This document shows positions 1-45,279 of a stretch of 45,279 nucleotides of DNA, one piece after another. Position 1 is the stretch's first letter, and each line of letters opens with the position of its first letter. The notes beneath the pieces were generated by a model that was not told where the DNA came from, did not search any database, and saw only the letters and a program-made list of their open reading frames with translations. A program made the translations under genes and the position numbers. Source of the stretch: Candidatus Levyibacteriota bacterium. Lineage in GTDB: Bacteria > Patescibacteriota > Microgenomatia > Levybacterales > UBA12049. The DNA lies in the NCBI GenBank assembly GCA_016188975.1, contig JACPGQ010000027.1, forward strand, positions 1 through 45,279, given 5' to 3'.

Positions 1-2
1 AA

Positions 3-122
3 TGTGGATGTAGTCGTGTAGAGGTAACGACCCGTTTCCAAAGAGAAAAAGCTCAAGCCTTTTATAAGCGATTAGGTTATGAAGCGACGTCATATAAGTT
101 CGTCAAGCCATTAATTGTATGA
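3..122 (+). CDS. 3' end of a GNAT family N-acetyltransferase (partial, starts before the window)
   Basis: Manual translation CGCSRVEVTTRFQREKAQAFYKRLGYEATSYKFVKPLIV*; AxxFYxxxGY is the GNAT motif B; stop overlaps the ddl ATG (ATGA). Confidence 0.7.
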   Translation, partial: CGCSRVEVTTRFQREKAQAFYKRLGYEATSYKFVKPLIV

Positions 123-1276
123 AACCAAAAATACGGGTCGGGATTCTTTTTGGAGGACAGTCCGCAGAACATGAAGTATCACTCCAGTCTGCCAAAAATG
201 TCATCGAAGCTCTGGATAAGGAGAAATATGAGCCAATACTTCTTGGCATTGATAAACAGGGGAAATGGCATCTGCAGCAGCAATCGGAGTTTCTTCTCAA
301 TGCAAACAATCCAAAGCTTATCGCTCTTAACAAAACAGCAACCAATGTTTCTTTGACGCCGTGGAGAACTGAAAGCAATATTCAAGTGCAGGGAAATGGG
401 GGATCACAGGGAGGGGTTGATGTTATTTTTCCGGTACTCCATGGCCCCCTCGGAGAAGACGGGACTGTTCAAGGCCTTCTCAAATTAGCACATGTTCCTT
501 TTGTAGGCGCCGGTGTTCTTGGATCAGCGATCGGGATGGATAAAGACGTCATGAAGCGGCTACTCAGCGCAGCTTCAATTCTCGTTGCACGGTTTATTGT
601 GCTTACGAGTTTGCATGTTCAAAAAAAGAAATCGAAAAACAAAAATCCGCGCAAGTTCAGCGTAGGAAAAAATTGTGATGGAATTGAGTTTGAGGAGATT
701 ACAAGACTTTTAGGACTTCCTTTTTTTGTAAAGCCTGCCAATCTTGGTTCATCTGTGGGCGTGAGCAAGGTACACTTGAAGGATGAATTTCAGAAAGCAA
801 TCGACGAAGCCTTTTCCTTTGATACAAAGATTTTGATAGAAGAGTTTGTTGAGGGAAGAGAGCTCGAGTGTGCAGTTCTTGGCAATGAGAAGCCAATCGC
901 TTCTCTAGCTGGCGAAATCGTTCCTACGCATGAGTTTTATTCATACGATGCCAAGTATATTGACGAGAACGGAGCAAAGCTTCTTATTCCAGCAGACATT
1001 CCAGAGCGGGTACTGAAACGATTGCAAGACTTGGCAGTCCACGCATTCAAAACGCTTTGTTGTGAAGGGATGGCGCGCGTTGATTTTTTCCTCTCCAAAG
1101 ACGGCAAACTTTACGTCAATGAAATTAATACCATTCCTGGATTTACCAAAATAAGCATGTATCCCAAACTTTGGGAAGCGAGTGGGGTTAGTTATTCGGA
1201 ACTTATCGATCGATTAATTCAACTAGCAATAGAGCGCTTTGAAAAAGAAAAAAATCTTAAAACGAACGTTTTCTGA
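119..1276 (+). CDS. ddl: D-alanine--D-alanine ligase
   Basis: GGQSAEHEVS, LHGPLGEDG, KPANLGSSVG, FYSYDAKY, NEINTIPGFT motifs; carries a Lys-rich insertion at about aa 165-190. Confidence 0.97.
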   Translation: MKPKIRVGILFGGQSAEHEVSLQSAKNVIEALDKEKYEPILLGIDKQGKWHLQQQSEFLLNANNPKLIALNKTATNVSLTPWRTESNIQVQGNGGSQGGVDVIFPVLHGPLGEDGTVQGLLKLAHVPFVGAGVLGSAIGMDKDVMKRLLSAASILVARFIVLTSLHVQKKKSKNKNPRKFSVGKNCDGIEFEEITRLLGLPFFVKPANLGSSVGVSKVHLKDEFQKAIDEAFSFDTKILIEEFVEGRELECAVLGNEKPIASLAGEIVPTHEFYSYDAKYIDENGAKLLIPADIPERVLKRLQDLAVHAFKTLCCEGMARVDFFLSKDGKLYVNEINTIPGFTKISMYPKLWEASGVSYSELIDRLIQLAIERFEKEKNLKTNVF

Positions 1277-1340
1277 ACATAATCCGCGGGTGGAGCCTCT
1301 CATCCACCCCAAGGGTGGGCAGCAGGAAAACGATAATAGT

Positions 1341-1895
1341 ATGCAAAGAGCTATTTCAGTTCATGGGTGGGGAGGACATCCCGATGAGGGGTGGAGACCA
1401 TGGCTTGGCAAAGAACTGGAAAAAAACGGAATCACGTTCATCAGTCCGTTGATGCCAAATACTCAGCTTCCTCAGCAGGGAGAATGGGTCTCATTCCTGC
1501 AAAAGACAGTCGGGAGACCTGATACCAAGACGTATCTTATCGGGCATAGTCTCGGAGTAATTGGAATACTTCGATATTTAGAAACCCTTCAAAAAGACGA
1601 AGAGATTGGTGGAGTAGTGTTCGTTGCAGGTTTTACTGATGATTTGGGAATCCCGGAGCTTACAAATTTTTTCCAAAAGCCTATTGATTGGCAGAAGATA
1701 AAAACACATGTTGATAAGGTTGTTTCTTTACAATCTGATAATGATCCGTATGGTTTGGCAAAATACAATGAAGATTTTAAGAAGCATTTGAATGCAGAGA
1801 CATTTTTGCTACATGACCGGAAGCACTTTTCTGGAGATGACGGCATTACGGAATTACCAGAAGCTCTGCACGCACTACGTGATATCATGATTTAA
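1341..1895 (+). CDS. RBBP9/YdeN family alpha/beta hydrolase
   Basis: VHGWGG, GHSLG nucleophile elbow, SDNDPY, terminal HF; start moved to ATG 1341 to avoid overlap with ddl. Confidence 0.88.
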   Translation: MQRAISVHGWGGHPDEGWRPWLGKELEKNGITFISPLMPNTQLPQQGEWVSFLQKTVGRPDTKTYLIGHSLGVIGILRYLETLQKDEEIGGVVFVAGFTDDLGIPELTNFFQKPIDWQKIKTHVDKVVSLQSDNDPYGLAKYNEDFKKHLNAETFLLHDRKHFSGDDGITELPEALHALRDIMI

Positions 1896-1914
1896 ATCAT
1901 GATATCAACACAAT

Positions 1915-2502
1915 ATGAGAATGATAATACTTGCATCTTCATCCCCACGACGTAAGCAGCTTCTTGAGAGCTTGGGGATTGATTTTAAGGTAGTGCCGAG
2001 CAATATCGAGGAAAAACTGAATCCCCGGCTGAGGATAGCTGCACAGGCGGTTGAGCTCTCAAGACAGAAGGCTCAAGCAGTGTTGCTAAAAGCCCCGAAG
2101 GGATCAATCATTCTTGCTGCTGATACTCTTGTAGAGCTAGATGGAGACCTTATAGGAAAACCTGAGACAATTGAAGAAGCAAAAAGAATGTTGCGCAGAC
2201 AACAGGGAAAAGTGCAAACGGTTGTTACCGGCTTTACTATCGTTGATAAAGATTCAGAAAAAGTCATATCTGGTGCAGAGGAGACGAGAGTTTGGATGAG
2301 AAAATTGACAGTCAGAGAGATAGATGCATACGTTAGGAAAGAATATGTGCTTGATAAAGCTGGCGGGTATGCGATGCAAGGAATAGGATCAGTGCTGTTT
2401 GAAAAAATTGAGGGAGATTATTTCAATGTGGTTGGTTTGCCTATGGCAAAAGTCTTTCTTAAACTGAAAAAATTTGGTTTTGATATCCTTAAGAATTTTT
2501 GA
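1915..2502 (+). CDS. maf: Maf family nucleoside triphosphate pyrophosphatase
   Basis: ILASSSPRRKQLL, AADT, GKP, DKAGGY.QG, NVVGLP. Confidence 0.95.
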   Translation: MRMIILASSSPRRKQLLESLGIDFKVVPSNIEEKLNPRLRIAAQAVELSRQKAQAVLLKAPKGSIILAADTLVELDGDLIGKPETIEEAKRMLRRQQGKVQTVVTGFTIVDKDSEKVISGAEETRVWMRKLTVREIDAYVRKEYVLDKAGGYAMQGIGSVLFEKIEGDYFNVVGLPMAKVFLKLKKFGFDILKNF

Positions 2503-2578
2503 TTCATAATTCACGCAAAATATCTCAATTGAGAAAAATTGCGTGGTTTTTCAGAAAGAGCATTGTGAATAATTATCT

Positions 2579-3193
2579 ATGACTCTAAAACGACTTTCGC
2601 CAGAAGATCCGAGGCTTAGACAGGTTTGTGAAGACATGTCATTAGCTGAGCTGAGAAGGAAAGAGATGCAAAAGACTATTGATTCTCTTCTTGATTTCGT
2701 TTTTCAAAGAAATAACAAAGGACCTGCTCATAATAAAAAAAAGCCGACCATTATTGGTCTTTCTGCCAACCAAGTCGGAGTGATGAAACGGATTTGTATC
2801 GTTGACTTGGCAATACGAAGGAAAGGATATAGTGAAATTCATGTTCTGGTAAATCCTCATATTACCTGGAGGTCAAAAACCATGCAACTTCGCAAAGAAG
2901 GTTGTGTCAATCTCCCAAATATCTGGGGGTACGTTCCTCGCAGTATAAAAATTGATGTTTCGTATCTTGACCGATGGGGAAATTCCTATGAGATGCGTGC
3001 AGTGGGGTGGGCGGCGACACTTATTCAGCATGAAGTAGACCATCTCAATGGCCTCCTCTTTATTGACCGTATTGAAGACCCCAAAAAAGCGCTGCATGTT
3101 GAGGAATCGGATTTCTTAGCATATAAGAAAGATCCAAAAAAGTGGGATAAATATATCGATGTTTCGAAATTAACCCGAGCAATTTCAAAGTAG
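2579..3193 (+). CDS. def: Peptide deformylase
   Basis: GLSANQVG, EGCVN and QHEVDHLNG metal-binding motifs. Confidence 0.93.
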   Translation: MTLKRLSPEDPRLRQVCEDMSLAELRRKEMQKTIDSLLDFVFQRNNKGPAHNKKKPTIIGLSANQVGVMKRICIVDLAIRRKGYSEIHVLVNPHITWRSKTMQLRKEGCVNLPNIWGYVPRSIKIDVSYLDRWGNSYEMRAVGWAATLIQHEVDHLNGLLFIDRIEDPKKALHVEESDFLAYKKDPKKWDKYIDVSKLTRAISK

Positions 3194-3199
3194 CTGGAG

Positions 3200-3814
3200 T
3201 TACTTGGATCCGAGGAGTTTACGGTAGACGTAAGCGTATGCCAGCATGGTGATTGGAACGGTTATAAAGAGGCCAATGCCGAGTGCGAGTGCTCCGACAA
3301 TATTGATAAGGCCGCAGGCTAGACCAAAGAGCAACAGATCCCACTTCACGCCTTTTGTTATCTCACCGCTTTTTTTGAGTGCTTCAAGTGGTCCCATATT
3401 TTTGTCGACGATAAGATAGCTATAGAAATGATACTTAATGCCAAAAATAATGCCCGGAATGATCAGGAGAAGCAAGCCTACGCCGACAAGTATCGCGTAG
3501 ATAATTGATGAGAGGATAAAATTAAGAAGAAGTGGATAGCCATTAAATAAATCTACTATCTCTGCTTTTTTGTTGTCGATAATTTTTAGTGAAATTTTAA
3601 TTGCTCCAAGGCTAACAAGCATTGAAAGCACCCAGACCGCAAGACTGAGAAGTCCTGAGAGCATCGGCGTATCTTCACGAAGTCCCTGCAGAAGGAAGTT
3701 TGGCGCGAAGTTTACAAGACCCGTGATCAAAATCACGACGACGAAGAAAGGGAGATGGGCTTTGGTTGTCTGCCAACCATATGAGAGCGCTCCACCAATG
3801 GTAAATTTTTTCAT
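3200..3814 (-). CDS. Integral membrane protein (DUF975-like)
   Basis: About 4-5 TM segments; LLLIIPGI and ALKKSGEITKG signature. Confidence 0.75.
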   Translation of the reverse strand: MKKFTIGGALSYGWQTTKAHLPFFVVVILITGLVNFAPNFLLQGLREDTPMLSGLLSLAVWVLSMLVSLGAIKISLKIIDNKKAEIVDLFNGYPLLLNFILSSIIYAILVGVGLLLLIIPGIIFGIKYHFYSYLIVDKNMGPLEALKKSGEITKGVKWDLLLFGLACGLINIVGALALGIGLFITVPITMLAYAYVYRKLLGSK

Positions 3815-3884
3815 CCATGATCAGCGTAGGGAGTTTTGTACCCTTTGTCAAGAGGTGGATGCGTAAGTATTCAATGCGCGGGCT

Positions 3885-4361
3885 TTACCCCTCATTACCT
3901 ATCTCATTAAGAGCAATGTCAAAAAGGGCATTAGTGTCTACACCATTTTCTTCTAGGATGTCGAATATTGGACTTCTTGAACTGGGAATAATCTTAAAGA
4001 ATAAAATAGATGGTGTAACTGCAGGGAGTTTTCGTTTTTCAGCAGTCAATCTTGCATCATTTATTATGTTTTTACTGTGCCAGGTGAACGGAGGACTGTT
4101 TGTGAAATACGGGAGTCGGTCATCAACTTTTCCTAGAAATCTTGTTGATAATGCTATATGTAACCTGGTAATCGAACCTCCATGTTCTGTGATAAGTTTT
4201 TGAATGTCTTCAAAGTCTAGCAATCCTCTGAAAAGATCGACCTCGTCGATGTAATTATTTCTGACGTCTAGAGCGTTCTGCCTTACAGAGGCAACCATAC
4301 GTTCTAGCTCCTCTGAGAGTGGAGGCAGGTCCGGAAGAGGTGCATATTCTGCATCAGTCAT
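3885..4361 (-). CDS. Stand-alone divergent Clp N-terminal (Clp repeat) domain-like protein
   Basis: Two ~70 aa repeats resembling ClpC N-domain pattern (FT..SK.II..A...A, LF.GLL, ILEENGVD). Confidence 0.55.
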   Translation of the reverse strand: MTDAEYAPLPDLPPLSEELERMVASVRQNALDVRNNYIDEVDLFRGLLDFEDIQKLITEHGGSITRLHIALSTRFLGKVDDRLPYFTNSPPFTWHSKNIINDARLTAEKRKLPAVTPSILFFKIIPSSRSPIFDILEENGVDTNALFDIALNEIGNEG

Positions 4362-4371
4362 GTGTATAAAG

Positions 4372-4454
4372 TGGGCGAGGAGAGATTCGAACTCTCAAGA
4401 CCTTGCAGTCAATAGTTTTTGAGACTATCGCGTATACCGTTCCGCCACTCGCCC
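4372..4454 (-). tRNA. tRNA-Leu (CAA)
   Basis: Reverse complement GGGCGAG TGGCGGAACGGTATACGCG ATAGT CTCAAAA ACTAT ... GAGAGTTCGAATCTCTC CTCGCCC A; long variable arm; CCA not encoded. Confidence 0.95.
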
Positions 4455-4503
4455 GCATATTTACCATTTGAGATTTGCCTTTCTATATTATATACTTGAA
4501 GCT

Positions 4504-5460
4504 ATGACGATTCAACAAATTTACGATTTGGCAGTTGCGATGGGAATGAAGGCAGATCCTCGTGGAGCAGCCGGAGTGAAAGAGTTTATGTCCCATACAA
4601 GACAACAATACGAAAAACTCTCTGAGAAAAAAAAGAAATATTTTGATAAAGAAAGCCTGATCCATCCGTACTCAGACTCCCGTCTTCTGTTTGGTGACCC
4701 CAAAAAGCAAGTGAAAAAAGTTATGGCCGGTATTGATGCTGAGGTGGGAGAAGTTCTCATGGTTGATAGACTCAATGAGCGTCGGGAGCATATAGACCTT
4801 CTTATCTCTCACCATCCTGATGGGCATGCTCTCTCCAGTTTGCATGAGGTTATGGACGTTCAGATTGACATGTACAAAGAAGCAGGTGTGCCGGAAAATA
4901 TTGCCGATGCGCTTTTTGAAGAGCGAAAGGGAGAAGTAAAAAGGCGATTTAACCCACTTAACCACGCGCGCACTGTTGACGCTGCGAGACTTTTAGGCGT
5001 ACCACTTCTCGCTCTTCACACGATTTGGGACAACATGGGTCATGACTTCATGGAGAAATACGTTGGCAAACGTACGTTCTATACTGCTGGAGATGTGCTT
5101 GATTATATTAACGAGATCCCTGAATTTATTGAAGCGATCAAAGGGAAGGCAGGGCCGGCGCTTGTTTCAGGGTCAGAAAATCGTCGAGCAGGGAAAATCG
5201 TCGTCGGATTTACTGGGGGTACAAATCCCTCAGTTGAGCTTTATAAAGAGATGGCAAAGGCAGGAGTAGGAACAATTATTGAAATGCACGTCGGGGAAGA
5301 TGCACTGAAAGAGCTTCGAAAGCTCCACGTCAATGTTATCGATGCTGGACACATGGCTGCAGATTCTATCGGCGCAAATCTCTTCCTCGACCAACTTGAA
5401 AAACACGGCATTGAGGTTGTCCCGTGTTCGGGACTGGTGAGAATCAAGAGAGTGAAATAG
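4504..5460 (+). CDS. NIF3/NGG1p-interacting factor family metal-binding protein
   Basis: GID, SHHP, HT.WDN, EMH, DAGHMAADS.G motifs; ATG 4504 follows TATACT. Confidence 0.85.
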   Translation: MTIQQIYDLAVAMGMKADPRGAAGVKEFMSHTRQQYEKLSEKKKKYFDKESLIHPYSDSRLLFGDPKKQVKKVMAGIDAEVGEVLMVDRLNERREHIDLLISHHPDGHALSSLHEVMDVQIDMYKEAGVPENIADALFEERKGEVKRRFNPLNHARTVDAARLLGVPLLALHTIWDNMGHDFMEKYVGKRTFYTAGDVLDYINEIPEFIEAIKGKAGPALVSGSENRRAGKIVVGFTGGTNPSVELYKEMAKAGVGTIIEMHVGEDALKELRKLHVNVIDAGHMAADSIGANLFLDQLEKHGIEVVPCSGLVRIKRVK

Positions 5461-5537
5461 CTAGATAGTTACATAGTTACATGGTTAAATAGAATAATTT
5501 GCGTTCTAGCCATATAGCTATTCAGCTATGTAGCCAT
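5457..5537. repeat. Inverted array of degenerate octamers (ATAGTTAC / TAGCYAT)
   Basis: ATAGCTAG ATAGTTAC ATAGTTAC ATGGTTAA ... CTAGCCAT ATAGCTAT TCAGCTAT GTAGCCAT. Confidence 0.8.
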
Positions 5538-5546
5538 TTTTTTATT

Positions 5547-6101
5547 ATGATTTCAGTCAACGATTTACGAGCCGGCACAACATACGAAGAAGCTGGGCAG
5601 CTTTTGCAGGTGCTTTCATTTGAGCATATCAAGATGGGTAGGGGGAGTGCTAATATCAAGGTAAAAGTTCGCAATGTCCGAAGCGGTGACACAATGGAAA
5701 AAAGCTACATCAATACCGCGAAGGTACAGAATGTAGCGGTGTATAAGAGGGAAATGCAGTTTTTATATAAGGATGAGGATAGCTGCTACTTCATGCATCC
5801 TGAGACATTTGAGCAAATTGCCATATCGCTCCAGCTTATCCCTGATCATCAATTTCTCAAAGAAGGGGAGAGTTTTCCGGTCAGCTTTTTAGGCCAGGAG
5901 CCCCTATCAGTGCTTCTCCCGCCAAAAATGGTGTTTCGCGTTGTCGAAACAGGTCCTTCTATAAAAGGAAACTCTGCTACCAATGTCTTTAAAGATGCGA
6001 TTTTGGAAAACGGCATAAAAACCAAACTGCCTCTTTTTATCAACACTGGTGATACAATACGTGTTGATACGAGAACTGGGAACTACACCGAAAAAGCGTA
6101 G
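5547..6101 (+). CDS. efp: Elongation factor P
   Basis: MISVNDLRAG, HIKMGRGSA loop, P.FINTGD.IRVDTRTG.Y. Confidence 0.96.
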   Translation: MISVNDLRAGTTYEEAGQLLQVLSFEHIKMGRGSANIKVKVRNVRSGDTMEKSYINTAKVQNVAVYKREMQFLYKDEDSCYFMHPETFEQIAISLQLIPDHQFLKEGESFPVSFLGQEPLSVLLPPKMVFRVVETGPSIKGNSATNVFKDAILENGIKTKLPLFINTGDTIRVDTRTGNYTEKA

Positions 6102-6157
6102 GGATCTGTTTCTCCTTGCTTCGCTGTTTATAATTACGTAGGAGTAAGGAATATTGC

Positions 6158-7423
6158 ATGAAGTACTCCATTATTGACGCCCTGCGGGTTAAACCATTTG
6201 CATACCTCATGTCTGCTGAGCTTTTCACTCAGCTCGGAGCGAATATTTTTAACTTCTACCTGATCCTCGTCGTTTTTTCCCTGACAAGTTCAAATATAGC
6301 AGTTGCCGGAATTGTGCTTTCTTTTACCATCCCAGCAATCCTATTTGGAGTACCAGCAGGCGTCTATGTAGACAGGTGGGAAAAAAAACGAGTGTTATTT
6401 TTATCGAATTTTATCCGCGCCTTTCTTCTCATCTTTCTTGCTTTCTTCCATCAAAACTTGCTCATCATATTTGTCATCTCATTTTTGATCGCAGTGTTAA
6501 CGCAGTTTTTTATTCCAGCTGAATCACCAATCATCCCGCTCATCGTCCCGCAGAAGCTGCTCTTGTCAGCAAATGCACTCTTCGGCTTGGGGATATACGG
6601 CTCGATGCTTATTGCATTTATTCTCTCGGGCCCAATCATTATTCTGTTTGGACAAGTAAAGACGCTACTTCTACTCGCTTGTATGTTTTTCGCAAGTTGT
6701 TTTTTTCTCTGGTTAATGATGGTACCCACCAGAACTTCAAAGAATCACAAGGGTGTCGGAAAAGTTACGAAAGCCATGGTTGAGGAGATACGTGACGTTG
6801 TACGTCTCTTATCAAATACGAAAGAAGTCCACCACTCATTATTCCTACTCGCGCTCTCACAAGTACTGATTCTCTTGATAGCATCACTTGCTCCTGGATA
6901 TGCTACATCTGTTCTCAAGGTAACAGTTGAGAGTTTTCCGATTTTGTTTATTGCTCCTGCAGCATGCGGTGTTTTTATAGGGGCAATTTCTGTGAGCCTT
7001 CTTCAGAAGGTAAAAAGGGATAAAATTATCACGATTGGTCTTTTTCTCTCAGGAGCTGCAATGCTTATTCTTCCATACGGTTCGAGGATAGCTGCAAAAG
7101 ATGTTATTATCACTATCAATCAGTATCTTCCCTTGTTTCTTAACGTAACAATCCATCATATTGTTACACTCCTTGCGTTTCTGCTGGGCTTCTCAAACGC
7201 TTTTGTCTTCGTACCGTCCAATACGATTCTTCAGGAGAAGACATCTGATGAAGTCCGTGGAAAAGTGTATGGGGTGCTTAATACGATTGTCGGTATTTTT
7301 TCACTACTTCCGCTTATTATTGCAGGTTGGCTTTCAGATGTTCTCGGAGTTGCAGCAGTTATTGTCGGCATAGGCATTACGCTTCTCGGACTTGGGATAT
7401 TTCGAGTGATTTTTAAAGTATAA
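6158..7423 (+). CDS. MFS transporter (DHA3/macrolide-efflux-like)
   Basis: About 12 TM segments; AGVYVDRWEKK motif A; EVRGKVYG. Confidence 0.9.
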   Translation: MKYSIIDALRVKPFAYLMSAELFTQLGANIFNFYLILVVFSLTSSNIAVAGIVLSFTIPAILFGVPAGVYVDRWEKKRVLFLSNFIRAFLLIFLAFFHQNLLIIFVISFLIAVLTQFFIPAESPIIPLIVPQKLLLSANALFGLGIYGSMLIAFILSGPIIILFGQVKTLLLLACMFFASCFFLWLMMVPTRTSKNHKGVGKVTKAMVEEIRDVVRLLSNTKEVHHSLFLLALSQVLILLIASLAPGYATSVLKVTVESFPILFIAPAACGVFIGAISVSLLQKVKRDKIITIGLFLSGAAMLILPYGSRIAAKDVIITINQYLPLFLNVTIHHIVTLLAFLLGFSNAFVFVPSNTILQEKTSDEVRGKVYGVLNTIVGIFSLLPLIIAGWLSDVLGVAAVIVGIGITLLGLGIFRVIFKV

Positions 7424-7426
7424 CAT

Positions 7427-8116
7427 ATGATTTTTTATTTTCTCTTTTTACTGGTTGGAATGATTACATTTCTTTTCTCAGTGTATGAGTTGGGGAAGGA
7501 TGATATGACATTTATCAGAAAAAACGTCAGTTTGGATGGATTATTTACGACAGCGTTCCTAACAATGGGAGTTGGGATTCTTTTTGCGAGGGTTTTTTAT
7601 GTGCTTTTTCATTTCAATTCGAATTATCTGAATCCTTTGATGTTTTTTCTTATCTTCTACTATCCGGGACTGTCATTTCCGGGTGGGCTTTTGATAGGAG
7701 CCATTTTTCTTCTGTTTTATGCCCGGCGCAAGAAAATGCCTCTTGGCCATACGGTAGATTACTTCGGCCTAGCCCTTTTATCTGCGATGCCATTTGGTTA
7801 CATCGCGAATGCGTTTTTGGAACCTTTCAGTACTTATAAGCACGTTTTCTTACCAGTTATCGTGACAGCACTTTTCACTATCGGAGCGGGAATTTTACTG
7901 CCCCGAACACACAGGCATGAGTTAAAAGCGGGGACACTTGGAGCATCATCAATTCTTGTTGTTTCATTTATCAACTTTCTGACAAATGTCCTCAATCGTA
8001 CGCAAGCAGGGGAACTCTCAATAACGTCTACTGACATTGTTTCACTCGTCACATTCCTTACCTCGCTGATTTTCTTTATAAAACAAGAGTACATCTTGGC
8101 GAAGGTCAAAAAGTAA
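7427..8116 (+). CDS. Prolipoprotein diacylglyceryl transferase-like membrane protein (divergent)
   Basis: GILFARVFYV and GLSFPGG resemble the Lgt N-half; the HGG His is replaced by Pro. Confidence 0.6.
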   Translation: MIFYFLFLLVGMITFLFSVYELGKDDMTFIRKNVSLDGLFTTAFLTMGVGILFARVFYVLFHFNSNYLNPLMFFLIFYYPGLSFPGGLLIGAIFLLFYARRKKMPLGHTVDYFGLALLSAMPFGYIANAFLEPFSTYKHVFLPVIVTALFTIGAGILLPRTHRHELKAGTLGASSILVVSFINFLTNVLNRTQAGELSITSTDIVSLVTFLTSLIFFIKQEYILAKVKK

Positions 8117-8117
8117 C

Positions 8118-8948
8118 ATGGAAAACTCCACGATACAAATTATTTACGAAGACGAGTCCGTTTTGGTGATCAATAAACCTGCCGGGATTACCGTAAACCG
8201 TTCTGAAACAGCGAAGGAAGATACTGTGCACGATTGGGCAGAGGAATATCTAAAAATCCGAAGCCCCGTACCATATGGTACAGGGCGAAGCACTGAGCAC
8301 CCGCCGCGGGGCGAGAATTTCGAATGTTTAAATAGGGGAGGTATTGTTCATAGGCTTGATAAGGAAACGTCAGGAGTTTTGCTGCTTGCCAAGACACCCG
8401 AAGTATTTGTTGAGCTTCAGCGACAATTCAAAGAACGACTTGTTGAAAAAACCTATATTGCCCTCGTTCATGGAATGGTGAAGCCCTCAATAGGTGAAAT
8501 ACGTGCTCCTGTCGGGAGATTGCCCTGGAACAGAAAACAATTTGGGATTGTACCCGGAGGGCGAGAATCGGTGACGAAATATAAGGTAATTTCAAATTTC
8601 AAATTTCCCCACTCCGCTGAAGCTTCGCCGAATAGGCCTACTCGGCGGGGCAAGCAAATTTCTAATGACCAATACGAAGAATTGACTCTTGTTGAGCTCC
8701 ATCCAGAAACAGGGAGGACCCACCAGATTCGTGTTCACCTCAAGTACATTGGACATCCCATCGTCTCGGATTTTTTGTATGCGGGTCGCAAGACTGCCCG
8801 TGATGATCGCAAACATCTCTCGCGGGTATTTTTACATGCGCAGTCGCTTTCGTTTCTCCATCCGACGACAGGGGAGAGAAAGACGGTCTCCGCTCATTTT
8901 CCAGAAGAACTCTCAGCATTTCTAAATTCTCTTGAGAAGGTTGAATAA
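8118..8948 (+). CDS. RluA family pseudouridine synthase, with two in-frame insertions
   Basis: INKPAG, HRLDKETSG, TGRTHQIRVH, GHPIVSD..Y, LHA motifs. Confidence 0.95.
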   Translation: MENSTIQIIYEDESVLVINKPAGITVNRSETAKEDTVHDWAEEYLKIRSPVPYGTGRSTEHPPRGENFECLNRGGIVHRLDKETSGVLLLAKTPEVFVELQRQFKERLVEKTYIALVHGMVKPSIGEIRAPVGRLPWNRKQFGIVPGGRESVTKYKVISNFKFPHSAEASPNRPTRRGKQISNDQYEELTLVELHPETGRTHQIRVHLKYIGHPIVSDFLYAGRKTARDDRKHLSRVFLHAQSLSFLHPTTGERKTVSAHFPEELSAFLNSLEKVE

Positions 8949-8971
8949 TTGAGGGTTTTTCGGTAGGATAG

Positions 8972-9103
8972 AGATATCCGAATTTATCCGAATGAAATTA
9001 CTCGTATGAATCCGGATTCTGAGTATAAAGATTTGGTTAATGCCTAACGCATGGCAAGATTCGGATATATTAGGATTAATACAATTTGGATACATTCGGA
9101 TTA
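8972..9103. repeat. Inverted array of ATCCGAAT / ATTCGGAT repeats
   Basis: ATCCGAAT x2 and ATCCGGAT on the left; ATTCGGAT, ATTAGGAT, TTTGGAT, ATTCGGAT on the right. Confidence 0.75.
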
Positions 9104-9117
9104 GGGTGGTGAGGAAA

Positions 9118-9255
9118 ATGGCTGGACAAGGATTTTTTAAAGGAGAAAAGAAAAAACAAAAAAAAGATAAACAGAAACCGTCGATTGGTGTAACTTCTAG
9201 TAAGCCAATTTTTACTCTCCCTGAAGTCATTTCTAAAAAAGACAAAGCGTACTAG
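9118..9255 (+). CDS. Small basic protein (45 aa)
   Basis: MAGQGFFKGEKKKQKK...; strong SD-like GGTGGTGAGG just upstream of ATG 9118. Confidence 0.65.
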   Translation: MAGQGFFKGEKKKQKKDKQKPSIGVTSSKPIFTLPEVISKKDKAY

Positions 9256-9292
9256 GTGATACATACATGCCTCGTTTGCAGTTCTTGCTTTC

Positions 9293-10105
9293 ATGAGAGA
9301 TCGTACTCTGTCCCATTCCAGCAAAAGCTTACGGCTGCTCGTGGTTTTCCTTGCAATCGTTTTTTTGCTGAGCGCTCTTTCTTTAGGAGTAAAACTATTC
9401 CGACTGATTCAGGCAAGCAGCTATGACGGAAGTCATCGGTTTATTGTGAGTGTTGTCGATGCGAAGAAACACATCTGGATTGCGTCTCTTGCGCCTTCTG
9501 AGAAGGCGCTTCTCCTCTCGTTAAAGCAAGCGGATTCCAAACAGGATATCGCTTCACGTCTCTTAATACCCATAAATGGAACCATCCTTCTGCAACAAGA
9601 GGCAGACACTTCATCGTTGTCTACGCTTTTTGCTACAGCACTGTTTGACCCACAAACCCGATATGAAAACATGACAGTCTATGACATGTTCCGCTTGTAC
9701 CTGGACGCACTGCGAATCGCTTCAAAAGATACAACTGTTGCTTCATATACTTTCAGTGAAGACGTGAATACTATTTCTGATGCGCTCAGAAGGCTTTTTG
9801 TTGACAGTAAGCTCGTCGCAAACGATCAAACGATTGCGATAGAAAATGGTTCCGGAACATCGGGAATTGGACAAAGGCTTGAGAGGATAGTGACACTTCT
9901 TGGGGGAAACGTCGTCTCGGTGACGACAGCACGCGCGACCCAGCAGCCTACCTATATCTACTACTCAGGAGAAAAAACCTATACAACAAAACGTCTCGAG
10001 CGATTACTAAAACAGCAGGCAGAAGTAGGGGACACAAAAATTGCAGATATTCTTGTCGTAGTCGGTGTACGTAGCCTTCAGCTTGATATTTTTGCTACAA
10101 TCTAA
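9293..10105 (+). CDS. Membrane-anchored LytR C-terminal domain protein
   Basis: N-terminal TM; IENGSGTSGIG and DILVVVG LytR_C pattern. Confidence 0.75.
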   Translation: MRDRTLSHSSKSLRLLVVFLAIVFLLSALSLGVKLFRLIQASSYDGSHRFIVSVVDAKKHIWIASLAPSEKALLLSLKQADSKQDIASRLLIPINGTILLQQEADTSSLSTLFATALFDPQTRYENMTVYDMFRLYLDALRIASKDTTVASYTFSEDVNTISDALRRLFVDSKLVANDQTIAIENGSGTSGIGQRLERIVTLLGGNVVSVTTARATQQPTYIYYSGEKTYTTKRLERLLKQQAEVGDTKIADILVVVGVRSLQLDIFATI

Positions 10106-10107
10106 CT

Positions 10108-10272
10108 ATGCTTATTCTTGTCATCCTTCTTATTGCGCTCATTTCCATCAGCCTGTCGTTTCTGTCGCTTCGGAATATGAAAAAAATGGGGGAAATGCAT
10201 CAGGCGAAGAAGGACCTTAAAAAACATCGCGTTGTCTTTCAGAAGGATTCGCCCATCTCATCTTCTGAATAG
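10108..10272 (+). CDS. Small single-TM membrane protein (54 aa; not in ORF track)
   Basis: MLILVILLIALISISLSFLSLRNMKKMGEMHQAKKDLKKHRVVFQKDSPISSSE; ATG 2 nt after the upstream stop and preceded by TACAAT. Confidence 0.6.
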   Translation: MLILVILLIALISISLSFLSLRNMKKMGEMHQAKKDLKKHRVVFQKDSPISSSE

Positions 10273-11000
10273 GAAGCATCCTCGGAATCCTCATCGTCTC
10301 CTTCACGTTTTTCCGACATCTTTTCGATGCGTTTCCCGTTGGTATTCTCCAGAACAAATCGCGTTTTGTCACTCGTTGCAAACGAAGGTTGATTCTTAAA
10401 GCGCGCGACTCGTTTTGTCTCTTTGATAAAAACCGCTACTTTATGATTGTTGATTGTTTTTACAAATGCTTCGTACGTGTTCCCGCCGTTTATGAATTTT
10501 ATGAGGCGTTTACTTAAGTCGTCAGGGAGCATACCGATGAAATGCTTGTCATTGTCCAGTACGAAGATTTTCATTCGTTTGACATGAAGACCAATCCCTT
10601 CGCCGCAACGGAGTTTACTGATGACTTTTTGGTCGGCGATGTTGATAAGTTCAACAACCTTCGTTTTCCCTGGTTCTTCAATGAAGATATTATTCATCGG
10701 GACAAATGAAAAATCAGCAGTTGCTTTTTTTGTGTCAACCGCTGTAAGCCGTTTGAGATTTTTTAAAGCAATTGGGTTTTGAACATCAAGAGAGAGAACT
10801 TTTTGGTAGCTATGTTTGGCCTGCTTGATATCACCCATGCTTGCAAAGGCAAATGCAATTCTGTTGAGAGCGTCTATGTCATCGGGAAATTCTTGGAGTA
10901 TTTGTTTGTTTAATGCAATTGCCCTCGTCCAATCACCTTTCAGTGCAGTTTGTATTGCTTGGGATTTAATTGCAGTTATGAGGTTCGGAGTTTTGTCCAT
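10239..11000 (-). CDS. TPR-containing protein with C-terminal HIRAN-like region and acidic tail
   Basis: TPR pattern (AIALNKQIL..FPDDIDALNRIAFAF; YQKVLSLD..NPIA); likely start MDKTP. Confidence 0.75.
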   Translation of the reverse strand: MDKTPNLITAIKSQAIQTALKGDWTRAIALNKQILQEFPDDIDALNRIAFAFASMGDIKQAKHSYQKVLSLDVQNPIALKNLKRLTAVDTKKATADFSFVPMNNIFIEEPGKTKVVELINIADQKVISKLRCGEGIGLHVKRMKIFVLDNDKHFIGMLPDDLSKRLIKFINGGNTYEAFVKTINNHKVAVFIKETKRVARFKNQPSFATSDKTRFVLENTNGKRIEKMSEKREGDDEDSEDASYSEDEMGESF

Positions 11001-11124
11001 TTGTCTGCCCGAAGGATCGACAAGCAGTTGTCGCAAAAATGAATGGAGTTATTCTACTGTCCTTTATTGCAAAAGTCAATGGGGAAAAGGTATAATTATT
11101 CGAAATTACGACTGAAAGGAGTAT

Positions 11125-11868
11125 ATGAGTGGGCATTCAAAATGGTCAACTATTAAGCGTCAAAAAGGTGCAGCGGATACGAAACGAAGCCAATTATTTA
11201 CCAAACTCTCAAATGCGATAACGCTTGCTGTCAGGCAGGGTGGGGGAGTCGGAGATCCTGCACTCAACTTCAGACTCCGACTTGCGATAGAGGCTGCCAA
11301 GGCTTCCAACATGCCCAAAGATAATATAGAGCGGGCGATCACCCGGGCTCAGGGAGCATCAGCATCAGATATGCAGGAGGTCGTGTATGAAGGATTTGGC
11401 CCCGGGGGATTCAGTATCATTGTGCAAGCAGTAACAGACAACAAGCTTCGGACAAATGCAGAGATCCGGAATATATTTGATAAGCATGGTGGAAGTTTTG
11501 GTGTGCCTGGATCAGTCAGTTATCAGTTTGCCCAAAAGGGAAGTATCATTGTATCAAGAAGAGGAAAGACTGTTGATGATATTTTTCTTTTGGCTGCTGA
11601 TAGTGGGGCGGAAGATGTGGAAGAAGCGGGGGAAGAAGTGATTATTTACACCCGGCCGGAGGAATTAGGGATCGTCCGTGAGGCTTTACAAAAAGAGGGA
11701 ATTGAGCTCCGGGAAGCGAAGCTTATTCGGAAGCCTCTCATGCTTTTTCCGATCACTGATGCTGCAACTGCCAATAAAGCACTTTCGTTCACGTCGCTTC
11801 TTGAGGACCATCAGGATGTACAGGAAGTGTTCACCAATTTCGATATTCCCGATGAGCTCCTTGAGTAG
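11125..11868 (+). CDS. yebC: YebC/PmpR family protein
   Basis: MSGHSKWSTIK, NMPKDNIERAI, YEGFGPGG, TDNKLRT. Confidence 0.96.
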   Translation: MSGHSKWSTIKRQKGAADTKRSQLFTKLSNAITLAVRQGGGVGDPALNFRLRLAIEAAKASNMPKDNIERAITRAQGASASDMQEVVYEGFGPGGFSIIVQAVTDNKLRTNAEIRNIFDKHGGSFGVPGSVSYQFAQKGSIIVSRRGKTVDDIFLLAADSGAEDVEEAGEEVIIYTRPEELGIVREALQKEGIELREAKLIRKPLMLFPITDAATANKALSFTSLLEDHQDVQEVFTNFDIPDELLE

Positions 11869-11887
11869 AGCAGTTGTCGTACCCTTC

Positions 11888-12766
11888 ATGAAGCGGTTAC
11901 TTTCAAAATTACGTCTTCGCCTAAGACGCGAGACACCACGCAAGGTAAGACATCCAAAAAAAACGATACTTATCGCCCTGGATAAACGACAAAAATTCGT
12001 TATCGGCGTGCTCATTCTCTCGGTTCTTTTGTTCGTTTCTGAATTTTACCATTTCCGTTTTTCAAAATCTGGTTTTCTCGTATCATTTGGACTATCGGTT
12101 TTAAGCGACATCTTTCTCTATTGGGCAATACGCAGTGATTTGCCAAAACAGAAAACGCTCAATGCCTATACAATTTTTATACTCCCATTTTTTTATACGC
12201 TTGCCTTTACGCTTTTCTATTTTCTCGTTCCAGCCCGCATTCTGTCTCGAGTTATTCTGACGGGACTGTATGCAATCGGTCTTTATTCGCTGTACCTTTG
12301 CCAGAACATTTTCACAGTCGGCGTTACGAAAACAATTCAACTTCTTTCAGGAGCGAGAATAGTCTCTTTTGTGCTCACGCTCCTCTCGCTTTTCTTCCTG
12401 ATGAATATACTCTTTACACTTCATTTTCCAGTGTATGTTATTGCGCCGTTTATTTTTATCATTACGTATCTTCTGATGTATCAATCAATCTGGACGTACG
12501 CAATGCAACCGGAGACGACGCAACCGCTTCCTTTGTGGACAATGCTGTTAACACTCTGCGTTTTACAAGTAGCGATTATGATTTGGTTTTGGCCGAGCAC
12601 ACCAACGATAAGCAGCCTTTTTCTCACAGGACTTTTTTATACGATTGTCGGGCTCTCACATGTTTGGTTTGATCGAAGATTGTTCCGTGGAGTGTTGTGG
12701 GAATATGTGTGGGTAAGTGCAGTTGTCTTTTTTGTCCTTATTTTGGCAACGCCGTGGGGGAAGTAG
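11888..12766 (+). CDS. Polytopic membrane protein of unknown function
   Basis: About 9 hydrophobic segments; start taken at ATG 11888 after the yebC stop. Confidence 0.8.
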   Translation: MKRLLSKLRLRLRRETPRKVRHPKKTILIALDKRQKFVIGVLILSVLLFVSEFYHFRFSKSGFLVSFGLSVLSDIFLYWAIRSDLPKQKTLNAYTIFILPFFYTLAFTLFYFLVPARILSRVILTGLYAIGLYSLYLCQNIFTVGVTKTIQLLSGARIVSFVLTLLSLFFLMNILFTLHFPVYVIAPFIFIITYLLMYQSIWTYAMQPETTQPLPLWTMLLTLCVLQVAIMIWFWPSTPTISSLFLTGLFYTIVGLSHVWFDRRLFRGVLWEYVWVSAVVFFVLILATPWGK

Positions 12767-12782
12767 CTCCGCCGAAGGCGAA

Positions 12783-12897
12783 GAATGTCAAATACTCCAA
12801 TGACATCCGCCAGCCGATAGGGCTTTGCCTGGCGGACCAATGTCCAATGTAATTTAATTTGACATTTATCATTTGATATTGGACATTTTACATTTCT
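12783..12897. repeat. Inverted heptamer array (AATGTCA / TGACATT) with nested GC-rich hairpin at 12806-12836
   Basis: AATGTCA, AATGACA, AATGTCC vs TTGACAT TTATCAT TTGATAT TGGACAT TTTACAT; nested TCCGCCAG...CTGGCGGA. Confidence 0.8.
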
Positions 12898-13238
12898 TAC
12901 AAACCAGAGCAGGGAAGAGGGGAAGGCGTGGTTCAATAGTTAAGCCCTATAGAATCTGATACAGTCTGATATAGTAATCAAAATTATAGGATCTTATTAG
13001 CTTCAAATGTGGATAAGTTTTGACGTTTTCACGGTTTTTTAAGGTCAGTTTTCACAGTGGGATATCTCCTTCGGGGAAAGTGTAAGTACGCCACGAGAGC
13101 TTGTTGTGTAGCATAATAAATAACACGTGCATTGTGATCTGATGTGAAGCGAGAAAACAAAGATCAGGGGTTCCTTCACTCCAAAGAGTAGATTGCCAAA
13201 CTTCTTTGAAAAAAATGCGAATGCCTAATCTGTAAGAT

Positions 13239-13365
13239 TTTAAGGCTAAAATATGAGAATAGACTGTTATATCAATCTAAACGGAAATGCGTATTTGAGT
13301 GTTCTATATTTATCATTTTTGAAGCTAAAATAACCAAATTAGATTGATAAATCAATCTAAATGGA
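13239..13365. repeat. Two ~48 bp direct repeats (80 bp period), each containing a 22 bp palindrome
   Basis: TTAGATTGAT-AA-ATCAATCTAA at 13339-13360; imperfect copy ATAGACTGTT-AT-ATCAATCTAA at 13259-13280; both preceded by GCTAAAATA. Confidence 0.75.
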
Positions 13366-13577
13366 GAGGCCCTACGATGCCCGATGGAGCCCGTTTCCTG
13401 AAGAGCGACTGTATGTGTGCATCTTTATTCATTATCAGTGGCGTTGTCCACTCTATGCTTGGTAGTTTGAGGGAGTAGGAGCTTCTTGCTCCCTTGTCAC
13501 TTAAGGCCTGTATTTATGCATTGCCCTCGCTGTCGTACATTCATTGGTCGGATGCAGGTTGGGAAGCTAGATATATC

Positions 13578-13605
13578 ATGTCGCACAATAATACTTTTAC
13601 GACGC
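13578..13605. other. Candidate dif site (Xer recombination site)
   Basis: 11-6-11 layout ATGTCGCACAA TAATAC TTTTACGACGC with imperfect inverted arms; lies at the gene-orientation convergence and the local G-to-C richness switch; xer gene 4.4 kb away. Confidence 0.65.
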
Positions 13606-14145
13606 TGTAGAGGCTAGAGCGTCTCGGGGGGGCCTCCCGGTTTCTGATCATTTCGGCCGTCCAAGTATACATTTTTTTTTATTATTTTCTCTGTACTCCC
13701 TCATATCGCACTCGTCTTTTTCGTATAAATAGAAAATTTCTCCTGTTCCCTACTATAGGGCTTAATTCGTGCGTGAAAATGAAAAATCGTGCGTTTTTGA
13801 AGCTAATTTTTATGAAATGGGTCTTCTTCGCAAAAATCGCTTAGAGGGAAGCATTTTCTCGACATTTCATTTGCCTCTTGCCATTGAGATGACTAGATAC
13901 ACGTCGTGTGAGTTTCAGAGGCCTTCTAGGGCATTCTGTGAGGTCATGTTTAGGCACGATTTCGGTCAATGATCTTGGATCTATTTTAATGAGCAAAAGC
14001 TCTGATAGTGCTTACAAACTTAAATCCGAAATCCGAATTTAGATTTTTTGAAGTTAGAGGTGAGACGTTTTTGATCTTGAATATTTGAAAATTGGATTTG
14101 TTGATCATCAAGAATTTAAAGGGAATGTCGCAATTCGAATTTTAA

Positions 14146-15504
14146 TCAATGAGGTATCGCTAACTTGTAAGGAGGCATTTGTAGTTTTGGCTCGACGTAT
14201 AGCGCTTCGCCTTTATCTATGCTGTCAAGAATTTGGGTGTATCGATAGAAAATCGCGTTGGTCCAGCCAAATCCCAGCTGCAGTTCATAATCATACCTCC
14301 CGGATGGCTCGCCAGTGACGCCGTTTATTTTTTCAAAAAATGTCTTGTATTCACGAAAAAGTTTTGCATGTGTTCTGATGTATTTCTCCATAAGCCGACG
14401 CGCGACGTCTAAGAAGCCATACTTTAACAGCCCAACGACAGTGAGGTATTCTAGTGGCGGCCACGCATTAGGATAGTCCCACTGCTTTGCCCTCAGCATA
14501 TCTTCAAGACCAATTCTATATGCAGACGGAAGACCTTGAAGCCTCACTTTTGGTGCAAGTGATTCCTTGGCTGTTATCGTCAGCGCGTAGTCTGTCTCAA
14601 AAAGCTCGAGTTTTTTTACCATTTTCTCTGCTTGTTTCTGATCCGCCAAACCAGCCCACAACGGCGTAAATCCTGCTAGAGAGAGAAATGTACTTTGGAG
14701 TTTGTGTGTATAGTCGTAATCAAAGAAAAAGCCCTCGTTTTCATTCCACAGGTACTCATTTATCGCGTCTTTCCTCTTTTGTGTAACGTTTTTCCACAGC
14801 TCAAATTCCTCCTTGTCCCCAAGGATTGATGCAATTTTGGCAAAATCACGTTCGTACTTATAGAGGTAGACATTAAGATCAATCGGGAAAAAATCATCAG
14901 CCCGATTGTAGTATCGTGAGGTAAAGTCCCAACCCGATTCAATCTCTGATGAGTGTGCATAGCCTATATCCCGATCACCATAACGACTGAGTGTCCATCC
15001 GGGAACACTATGATAATGGATGCGGTCTTTATCAATCCAGACTTTTTCATACTCGAGTTTGGCATAGATTATCGCCCTTTTCAGCCAACGTTTTGGGTCA
15101 TCAAGTGCAGTGATTGCTTTCAAAAATTTGTTCTTCTTTTTATACGCATAGTAGTAGCCGTTATACGTATCCAGAATCATTGATGAGAAGAAAGGCGGCT
15201 GCGATCTCCCCATCGCTCCGGGAGCGTTAAAATTAGGTACTGCTCCGTACGTCTCGAGAAGGTACATAAAATTCTCTACCATCTCTTTCATCAGCCATTC
15301 ACGTTTGGTTCTGATGAGTCCCCGAAACATAAAAAACGAATCCCAGTAGAAGATATAGGAGAACTTGCTATGGTTTGGGGTGAAGAATGCATGGGGGATA
15401 TGGACGACCTGGTGATTAATCACCTTCTTCATGGGGGGATATGTCACCTTCTCCCAGTAATTGTCTATATATTCCAAGCAATCTTTGTATCTATCGCTCC
15501 ACAT
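14146..15504 (-). CDS. Trehalase (glycoside hydrolase family 37)
   Basis: FYWDSFF, RSQPPFF, ESGWDFTSR, PIDLN, QWDYPNAWPP, GFGWTN. Confidence 0.93.
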   Translation of the reverse strand: MWSDRYKDCLEYIDNYWEKVTYPPMKKVINHQVVHIPHAFFTPNHSKFSYIFYWDSFFMFRGLIRTKREWLMKEMVENFMYLLETYGAVPNFNAPGAMGRSQPPFFSSMILDTYNGYYYAYKKKNKFLKAITALDDPKRWLKRAIIYAKLEYEKVWIDKDRIHYHSVPGWTLSRYGDRDIGYAHSSEIESGWDFTSRYYNRADDFFPIDLNVYLYKYERDFAKIASILGDKEEFELWKNVTQKRKDAINEYLWNENEGFFFDYDYTHKLQSTFLSLAGFTPLWAGLADQKQAEKMVKKLELFETDYALTITAKESLAPKVRLQGLPSAYRIGLEDMLRAKQWDYPNAWPPLEYLTVVGLLKYGFLDVARRLMEKYIRTHAKLFREYKTFFEKINGVTGEPSGRYDYELQLGFGWTNAIFYRYTQILDSIDKGEALYVEPKLQMPPYKLAIPH

Positions 15505-15567
15505 GGGCAGAAATACATTGTACTAGTCCTTACCAAAAAGACAATACCCATGTTCGAACGCTAATTC

Positions 15568-15586
15568 TGCAAGGCGTGGCCTTGCA
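15568..15586. repeat. REP-like palindrome, 18 bp identical to half of the folD insertion
   Basis: TGCAAGGCGTGGCCTTGCA; GCAAGGCGTGGCCTTGCA recurs at 38191-38208. Confidence 0.8.
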
Positions 15587-15601
15587 AGAAAAAATGCGAA
15601 T

Positions 15602-16399
15602 TTAAGAGCTCATTAGACTGTTCCAGTCGTCTGAGAAGCGGATGATTCCCTTGTCAGTAAGATCATGATGGAGATCAAGCTTACCTGAGGTGATTGCCTC
15701 CATAAAGCCGTCGACAGTTTCGATTTTCAACAATTCTTCACTCGGTTCCCAATACGGAATAGGCTGTAGTCGGATTTCTTTGGTAGAAGCTTGTATACCT
15801 TGGAAGTAATCTCTGTACACTTTTGCGGGAGCAGTGACGAGCATTCCTTGTAAACCAATATCATCAAGTCGGCCCACGAATGGCGAGATGAAAGGCGGCC
15901 ACAGTGGCTCCTCTAACGAGAATTCTTTCCGAACTATTTGCTCATGGAGACAAATCGCAAAAATCTGTTGCTGAGAAAAGACAAGTGTGTTATTGGTGAG
16001 GAAACCGTTTCTTCGAAGTTCAGTTCGTGCTTTAAATCCTTCAATCGTTGTCGGGAGTTTGACAACAATCCTATCATGCCATGCTGCGATCTCCTTGCCC
16101 TGAGAAATCATCTCATCAGCTTGCGTATTTGTATCAGCATATACCTCAGCTGATACTGCGCCTTCGACAATATCGAGGATTTCAAGGACAATCTTTTTCT
16201 GAAGCGCAAACGCTTCATCTCTCGTGATTTTTTGACCAGTAAGTTTTTTGGCAATAAGCGTTGGATTGGTCGTCGCTCCCCAGAGCTCCTGCCCGCCAGT
16301 GCCAGGCGTTGGCAGGCGGGCTTTCCCCCTCTCCTTTACCAAGGCAGCAATTTCACGATATTCGTCCGGGTCGCCACTATCGAGTAAGAATTTGATCAT
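15602..16399 (-). CDS. tal: Transaldolase/FSA family protein with apparent internal deletion (possibly non-functional)
   Basis: LDS, GATTNPTL, VVKLP Schiff-base Lys, TLVFS, ISPFVGRLDD; the ASxR segment is missing. Confidence 0.8.
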   Translation of the reverse strand: MIKFLLDSGDPDEYREIAALVKERGKARLPTPGTGGQELWGATTNPTLIAKKLTGQKITRDEAFALQKKIVLEILDIVEGAVSAEVYADTNTQADEMISQGKEIAAWHDRIVVKLPTTIEGFKARTELRRNGFLTNNTLVFSQQQIFAICLHEQIVRKEFSLEEPLWPPFISPFVGRLDDIGLQGMLVTAPAKVYRDYFQGIQASTKEIRLQPIPYWEPSEELLKIETVDGFMEAITSGKLDLHHDLTDKGIIRFSDDWNSLMSS

Positions 16400-16408
16400 A
16401 TAAGAAAA

Positions 16409-16520
16409 TAGGTATGGGTGTAGGTTTAGCTGCCAGTATGGTTAGAAGGTATAGTCAGAGAGAAATCAACATTGCCTTTAACCATACCTGTACAGGCTGC
16501 CACAACCAAAACTATACCTA
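16409..16520. repeat. Dispersed structured element, copy 1
   Basis: GGTTTAGCTGCCAGTATRGTTARAAGGTATRGTCA...GCCTTT...ATACC..TACWGGCTGC shared with 41241-41350. Confidence 0.85.
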
Positions 16521-17972
16521 ATTCGTAGTCAGTATACGCGAAAATTTCTCAGCGATCAAGGTTCGTAGGTCTGAATTGAGTCCGTCATACCCCAGCGCCC
16601 ATATCCCGATGCCCCGCATATTCTTTCGATTGACATAATCATACTTCACACCAAGTGACCGCGGATTCTCGAAATATACTATTCTTTTCTGCCCTGACGT
16701 AGGATCAGTATAGGTATAAAATGGCGATTGTGCTGCGTCATCCCACTGGATAGTGTGGTTTTTGCTCATTGCAGCGAGCTCTGCGTATGGAAGCACTTTT
16801 GCACTGCTGCTTGGTGGATTCGTCCAGTCATATCCGTAGTATGCTACGGCCAGGACGAGTTTTTCGGGAGATACCTTCTCAAAATAACTCTGAAGAAATC
16901 CGATCGTACTATACCCTCCTCCTTCCATCGGAGCGATAGGCCCTGGTCCGCCTCGTGGTGTATGGAAGTCATAATCCATAATGATAAACGCGTCAACCGT
17001 ACTCTCAAGTGCTTCGAGATCTATAAGCCGAGGTATTGCAGCCTCGCTGACATAGGTGTCAAGTGTGAGGCTGAGGTTTGGGTATTGGCGTTTCATCTCT
17101 AAGCGTAGGTTTTGGATCATGCGCGTGAAGCCATCCCGTACTTCTTTCATCGGCGTTCCAACGTATTCAAAGTCGAGGTTCACTCCATCCAGTCCCTTAC
17201 TGTTGACCATAAAGAGAACATTGGCAATAAAGGTTTTCTGAGCATCGTCTGAAAGAACGAGTGCTTCGGTGTTGGCATTACTAAACGATTTAATACCGAG
17301 TTCGACTTTGATTCTTCGTTTCTTGGCTTTATTTATAAACAGATTGAGTGACGGATTACTCCACATATCCCATCCAGGAGATGTTTTCCCATCAGGACCG
17401 GTTGCTATCATATTGCCTTTACGATCCACGTCAAGTGCAAAAAGACCTATTGTCGTGAGAGCGTTGAGACTTATCTCATCGTATGCCGGGAGCATCCAAT
17501 ACGGGAAAAAACCGTACACCTCCTTTTTGGGTTCACCGGTAAATGCGAGTGTCACTTTTGAAGCAGGATATGAGAAGATTTGCTTGGGATCAACGACCGC
17601 ATCGCTGGCATAGACCGGCCGGACGACTTCATCTGAAAGTTCTCGAATGCTCTTGTCGACCTCTGCGTCACTTAGTTGGACAGAGTTTCCAGTTTGATTA
17701 TTTGTGTTTTTTTGGTTTTGTAAAAAAGAAGCAATTGAGGGAAGAATGATATAGGCGCCGATAATGATAACGATACCAAGAAATACTAGAATATGTGTTG
17801 CGATATCAAGCTCGAGGAGTTTGGTTACAAATTTCGATCGTTTTTCATCTTTGTTACCATCAGAGTTTTGGACTGGAGTCTCGATCTCTGTTTCGTTTGC
17901 TATTTCTTGGATGCTTTCTTCCATACTATCAGTATCTGAATTTTCGTGCTTTATTGTCAAGGAAGCTTGCAT
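16518..17972 (-). CDS. Membrane-anchored glycoside hydrolase family 18 protein
   Basis: DGVNLDFE catalytic motif, IMDYDF, YYGYDW, GIGIWALGYD; N-terminal TM after an acidic leader. Confidence 0.9.
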   Translation of the reverse strand: MQASLTIKHENSDTDSMEESIQEIANETEIETPVQNSDGNKDEKRSKFVTKLLELDIATHILVFLGIVIIIGAYIILPSIASFLQNQKNTNNQTGNSVQLSDAEVDKSIRELSDEVVRPVYASDAVVDPKQIFSYPASKVTLAFTGEPKKEVYGFFPYWMLPAYDEISLNALTTIGLFALDVDRKGNMIATGPDGKTSPGWDMWSNPSLNLFINKAKKRRIKVELGIKSFSNANTEALVLSDDAQKTFIANVLFMVNSKGLDGVNLDFEYVGTPMKEVRDGFTRMIQNLRLEMKRQYPNLSLTLDTYVSEAAIPRLIDLEALESTVDAFIIMDYDFHTPRGGPGPIAPMEGGGYSTIGFLQSYFEKVSPEKLVLAVAYYGYDWTNPPSSSAKVLPYAELAAMSKNHTIQWDDAAQSPFYTYTDPTSGQKRIVYFENPRSLGVKYDYVNRKNMRGIGIWALGYDGLNSDLRTLIAEKFSRILTTN

Positions 17973-18024
17973 CCACCACTCACGACGCTTGTTTTTTCGG
18001 ATACTACGTCGTACAATAATTCTG

Positions 18025-18957
18025 ATGGCTGCCCCACTACCCCACCTTATTGATCAGTTTCTTGAATATCTCGAAATCGAAAAGAACTGTTCAAAACTTA
18101 CGATTCGTGACTATCGTCATTACCTGGAAGTTTTTCTTGTTTGGTTTAGCAAGTTTCACCCAAATAAATCAATCAGTGATATAAATCTTGATATCATCCG
18201 TAGATACCGAGTCTTTTTATCAAAAAAGGCTGATGTGAAGGGTCAAACGCTGAAAAAAGTCACCCAAAACTACTACGTCATTGCGCTCCGTTCCCTCCTA
18301 CGATATCTTATAAAAAACGACATCAAGACGCTTGAGCCCTCGAAAATTGATTTACCTAAGACGGAGAGCCGGAGTCTGAAGTTTTTAGAGCGTGAACAAA
18401 TTGACCGTCTCGTGACAATGCCTGACACTTCAAGAGAAGACGGTGTTCGAGATCGTTCGATTCTCGAACTGCTGTTCTCGACAGGCCTTCGAGTTTCTGA
18501 ACTTTCCAAGCTTAATCATCCTCAGATAAATATAGAGCGTCGCGAGTTTGGAGTCGTCGGCAAAGGAGGACGCGCAAGGGTCGTGTTTATCTCAGAGCGC
18601 GCTGCACAGTGGCTTGAGCGGTATCTCACGATGCGCAAGGATATATTTAAGCCGCTTTTTATTCGCTACTCAGGGAAAGTCGATGAGGAGTATAGCGGCG
18701 AAAAGATGCGGCTGACTCCACGAAGTATCGAACGAATTGTCAAAAAGTACGTCCGACTCGCCCGCCTTCCGGTTGACGCGACAGTCCATACACTTCGCCA
18801 TTCATTTGCGACAGACTTATTGACCAATGGTGCAGACCTTCGCTCAGTCCAGGAGATGCTTGGGCACAAAAATATCGCGACTACTCAAATTTATACCCAC
18901 GTAACTAACAAACAGTTACGCGATGTGCATAAATCCTTTCATAGTGGAAATAAATGA
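18025..18957 (+). CDS. xerC: Tyrosine recombinase XerC/XerD
   Basis: STGLRVSEL, GKG, HTLRHSFAT, LGH..IATTQIY; SAM-like N-domain FLEYLEIEKN; ATG 18025 follows TACAAT. XerC versus XerD cannot be resolved by eye. Confidence 0.9.
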   Translation: MAAPLPHLIDQFLEYLEIEKNCSKLTIRDYRHYLEVFLVWFSKFHPNKSISDINLDIIRRYRVFLSKKADVKGQTLKKVTQNYYVIALRSLLRYLIKNDIKTLEPSKIDLPKTESRSLKFLEREQIDRLVTMPDTSREDGVRDRSILELLFSTGLRVSELSKLNHPQINIERREFGVVGKGGRARVVFISERAAQWLERYLTMRKDIFKPLFIRYSGKVDEEYSGEKMRLTPRSIERIVKKYVRLARLPVDATVHTLRHSFATDLLTNGADLRSVQEMLGHKNIATTQIYTHVTNKQLRDVHKSFHSGNK

Positions 18958-19023
18958 GTGTTATTCCCATCTTTTGTGTTGGGAGAGGCATTTGTTGAGA
19001 GTATTGCTATAGGATTTAAAAAG

Positions 19024-19803
19024 CTATTGGGCGCTGAGGATATTGGCCTGTTGTTGTGGGATCGTTCGCGTTACTGTCCCGAATGTTGCTGAGACGGCGA
19101 GAGGTTCTTGGCCTTTTTCTCTGGGACTTCCATTTAAGTTTGCTAGGACAGCCCTCCATCCTCCGTTTTCATTTTTCATAACGTTAGCTTTCGGATACCA
19201 GAGACCTACACGTTTATTTGGATCAGTGGTTGACTGGAGATTGCCAAACTTTTCAGAGTTATATGTTCCTCCTTCTGCGCAGAGAAAGATACCATCAGTT
19301 CCATTCATTTCCTCCCTAAGCTCAGATGATGTATAGTTTTTGCCGTTATCGACACGATCGTCAAGTCCTTCTCGAACGATGACGACTTCGGGTGAATCTG
19401 GATCAAGATCAATTTTTTTCGGCACGAGTTTCAATACCAAGAGATCTGGTTTAGGAGTTCTTCGCAACGTTCCGTCTTCTTTTATTCTGACAAATGTTAA
19501 CCCACTCCGAGAAAGTTCTGACAGATCAACGTCTTCATGGGATAAGTCGAGAGTTTCTAGGCTGGCAATGTTTCGGGGCCTTTCTGTAGGCGTAGGTGTA
19601 GGCTCGGGAGTTGCAGGTTGCGATGCTCTTTGGTTCCCTCCTCTACCTACTCGAGTAAGGAGTCCAGCAAAAGCCGTGCTGAGCCCTGCAGTGACGAATG
19701 CCCTGCGAGTACTTGTTCTTTGATCTGGGGTTTTCTTCTGTTTTCCTGCGGATGAAAACTCTTGTCCTTCTGGAGATTGGTCCGGTGACCGTCCTTCACT
19801 CAT
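19024..19803 (-). CDS. Hypothetical exported or anchored protein with twin-arginine-like motif
   Basis: STRRAFV followed by a hydrophobic stretch, then a PT-rich linker. Confidence 0.7.
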   Translation of the reverse strand: MSEGRSPDQSPEGQEFSSAGKQKKTPDQRTSTRRAFVTAGLSTAFAGLLTRVGRGGNQRASQPATPEPTPTPTERPRNIASLETLDLSHEDVDLSELSRSGLTFVRIKEDGTLRRTPKPDLLVLKLVPKKIDLDPDSPEVVIVREGLDDRVDNGKNYTSSELREEMNGTDGIFLCAEGGTYNSEKFGNLQSTTDPNKRVGLWYPKANVMKNENGGWRAVLANLNGSPREKGQEPLAVSATFGTVTRTIPQQQANILSAQ

Positions 19804-19805
19804 AG

Positions 19806-20552
19806 TTATAGTGTTTGATAGGATAGTGAGACAGTGATGCGGACAGTGTTTTCGCCGGGAGCAATTTGCGTTGGTTCTCCTGCCCCTCTCCCCTCAAGAG
19901 CTTTATCAGCTGTGTAGATACCTGGGGGTTCTATGCCCGGTGACTCATAGACGCTCACAACTTTGCCGAGCCGTAAGCCTGAGAGATTAGCCAGCTCTTG
20001 GGCTTTTTTCTTTGCGTTATCGATGGCCTGTTTTCGTGCTTGCTCTTCAAGCTTTTCCTGTTCTTTTTCGTCCAGAACAAAACTCACGCCACCTACCATA
20101 TTTGCGCCGTCACTCGTGACGACATCAATTGCCCGATTTGCCTGATCAATTGGCTTCAGACGAACTTCCATGTTTTGTGAGACATTATAACCGGTAATAC
20201 GCTGACCGCCCTCCGTGTAATCGTAATTCGGATAGATGCTATAATTGGTGGTTTTTATGTTTTTTACTTCGACGCCGAGTCCTTTGAGATCGTCTGTGAT
20301 TTTTTTAGCAATTTCATTGACCTGATCGCGTGCTTGTTGGACTGTCGTTGCCTGTTTGGTGACGCCAAAAGAGAGGAGTGCCGTATCGGGGATTCCTGTT
20401 GTCTCCCCTGTCCCATCGACTGTGAAGAGGTCAGTTTTGTTTGTCGTGACGCTGTTGACTGAAAAAGGGAGCGGTCCAAAGAGAGTAGTGAAGATATAGA
20501 GAAAAGCGAAGATGAAAAGAACCGTAAAGAAAGGAACTTTCAGATTTGCCAC
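19806..20552 (-). CDS. SIMPL (DUF541) domain protein
   Basis: TVDGTGE..PDTA, IKTTNYSIYPNY, AIDNAKKKAQELA, PGE..V...V.LSY. Confidence 0.9.
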   Translation of the reverse strand: MANLKVPFFTVLFIFAFLYIFTTLFGPLPFSVNSVTTNKTDLFTVDGTGETTGIPDTALLSFGVTKQATTVQQARDQVNEIAKKITDDLKGLGVEVKNIKTTNYSIYPNYDYTEGGQRITGYNVSQNMEVRLKPIDQANRAIDVVTSDGANMVGGVSFVLDEKEQEKLEEQARKQAIDNAKKKAQELANLSGLRLGKVVSVYESPGIEPPGIYTADKALEGRGAGEPTQIAPGENTVRITVSLSYQTL

Positions 20553-20604
20553 AGATGTATGGTAGTCTATCCCCTTTTCTCTGTCAAGGCTTGGTTAGGC
20601 TTGG

Positions 20605-21246
20605 TTAGGCCGCAGGATCTTCCCGGTCGTTTATACCATAATCCTGCATTCTGTATGGACTTAGCATAAGAACATACTCGCCTGAGCTTTCTTTTATGAG
20701 CTTTCCTTCCATTAATTTTTCATCTGAACTTCTTCGCAAAACGTCATCAATCATCTCTGTCCCTGCATCTTGTTTGATATTGTTGGTTGGCGATGGGAGG
20801 AATCCTCGCAAGGTCAAAATCGTATCGACATCATCAAACTCCGGTTTTCCTGCTATCAGTACACACTCGCCTACTTCAGTCCCTTTAATCCGTCGAATAT
20901 ACAACGAGTGATTCCTGAGTTCTATTTTTCCGGATTCACTCTTATGTGTAAGTCTTGCTATTTCCAATGCATCGACAGACTTATCTTTTTGACTAGGGTA
21001 GTAGAGATGCTTGGCAAGTACTACTCTGTCGGCAGACAGGTTCTGATGGACATCAACAATGGGTTCATTATCTGTGATGCGCGATTCAGAAGGCAGGACG
21101 AGCTGGCCGTTTTGCAGAGATTGCACTGCTGCAATAATATCTTTGGCGAGCCATCCTTCTACGGGAAGGAACTTTTTCTCATCGACAGCACTCCCGTTTT
21201 CGGGGTGAGAGACGGAGTTAAAAGGCGCTTCTTCCGGCTGTGTCAT
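20605..21246 (-). CDS. Hypothetical protein
   Basis: 213 aa ORF co-oriented with neighbours; no motif recognised; ends DPAA. Confidence 0.7.
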   Translation of the reverse strand: MTQPEEAPFNSVSHPENGSAVDEKKFLPVEGWLAKDIIAAVQSLQNGQLVLPSESRITDNEPIVDVHQNLSADRVVLAKHLYYPSQKDKSVDALEIARLTHKSESGKIELRNHSLYIRRIKGTEVGECVLIAGKPEFDDVDTILTLRGFLPSPTNNIKQDAGTEMIDDVLRRSSDEKLMEGKLIKESSGEYVLMLSPYRMQDYGINDREDPAA

Positions 21247-21393
21247 GGTTATTTTTCGATGATAGTATTTTTTGTTTATGAGTCATTCGCATGCTACTAT
21301 CCCCATACAGACTTGTCTTATCAAACTTATTTGTGCGGTTTCATATTATGCGCTCGTGCGTGTTAAAAGTCTATGGCGAGAAATTGGGAGAAA

Positions 21394-22101
21394 CTATCGT
21401 TTTCTGCCAAAAGTGGTGTAATCGGTAAGTTTTTGGAGATCGAGGACGGTAACCCTTCCTCTGTTTACTCGTATAATTCCCTCATCTTCGAGCCTATGAA
21501 GCGAAAGGGTGACTGTTTCGCGAAATGCACCGACGAATTCAGCGATGCGTTGATGCGTCAGTTCAAGTCCTATTTCGATCTCATTTTTTACCTTGATACC
21601 AAATTTCTCAGCGCAATCAGCCAGAAAAATTGCAACACGAGGAGTCGTACTCGCATAAATAAAACTCTCGAATTTTTTTTCCGTGAGGGCGAGACGGTCT
21701 CTATATGCTTGGAGGAGTTCTACGAGAATCTCAGGGTTATTGGCGATCCGATCGAAGCATTCTTTGCGAGATATTGTTTGTACTTTCAGAGGTGTCACTG
21801 CCTCTGCTGCATGGAGTGTGCGGTCATCCTTACTGAGGAGTGTTCGAATGCCCAGTAGCTGGCCTGGGCCGAGAAGATAACTTGTCGTTTCTCTTCCCTC
21901 TTCAGATAAGCGATAAATTTTGAGATAGCCTTCTCGTATTAAATATAATCTGCCCAGTGGATCACCTGTGTTGAAAAGTACCGAACCTTTTTTGACAAAC
22001 TGTACTGGCGGTGCGTCCGGCTCTGAGAAAAGCGAGGTAAAATCAGGCGGATCCCAGACCCGATCGAGTCGCTCCTTGAGTTTTCGTTTCTGCTCGTCCA
22101 C
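21394..22101 (-). CDS. Crp/Fnr family transcriptional regulator
   Basis: cNMP-binding fold (KGSVLFNTGD, LYLIREG, GPGQLLG) and HTH LTHQRIAEFVGAFRETVT; GTG start. Confidence 0.93.
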   Translation of the reverse strand: MDEQKRKLKERLDRVWDPPDFTSLFSEPDAPPVQFVKKGSVLFNTGDPLGRLYLIREGYLKIYRLSEEGRETTSYLLGPGQLLGIRTLLSKDDRTLHAAEAVTPLKVQTISRKECFDRIANNPEILVELLQAYRDRLALTEKKFESFIYASTTPRVAIFLADCAEKFGIKVKNEIEIGLELTHQRIAEFVGAFRETVTLSLHRLEDEGIIRVNRGRVTVLDLQKLTDYTTFGRKR

Positions 22102-22297
22102 ATCATGACTATACCATATGACTTTTCAAATTGCTGACATTTGTATGATAGTACAAAGAGCGTCGTTTTAAACACGTTGTTATGACGTGACGTTTGCAGA
22201 GAAAAATTGTAAATTTGTTACAAAAGTTTTTGGTATATCGTACAGACAGAAATTTTGATTAGCAATATTATTGTGAACAGACCGTTAGGGTAGGCTC

Positions 22298-22326
22298 TTG
22301 ACAGATATTTACCCTACAGTTAGTAT
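22298..22326 (+). promoter_or_regulatory. Sigma70 promoter of the fabH-like gene (likely leaderless)
   Basis: TTGACA-17 bp-TAGTAT with ATG 6 nt downstream; TAGGGTA/TACCCTA inverted repeat brackets the -35. Confidence 0.7.
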
Positions 22327-22332
22327 CAACAT

Positions 22333-23445
22333 ATGTTACCAATTGAAGCACGAGCTGGAATGATTCCAGCGATTACAGGGGTTGGAAGCGCAGTTGGATC
22401 TGAAATTAAGACAAACGATGATCTGATACCTCATATAACTGCAGCAAACCCAGAGAAATGGGGTGGAAAAGAGCGTGCTTTCCGAATGCTCATGTATAAA
22501 GTTGGAATCCAAACGAGGCCACAGGTACGTATAGGAGAACAGGCAACCTCTCATTTGGCAACAGAAGCATCGAGAATAGCGATGGAGATGGCAGGAATAA
22601 GACCTGAGGATATCGGCTCAGTAGTAATTGCTACTTCCTCACAAGATTATTTAGGTCTTCCAGTTTCCCCTATGGTCCAAGATAATCTTGGTATTCCGAA
22701 TGATGTTGGAGCTTATGATCTCATGGCAGCCTGTCCAGGGTTTGGGCATAACCTCAGAAATGCTTTTTATGAGGTGACTCATCCTCTTTGGGATGGTAAG
22801 CCGATGCTTATAGGAGGGGCTGAGACAATAAGCCCATACACTGACGCTACGGATGAGAATACCTACCTGCTCTTTGGAGATGCCGCTGGATCGGTGATAG
22901 TTGATTTAGTGAAACCCGATGAAGGTGCACCGACAATATGGAAGATTGTCAGATGGTCAGACGGTAGTAAACGTATGGCAATTAGGGTCGATGCTGGAGG
23001 AACAATGAATCCACCAACTGAAAGGACTGTAAGGGAAAAACAGCATGTACTACGTCTAGATGGAAAAGTAGTAACTCAAACAGCTATTGAGCAGATGACA
23101 AGGCAAATAAAAGACGTACTCGAGCAAACGGGATATCCTGCCGAAGAGGTAAAACTTATTCCACATCAAGCAAATAAGAGTATTATGAATCCTGTAGCAG
23201 AGAATGTTGGGGTTCCTCGCGAGCATGTTGTGGTGACGATTGATAGATACGGAAACACATCTTCAGCAAGTATTCCGACTGCTCTCTACGAAGGTTTTCT
23301 GTCGGGACAGGTAAAACGTAATGAAGTTGTGGTATTTTGTACAGCAGGAGCTGGAATCAATGTCGTATCGGGAGTAATTCCGATGGTTGGATTACCTCAG
23401 GAACCAGATCCGCGATTTCATACGGTTGCAAGAGTTGCAGCTTAA
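22333..23445 (+). CDS. fabH: Beta-ketoacyl-ACP synthase III (FabH-like)
   Basis: Cys-His-Asn triad: DLMAACPGF, PHQAN, YGNTSSASIP; LFGDAAG. Confidence 0.88.
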   Translation: MLPIEARAGMIPAITGVGSAVGSEIKTNDDLIPHITAANPEKWGGKERAFRMLMYKVGIQTRPQVRIGEQATSHLATEASRIAMEMAGIRPEDIGSVVIATSSQDYLGLPVSPMVQDNLGIPNDVGAYDLMAACPGFGHNLRNAFYEVTHPLWDGKPMLIGGAETISPYTDATDENTYLLFGDAAGSVIVDLVKPDEGAPTIWKIVRWSDGSKRMAIRVDAGGTMNPPTERTVREKQHVLRLDGKVVTQTAIEQMTRQIKDVLEQTGYPAEEVKLIPHQANKSIMNPVAENVGVPREHVVVTIDRYGNTSSASIPTALYEGFLSGQVKRNEVVVFCTAGAGINVVSGVIPMVGLPQEPDPRFHTVARVAA

Positions 23446-23451
23446 TTATCT

Positions 23452-24690
23452 ATGATTGATACTGAACCGAGACGAGTTGTAGTCACTGGTATTGGAGCGT
23501 TTTCCGCTCTCGGAGATTCTGCCTCGAAAAATTTCCAAAACCTCGTTGATGGGCAAATCGGCATTTCCCCTCTTCCATTTGAACATTCAACAATAAAGCT
23601 TGCAGGGCAAATAGCAAATTTTAATCTACGGGTAGTTTTTAGTGGATTCGACAATGCTCGGTTTAAAGAAACGAGACGGCTCCCCCGCGCTGCTCAAATA
23701 AGCGATGCTGCTGTTCAGGAAGCTTTACGAAGCGCTTGGCTTTTGAATGATGATTCTTGGTTCAGGGACCCAAGTCTCGCTGAGGAACTCCCTATATATA
23801 TGGCGACAGCAATTGGTGGTGGTTTTGACGTCGACGGACCTGATGCAAAGACGAAGATAAAAATAATTCAAGTTCTTCCTGATACAGTTGCCAGCGGACC
23901 AGGAAGACTATTTGGATTAAAAGGAACAAACATGTCACCGGTAGCAGCCTGTGCAGGCAGCGGTGAAGCTATAGGGATAGCGTTGAGAAATATCAGACAT
24001 GGATACAACGACATCGCTGTTGCAGGGGGAGCTGAGAGCGGCATAATGTCCCGACATCTTGATTACTATGCGGAGATAGGAGCGTTATCAAATTCAGAAG
24101 ATCCTCAGAGAGCAAGCATGCCGTTTGATGCAAACGCTTCTGGTATTGTTCTGGCAGAGCTGGGAGCAGCATTGGTACTCGAGTCAGAGGAGCATGCGGT
24201 GAGAAGAGGAGCGCAGATTTTTGGAGAAGCGTTAGAATTTGCCACCGGATCTGATGCATCCCATCCAACGATGAGCGATGGGTCTGCGCTGCGAAAAACG
24301 ATGCGTCGTGTCCGTATGGCTTTCGATGAAGAAAACACAGATGGAGTCATATTTGTTCAAGCCCATGCCACAGGAACTGAGGGAGATATTGTAGAAGGTG
24401 AAGTAATTGAAGAAGCGCTTGCAGAAGATCGTGAAAAAGTTGTTTATTCGTATAAAGGGAGAACCGGCCATCCGCTTGGTGCTGCAGGGGGATATGGTGC
24501 TTTCGTAACATTATTTGTCCTCAATAGTGGCACTGTGCCCCCGAATAATATTGAACATCCGGTTAAGAATTTTGACTTTGAGCTTCCACAACAAGCAGTT
24601 CAGAAAAGGGTTACGGCAGGGATAAGCAACTCATTAGGATTTGGGGGAAATACAAATTCTCTTGGGTTCGTGCCATACGTGCCCCACTAG
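23452..24690 (+). CDS. fabF: Beta-ketoacyl-ACP synthase II (FabF-like)
   Basis: RRVVVTGIG, AACAGS (Cys), AHATGT and KGRTGHPLGAAG (two His), SNSLGFGG.N. Confidence 0.9.
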   Translation: MIDTEPRRVVVTGIGAFSALGDSASKNFQNLVDGQIGISPLPFEHSTIKLAGQIANFNLRVVFSGFDNARFKETRRLPRAAQISDAAVQEALRSAWLLNDDSWFRDPSLAEELPIYMATAIGGGFDVDGPDAKTKIKIIQVLPDTVASGPGRLFGLKGTNMSPVAACAGSGEAIGIALRNIRHGYNDIAVAGGAESGIMSRHLDYYAEIGALSNSEDPQRASMPFDANASGIVLAELGAALVLESEEHAVRRGAQIFGEALEFATGSDASHPTMSDGSALRKTMRRVRMAFDEENTDGVIFVQAHATGTEGDIVEGEVIEEALAEDREKVVYSYKGRTGHPLGAAGGYGAFVTLFVLNSGTVPPNNIEHPVKNFDFELPQQAVQKRVTAGISNSLGFGGNTNSLGFVPYVPH

Positions 24691-24724
24691 GTTAGTTTTG
24701 GCATCTGTGTTCGTCGAATAGGAG

Positions 24725-25948
24725 TTACGCAGCGAGCCGATCTCGGTAGAGGTTTGGATCGAGGAAGACAAGTTCTGCAAAATCTTGAGACCCTCCTGCT
24801 CCGTAAGCAAATATTATTACACTCCGCCCTGGCTCTGTGATGTCACGTACGTTGCCGTCGTGATAATCAAAACCTCGATGAAGTACTTTTCCCAGGGTGG
24901 CTGCACTACTATTTCCATCCTCCTTAGCAAGAAAAGGCATAGGTGCAGGTATTTCGTTGCGTTTGAGATCTCCGACGAAGAGATCGAAGACCGGTAGACT
25001 CGGATTGTGGGCAAAAATGGGGGGGAGCTGTTTTCCAGGATGTGCATCCATGTAGGCCTTCATTTCTCGTAATAAGAACGGCCCGGACTTCCTTCCAAAA
25101 AACCGAAACGTTGCCATTCCATCCATCCAAATATCATACCCCTCTGGAGGCTCTGCCATGATTATCATCTCCGTATTGTTCTCTGAATCTACCTGCCAAT
25201 ACTGTCTTATATCTTTAGGATCTGTGATCGGTTTTGTTTTATCTTTGTAGGTCATTGTCGCAGCAAGTACGCCGTTTTCATCAGGAATAATTTCATGACG
25301 ATGATGATGTATCTCTGTTTCAACAAGAGAAACATATCCTGTTATGGATACTGAATTTGAAAACGCACGATATGATGTAATGTCTACTCTTTTAGGGTTA
25401 TTTGTATATCTTGTCATGCCCTCAACGTTCACTTGCAATATCCTTTTTCCCTGAAATTCTTCTCGCTCGTGTGCTGCAGCTAATCCATACGCTGGTGAAT
25501 TACAGGCCGCAAAGACGTTAAGTGTTGGAATGTCAGGGTCTAGACCGATTCGATCTGCTATCTCTCTTGCGTAATTTGGAATTTTCCTTTTCCCATTGAT
25601 GCCTGGCATACCGCTTGTTACGATTACGCCTCCGACATCGGGTTTTGCCCATTCTCTTTCTCTAATTACCTCGTTTCCTACAGTTACTGCAGCCTCGATC
25701 TCATCTGATATGGCAGCTTCATCGTCGAGTTGGGGGTCGGTTTGATAAATGCAGTCAAATCCAAGATCTTTTTTGCGGAGTTCGTCCTCTGGTACTTGAT
25801 AGTATGTTGAAGCTCTACTTATGACCTCGTCTCTTGATAGCTTTACTCCCCATTGGCCATTTATTCCGACAATACCGGTGACGCTTCGATGTCTGTCAAT
25901 ATCAATCGGAGTGCCACTCGAGAGTTTGGGAGGTGTCAGCGTTTCCAT
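24725..25948 (-). CDS. Divergent KAS III-like thiolase-fold condensing enzyme
   Basis: FAACNS (Cys), FAHNPS (His), DGNSSAA (Asn), AYGAGG C-terminal motif. Confidence 0.75.
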   Translation of the reverse strand: METLTPPKLSSGTPIDIDRHRSVTGIVGINGQWGVKLSRDEVISRASTYYQVPEDELRKKDLGFDCIYQTDPQLDDEAAISDEIEAAVTVGNEVIREREWAKPDVGGVIVTSGMPGINGKRKIPNYAREIADRIGLDPDIPTLNVFAACNSPAYGLAAAHEREEFQGKRILQVNVEGMTRYTNNPKRVDITSYRAFSNSVSITGYVSLVETEIHHHRHEIIPDENGVLAATMTYKDKTKPITDPKDIRQYWQVDSENNTEMIIMAEPPEGYDIWMDGMATFRFFGRKSGPFLLREMKAYMDAHPGKQLPPIFAHNPSLPVFDLFVGDLKRNEIPAPMPFLAKEDGNSSAATLGKVLHRGFDYHDGNVRDITEPGRSVIIFAYGAGGSQDFAELVFLDPNLYRDRLAA

Positions 25949-26014
25949 ACGAAGAGTATATTGATTTTTGGATCTTGCGGTCAGTGCGGGAGATTACAAA
26001 GGATTAGTAGTTAT

Positions 26015-26971
26015 TTATGCTGCGAAAAGCGTTTGCGCTTGTTCAAATGGGATGAGTCCTGCTTGAGTTCTTTTGTACGACGTAACGAGCTCGTCTCGCT
26101 GATTGAGGACTGTAGCTCCTGATGCAACAATAACAACGTCTCCCATTGGTCTGATTTGGAGTCCTTGTGGAATAATTTGAAGCACATCCCCTACTCTAAC
26201 TGGTCTATAATACTCGGCTCCTGCAATTTTTTTGAAGACGCCTACTTTGAGTGGTTTTCCTTCTGCATCTACTGGAAGACCTCCTGTTCCCATAGCCGCC
26301 GTTGCTATGAATTGAATTGCTGCTTCATCAATCTCATCAAAGGGTAAAACCTCTTCATTCTTAGGTACCCGTTCAAACCTCACTCTTTTCATGCTTATTA
26401 CGTCTTGACCCCCACGTTTCCCTTTAATATCCGCATACACTCCATCAACGCCTGCTCCTTGTGTTTCGGCAGTAAATTCTGCAGTATCTCCTTTTCTCAC
26501 AACTCCCTCAAAATTGACTGTCTCACTACTCACGACGAATACATCATACTTCTGCCTAAATTCTTCAAGTGTTAGGTTGTATGCAGACAATACGGCTGTT
26601 GTTACACCAGCACGTTCACTATAGTGACCAGGAGTTGGTTTAAATTCTTGGAGTAACCCGTCAAAATGTCCTGTGGTTTGGAGATCTGCAGTAAAAGATC
26701 CTACCCCGTTTTGAAATGTGTCAAGCGTAGGGACCGATCGTGCCCATCGAACTAGTTCCGGAGTAACCGTGAGAAATCCTCGAGCATTTTCTCCTTCTCC
26801 ATCAACTCGGTGGATACGAATTGCCGGAGGTCCCCAAATATCGAGTGCTGTCTGTGGGACGGTAGGTGGGAGAATGATGTCGGCACGAGGCAGAGTTATA
26901 TCACTCGGTTTAGGTGCTTGAAATCCTGCTTCTTGTGGAGAAATTGGCTGTCTTGGTGTTCCGTCTAGCAT
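26015..26971 (-). CDS. Double hot-dog fold FabZ/FabA-like dehydratase
   Basis: GHFD...PG..ER, VNFEGVVRKGD and second-domain AEYYRPVRVGD; start at MLDGT, 1 nt after the upstream stop. Confidence 0.7.
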   Translation of the reverse strand: MLDGTPRQPISPQEAGFQAPKPSDITLPRADIILPPTVPQTALDIWGPPAIRIHRVDGEGENARGFLTVTPELVRWARSVPTLDTFQNGVGSFTADLQTTGHFDGLLQEFKPTPGHYSERAGVTTAVLSAYNLTLEEFRQKYDVFVVSSETVNFEGVVRKGDTAEFTAETQGAGVDGVYADIKGKRGGQDVISMKRVRFERVPKNEEVLPFDEIDEAAIQFIATAAMGTGGLPVDAEGKPLKVGVFKKIAGAEYYRPVRVGDVLQIIPQGLQIRPMGDVVIVASGATVLNQRDELVTSYKRTQAGLIPFEQAQTLFAA

Positions 26972-26972
26972 A

Positions 26973-28169
26973 TTAAATCGGACTTCTGAATGTGAGCATT
27001 GGATGGTCTTGAGGAATTTCCCTGACAATATTTGCTCGCGCTTCCTCTGGGGTTCCTGTCGGACCTAATACATAGAGTTTTCGCGGTTGTCCTGGCGTCC
27101 AAAGCTCAGGATCGTTGGGATCTGAGAGAAGCATGATCTGGACCGCCCTGGACATATCGGCTTTCATCATTGGCTTGTTGGTATCTGTGTATCGTTTTCT
27201 ATCATCTTCTGATAGTAAGGGCAAAAGGTATTGGTTTACCATTCTTCCAACACCAGTATCGTCTATCACCTGTCCTACAACAGTGTATGGGAAAACTCCA
27301 TTGGATTCCAGATAGCTTCTTCCTTCATCAGAATGTATTTCGTCGTCATGAGCTTTTTTTGATTCTGATATCGTGCGATACCAGTTAGGGACAATTGTGT
27401 CCTCATCAAGATCTCGTGCAGATTCCGCAACCTTTTCCGCTTCACTCCACGCGCTAGCAAAATTTATATATTTTGCTTCGTCTGTAAAAAGACCTTTCTG
27501 GATAAGATCTTCTAGCAGCAAACTTGGTCCAGCGTAATTTACTTTCATTGCCATCGGCATTGACCGAATTACCCACTGCACAACATCCTGTTGTAGTTTG
27601 GCACGCGCTTCTACAAATGCCTCTTCACCTTGTTCAGTACGTATAGTTGCCAATTTCCCCATCGCTTTCGTAAGTCTTAGTGCGTAGAATTCTATTCCTC
27701 CGGCGCTTACATTTATCTCTGCAGAGAATTTATCACCGCCTTTACTTTCTAGTTCGTTGCCAACATTTTTGATGCTTCGTCTGTTTAAAAAATCGACCTT
27801 GACCGGGGTAATATGTGCATCAATATCAATCTCTCCAGAAATTTTTCCTCCTGCCTGAGACGTTTTTGCATCTTTAACAACTGACCCTTCAATTTTTTCT
27901 GGATTTCTTGTGAGAATTGTCACTTTCGCTCCCATCCCGACAAGATCTAGTGAGACTGTGGCTCCTGTGCCCCTACTCCCTCCCGTAACGAGGATTTCTT
28001 GCCCAAAAAGAGGTAGCCCTTCAGCTGATTCAGTTTGCGGGAGAAATGCAGCCGAAGCGTCTAGAGCTCGAGGGGTACCGAAATCTGCTCCTCCGCCACC
28101 CTTTCCCCCAAAAGGAGCTTCGGTTTGAGTGTTTGCAAAAACACCTGCTTCGAGTGCTGCTATTGGCAT
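26973..28169 (-). CDS. Divergent SDR oxidoreductase, enoyl-reductase-like (Y-x6-K)
   Basis: ILVTGGSRGTG Rossmann motif, NVSAGG, PNWYRTISESK. Confidence 0.7.
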   Translation of the reverse strand: MPIAALEAGVFANTQTEAPFGGKGGGGADFGTPRALDASAAFLPQTESAEGLPLFGQEILVTGGSRGTGATVSLDLVGMGAKVTILTRNPEKIEGSVVKDAKTSQAGGKISGEIDIDAHITPVKVDFLNRRSIKNVGNELESKGGDKFSAEINVSAGGIEFYALRLTKAMGKLATIRTEQGEEAFVEARAKLQQDVVQWVIRSMPMAMKVNYAGPSLLLEDLIQKGLFTDEAKYINFASAWSEAEKVAESARDLDEDTIVPNWYRTISESKKAHDDEIHSDEGRSYLESNGVFPYTVVGQVIDDTGVGRMVNQYLLPLLSEDDRKRYTDTNKPMMKADMSRAVQIMLLSDPNDPELWTPGQPRKLYVLGPTGTPEEARANIVREIPQDHPMLTFRSPI

Positions 28170-28174
28170 ATTTT

Positions 28175-29224
28175 TTAGGCTGCGAGCCAGGTTGGGATTT
28201 CTCCTCGACCAAACATTGGTATTACTTGACCTGTGATTCCGTCGGAGTACGGACCCATCAAATAGGCGAGCATAGCTCCCGGTTCACCTGCATCAAGTTC
28301 TCTGTCGGCTCCCATTTTTGTAACAATTCCTGCACGAACCTCTGGTGATAATCCGGCAACTAAGGGGGTATCAACAAGTCCTGGGGCAATTGCGTTTACT
28401 TCAATATTGTGAGGTGGTCTGCCTTTTTCAAGAGCTCTCTGATTCAGAATATTAAGCTCGTCTGCAAGAGCTCTTATCCCTGCGTGAAATGCGCCTTTCG
28501 CCATTGAGTATTCAATTTGAAAAGCGTTTCCAATTCCAGAAGCACTTCCAATCCCAGCTATTTTCCCTCCAGCTGGGTTCTGGCTTTGCATAATCTCTGC
28601 AGCAGTTATAGCGGCAAACATTGGCCCCTCGGCGTCCTTTAATAGAATCTCTCGTACCTTTTCTGGTTCAACTTTTTTGTATGACCAAGTGTTCTGCATA
28701 TCTCCAGATCCCACGATGAGGCCATCCAGTCTGCCCCGCTCTTTTGCAACCTGCCGTACGAGTCTTTGACCATCATACATTTCGACTTTTTTTCCCCTAT
28801 CGTTTGTCACCGAAATCCAAGCTGCAACATCTGAACCCATCCACTGCGCATTTGGGCCAAGCTTTTCAAGAAATTCTCTCATTCCTGAACTTTTCGGTTC
28901 GCCAGAATCGGTCATCCGAGAACTCACCACTACAAACGCACCCTGTAAAATCAGCTCCCTTGCTGCAGCACCAGCCATTCCTTTAGGGCCAGCTCCAAGT
29001 GCAAGAATCACTTTTCCTTGCATTACCTGATTTTCTCTTGCCTCACGGATTGTCTGGGCATTAAATCCTGTAATGTCTGGATTAAAAACTTGAAGGCTTA
29101 ATTCCAGTGGCTTCGCTACCTGTTGTTCCGCTCCGCCTGGTAGTACTCCTGTATCAGGATATAAAAGTTCTGTGCGTCCGATTCTGGCGAGGGGTCCTGC
29201 AAATGTTTCTATTCCTGCTGCCAT
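28175..29224 (-). CDS. SDR oxidoreductase, FabG-like 3-oxoacyl reductase
   Basis: GKVILALGAG, GRLDGLI, GNAFQIEYSMAK (YxxxK), VNAIAPGLVDT, ITGQVI. Confidence 0.8.
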   Translation of the reverse strand: MAAGIETFAGPLARIGRTELLYPDTGVLPGGAEQQVAKPLELSLQVFNPDITGFNAQTIREARENQVMQGKVILALGAGPKGMAGAAARELILQGAFVVVSSRMTDSGEPKSSGMREFLEKLGPNAQWMGSDVAAWISVTNDRGKKVEMYDGQRLVRQVAKERGRLDGLIVGSGDMQNTWSYKKVEPEKVREILLKDAEGPMFAAITAAEIMQSQNPAGGKIAGIGSASGIGNAFQIEYSMAKGAFHAGIRALADELNILNQRALEKGRPPHNIEVNAIAPGLVDTPLVAGLSPEVRAGIVTKMGADRELDAGEPGAMLAYLMGPYSDGITGQVIPMFGRGEIPTWLAA

Positions 29225-29230
29225 GGAATA

Positions 29231-29273
29231 AATTTAGACTTTATTGGCGGGGAAATCTGTAATGTCTCTTACA
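29231..29273 (-). promoter_or_regulatory. Candidate class II Crp/Fnr-activated leaderless promoter
   Basis: TGTAA-N6-TTACA at 29258-29273, centred 41.5 bp upstream of the ATG; TAAATT at -12..-7. Confidence 0.55.
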
Positions 29274-29441
29274 AAAGTTGAGGAAGTTTTGTGGTCATTT
29301 TTAGTACACGTGACATATTAGTTTTTTGCTTATAATATTTGTCTATCAGCAGAAGTATTTCTCAAAACATCACAAATTTGTCCTAGGGAAAAAATGTGAT
29401 GATTATGAAGTTTATGACTCAGACAGCGTCAGAATACTAAC

Positions 29442-30623
29442 CTAAGCAGATATTATTTTTCCAGATCCGGGTTTGGCGAGGACCATTCTATCCTCAAACA
29501 CTTTTTCTCCCCTTAGAAAAACTCTTTTGACTCTCCCCTTCACTTTCCAGCCGTTGAAAGGAGACCATTTGCACTTCGTGAGAAGTTTGTCGTTTGAAAT
29601 CTCCCATTCTTCATCAAGATCAACTTCTGCATACGTGTTTTCATGTATCGATACATGAAAACAACGGGCTGGGCCGGTGTGACAAAGTCTAACAACGTCG
29701 TCAATTAGAAGTTTATCCTCATGCACTGCGGTGAGCAGCAGTGGTAGTGTTGTCTCAAGTCCGGGAACGCCATAATGTGGTCCGCCAGCTGGCGGATCTG
29801 ATCGTTTTTCATCAACGGTATGGGGAGCATGATCAGATTCAATCACGTCAATTGCGTCCAGATGTTGCCACAAAAAGTCTATGTCTTCCCTACTCTGAAG
29901 CGGTGGTTTCATTTGACCAAGATGTCCAAGTCGTCCTTCGTCCTCAGACGTCAAAAATAAATGGTGCGGTGTTACCCCGCACGTTACTGGTAATCCCTGG
30001 CTTTTCGCCTCGATAACTCTTTTCAGTTCATACGAGGTGCTCAGGTGGCAGAGATGAATTGGGCGGGGATGTTCCTTGAGGACATTCAGGACAATGTCAA
30101 ATGTTTCATTTTCCGCGTGAAAGAGGATTGGGCTATTGTGTGTCCATTCCACAAAGATACGCATTAGCGTAGGTTTGTGATTTAGTGTGTAATTTCCCGT
30201 GGTGGGATTCAGATATAGTTTGAGTCCAAAAACTTTCAGATTATTGTTCGAGCTATGTCGAGAACCTCCATTGTTAAATTGTTTCATTGTTCCATTGCTT
30301 CTCGACTCGTCGCCTTGCGAAGCCCTATTGGTGGCGAACTCGCTCAAAGGATAAGTTAGCTTTTCAAACTCCTCTAGATTATCCCCCATCGAGCCGAAGT
30401 AAAATCCAACATCACAAACAATTTTTTCTCTTGCTACGTTGATTTTTTCTTCCAGTCTCTGAGCAGTCGTGATAGGAGTCTTATTGTTGGGCATATCAAG
30501 GACTGTCGTGAATCCCCCGGCAAGCGCAGCAGAAGTCCCAGTAAAAAAATCCTCTTTCTCCGTTTGTCCGGGATCACGGAGATGCACATGTGGATCGATA
30601 AGGCCAGGTAATGTAATCGTCAT
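29442..30623 (-). CDS. pyrC: Dihydroorotase, with in-frame insertions
   Basis: LPGLIDPHVHLRDPG, DMPNN, HAE, HLCHLS, TPHHL, SDHAPH, PGLET. Confidence 0.95.
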   Translation of the reverse strand: MTITLPGLIDPHVHLRDPGQTEKEDFFTGTSAALAGGFTTVLDMPNNKTPITTAQRLEEKINVAREKIVCDVGFYFGSMGDNLEEFEKLTYPLSEFATNRASQGDESRSNGTMKQFNNGGSRHSSNNNLKVFGLKLYLNPTTGNYTLNHKPTLMRIFVEWTHNSPILFHAENETFDIVLNVLKEHPRPIHLCHLSTSYELKRVIEAKSQGLPVTCGVTPHHLFLTSEDEGRLGHLGQMKPPLQSREDIDFLWQHLDAIDVIESDHAPHTVDEKRSDPPAGGPHYGVPGLETTLPLLLTAVHEDKLLIDDVVRLCHTGPARCFHVSIHENTYAEVDLDEEWEISNDKLLTKCKWSPFNGWKVKGRVKRVFLRGEKVFEDRMVLAKPGSGKIISA

Positions 30624-30631
30624 AGGTAGCG

Positions 30632-31069
30632 TTAGTCGGTTATGATGCTCGTATCGTCAGAAGGTTTCGTCAGAGGTCTTTTAAAGGTTGACCATGCAAT
30701 AGTAAGTTTATAGAGTTGCCGTGATGCCATATCGTATGTATCAACGAGTTTATTAATGAGCTCTTTTTCAATTGCGTAGATGTCGCGACATTGCTCGAGG
30801 CTCACAATAGTTTCGTTCGATTCTCCCATTGCATCGTCGAGATATTTTTGAAATCCTGCTTTCTGATGCCTTTTTCCGTAGCCTTCAGCGATTAGTCTTG
30901 GAATTGCTTTACAAGATCTGCTGAGTTGGTCTCTGAGGTCAAATTTTTCAGAGTCTGGAAGCTTGGGAGTAATCTCCTTCATCACAATGAGCATTGCCTG
31001 ATAGGTATTTTGATAAACACGAAGATCTCTAAAACTTTTGATTTGAGGATTATTGCTATTTGAGTTCAT
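30632..31069 (-). CDS. Four helix bundle protein (23S rRNA IVP/Avd-like family)
   Basis: SFRDLRVYQ, LPDSEKFDLRDQLSRS..IP.LIAEGY, A.GE.NE; flanked by short-period repeats. Confidence 0.9.
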   Translation of the reverse strand: MNSNSNNPQIKSFRDLRVYQNTYQAMLIVMKEITPKLPDSEKFDLRDQLSRSCKAIPRLIAEGYGKRHQKAGFQKYLDDAMGESNETIVSLEQCRDIYAIEKELINKLVDTYDMASRQLYKLTIAWSTFKRPLTKPSDDTSIITD

Positions 31070-31125
31070 ACGATAACTATAACACGTAACCGAAACGAGC
31101 TTCGTTACCACAACCTATTTCCTAA

Positions 31126-34100
31126 CTATAAATACTCATCCCACGATTTGATGAGGAGATCATCAAGCGGTTTTGTGGTGATTGCCTTTATAAAAAGTTC
31201 TGCTTTTTTGAGATCTGTATAGAGTGGGATGTTGTTGTCAATTGCATTCCTGCGGATTAGATAGCCATCTGTAACTGCTTTTTGCGATCCTGTCTCGGAG
31301 ATATTTATTGCGAGATCGACTTTTCCGTCATGGAAGTACTCCAGGACCGTTGGCGAATGCTTCTCAAAGATTTTATGCAGTCTCTTTGCTTTTATCTTGT
31401 GCGCTTTGAGAAATGCTGCAGTTTTTTCAGTAGCATAGAGTGGGAGCTGAAGCGAGGCAATCCTTTTTGCGCTTTCAAGAAATGCTGTCTTGTTCTCATC
31501 GCCTCCTATCGAAATGAATATCCCTTTTGCGGGAATCTTTCCGCCAACTGCTAGCTCTCCTTTGAGGAATGCCTCCTCAACATCCTCTCCAAAGCATGCC
31601 ACTTCCCCAGTTGATGACATTTCGACGTGAAGTATAGGATCTGCACCAGTGATACGGGAGAAGGAAAACTGCGCGACTTTTACCGCCACACCGTCTATGG
31701 GGTGCTGGATTACTTTTTTTGGTGGATTGTTGAAGAAAGCGTCTACAGCTAGGTCGATATAGTTCACGCCGGTTACTTTTGAAATAAACGGAAACGTCCG
31801 GGATGCTCGAACATTTATCTCGATGACTGAGACGTTGTTGTCTTTTGCGAGAAACTGTATATTAAACGGCCCTGTGATAGTGAGAGCCTGAGCAAGTTTT
31901 TTAGCAATATCCTCCATGAGACGCATGGTTTGGACGTAGACTTTTTGAGGAGGCAGCACGATCGTAGCATCCCCCGAGTGGACTCCGGCATTTTCGACGT
32001 GTTCTGAGATGACCGTTTGGAGAAGCTTACCTTTATGTGCGACACCGTCAAGCTCTATTTCTTTGGCGTCTTCGATAAATTTCGAGACAGTGATCGGATA
32101 CTCCGGGGAGACAAGTGTCGCTTTCTCTATATACGACACAAGTTCTTCATGAGTGTGGGAGATGCGCATATATGCTCCGGAGAGTACGTATGATGGACGA
32201 ATGAGCACTGGATAGCCTACCTTGTCGCAGAATCTTTGCAAAGCGGTAAAATCCGTAAATGTTGCCCATTCAGGTTGTGCGATTTGTAGCTTATCAAGAA
32301 GGGCTGAAAATTTGTTGCGGTTTTCAGCCTTATCGATGTTTTTCGGGTCTGTCCCAAGTATTTTGCATCCGTACGACTTCAGAGCATTTGCTCTGTTGTT
32401 TGGTGTTTGGCCTCCGACAGAAATAATAACACCATAAGGCTTTTCAAAATCATAAATATCGGCAATTCTCTCAAAGGTCAGTTCTTCAAAATACAGTCTG
32501 TCAGAAATATCATAATCTGTCGAAACAGTTTCAGGGTTGCAGTTAATCATGATGGATTGCTTCTTGTACCGTTTGAGCGCCGTTGCAGTGTTCACAGTCG
32601 TCCAGTCAAACTCAACAGACGAACCGATCCGGTAGGGGCCGCTCCCAAGCACCATAACGCCTTTTTTCTTCGTCGGTTTCACATCGTTGTGATGTCCGTT
32701 GTAGGTCATATAGAGATAGTTCGTTTTTGCTGGGAACTCGCCTGCTAGCGTGTCGATTTGGAAAACGCTTGGTAGTATTCCATGTTTTTTCCGAAGTAAC
32801 CTTATATCAAGTCCTGTTTTTCCGACAAGCATGCCAATACGTTTGTCTGAGAAGCCGAGCTGCTTGAGGTGAAGTAAGAGTTCTTTTGTAAGCCCTTTGT
32901 CATTGCGAGGAGACGAAGTCGACGAAGCAATCTTTTTCGTATGAGATTGCTTCACTCCGTTCGCAATGACACCTAATTGTTTATTGTGTAGCTGCTTAAT
33001 CTCTTTCTCTTTATTAACTATATTGTTGATTCGATACAAAAACCAAGGATCAATGCCTGTTGCTTTGTAGACAGCATCTATTGAAATTCCTTGGTAAAAC
33101 GCTTTACTCAGCAGGAACATACGGTGAGGAGTGGGTTTTTTTAGGAGCTGTACTGTTTCTTCTTTGGGTATGCTATCTCCGACAAGCATCTGTTCATTTA
33201 CCGTACCTTCAAACTCTAGGTCAAGCATGCGGACCGCTTTTTGGTATGCTTCTTCAAATGTACGGCCTATGCCCATCACCTCACCGACTGACTTCATGCT
33301 GCTTCCAATCGTTTCTTCTGCCTTTTGGAATTTATTGATATCCCAACGTGGGATTTTGACCGTCACATAATCGAGTGCAGGTTCAAAACAAAACTGTGTC
33401 GCTTTTGTGACTTTGTTTTGAAGCGACGTCAGGTTTTTTCCAAGTGCTAATTTTGCGGCGACATATGCAAGCGGATAGCCGGTGGCTTTGCTTGCGAGTG
33501 CTGAGCTGCGGGAGAGACGCGCGTTTAGCTCGATGACGTAGTATTCGAACGGAGGGTCAATGTCGTTTCGACCCGCCCTTGGCCCGCTTCGCCCATCTAT
33601 ACTCAGCGAGGCGGGCGAGGGAGAAATCCCCTTGGGATCTCTCAGTCGTTCCTCCTTCGAGATGACAGATGATGACGGCTTTGGACTCAACGCAAACTGC
33701 ACATTACATTCCCCAACAATCCCAAGACTTCGTACGATTTTTATCGCAATAGTCCGGAGCGTATGATATTCGTAGTTGGTGAGCGTCTGGCTCGGAGCGA
33801 TGACGATTGACTCTCCAGTATGGATTCCAAGCGGATCCATATTCTCCATATTGCAGACGGTGACACAGTTGTCGTCCTTGTCTCTTACGACTTCATACTC
33901 CACTTCTTTATAGTGATGGAGATATTTTTCAACGAGTATTTGCGGAACAAATGCAAACGCTTTCTCACAGATTCTCGTGAGCTCCTCAGTATTTTGTGCT
34001 ATGCCTGATCCTTGACCGCCAAGCGCAAAACCTGATCGAATCATAACAGGAAACCCCATCTCTTTTGCGATTTTTATTGCCTGTTTTGGTGATGTCGCTG

Positions 34101-34530
34101 CATGGTTGGGAGGTGTAGTAACACCTATTTTTGCCAAATGATCTGCAAATTTTTGTCTGTCCTCAGTGATAATAACGGCTGATACTGGTGATCCAAGGAC
34201 GGCGACGCCATATTTTTTAAGCACACCATCATTGTGCAGTGACATACCACAATTGAGCGCAGTTTGTCCGCCAAACGAGAGAAGAATGCCATCTGGCTTT
34301 TCTTTCTCAATAATACGTGTTACAAAATCTGGAGTGACGGGGAGAAAGTAAATTGTATCAGCGAGAAATGATGATGTCTGAATGGTTGCGATGTTTGGGT
34401 TAACAAGTATTGTCTGAATCCCCTCCTCCTTCAGTGCTTTGATAGCCTGGCTTCCTGAGTAATCAAACTCGCCAGCCTCCCCTATTTTGAGTGCTCCGCT
34501 ACCGAGTATTAGTACCTTCTTATATTGCAT
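31126..34530 (-). CDS. carB: Carbamoyl-phosphate synthase large subunit, with two palindromic insertions
   Basis: GEAGEFDYSG, MENMDPLGIHTGES, NARLSRSSALASKATGYP, NPETVSTDYD, ENAGVHSGD, MGS domain. Confidence 0.98.
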   Translation of the reverse strand: MQYKKVLILGSGALKIGEAGEFDYSGSQAIKALKEEGIQTILVNPNIATIQTSSFLADTIYFLPVTPDFVTRIIEKEKPDGILLSFGGQTALNCGMSLHNDGVLKKYGVAVLGSPVSAVIITEDRQKFADHLAKIGVTTPPNHAATSPKQAIKIAKEMGFPVMIRSGFALGGQGSGIAQNTEELTRICEKAFAFVPQILVEKYLHHYKEVEYEVVRDKDDNCVTVCNMENMDPLGIHTGESIVIAPSQTLTNYEYHTLRTIAIKIVRSLGIVGECNVQFALSPKPSSSVISKEERLRDPKGISPSPASLSIDGRSGPRAGRNDIDPPFEYYVIELNARLSRSSALASKATGYPLAYVAAKLALGKNLTSLQNKVTKATQFCFEPALDYVTVKIPRWDINKFQKAEETIGSSMKSVGEVMGIGRTFEEAYQKAVRMLDLEFEGTVNEQMLVGDSIPKEETVQLLKKPTPHRMFLLSKAFYQGISIDAVYKATGIDPWFLYRINNIVNKEKEIKQLHNKQLGVIANGVKQSHTKKIASSTSSPRNDKGLTKELLLHLKQLGFSDKRIGMLVGKTGLDIRLLRKKHGILPSVFQIDTLAGEFPAKTNYLYMTYNGHHNDVKPTKKKGVMVLGSGPYRIGSSVEFDWTTVNTATALKRYKKQSIMINCNPETVSTDYDISDRLYFEELTFERIADIYDFEKPYGVIISVGGQTPNNRANALKSYGCKILGTDPKNIDKAENRNKFSALLDKLQIAQPEWATFTDFTALQRFCDKVGYPVLIRPSYVLSGAYMRISHTHEELVSYIEKATLVSPEYPITVSKFIEDAKEIELDGVAHKGKLLQTVISEHVENAGVHSGDATIVLPPQKVYVQTMRLMEDIAKKLAQALTITGPFNIQFLAKDNNVSVIEINVRASRTFPFISKVTGVNYIDLAVDAFFNNPPKKVIQHPIDGVAVKVAQFSFSRITGADPILHVEMSSTGEVACFGEDVEEAFLKGELAVGGKIPAKGIFISIGGDENKTAFLESAKRIASLQLPLYATEKTAAFLKAHKIKAKRLHKIFEKHSPTVLEYFHDGKVDLAINISETGSQKAVTDGYLIRRNAIDNNIPLYTDLKKAELFIKAITTKPLDDLLIKSWDEYL
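32898..32971. repeat. RPE/REP-like palindromic element in frame in carB
   Basis: TGTCATTGCGA...GAAGCAATCT...AGATTGCTTC...TCGCAATGACA. Confidence 0.9.
33561..33667. repeat. RPE/REP-like palindromic element in frame in carB
   Basis: TGTCGTTTCGA...GAGAAATCCC..GGGATCTCTC...TCGAGATGACA with nested CCCGCTTCGC..GCGAGGCGGG. Confidence 0.88.
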
Positions 34531-34569
34531 AGGTTACCTAGGTCACCTAAGTTACTTAGGTCACTTAAG
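34530..34569. repeat. Tandem nonamer repeat at the carA/carB junction
   Basis: TAGGTTACC TAGGTCACC TAAGTTACT TAGGTCACT TAAG. Confidence 0.85.
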
Positions 34570-35718
34570 CTTCTCCAAAAAGTAATCAAATACCCACTCA
34601 GTATCCTGTGGACCTGGTGTAGCTTCTGGATGGAATTGGACTGACATAAAAGGGAGTTTGGTGTGAATAATTCCTTCATTTGATAAGTCATTGGCATTTG
34701 TGAACCATGTCTTAAATCCTTTCGGCAGCTCACTCACAGCAAATCCATGATTTTGTGTTGTAATATAGCACCGGTTCGTTCCCTCCATAATACATGGACC
34801 GTTTTGCCCTCTATGTCCGTACTTAAGTTTTTTGGTGTTCCCTCCTCCTGCGAGACAGAGAAGCTGATGACCAAGACAGATCCCGAGGAGTGGCATTTTT
34901 GTTTCCATTATTTTTTTTGTCGTAGTGATTGTTTTGCCAGCGAATTTCGGATCTCCCGGACCGTTGGAAACGACGAAACCGTCAATAAGATCTAGAATGT
35001 CATTTCGACGAACTTGCTTCGCAAGTGAGGAGAAATCTCCATTGGATTTCTCGTCCCGATATAGATCGGGACTCGAAATGACAGCTTGCAATTTGTCCAC
35101 ATTGTCTTTTTTGAATGGATCAAAGTCCCACGGTACGACGATCGCATTCGCACCACGTTTTTGAAGACAGGTGATCATATTTTTTTTGCCGCCGCAATCG
35201 ATGTAGAGGATATTTTTTGTTTTCCCGCTACCGAACGCTTTTTGAACAGAAATCTTTTTGACACTCACTTGAGCGACCAAATTCTCCAGATTCGGGTCAT
35301 AAAAATCGACGTCTTTTTCGATAACGACTTTTCCAAGCTGTGATCCCTGGTCACGAAGCTTCTCTGTCAGAAGCCGTGTATCCTTGATCTGAATCGCCGG
35401 GATTTCTTCATCTTGTAACCACTGAGAAAGCGAACGCTCAGACATGAAATGAGAAGGCGTGTCATTGTAGTTACTGACGACTAGCCCCGATACTTTGATA
35501 CTTGGGGATTCCCAATACTTTTTATCCGGTACACCGTAGTTGCCAATGAGCGGATACGTCAGAACGAGAATTTGGCCTTGGTATGAAGGATCGGTTATGC
35601 CCTCGGGGTATCCGACCATCCCTGTTGAAAAAACGACCTCTCCTGCCCTACTTTTTTGTGAGCCAAATGATATTCCCTCAAACGTAGTACCGTCTTTGAA
35701 GACGAGATGACCCACCAT
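34561..35718 (-). CDS. carA: Carbamoyl-phosphate synthase small subunit, with palindromic insertion
   Basis: GEVVFSTGMVGY, TYPLIGNYG, SNGPGDP, GICLGHQ, QNHGFA, QFHPEA. Confidence 0.97.
   Translation of the reverse strand: MVGHLVFKDGTTFEGISFGSQKSRAGEVVFSTGMVGYPEGITDPSYQGQILVLTYPLIGNYGVPDKKYWESPSIKVSGLVVSNYNDTPSHFMSERSLSQWLQDEEIPAIQIKDTRLLTEKLRDQGSQLGKVVIEKDVDFYDPNLENLVAQVSVKKISVQKAFGSGKTKNILYIDCGGKKNMITCLQKRGANAIVVPWDFDPFKKDNVDKLQAVISSPDLYRDEKSNGDFSSLAKQVRRNDILDLIDGFVVSNGPGDPKFAGKTITTTKKIMETKMPLLGICLGHQLLCLAGGGNTKKLKYGHRGQNGPCIMEGTNRCYITTQNHGFAVSELPKGFKTWFTNANDLSNEGIIHTKLPFMSVQFHPEATPGPQDTEWVFDYFLEKLK
34998..35083. repeat. RPE/REP-like palindromic element in frame in carA
   Basis: TGTCATTTCGA...GAGAAATC..GATTTCTC...TCGAAATGACA with two side hairpins. 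Confidence 0.9.
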
Positions 35719-35722
35719 GACT

Positions 35723-35797
35723 GTTCGTGATTTACACGGATTTATAGCGGATTCACACGGATCTGTGGCAATCGGCTATTCATCAGCGAAAATCACA
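35723..35797. repeat. Degenerate ~10-mer repeat array between pyrB and carA
   Basis: TTACACGGAT TTATAGCGGAT TCACACGGAT then ATCTGTGGC AATCGGC ATCAGCG AAAATC. Confidence 0.65.
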
Positions 35798-35800
35798 TCT

Positions 35801-36793
35801 TTATAATTTCCCGAGTATCAATGCCAATAGTGCCATTCTTACATACACTCCGTTTTCGATTTCATCTCGAAAATATATTGCTCTCGAATCACTGTCAACT
35901 TCCGTGAGGATTTCTCCTACCCGTGGAAGCGGATGCATGAGGATGAGCTGGTCACTGCCATATGTATCAACGAGTTTTTTCGTGAGAATGAAGCTGTTTT
36001 TTGTGCGTTCGTATTCGTTTAGGTCAGTGAACCGTTCTTTTTGCACACGCGTCCAATACCAAACATGTGCGTCTTTGGGTAGGTCAGTTTCTTTTTCTAT
36101 TTCTACCATTTTTACTCCTCGCTCTTTGTAAAGATTGAAATGTTGTCTACTCAGACGGAGTATTTTTGGCGAGAGAAGATACACCGTAGTATTTTTGAAG
36201 AGGCTTAAACCCAGGAGTACCGAATGAACGGTTCTGCCATTGAGCATGTCTCCAGCAAAAACGACTGTGAGATTATCAAGCGTCCCAAATCGATTATTGA
36301 TCGTATATAAATCCATCAGTGCTTGGGTTGGGTGCTCTCCTATGCCATCACCGGCATTGATAAGTGGAACGTTTGCGGCATTTGCGGCATTTGCGGCGGC
36401 CCCTGTTTCTGAATGACGGAGGACGATCAGGTCAGAGTATGTTTGGAAAACACCCATGGTATCTTCAAGCGTTTCGCCTTTTGCAACAGACGATGAGGTT
36501 TTTGCATCATGTATTGGAATTGTTTGGCCACCAAGCCGCAAAGTGCTTGACGAGAATGAACCAAACGTCCTACTCGAAGGTTCATAAAAAAGAAGGGTAA
36601 CAATGTTACCCTTCAGAAGATCAAGTATCGTCCCCTTCTTGCGAAGCTTCGCCATTTCATCGGCATGTTGGAAAAGAATTCCTAGGGATCTTTGGTCAAA
36701 TTGAGAAAGCGAGAGGATGTCTTGCCCTTTGAAGTTTCCGTTAATCCCGGTTTGATCGGGATTAATTTGAGGTGCTTTTACGGATATAGCCAT
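35801..36793 (-). CDS. pyrB: Aspartate carbamoyltransferase catalytic subunit
   Basis: FYEPSSRT, KGETLEDT, NAGDG.GEHPTQAL, GRTVHS, TRVQKER, MHPLPR. Confidence 0.97.
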   Translation of the reverse strand: MAISVKAPQINPDQTGINGNFKGQDILSLSQFDQRSLGILFQHADEMAKLRKKGTILDLLKGNIVTLLFYEPSSRTFGSFSSSTLRLGGQTIPIHDAKTSSSVAKGETLEDTMGVFQTYSDLIVLRHSETGAAANAANAANVPLINAGDGIGEHPTQALMDLYTINNRFGTLDNLTVVFAGDMLNGRTVHSVLLGLSLFKNTTVYLLSPKILRLSRQHFNLYKERGVKMVEIEKETDLPKDAHVWYWTRVQKERFTDLNEYERTKNSFILTKKLVDTYGSDQLILMHPLPRVGEILTEVDSDSRAIYFRDEIENGVYVRMALLALILGKL

Positions 36794-36845
36794 AAAAAAT
36801 CAGAACGTGTGTCTCCCCTGGGGGCGAGATTGGTTCTGAGATTTA

Positions 36846-36874
36846 ACTATACTCATTTGTCAGGTTTTTGTCAA
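36846..36874 (-). promoter_or_regulatory. Sigma70 promoter of the pyr/car operon
   Basis: TTGACA-17 bp-TATAGT on the minus strand. Confidence 0.8.
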
Positions 36875-36915
36875 CGATCAGTTGAGTGGCCATTCAGTTC
36901 TTTCCCATGAATGTG

Positions 36916-37245
36916 TCATCTCGAGTCTTCGACGAGAGATCTACTAGGAGATTTCTCCTCGCCTTTGGTGGGTCGAAATGACAACGTATTGGAGAAAACT
37001 GAGTATATACTCAGTTGATTAGTAATAAAGATCGGGTGGTATTGGCGCTCCAGGTTGCTTGGCACAAATTCCGGCAATGAAGCCAGAGCCGCTCGTGCTT
37101 CAATTTCTGAAAAAACTGTACCAGCTTGCGTAACTTTGCTTTCGCCAGAAACAGCGACTGGAGGTTCTCCCGGAACTGCGAGGAGAATAGGTGTTGGTTC
37201 AGGAGTCGTTTGCTTCTCTTCTGAAGACAGTCTCAGTCCTTCCAT
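36916..37245 (-). CDS. Hypothetical protein
   Basis: ORF; start chosen at MEGLR just after the upstream stop. Confidence 0.5.
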   Translation of the reverse strand: MEGLRLSSEEKQTTPEPTPILLAVPGEPPVAVSGESKVTQAGTVFSEIEARAALASLPEFVPSNLERQYHPIFITNQLSIYSVFSNTLSFRPTKGEEKSPSRSLVEDSR

Positions 37246-37252
37246 AAAAGTA

Positions 37253-37768
37253 TTATCGTATCTCGCCCGTTGGGATCGGTTCCCAGTGATAAACTCGTGT
37301 GGGTTCGAAACTGACAACCGTGAATGTGGTTTGATCTCTCACAATCGCTGCCAATGGGCTCTTTTCAAAAGCGTACCTATTGGGAGATGTCCGAAACATA
37401 ATACTGCATTCTGTTTCGCGAATTCGAGAAAGAGAACCGAGTGCTGACACAAATTGATCGGGAAGCGGTCGTTCAGTAGCAATTTGAATGTCGATAATAT
37501 CTGTATGCACGTTGTCGTTATTCGCTTCAGATCTTACGATGGCTTCCCCTGCCCTAAGACCAACGAAGTCTGCATGTTTGAGTCCAGCGAAAGCTTCTTG
37601 TGCACGGAATGCTGCTAACCTAACTTCTTCTGGAAGCGATGCAATATCACCATGCGGGTGAAGAAGAAATTTGGCAACAGCGTTTGGATCTTTTTTTTCT
37701 GGTCTCCCCTCTTCTAAGCCTGCGAAAGAAGCCTCTCTCAGATGGCCTTCGGTGTCTATATATGCCAT
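37253..37768 (-). CDS. Hypothetical protein
   Basis: ORF from MAYIDT, preceded by TGGTATAAT. Confidence 0.6.
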   Translation of the reverse strand: MAYIDTEGHLREASFAGLEEGRPEKKDPNAVAKFLLHPHGDIASLPEEVRLAAFRAQEAFAGLKHADFVGLRAGEAIVRSEANNDNVHTDIIDIQIATERPLPDQFVSALGSLSRIRETECSIMFRTSPNRYAFEKSPLAAIVRDQTTFTVVSFEPTRVYHWEPIPTGEIR

Positions 37769-37778
37769 AAGGAGGGTA

Positions 37779-38630
37779 TTATACCATACTCGCAGCCTCA
37801 ATGACGTTTTTGAGGAGCATGGCGACATTGACTGGTCCGATGCCCCCCAGGACTGGTGTGTAGAATGAGGCGATATCTTTTATTTCATCCTCCTCATAGT
37901 CACCGTGCAATTTGCCGTCGTTTCCGCGAAACATGCCGATGCTGAGGAGTATTACGCCTTTTTTGATTTCGTCAGCTTTTACCATTCGAGCTCGTCCAAC
38001 ACATGAGACGATGATGTCTGCTTGTTTCTTGGGCTCCTCTGGACGTTGTGTTTTACTGTCAATGACTGTCGGTTCGACTCCTAATTTTTTCAGCTTTTGG
38101 ATAATTGGCATGCCACCTGTCTCTCCTTTCCCAATAACAACAACCTTTTTCTGTCTCAGCCACCTCCTCAAGGCCACGCCTTGCGGGCCCGCAAGGCGTG
38201 GCCTTGCAGAAATCTCTTCTAGAATTACTACGACCGCTTCGGCGATGGGAGGAGTAAATGCAGACAGCGGGTGGAATCCATCGACATCCTTTTTTGGATC
38301 CGTTGCCTCGACGAGTTTTTTTGCATCAATATGATCTGGGAGTGGTTGCTGGATAATGATTCCATGAACATTGTTGTCATTGTTGCATTGTTCGATTGCT
38401 GATAAGAGAAGTGTAGTTGTAACATTTTCTTTATAGTGATGTATCGATACATGAATACCGATAGCTTCACCTTTTAACTTTTTTTGCCGGACATACGCTT
38501 CAGATGCAGGATCATTTCCTACCAAGATAACCACAAGGTGGGGGTTTATTCCTTTTGTCTTGAGTGTCGTGACCTGTGCTCGGAGCGTTTCGAGGATTGT
38601 TGTGGCAAGCTGTTTTCCGTCAATCTTCAT
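37779..38630 (-). CDS. folD: Bifunctional methylene-THF dehydrogenase/cyclohydrolase
   Basis: IDGK, VGNDPASEAYVRQK, HGIIIQQPLP, KDVDG, GGIGPVNVAMLL.N. Confidence 0.95.
   Translation of the reverse strand: MKIDGKQLATTILETLRAQVTTLKTKGINPHLVVILVGNDPASEAYVRQKKLKGEAIGIHVSIHHYKENVTTTLLLSAIEQCNNDNNVHGIIIQQPLPDHIDAKKLVEATDPKKDVDGFHPLSAFTPPIAEAVVVILEEISARPRLAGPQGVALRRWLRQKKVVVIGKGETGGMPIIQKLKKLGVEPTVIDSKTQRPEEPKKQADIIVSCVGRARMVKADEIKKGVILLSIGMFRGNDGKLHGDYEEDEIKDIASFYTPVLGGIGPVNVAMLLKNVIEAASMV
38169..38206. repeat. Perfect 38 bp palindrome in frame in folD
   Basis: CAAGGCCACGCCTTGCGGG|CCCGCAAGGCGTGGCCTTG. Confidence 0.9.
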
Positions 38631-38636
38631 TTGCGT

Positions 38637-38668
38637 ACAAGGAGACTCCTAGATAGGAGTCTCCTTGT
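38637..38668. repeat. Perfect hairpin between gyrA and folD
   Basis: ACAAGGAGACTCCTA-GA-TAGGAGTCTCCTTGT. Confidence 0.85.
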
Positions 38669-38669
38669 T

Positions 38670-41228
38670 TTAGCTAGATTCTTTTTCGATACACGTTGCT
38701 GAGACAATTTTGTCTGATTTATCCGAAAAACGCATCAGGATCACTCCTTGGGTGTCGCGTGAGAGTTTAGGAATCTGTGAAACCGGAAGTTTCACTACCT
38801 GGCCTTTCAGGGACGTGATAATTATCTCATCAGCATTTGCAGGGATGATCTGTGAAACGACAACCTTGCCTGTTTTGGGCGAAATCTTCGCGACCTTTAT
38901 TCCCTGCCCTCCTCTGTTTTGTCCCCGAAAAAGATCAGCTGCTGTTTTTTTACCGAGCCCGTTTTCCATGAGAGTGAGAAACTGTGGTTTATCACCTTTC
39001 CCAATGACATCCATTCCTATCACGACATCCTCTCCGATGAGCTTTATCCCAGATACTCCCATTGTCGCCCTTCCTAATGGCCTGACTGATTTTTCTGAAA
39101 AGCGAATGACTTTTCCATCCCTTGTCACAATAAAGACATCATCCTCACCATGAGTTAGGTTGCTCCAGACAAGCTCATCGTCTTTATCGAGCTTAATTGC
39201 CACAATGCCGTTTCTCCTGATATTTTCAAACTCCTTCAGAGCAGTTTTTTTGACCGTGCCTTTTCTGGTTGTGAGGAAAACATACCTATCTTTTGTATCT
39301 TTCCCATAGGCGATGAAAGATTCCACCTTTTCACCTGCTTCAATGTTGAGGAGATTCACGATCGCCGTGCCTTTTGAGATTCTGCTTCCTTCCGAGATAT
39401 CAAATGAGCGTATTTGGTAAACTTTTCCTTTATTCGTGAAGAAAAGTATATTGTCATGCGTCTCTGCAAAGCGGATGAGGTAGATTGCATCCTCTTCTTT
39501 GGTTGTCATGCCTTTTACTCCTTTCCCTCCCCGTTGTTGGGTATGGAAGCTGTTGAGTGATTGGCGTTTGATGTAACCGGTATTGGTAAGCGTGATAACA
39601 GTTGACTCATTGGGGATAAGATCTTCCTCTGAGAATTCACCGATCTTGCCTTTGTAGACTTTGGTTCGCCGTTCATCGCCGTATTTGTCCCTCAGTTTCT
39701 TAAGCTCGTCTTTGATAACCGTCAAAATTTTCTCAGGATGCGCGAGGAGATCTTCAAGGTAGGCAATGGTTTCTTTTACCATCAGAAGTTCATCTTCAAT
39801 TTTTTGCCTCTCGAGTGCTGCGAGGCGGCGCAGCTGCATATCAAGGATTGCTGTAGCCTGAATTTCAGAGAGTTTAAACTTGCTCATCAAGTTTTTCTTT
39901 GCATCGTCCTGGTCTTTGGATTCGCGGATTGTTTTGATCACCGCATCGATATGATCAACAGCGATTTTGAGTCCTTCAAGAATGTGAAGCCGTGCTTTTG
40001 CTTGCCTTAATTCAAACTCCGAGCGGCGTTTGACGACAATGTAGCGGTGTTTGAGGTACTCTTCTAGAATCGTTTTCAGATTGAGCGTTTGTGGTGTCCC
40101 ATCGACCAAAGCGACCATATTGACTGGGAATGTTGTCTGGAGCGCTGTATGTTTAAAGAGGTTATTGAGGATTTTTTTCGGCACTGCATCGCGTTTCAGT
40201 TCGATATATATTCGAAGTCCCCTTCTATCTGATTCATCACGAAGGTCTGAGATACCTTCAATTTTCTTCTCTTTTGCCAAATCCGCGATTCGTGCGACGA
40301 GTTGCGCTTTGTTTACCTGATACGGTAGCTCTGTCACGATAATTGCAGACTTGCCTTGTCCGACATCTTCGATCTCTGCTTTTCCGCGGATGACGATCTT
40401 GCCACGTCCAGTAATATACGCGTTTTTAATCTCAGCTGCGTCATAAATTGCACCAGCTGTCGGGAAATCAGGACCTTTGACAAATACAAGCAGTTCATCA
40501 ATGGTTGCCTCGGAGCTGAGAATGACTTCTCCTTTTGTGGCTACGGGTTCGACATCTTTTCCTGTTGTGAGAACTGAGCTTTCTTTGCCGTCTTTTCCCA
40601 TCGTGCTTTTCTTGTCAGAAAGTGTAAACGTCGTCTTCCCGATCATGTGAATAATCGCATCTACGACTTCACTGAGATTGTGGGGCGGGATCTTTGTTGC
40701 CATACCGACAGCGATTCCTTCTGATCCCATGAGCAAGAGGTTTGGAAGCTTTGCCGGAAGATAGATAGGCTCTTGCATGGTGGCGTCAAAATTTGGAAGG
40801 TAATCGACTGTCTCTTTTTCTAAATCAGCCAGAAGTTCTGAAGCAATTGCTGCCATTCGTGCCTCTGTATAGCGCATCGCAGCCGGAGGATCACCGTCAA
40901 TTGAGCCGAAGTTTCCTTGCCCATCTATCAAAGGGTAGCGCATCGCAAAGTCTTGAGCGAGGCGGACGAGTGCGTCATAGATTGGCATATCGCCATGAGG
41001 ATGGTATTTACCCATGACCTCTCCGACGATTTTTGCTGACTTTGAGTATTTCGCCTGATGCGTGAGGTTCATCTCATGCATGGCAAAGAGAATCCGTCTG
41101 TGAACTGGTTTGAGGCCGTCTCGTACATCAGGGAGTGCCCTCGCGACAATGACAGACATGGCGTAATTGAGGTACGCCTTCTTCATTTCCTGTGTAATAT
41201 TGACTTGTTGTAACTTACCAATCTGCAT
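38670..41228 (-). CDS. gyrA: DNA gyrase subunit A
   Basis: [29 protein letters not shown], GyrA-box QQRGGKG, C-terminal pinwheel repeats. Confidence 0.98.
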
Positions 41229-41240
41229 AATTATTTTGAA

Positions 41241-41350
41241 CTAGGTTTGGTTTTGGGTTTAGCTGCCAGTATAGTTAAAAGGTATGGTCAAAGGAAAATA
41301 ACACTTAGCCTTTTGACAATACCCTTACTGGCTGCACAATCATACCTAGA
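41241..41350. repeat. Dispersed structured element, copy 2
   Basis: Aligns with 16409-16520; stems GCCAGTA/TACTGGC and GGTATGGTCAAA/TTTGACAATACC. Confidence 0.85.
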
Positions 41351-41353
41351 CCT

Positions 41354-41872
41354 TCATACTTTCAGCCCTTTCTTGATCGCTTCTACCGCCTTATCCTTCC
41401 CCTGCCAATTTTTCACTTTTACCCACTTCCCCGGCTCGAGTGTCTTGTAATTCTCAAAGAAATGCTTCATTTTGTTTTTGATCGCTTCGGGTACATCTTC
41501 GATGGTGACGAAACTTCCGAAGAACGGATCGATCTTTTTCGTGGGGACAGCAAGGATTTTGGTATCAATTCCTGCTTCATCCTCCATCTCAAGCATTCCT
41601 ATGACGACTGACGGGATCACAACACCCGGGGCAACAGGATGCTCACTCATGACGAGGACATCAACTGCGTCACCATCTTCTGCATGCGTCCCTGGGATAA
41701 ATCCATAGTTAAATGGGTAGACCATTGCCGTATGGAGAAACCGATCGACAAAAATAAATCCAGAATCCTTGTCAACCTCGTATTTGATATTCGAATCCTT
41801 CGGAATCTCGATAAGAACATTTACTTCCCCGGCTTGTGGATTTTTACCTGATGATAATTTACTAAAATTCAT
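41354..41872 (-). CDS. ppa: Inorganic pyrophosphatase (family I)
   Basis: [37 protein letters not shown]. Confidence 0.97.
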
Positions 41873-41934
41873 TTGGTATCACCTCCCCTAGCTAATCATT
41901 TGGCTTTATTTTGCGCTATCTCCACAATAAAAAT

Positions 41935-42219
41935 TTATCCCCAATAGCCACGAGTAGATATAGGATCCACCCTTTGTAATTTTCCTGCTGATTCCGTATT
42001 TGGAATAGCAACAACTATTGTTACTGTTGGGCCTTCGCTCACCCAGTCTCCTCGTGTTGATCTAGGCACAACCCTTCTTGCTCCTTGTGCGTCTTCTGTT
42101 TTTGGCAACTTAAAAACCAATGGCTCAAGGTCTCCATAATGTCCGCGAACTGAGACTGGTTCAACTACTTGAAAATTTCGAAACCCGAAACGTCTTGGTC
42201 TTGCTTCTTGTATTATCAT
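41935..42219 (-). CDS. Small hypothetical protein
   Basis: 94 aa ORF with strong SD (AAGGAGGT) upstream. Confidence 0.6.
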   Translation of the reverse strand: MIIQEARPRRFGFRNFQVVEPVSVRGHYGDLEPLVFKLPKTEDAQGARRVVPRSTRGDWVSEGPTVTIVVAIPNTESAGKLQRVDPISTRGYWG

Positions 42220-42241
42220 ACTAACCTCCTTTTCCCTTATT

Positions 42242-42297
42242 TGTCATTCTGAGGCTTCGCCGAAGAATCTAAATTCTTCACTACGTTCAGAAAGACG
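42242..42297. repeat. Intergenic member of the GTCAT...ATGAC palindromic family
   Basis: TGTCATTCTGA...GAAGAAT..ATTCTTC...TCAGAAAGAC. Confidence 0.8.
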
Positions 42298-42350
42298 TTT
42301 TTTTTACTTTTACATTGCAATTTTGAATTTTGCGTTTTGATCTTCGCACT

Positions 42351-42352
<2 letters not shown>
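42298..42352. repeat. Degenerate heptamer array after the gyrB stop
   Basis: TTTTACT TTTACAT TGCAATT TTGAATT TTGCGTT TTGATCT TCGCACT. Confidence 0.7.
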
Positions 42353-44405
<2,053 letters not shown>

Positions 44406-44424
44406 TCAGTTTTCCAATGAGTTG

Positions 44425-45072
44425 TTATTTCGATCCCGATGCAATCGGGGAGAAATCTTTATTGGTCTGTTCGGTGGGAAGGGGCTCTCTTTTCGTGAAC
44501 TCGTCTTTTACGGCCATTACAACTCCCATACCTGCCTCAAGTTCTGCCCGCTCTTTGCGTGATAAACGTCTTCCTGACGAATCTTTTACTGACCGTCCCT
44601 CAATATCAGCATTCATGAGTATTTCTTCAGAGTGATCGTCACCTACCTTCACAAGGGCTACCTGTGAAAGTTCTGGTTGCTCGCCTTCTTTCCATGTGTA
44701 TCGCCCAACAATATGAACACTTTCGTGTCCATTAAGTAGTAAAAGGGATAGTGCGGTTCGTGATAGGCAAACACGGTAAGAGGATCCTTTAACCTCCCTG
44801 CCTTCTCCTAAAGCGTATTGCCCGTCATCTCCTCTATACCGCTCTTCTTGTGGTGTCATTGCATAGATAGAGATGAGACCACCAAGAATATATTGCTCAA
44901 CACCATTTGGGGTACGGTGACCGATTTCATCATCAATTTGTCCCTGGGTTGGTCGAGAATCTGTTGGGATTGCAGAGAGCACTTGTTGGAACACGTGGTC
45001 TTTTCCAAAAGAACTTCTTTCCTGTGAGAACAGTGGTTCATATGTGTGTGTTGCTATTTCCTCCTCTGCCAT
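44425..45072 (-). CDS. Hypothetical protein
   Basis: Long ORF co-oriented with neighbours; start uncertain (45072 or 45102). Confidence 0.65.
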   Translation of the reverse strand: MAEEEIATHTYEPLFSQERSSFGKDHVFQQVLSAIPTDSRPTQGQIDDEIGHRTPNGVEQYILGGLISIYAMTPQEERYRGDDGQYALGEGREVKGSSYRVCLSRTALSLLLLNGHESVHIVGRYTWKEGEQPELSQVALVKVGDDHSEEILMNADIEGRSVKDSSGRRLSRKERAELEAGMGVVMAVKDEFTKREPLPTEQTNKDFSPIASGSK

Positions 45073-45140
45073 CTTCGCATTATGTGCAGTGTCGATGCAC
45101 ATATAGGTAAATGATGGATGAGAGAGAGGTAAGAATCCAC

Positions 45141-45163
45141 AAAAACCCCGGTTCCCCGGGGTT
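45141..45163 (-). terminator. Intrinsic terminator
   Basis: AACCCCGG-GGAA-CCGGGGTT hairpin followed by a T run on the minus strand. Confidence 0.7.
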
Positions 45164-45184
45164 GAGAAGAGAAGGAGTGTTAGG

Positions 45185-45279
45185 CTACCTCGTTACAGAG
45201 ATGGTCTCTGAGAGTTCAGCACCAGGAGCTGAGACAGTGATTCTGCTGTTGTCACTGATCTGCTGGATATCATAGCCTG
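45185..45279 (-). CDS. 3' end of an unidentified gene (partial)
   Basis: Open frame GYDIQQISDNSRITVSAPGAELSETISVTR* ending just before the terminator. Confidence 0.4.
   Translation of the reverse strand, partial: GYDIQQISDNSRITVSAPGAELSETISVTR

Follow-up and report, generated by a model that had tools for sequence, protein, structure and literature searches.

The dipeptide Ala-Ala (AA) forms the C-terminus of four of the six enzymes encoded in a FAS-II-like gene island of a Candidatus Levyibacteriota bacterium, and the four proteins span three unrelated folds. Translation of the window (the whole stretch of DNA that was analysed, 45,279 nucleotides) gives the five AA termini that the initial annotation had listed, those of the four enzymes and that of a neighbouring orphan open reading frame (ORF) at 20605 (Table 1). 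The untagged island proteins are the FabF-like enzyme (...YVPH) and the second SDR (...RSPI), and the end is absent from the other 36 window ORFs of at least 100 aa. The three folds claimed earlier are likewise borne out: sequence matches in Pfam and the PDB give the thiolase-like and SDR assignments, and an AlphaFold model (pLDDT 76) gives the double hotdog. The clustering of AA ends in the island is real and far beyond chance.

Table 1. Features of the island and its flank; positions are those of the window.
Feature	Position	Strand	Length (aa)	Domains or basis	C-terminus
Orphan ORF	20605..21246	-	213	no Pfam match	...DPAA
Crp/Fnr-type regulator	21394..22101	-		Pfam cNMP_binding, HTH_Crp_2	
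FabH-like KAS III	22333..23445	+	370	Pfam ACP_syn_III, ACP_syn_III_C	...PQEPDPRFHTVARVAA (...RVAA), stop TAA
FabF-like KAS I/II	23452..24690	+	412	Pfam ketoacyl-synt N and C domains	...GFVPYVPH, no AA tail
KAS3b, divergent KAS III-like condensing enzyme	24725..25948	-	407	no Pfam match	...FLDPNLYRDRLAA (...RLAA)
Double-hotdog protein (dehydratase or thioesterase)	26015..26971	-	318 (from ATG at 26971)	AlphaFold model	...FEQAQTLFAA
Second SDR-like protein (SDR2)	26973..28169	-	398	weak adh_short match, residues 59-95 only	...HPMLTFRSPI
KR-type SDR (FabG-like)	28175..29224	-	349	Pfam adh_short_C2, adh_short	...GRGEIPTWLAA

In a crude ORF call for the genome that carries the window (G000; at least 100 aa, greedy, non-overlapping), the end is rare, at 21 of 1193 ORFs. 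Marginal residue frequencies predict 6.1, and AA is nevertheless the commonest C-terminal dipeptide in this call. Five of the 21 sit within nine consecutive ORFs, a concentration reached in 2 of 20,000 shuffles of the flags. Beyond the island 16 of 1186 ORFs end in AA, against about 6 expected, and RecA and ribosomal protein S12 are among the 21. The earlier statement that housekeeping proteins lack the end thus holds for the 36 other ORFs of the window and fails genome-wide.

The island is apparently a rare, ACP-less FAS-II-like accessory set in one small-genome family (CPR, Levybacteria-like). Condensing enzymes, a ketoreductase and a dehydratase-type hotdog protein are all present by Pfam and structure, and a FabD-like acyltransferase is encoded elsewhere in the genome. 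As in type II FAS, KAS III, KAS I/II, an SDR ketoreductase-like protein and a hotdog protein are clustered; unlike it, the members are very divergent, there is an extra pseudo-SDR, SDR-hotdog fusions occur, and neither ACP nor PPTase is detected. The ACP profile (PF00550) had no match in the five island genomes G000, G001, G460, G461 and G462, in a six-frame search that a very divergent small ACP could escape, and PPTase (PF01648) had none in G000. KAS3b and the hotdog protein fall under no Pfam family above the curated cut-off. Residues Cys149, His314 and Asn346 of KAS3b are invariant across the family alignment; the family itself is rare (71 matches at E<=1e-3 among 1.84 billion representatives), a sample of 400 other genomes of the phylum yielded no hit to its profile, and two metagenome scans gave no result either. 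The hotdog gene, whose longest ORF begins at a TTG at 27028, is modelled as two hotdog units followed by a terminal helix (residues 309-317) of lower confidence, with pLDDT about 64 at the end; Foldseek matches the model to a FAS dehydratase domain, acyl-ACP thioesterases and TesB (TM 0.4-0.46).

Gene junctions in the island are tightly coupled: the SDR2 stop is joined to the hotdog start (TAA-T-ATG), with an identical junction in G001 and in the island at locus L088. A Crp/Fnr-type regulator borders every island with a visible flank, and orthologs that are 81-87% identical adjoin the G001 and L088 islands. The orphan at 20605 cannot be assigned to the island. No homolog was found in 193 other genomes of the family, and it was therefore excluded from the island tallies; related islands have either no gene at its site or a second crp there. 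At locus L026 an ABC-2 transporter, of a type that moves small molecules, lies nearby.

The AA end recurs in four related islands of the same family. Pooled over the five islands, it terminates 15 of 29 proteins against 24 of 2029 background ORFs drawn from four of the five genomes, an odds ratio of about 90 in which the counts are not independent, the islands being related. Each island has two to four AA-tagged enzymes, and the end is present in 8 of 13 ortholog groups covering at least three folds; background rates are low (1/179 in G001, 1/334 in G461). A ketosynthase occurs in 26 of the 194 family genomes. Enrichment is far weaker at 22 other ketosynthase loci among them, where 3 of 43 FAS-like ORFs carry the end.

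Within ortholog groups the tag is often lost, and the long FabF, KAS3b, FabH and KR-type SDR groups each have tagged and untagged members. The FabH-like homolog in L088 ends ...HSKAM, without AA, and the FabF-like ortholog there (71% identical) ends ...YVPR; SDR2 is never tagged, and its C-terminus is identical in G001 and L088. FabG-like homologs in L025 and L026 (55-63% identity) end ...GRGEIPSWLAA and homolog P0076 (53%) ends ...SWLV, in a family that conserves 11 terminal residues, beyond AA alone. All four known members of the hotdog family end in AA, either right after a conserved Phe (F-AA) or three residues on (F-QRK-AA, F-QGQ-AA). In the KAS3b family 8 of 73 sequences do so: the G001 ortholog (85% identical) ends ...RLAA, encoded by other Ala codons, and pairs among the orthologs include GCT-GCG, GCC-GCA and GCA-GCG. 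The L088 member ends ...EYGLRKAA and P0012 ends ...EYGVRK, so that the former is the family end with AA added onto a conserved terminus. AA is kept at 36% identity despite synonymous codon changes and an upstream indel. Because it persists through such changes and can be added to a conserved end, AA behaves like a terminal tag; on these alignments, protein-level selection on the terminal AA appears to be the best explanation. The place of AA with respect to the fold varies: the chain terminus seems to matter, and not a fixed structural position.

The tails run past the conserved cores. Homology between solved FabH chains and the FabH-like protein stops at residues 343-351 of 370, leaving its AA on a Pro-rich extension about 19 residues past the core. 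The FabG-like core, by comparison with solved FabG chains, stops at residue 339 of 349, and residues 335-349 of its AlphaFold model have pLDDT below 50. An FtsH-type signal would be an accessible, mainly nonpolar tail; only about half of the island tails have a hydrophobic residue at -3 (W, F, Y, L or V in 8 of 15, and none of these in the other 7). The polar cases include GQAA, RKAA, VQAA, TPAA and EEAA, and residues further upstream are often charged.

Several nucleotide-level origins for the tails were considered and rejected. TAA follows 14 of 15 AA tails and 8 of 13 untagged genes in the five islands (Fisher p 0.07). Stop-codon context is not the cause: genome-wide, Ala at -1 or -2 is unlinked to stop type. 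Nor does a repeat in the DNA supply 'GCNGCNTAA', as Ala codons vary and the 12 downstream bases share no motif. Fusion by read-through was rejected too: FabH and FabF share a frame across a gap of 6 nt, and every other junction either shifts frame or runs into further stops.

Coordinated turnover by ClpXP, the function first suggested for the tails, is contradicted by the protease complement. The best ClpX match (TIGR00382) in G000, a genome of 94% completeness, reaches 20.7 bits against a cut-off of 371 and is a two-ring ClpB/ClpC-like ATPase; the sole domain match for ClpP (PF00574) is a membrane-anchored SppA-type peptidase. Neither protein was found in G001, G460, G461 or G049, and ClpP-like matches, at most moderate, occur in only 2 of 60 relatives. 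There is a likeness to E. coli ssrA with its ...LAA end: the tails have a free Ala-Ala C-terminus, often a hydrophobic residue at -3 (WLAA, RLAA, LFAA, RVAA, RYAA) and an exposed extension. According to excerpts of a screen done in E. coli, Ala is enriched about 7-fold at each of the two final positions in a ClpXP-dependent manner, and ssrA-like pentapeptide tags lose function without ClpX or ClpP (PMC10862746). The island tails differ from ssrA in being gene-encoded and not added by tmRNA, in marking several enzymes of one pathway, in being polar at -3 in about half of cases and in belonging to genomes where ClpX and ClpP were not found. A ClpXP degron is scarcely credible here; what survives of the original proposal is a shared, non-random tail across unrelated folds, without the machinery it named. 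The tail does agree with two checks that the initial annotation had set, low frequency in the proteome and conservation in orthologs.

Of the ATP-dependent proteases searched, Lon and FtsH only were found, and ClpXP and HslV were not. FtsH is present in G000 (Peptidase_M41 at 215 bits on C31). G001, G460, G461 and G462 each have a full-length Lon_C within an open frame (762-811 aa); in G000 the lon frame changes inside Lon_C, which may be an assembly error or a real break. The tmRNA tag of G000 is long, at 33 residues, and ends ...APAFA, not LAA; the ends in the island genomes are ...ALALAA, ...PALAVA, ...YAYAVA and ...APAFA. Since these tags end in small nonpolar residues though ClpXP was not found, some reader of such C-termini exists. 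The island tails are AA regardless of whether the tag of their own genome ends AFA, AVA or LAA. An S41/PDZ tail-specific protease is an unlikely reader: both it and the adjacent HtrA have a membrane or signal segment at the N-terminus and appear to be extracytoplasmic, and the island enzymes are cytosolic.

Our tentative proposal, held at less than even confidence, is that the AA tail works as a C-terminal degron of the ssrA kind, with FtsH or Lon as its reader, and so would tune enzyme levels in an apparently ACP-less lipid pathway. The terminal AA would be a selected, appended tag on about half of the island enzymes. As ClpXP is missing, its reader is sought in FtsH or Lon, and would be whichever of the two disposes of tmRNA-tagged proteins here. 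Enzymes bearing the tail would turn over quickly and have their abundance adjusted post-translationally, by the logic with which FtsH acts on LpxC in E. coli lipid synthesis. Both the degradation caused by the tag and the identity of the reading protease are points that we infer. LpxC is controlled by FtsH through the C-terminal degron LAFKAPSAVLA (PMC8138137, citing Fuhrer et al. 2006, in the section available). The two cases share a lipid enzyme with a small nonpolar C-terminal signal, the presence of FtsH and a proposed tuning of membrane-lipid synthesis; they differ in that LpxC is one enzyme with a longer signal, whereas two to four enzymes per island share only their last two residues and their FtsH dependence is putative. 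The same protease repertoire occurs in Mycoplasma and Mesoplasma, which have Lon and FtsH only, long ssrA tags and C-terminal degrons read by Lon, as excerpts of two papers describe (PMC8138137, PMC7737663). The island lineage resembles them in its Lon and FtsH repertoire, with no ClpXP or HslV found, and G000 does so in its long tmRNA tag. In M. pneumoniae a free C-terminal tail that is small and hydrophobic can be enough for degradation by Lon (PMC7737663); the Lon signals in these excerpts are hydrophobic or aromatic (LVQKLI, FNY), not Ala-Ala.

Several observations count against the degron. The same end occurs on proteins that should be stable, namely RecA and S12 in G000 and RpoC in G460 (...ELAA), and AA, as the commonest C-terminal dipeptide in G000, is therefore no strong degron by itself. 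With a polar residue at -3, about half of the tails are unlike the hydrophobic signals of Lon and FtsH. The independence of the AA ends from each genome's own tag end, the frame-broken Lon in G000 and the weak enrichment at the other ketosynthase loci weigh in the same direction.

The last of these also fits the view that the tails have no function: without ClpXP, AA ends would no longer be selected against, and those of the islands would be a product of common descent, recombination among islands, and chance. The order-wide lack of ClpP, the general excess of AA in G000, the frequent loss of the tag between orthologs and the relatedness of the five islands all agree with it. We nonetheless think it unlikely, given a tag spread over 8 of 13 ortholog groups and at least three folds, its retention at 36% identity, its independent addition to KAS3b in L088 and the low backgrounds in G001 and G461; the lack of a common DNA motif past the stops and of any link between Ala and stop-codon type stands against it as well. 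Alternatively, the tail could serve docking or assembly. A free ...AA-COOH might bind a common receptor (another protein of the island, a scaffold, or a site on the membrane) and so build a channelling complex of ACP-less enzymes. With neither ACP nor PPTase detected, intermediates would be without their customary carrier, and a complex would be of use; in L025 and L026, SDR-hotdog fusions replace the separate SDR2 and hotdog genes, and the coupled junctions, the flexible extensions that bear the tags and the 11 conserved terminal residues of the FabG-like family suit such assembly. This too is improbable, because no receptor candidate turned up (S41 and HtrA, the PDZ-bearing proteases, have the N-terminal segments noted above, and encapsulin, PF04454, was not found in G000), the tagged set differs from island to island, which is odd for fixed partners, and the tails have just two residues in common.

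A variant of docking treats AA as a pathway address. The peroxisomal-type signal PTS1 (a C-terminal SKL-type tripeptide) and the C-terminal cargo peptides of encapsulins gather unrelated enzymes, and the tails are similarly very short, at the extreme C-terminus and on unrelated enzymes of one pathway; unlike those systems, the island has no known receptor or compartment. As a bacterial counterpart of PTS1, the tag would let one putative receptor gather ACP-independent fatty-acid-type enzymes in a complex or at a membrane site. Individual enzymes would gain or lose it as island composition shifts, and Lon or FtsH could alongside degrade unassembled subunits that expose it. We regard this as quite doubtful. 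Export by an unfoldase, also raised by the initial annotation, is unsupported, and a C-terminal signal that passes the enzymes to a secretion system or a host cell is very improbable. Some secretion systems do read C-terminal signals, and relatives of this lineage are presumed to rely on other cells for lipids; against this, there is no secretion ATPase, channel or export signal in the island and no such ATPase or channel in its flanks, and the enzymes have cofactor-dependent cytosolic folds.

Single proteins are well known to carry short C-terminal degrons, and a literature search found no two-residue end common to unrelated folds of one bacterial pathway where the usual protease is missing. 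If the tail is a degron, it would show a bacterium with only Lon and FtsH regulating a whole pathway after translation, and would point to a reader of ssrA-type ends in the absence of ClpXP. As an assembly or address tag, the tail would reveal a new principle by which lipid synthesis without a carrier is organised. The island itself also matters: its FAS-like set is divergent and has no detectable ACP, and the lineage is generally described, in the passages available of PMC11608272, as lacking fatty-acid synthesis.

The island encodes six FAS-II-like proteins and is flanked by a Crp-type regulator and a dihydroorotase. Translation bears out the initial annotation, which had read Ala-Ala ends (AA tails) on four of the six enzymes and on a nearby orphan ORF. 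The tagged proteins do represent three folds, as had been proposed: Pfam and sequence similarity to solved structures back the thiolase-like and SDR folds, and an AlphaFold model with two hotdog units (pLDDT 76) backs the hotdog fold, having the FAS dehydratase domain, acyl-ACP thioesterases and TesB as structural matches at TM 0.4-0.46. For the hotdog gene, the ATG at 26971, immediately behind the stop of SDR2, is the most likely start, and the TTG at 27028 that gives the longest ORF probably is not; the junction 'TAA T ATG' is kept in three islands (the window, L015 and L088).

Location and C-termini of island genes and associated features
Feature	Location	Strand	C-terminus
Orphan ORF	window 20605-21246		...DPAA
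FabH-like KAS III	window 22333-23445	+	...RVAA
FabF-like KAS I/II (short FabF)	window 23452-24690	+	...YVPH
KAS3b, second very divergent KAS III-like protein	window 24725-25948	-	...RLAA
Hotdog protein	window 26015-26971	-	...LFAA
SDR2, degenerate SDR	window 26973-28169	-	...RSPI
FabG-like SDR	window 28175-29224	-	...WLAA
SDR-hotdog fusion, 459 aa	L025 1099-2478		...TPAA
SDR-hotdog fusion, 481 aa	L026 10866-12311		
PLD-type (phospholipid-synthase-like) gene	L026 within 5533-8620		
PLD-type (phospholipid-synthase-like) gene	L088 5818-6846		
Cu-oxidase_4 (YfiH/PgeF-like) protein	L134 2083-3030		
Cu-oxidase_4 (YfiH/PgeF-like) protein	L140 11742-12740		
Cu-oxidase_4 (YfiH/PgeF-like) protein	L131 11236-12189		
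FabD-like acyltransferase, GHSxG motif	G000:C57:22754-23740		...PSTC
lon	G000:C59, L018 37-2168		
tmRNA	G000:C4, L001 1501-1903		

The genome carrying the window (G000) is a 1.31 Mb assembly in 76 contigs, with 43% G+C and an estimated completeness of ~94%. ORFs of at least 100 aa were called crudely, longest first, discarding any with more than a quarter of its length in overlap; start-codon choice leaves stop positions unchanged. Among the 1193 ORFs retained, AA is the commonest C-terminal dipeptide, with 21 cases against 6.1 expected from Ala frequencies at the last two positions. Five of the 21 sit within nine consecutive ORFs of the window, a clustering equalled by 2 of 20,000 flag shuffles; AA ends are thus not rare genome-wide, yet they gather at the island in a highly non-random way. 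RecA (...ESVAA), ribosomal protein S12 (...PTAAA) and a membrane protein are among the other 16, along with many hypotheticals, so that the earlier statement that housekeeping proteins lack AA ends holds for the window (0/36 other ORFs of at least 100 aa) but not for the genome. The general AA excess may reflect relaxed selection against such ends without ClpXP.

Such islands are rare. Among 1.84 billion representative proteins, 71 are related to KAS3b at E<=1e-3; KAS3b matches in three of 60 relatives' genomes, and a sample of 400 other genomes of the phylum gave no hit to its profile. Four related islands were found, which, where flanks are visible, occupy one and the same slot with dihydroorotase on one side and crp/SIMPL on the other, and the tails recur in all of them. 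The window's island has AA on 4/6 proteins, that of the same-genus genome G001 (L015) has 3/6 (hotdog ...QFAA, KAS3b ...RLAA and a different long FabF, ...RYAA), L088 has 3/8 (SDR ...VQAA, hotdog ...GQAA, KAS3b-like ...RKAA), L026 has 3/5 (the island protein p329 ...EEAA, FabG-like ...WLAA, long FabF ...MAAA) and L025 has 2/4 (FabG-like ...WLAA and its fusion protein). Altogether 15/29 island proteins, and at least one member in 8 of 13 ortholog groups, end in AA. The background is 16/1186 in G000 without island and orphan, and 1/179, 1/334 and 6/330 in samples of G001, G461 (the L026 genome) and G460 (the L025 genome), or 24/2029 (1.2%) pooled. The odds ratio is ~90; because the islands share kinship, the pooled p-value overstates the case.

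Within the genus, the island is a mosaic: between the window (22333-29224) and L015, KAS3b is 85% identical, the hotdog protein 36% and SDR2 42%, the FabF type and KR-type SDR are replaced, and another KAS III stands in place of FabH. Such a mosaic suggests that sequences recombined or cassettes were exchanged within a conserved chromosomal slot. In L025 and L026, SDR-hotdog fusions take the place of separate SDR2 and hotdog genes, which hints that the two activities physically work together.

Four observations indicate that AA is a terminal tag rather than a structural residue. (i) The codons vary while the residues are kept, as GCT-GCG, GCC-GCA and GCA-GCG in KAS3b and as GCA-GCA and GCT-GCA among hotdog orthologs. 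(ii) All four known hotdog-family members, at 36-57% identity, end in AA, either directly behind a conserved Phe (...LFAA, ...QFAA) or three residues further (...LFQRKAA, ...RFQGQAA). (iii) In L088 the KAS3b-like protein has the end ...EYGLRKAA, and its family members P0012 (...EYGVRK) and P0009 (...EYLQRKR) stop short of the AA, which is therefore an add-on; across the KAS3b family, AA ends occur in 8/73 collected sequences, including six distant ones (22-27% identity). (iv) The tails lie beyond the folded cores: homology to solved FabH stops at residues 343-351 in a protein of 370 residues, the SDR core of the FabG-like protein stops at residue 339 of 349, and the modelled tails are of low confidence (pLDDT <50 for SDR residues 335-349, ~64 for the final block of the hotdog protein). 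The full segment ...GRGEIP[ST]WLAA is kept among FabG-like proteins at 55-63% identity, with the homolog P0076 (...SWLV) as exception. Two other causes were considered and rejected: there is no common sequence downstream of the stops, and stop-codon type has no genome-wide link with terminal Ala, the TAA preference after AA not being significant (p 0.07).

The pattern has limits. Tagged and untagged members both exist among FabH, KAS3b, long FabF, KR-type SDRs, SDR-hotdog fusions and p329, and SDR2 (...HPMLTFRSPI) and short FabF (...YVPH or ...YVPR) are always untagged. A search independent of tails found a ketoacyl-synthase domain in 26/194 family genomes. At 22 further ketosynthase loci from 21 genomes, after removal of five ORFs with masked residues in the last eight positions, AA ends occur in 3/43 FAS-like ORFs, 1/50 ORFs adjacent to these and 1/254 others (Fisher p 0.015). 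Most of these loci hold just one to three FAS-like genes; the strong effect is therefore confined to the five full islands. A Cu-oxidase_4 protein near FabF-like genes ends in ...RQAA and ...PQAA in two genomes and in ...RQAT in a third.

Genes for fatty-acid biosynthesis are generally missing from CPR genomes, with scattered fabG and fabZ, according to excerpts of PMC11608272. Acyl carrier protein (PF00550) had no match in G000, G001, G460, G461 and G462 (the L088 genome), nor PPTase (PF01648) in G000; a FabD-like acyltransferase is present. These results suggest that the pathway is based on CoA and independent of ACP, or else that its carrier is very divergent. PLD-type genes beside two islands fit a membrane-lipid role, and the L026 flank adds an ABC transporter pair.

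These data show the C-terminal Ala-Ala to be a selected tag, for which several candidate functions were weighed. The initial annotation had proposed coordinated ClpXP turnover, which now has almost no probability: ClpX and ClpP were not found in G000, G001, G460, G461 or the further relative G049. The best ClpX match in G000 scores 20.7 bits, where the cut-off is 371, and lies within a two-ring ClpB/ClpC-like ATPase, the sole ClpP domain match there is a membrane-anchored SppA-type peptidase, and only 2/60 relatives have moderate ClpP-like matches. The annotation's other proposal, export through a shared C-terminal signal, is very unlikely. HslV and the proteasome were searched for and not found; hydrophobic membrane or signal segments at the start of the S41 tail-specific protease and of HtrA probably place both outside the cytoplasm. 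FtsH is present, and Lon is intact in G001, G460, G461 and G462. The G000 lon shifts frame inside the Lon_C protease domain, which leaves the catalytic Ser and Lys regions in separate ORFs with ~13 residues apparently absent at the junction; the gene may be misassembled or truly disrupted. The tmRNA tags of the lineage end ...MPRIAPAFA (G000), ...RPALALAA (G461), ...APALAVA (G460) and ...YAYAVA (G462), still small and nonpolar without ClpXP, so some factor must read such ends. The G000 tag is unusually long (33 residues); related-genome tmRNAs are L089, L090, L091 and L092, and that of G001 was detected by covariance model and missed by ARAGORN.

An ssrA-like degron that would be read by FtsH or Lon ranks first, as a tentative reading: it needs no novel component and fits flexible-end tags gained or lost enzyme by enzyme. 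Lipid synthesis offers a precedent in LpxC, whose FtsH degron is listed as C-terminal LAFKAPSAVLA in the portion of PMC8138137 available, which also describes Mycoplasma as having Lon and FtsH only, with a divergent ssrA tag. Against a degron, RpoC of G460 (...ELAA), RecA and S12 share AA ends, AA is common in G000, and about half of the island tails are polar at -3. Also against it, in an E. coli screen of C-terminal pentapeptides Ala was ~7-fold enriched at the last two positions, and these ssrA-like tags did not emerge without clpX or clpP (PMC10862746, in part). An attractive alternative is that the tag docks or addresses ACP-less enzymes into a complex, to which the undetected carrier and PPTase and the existence of SDR-hotdog fusions lend support, but this is rather unlikely, as no receptor was found; an equally modest chance attaches to a non-adaptive origin of the AA ends, which the codon, indel and add-on evidence weakens. 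The literature searched held no report of shared Ala-Ala termini or of FAS-like islands in this group. While ssrA-like tags as such are already known, what is new here is a genome-encoded, ssrA-like C-terminal tag that is pathway-wide and occurs without ClpXP.
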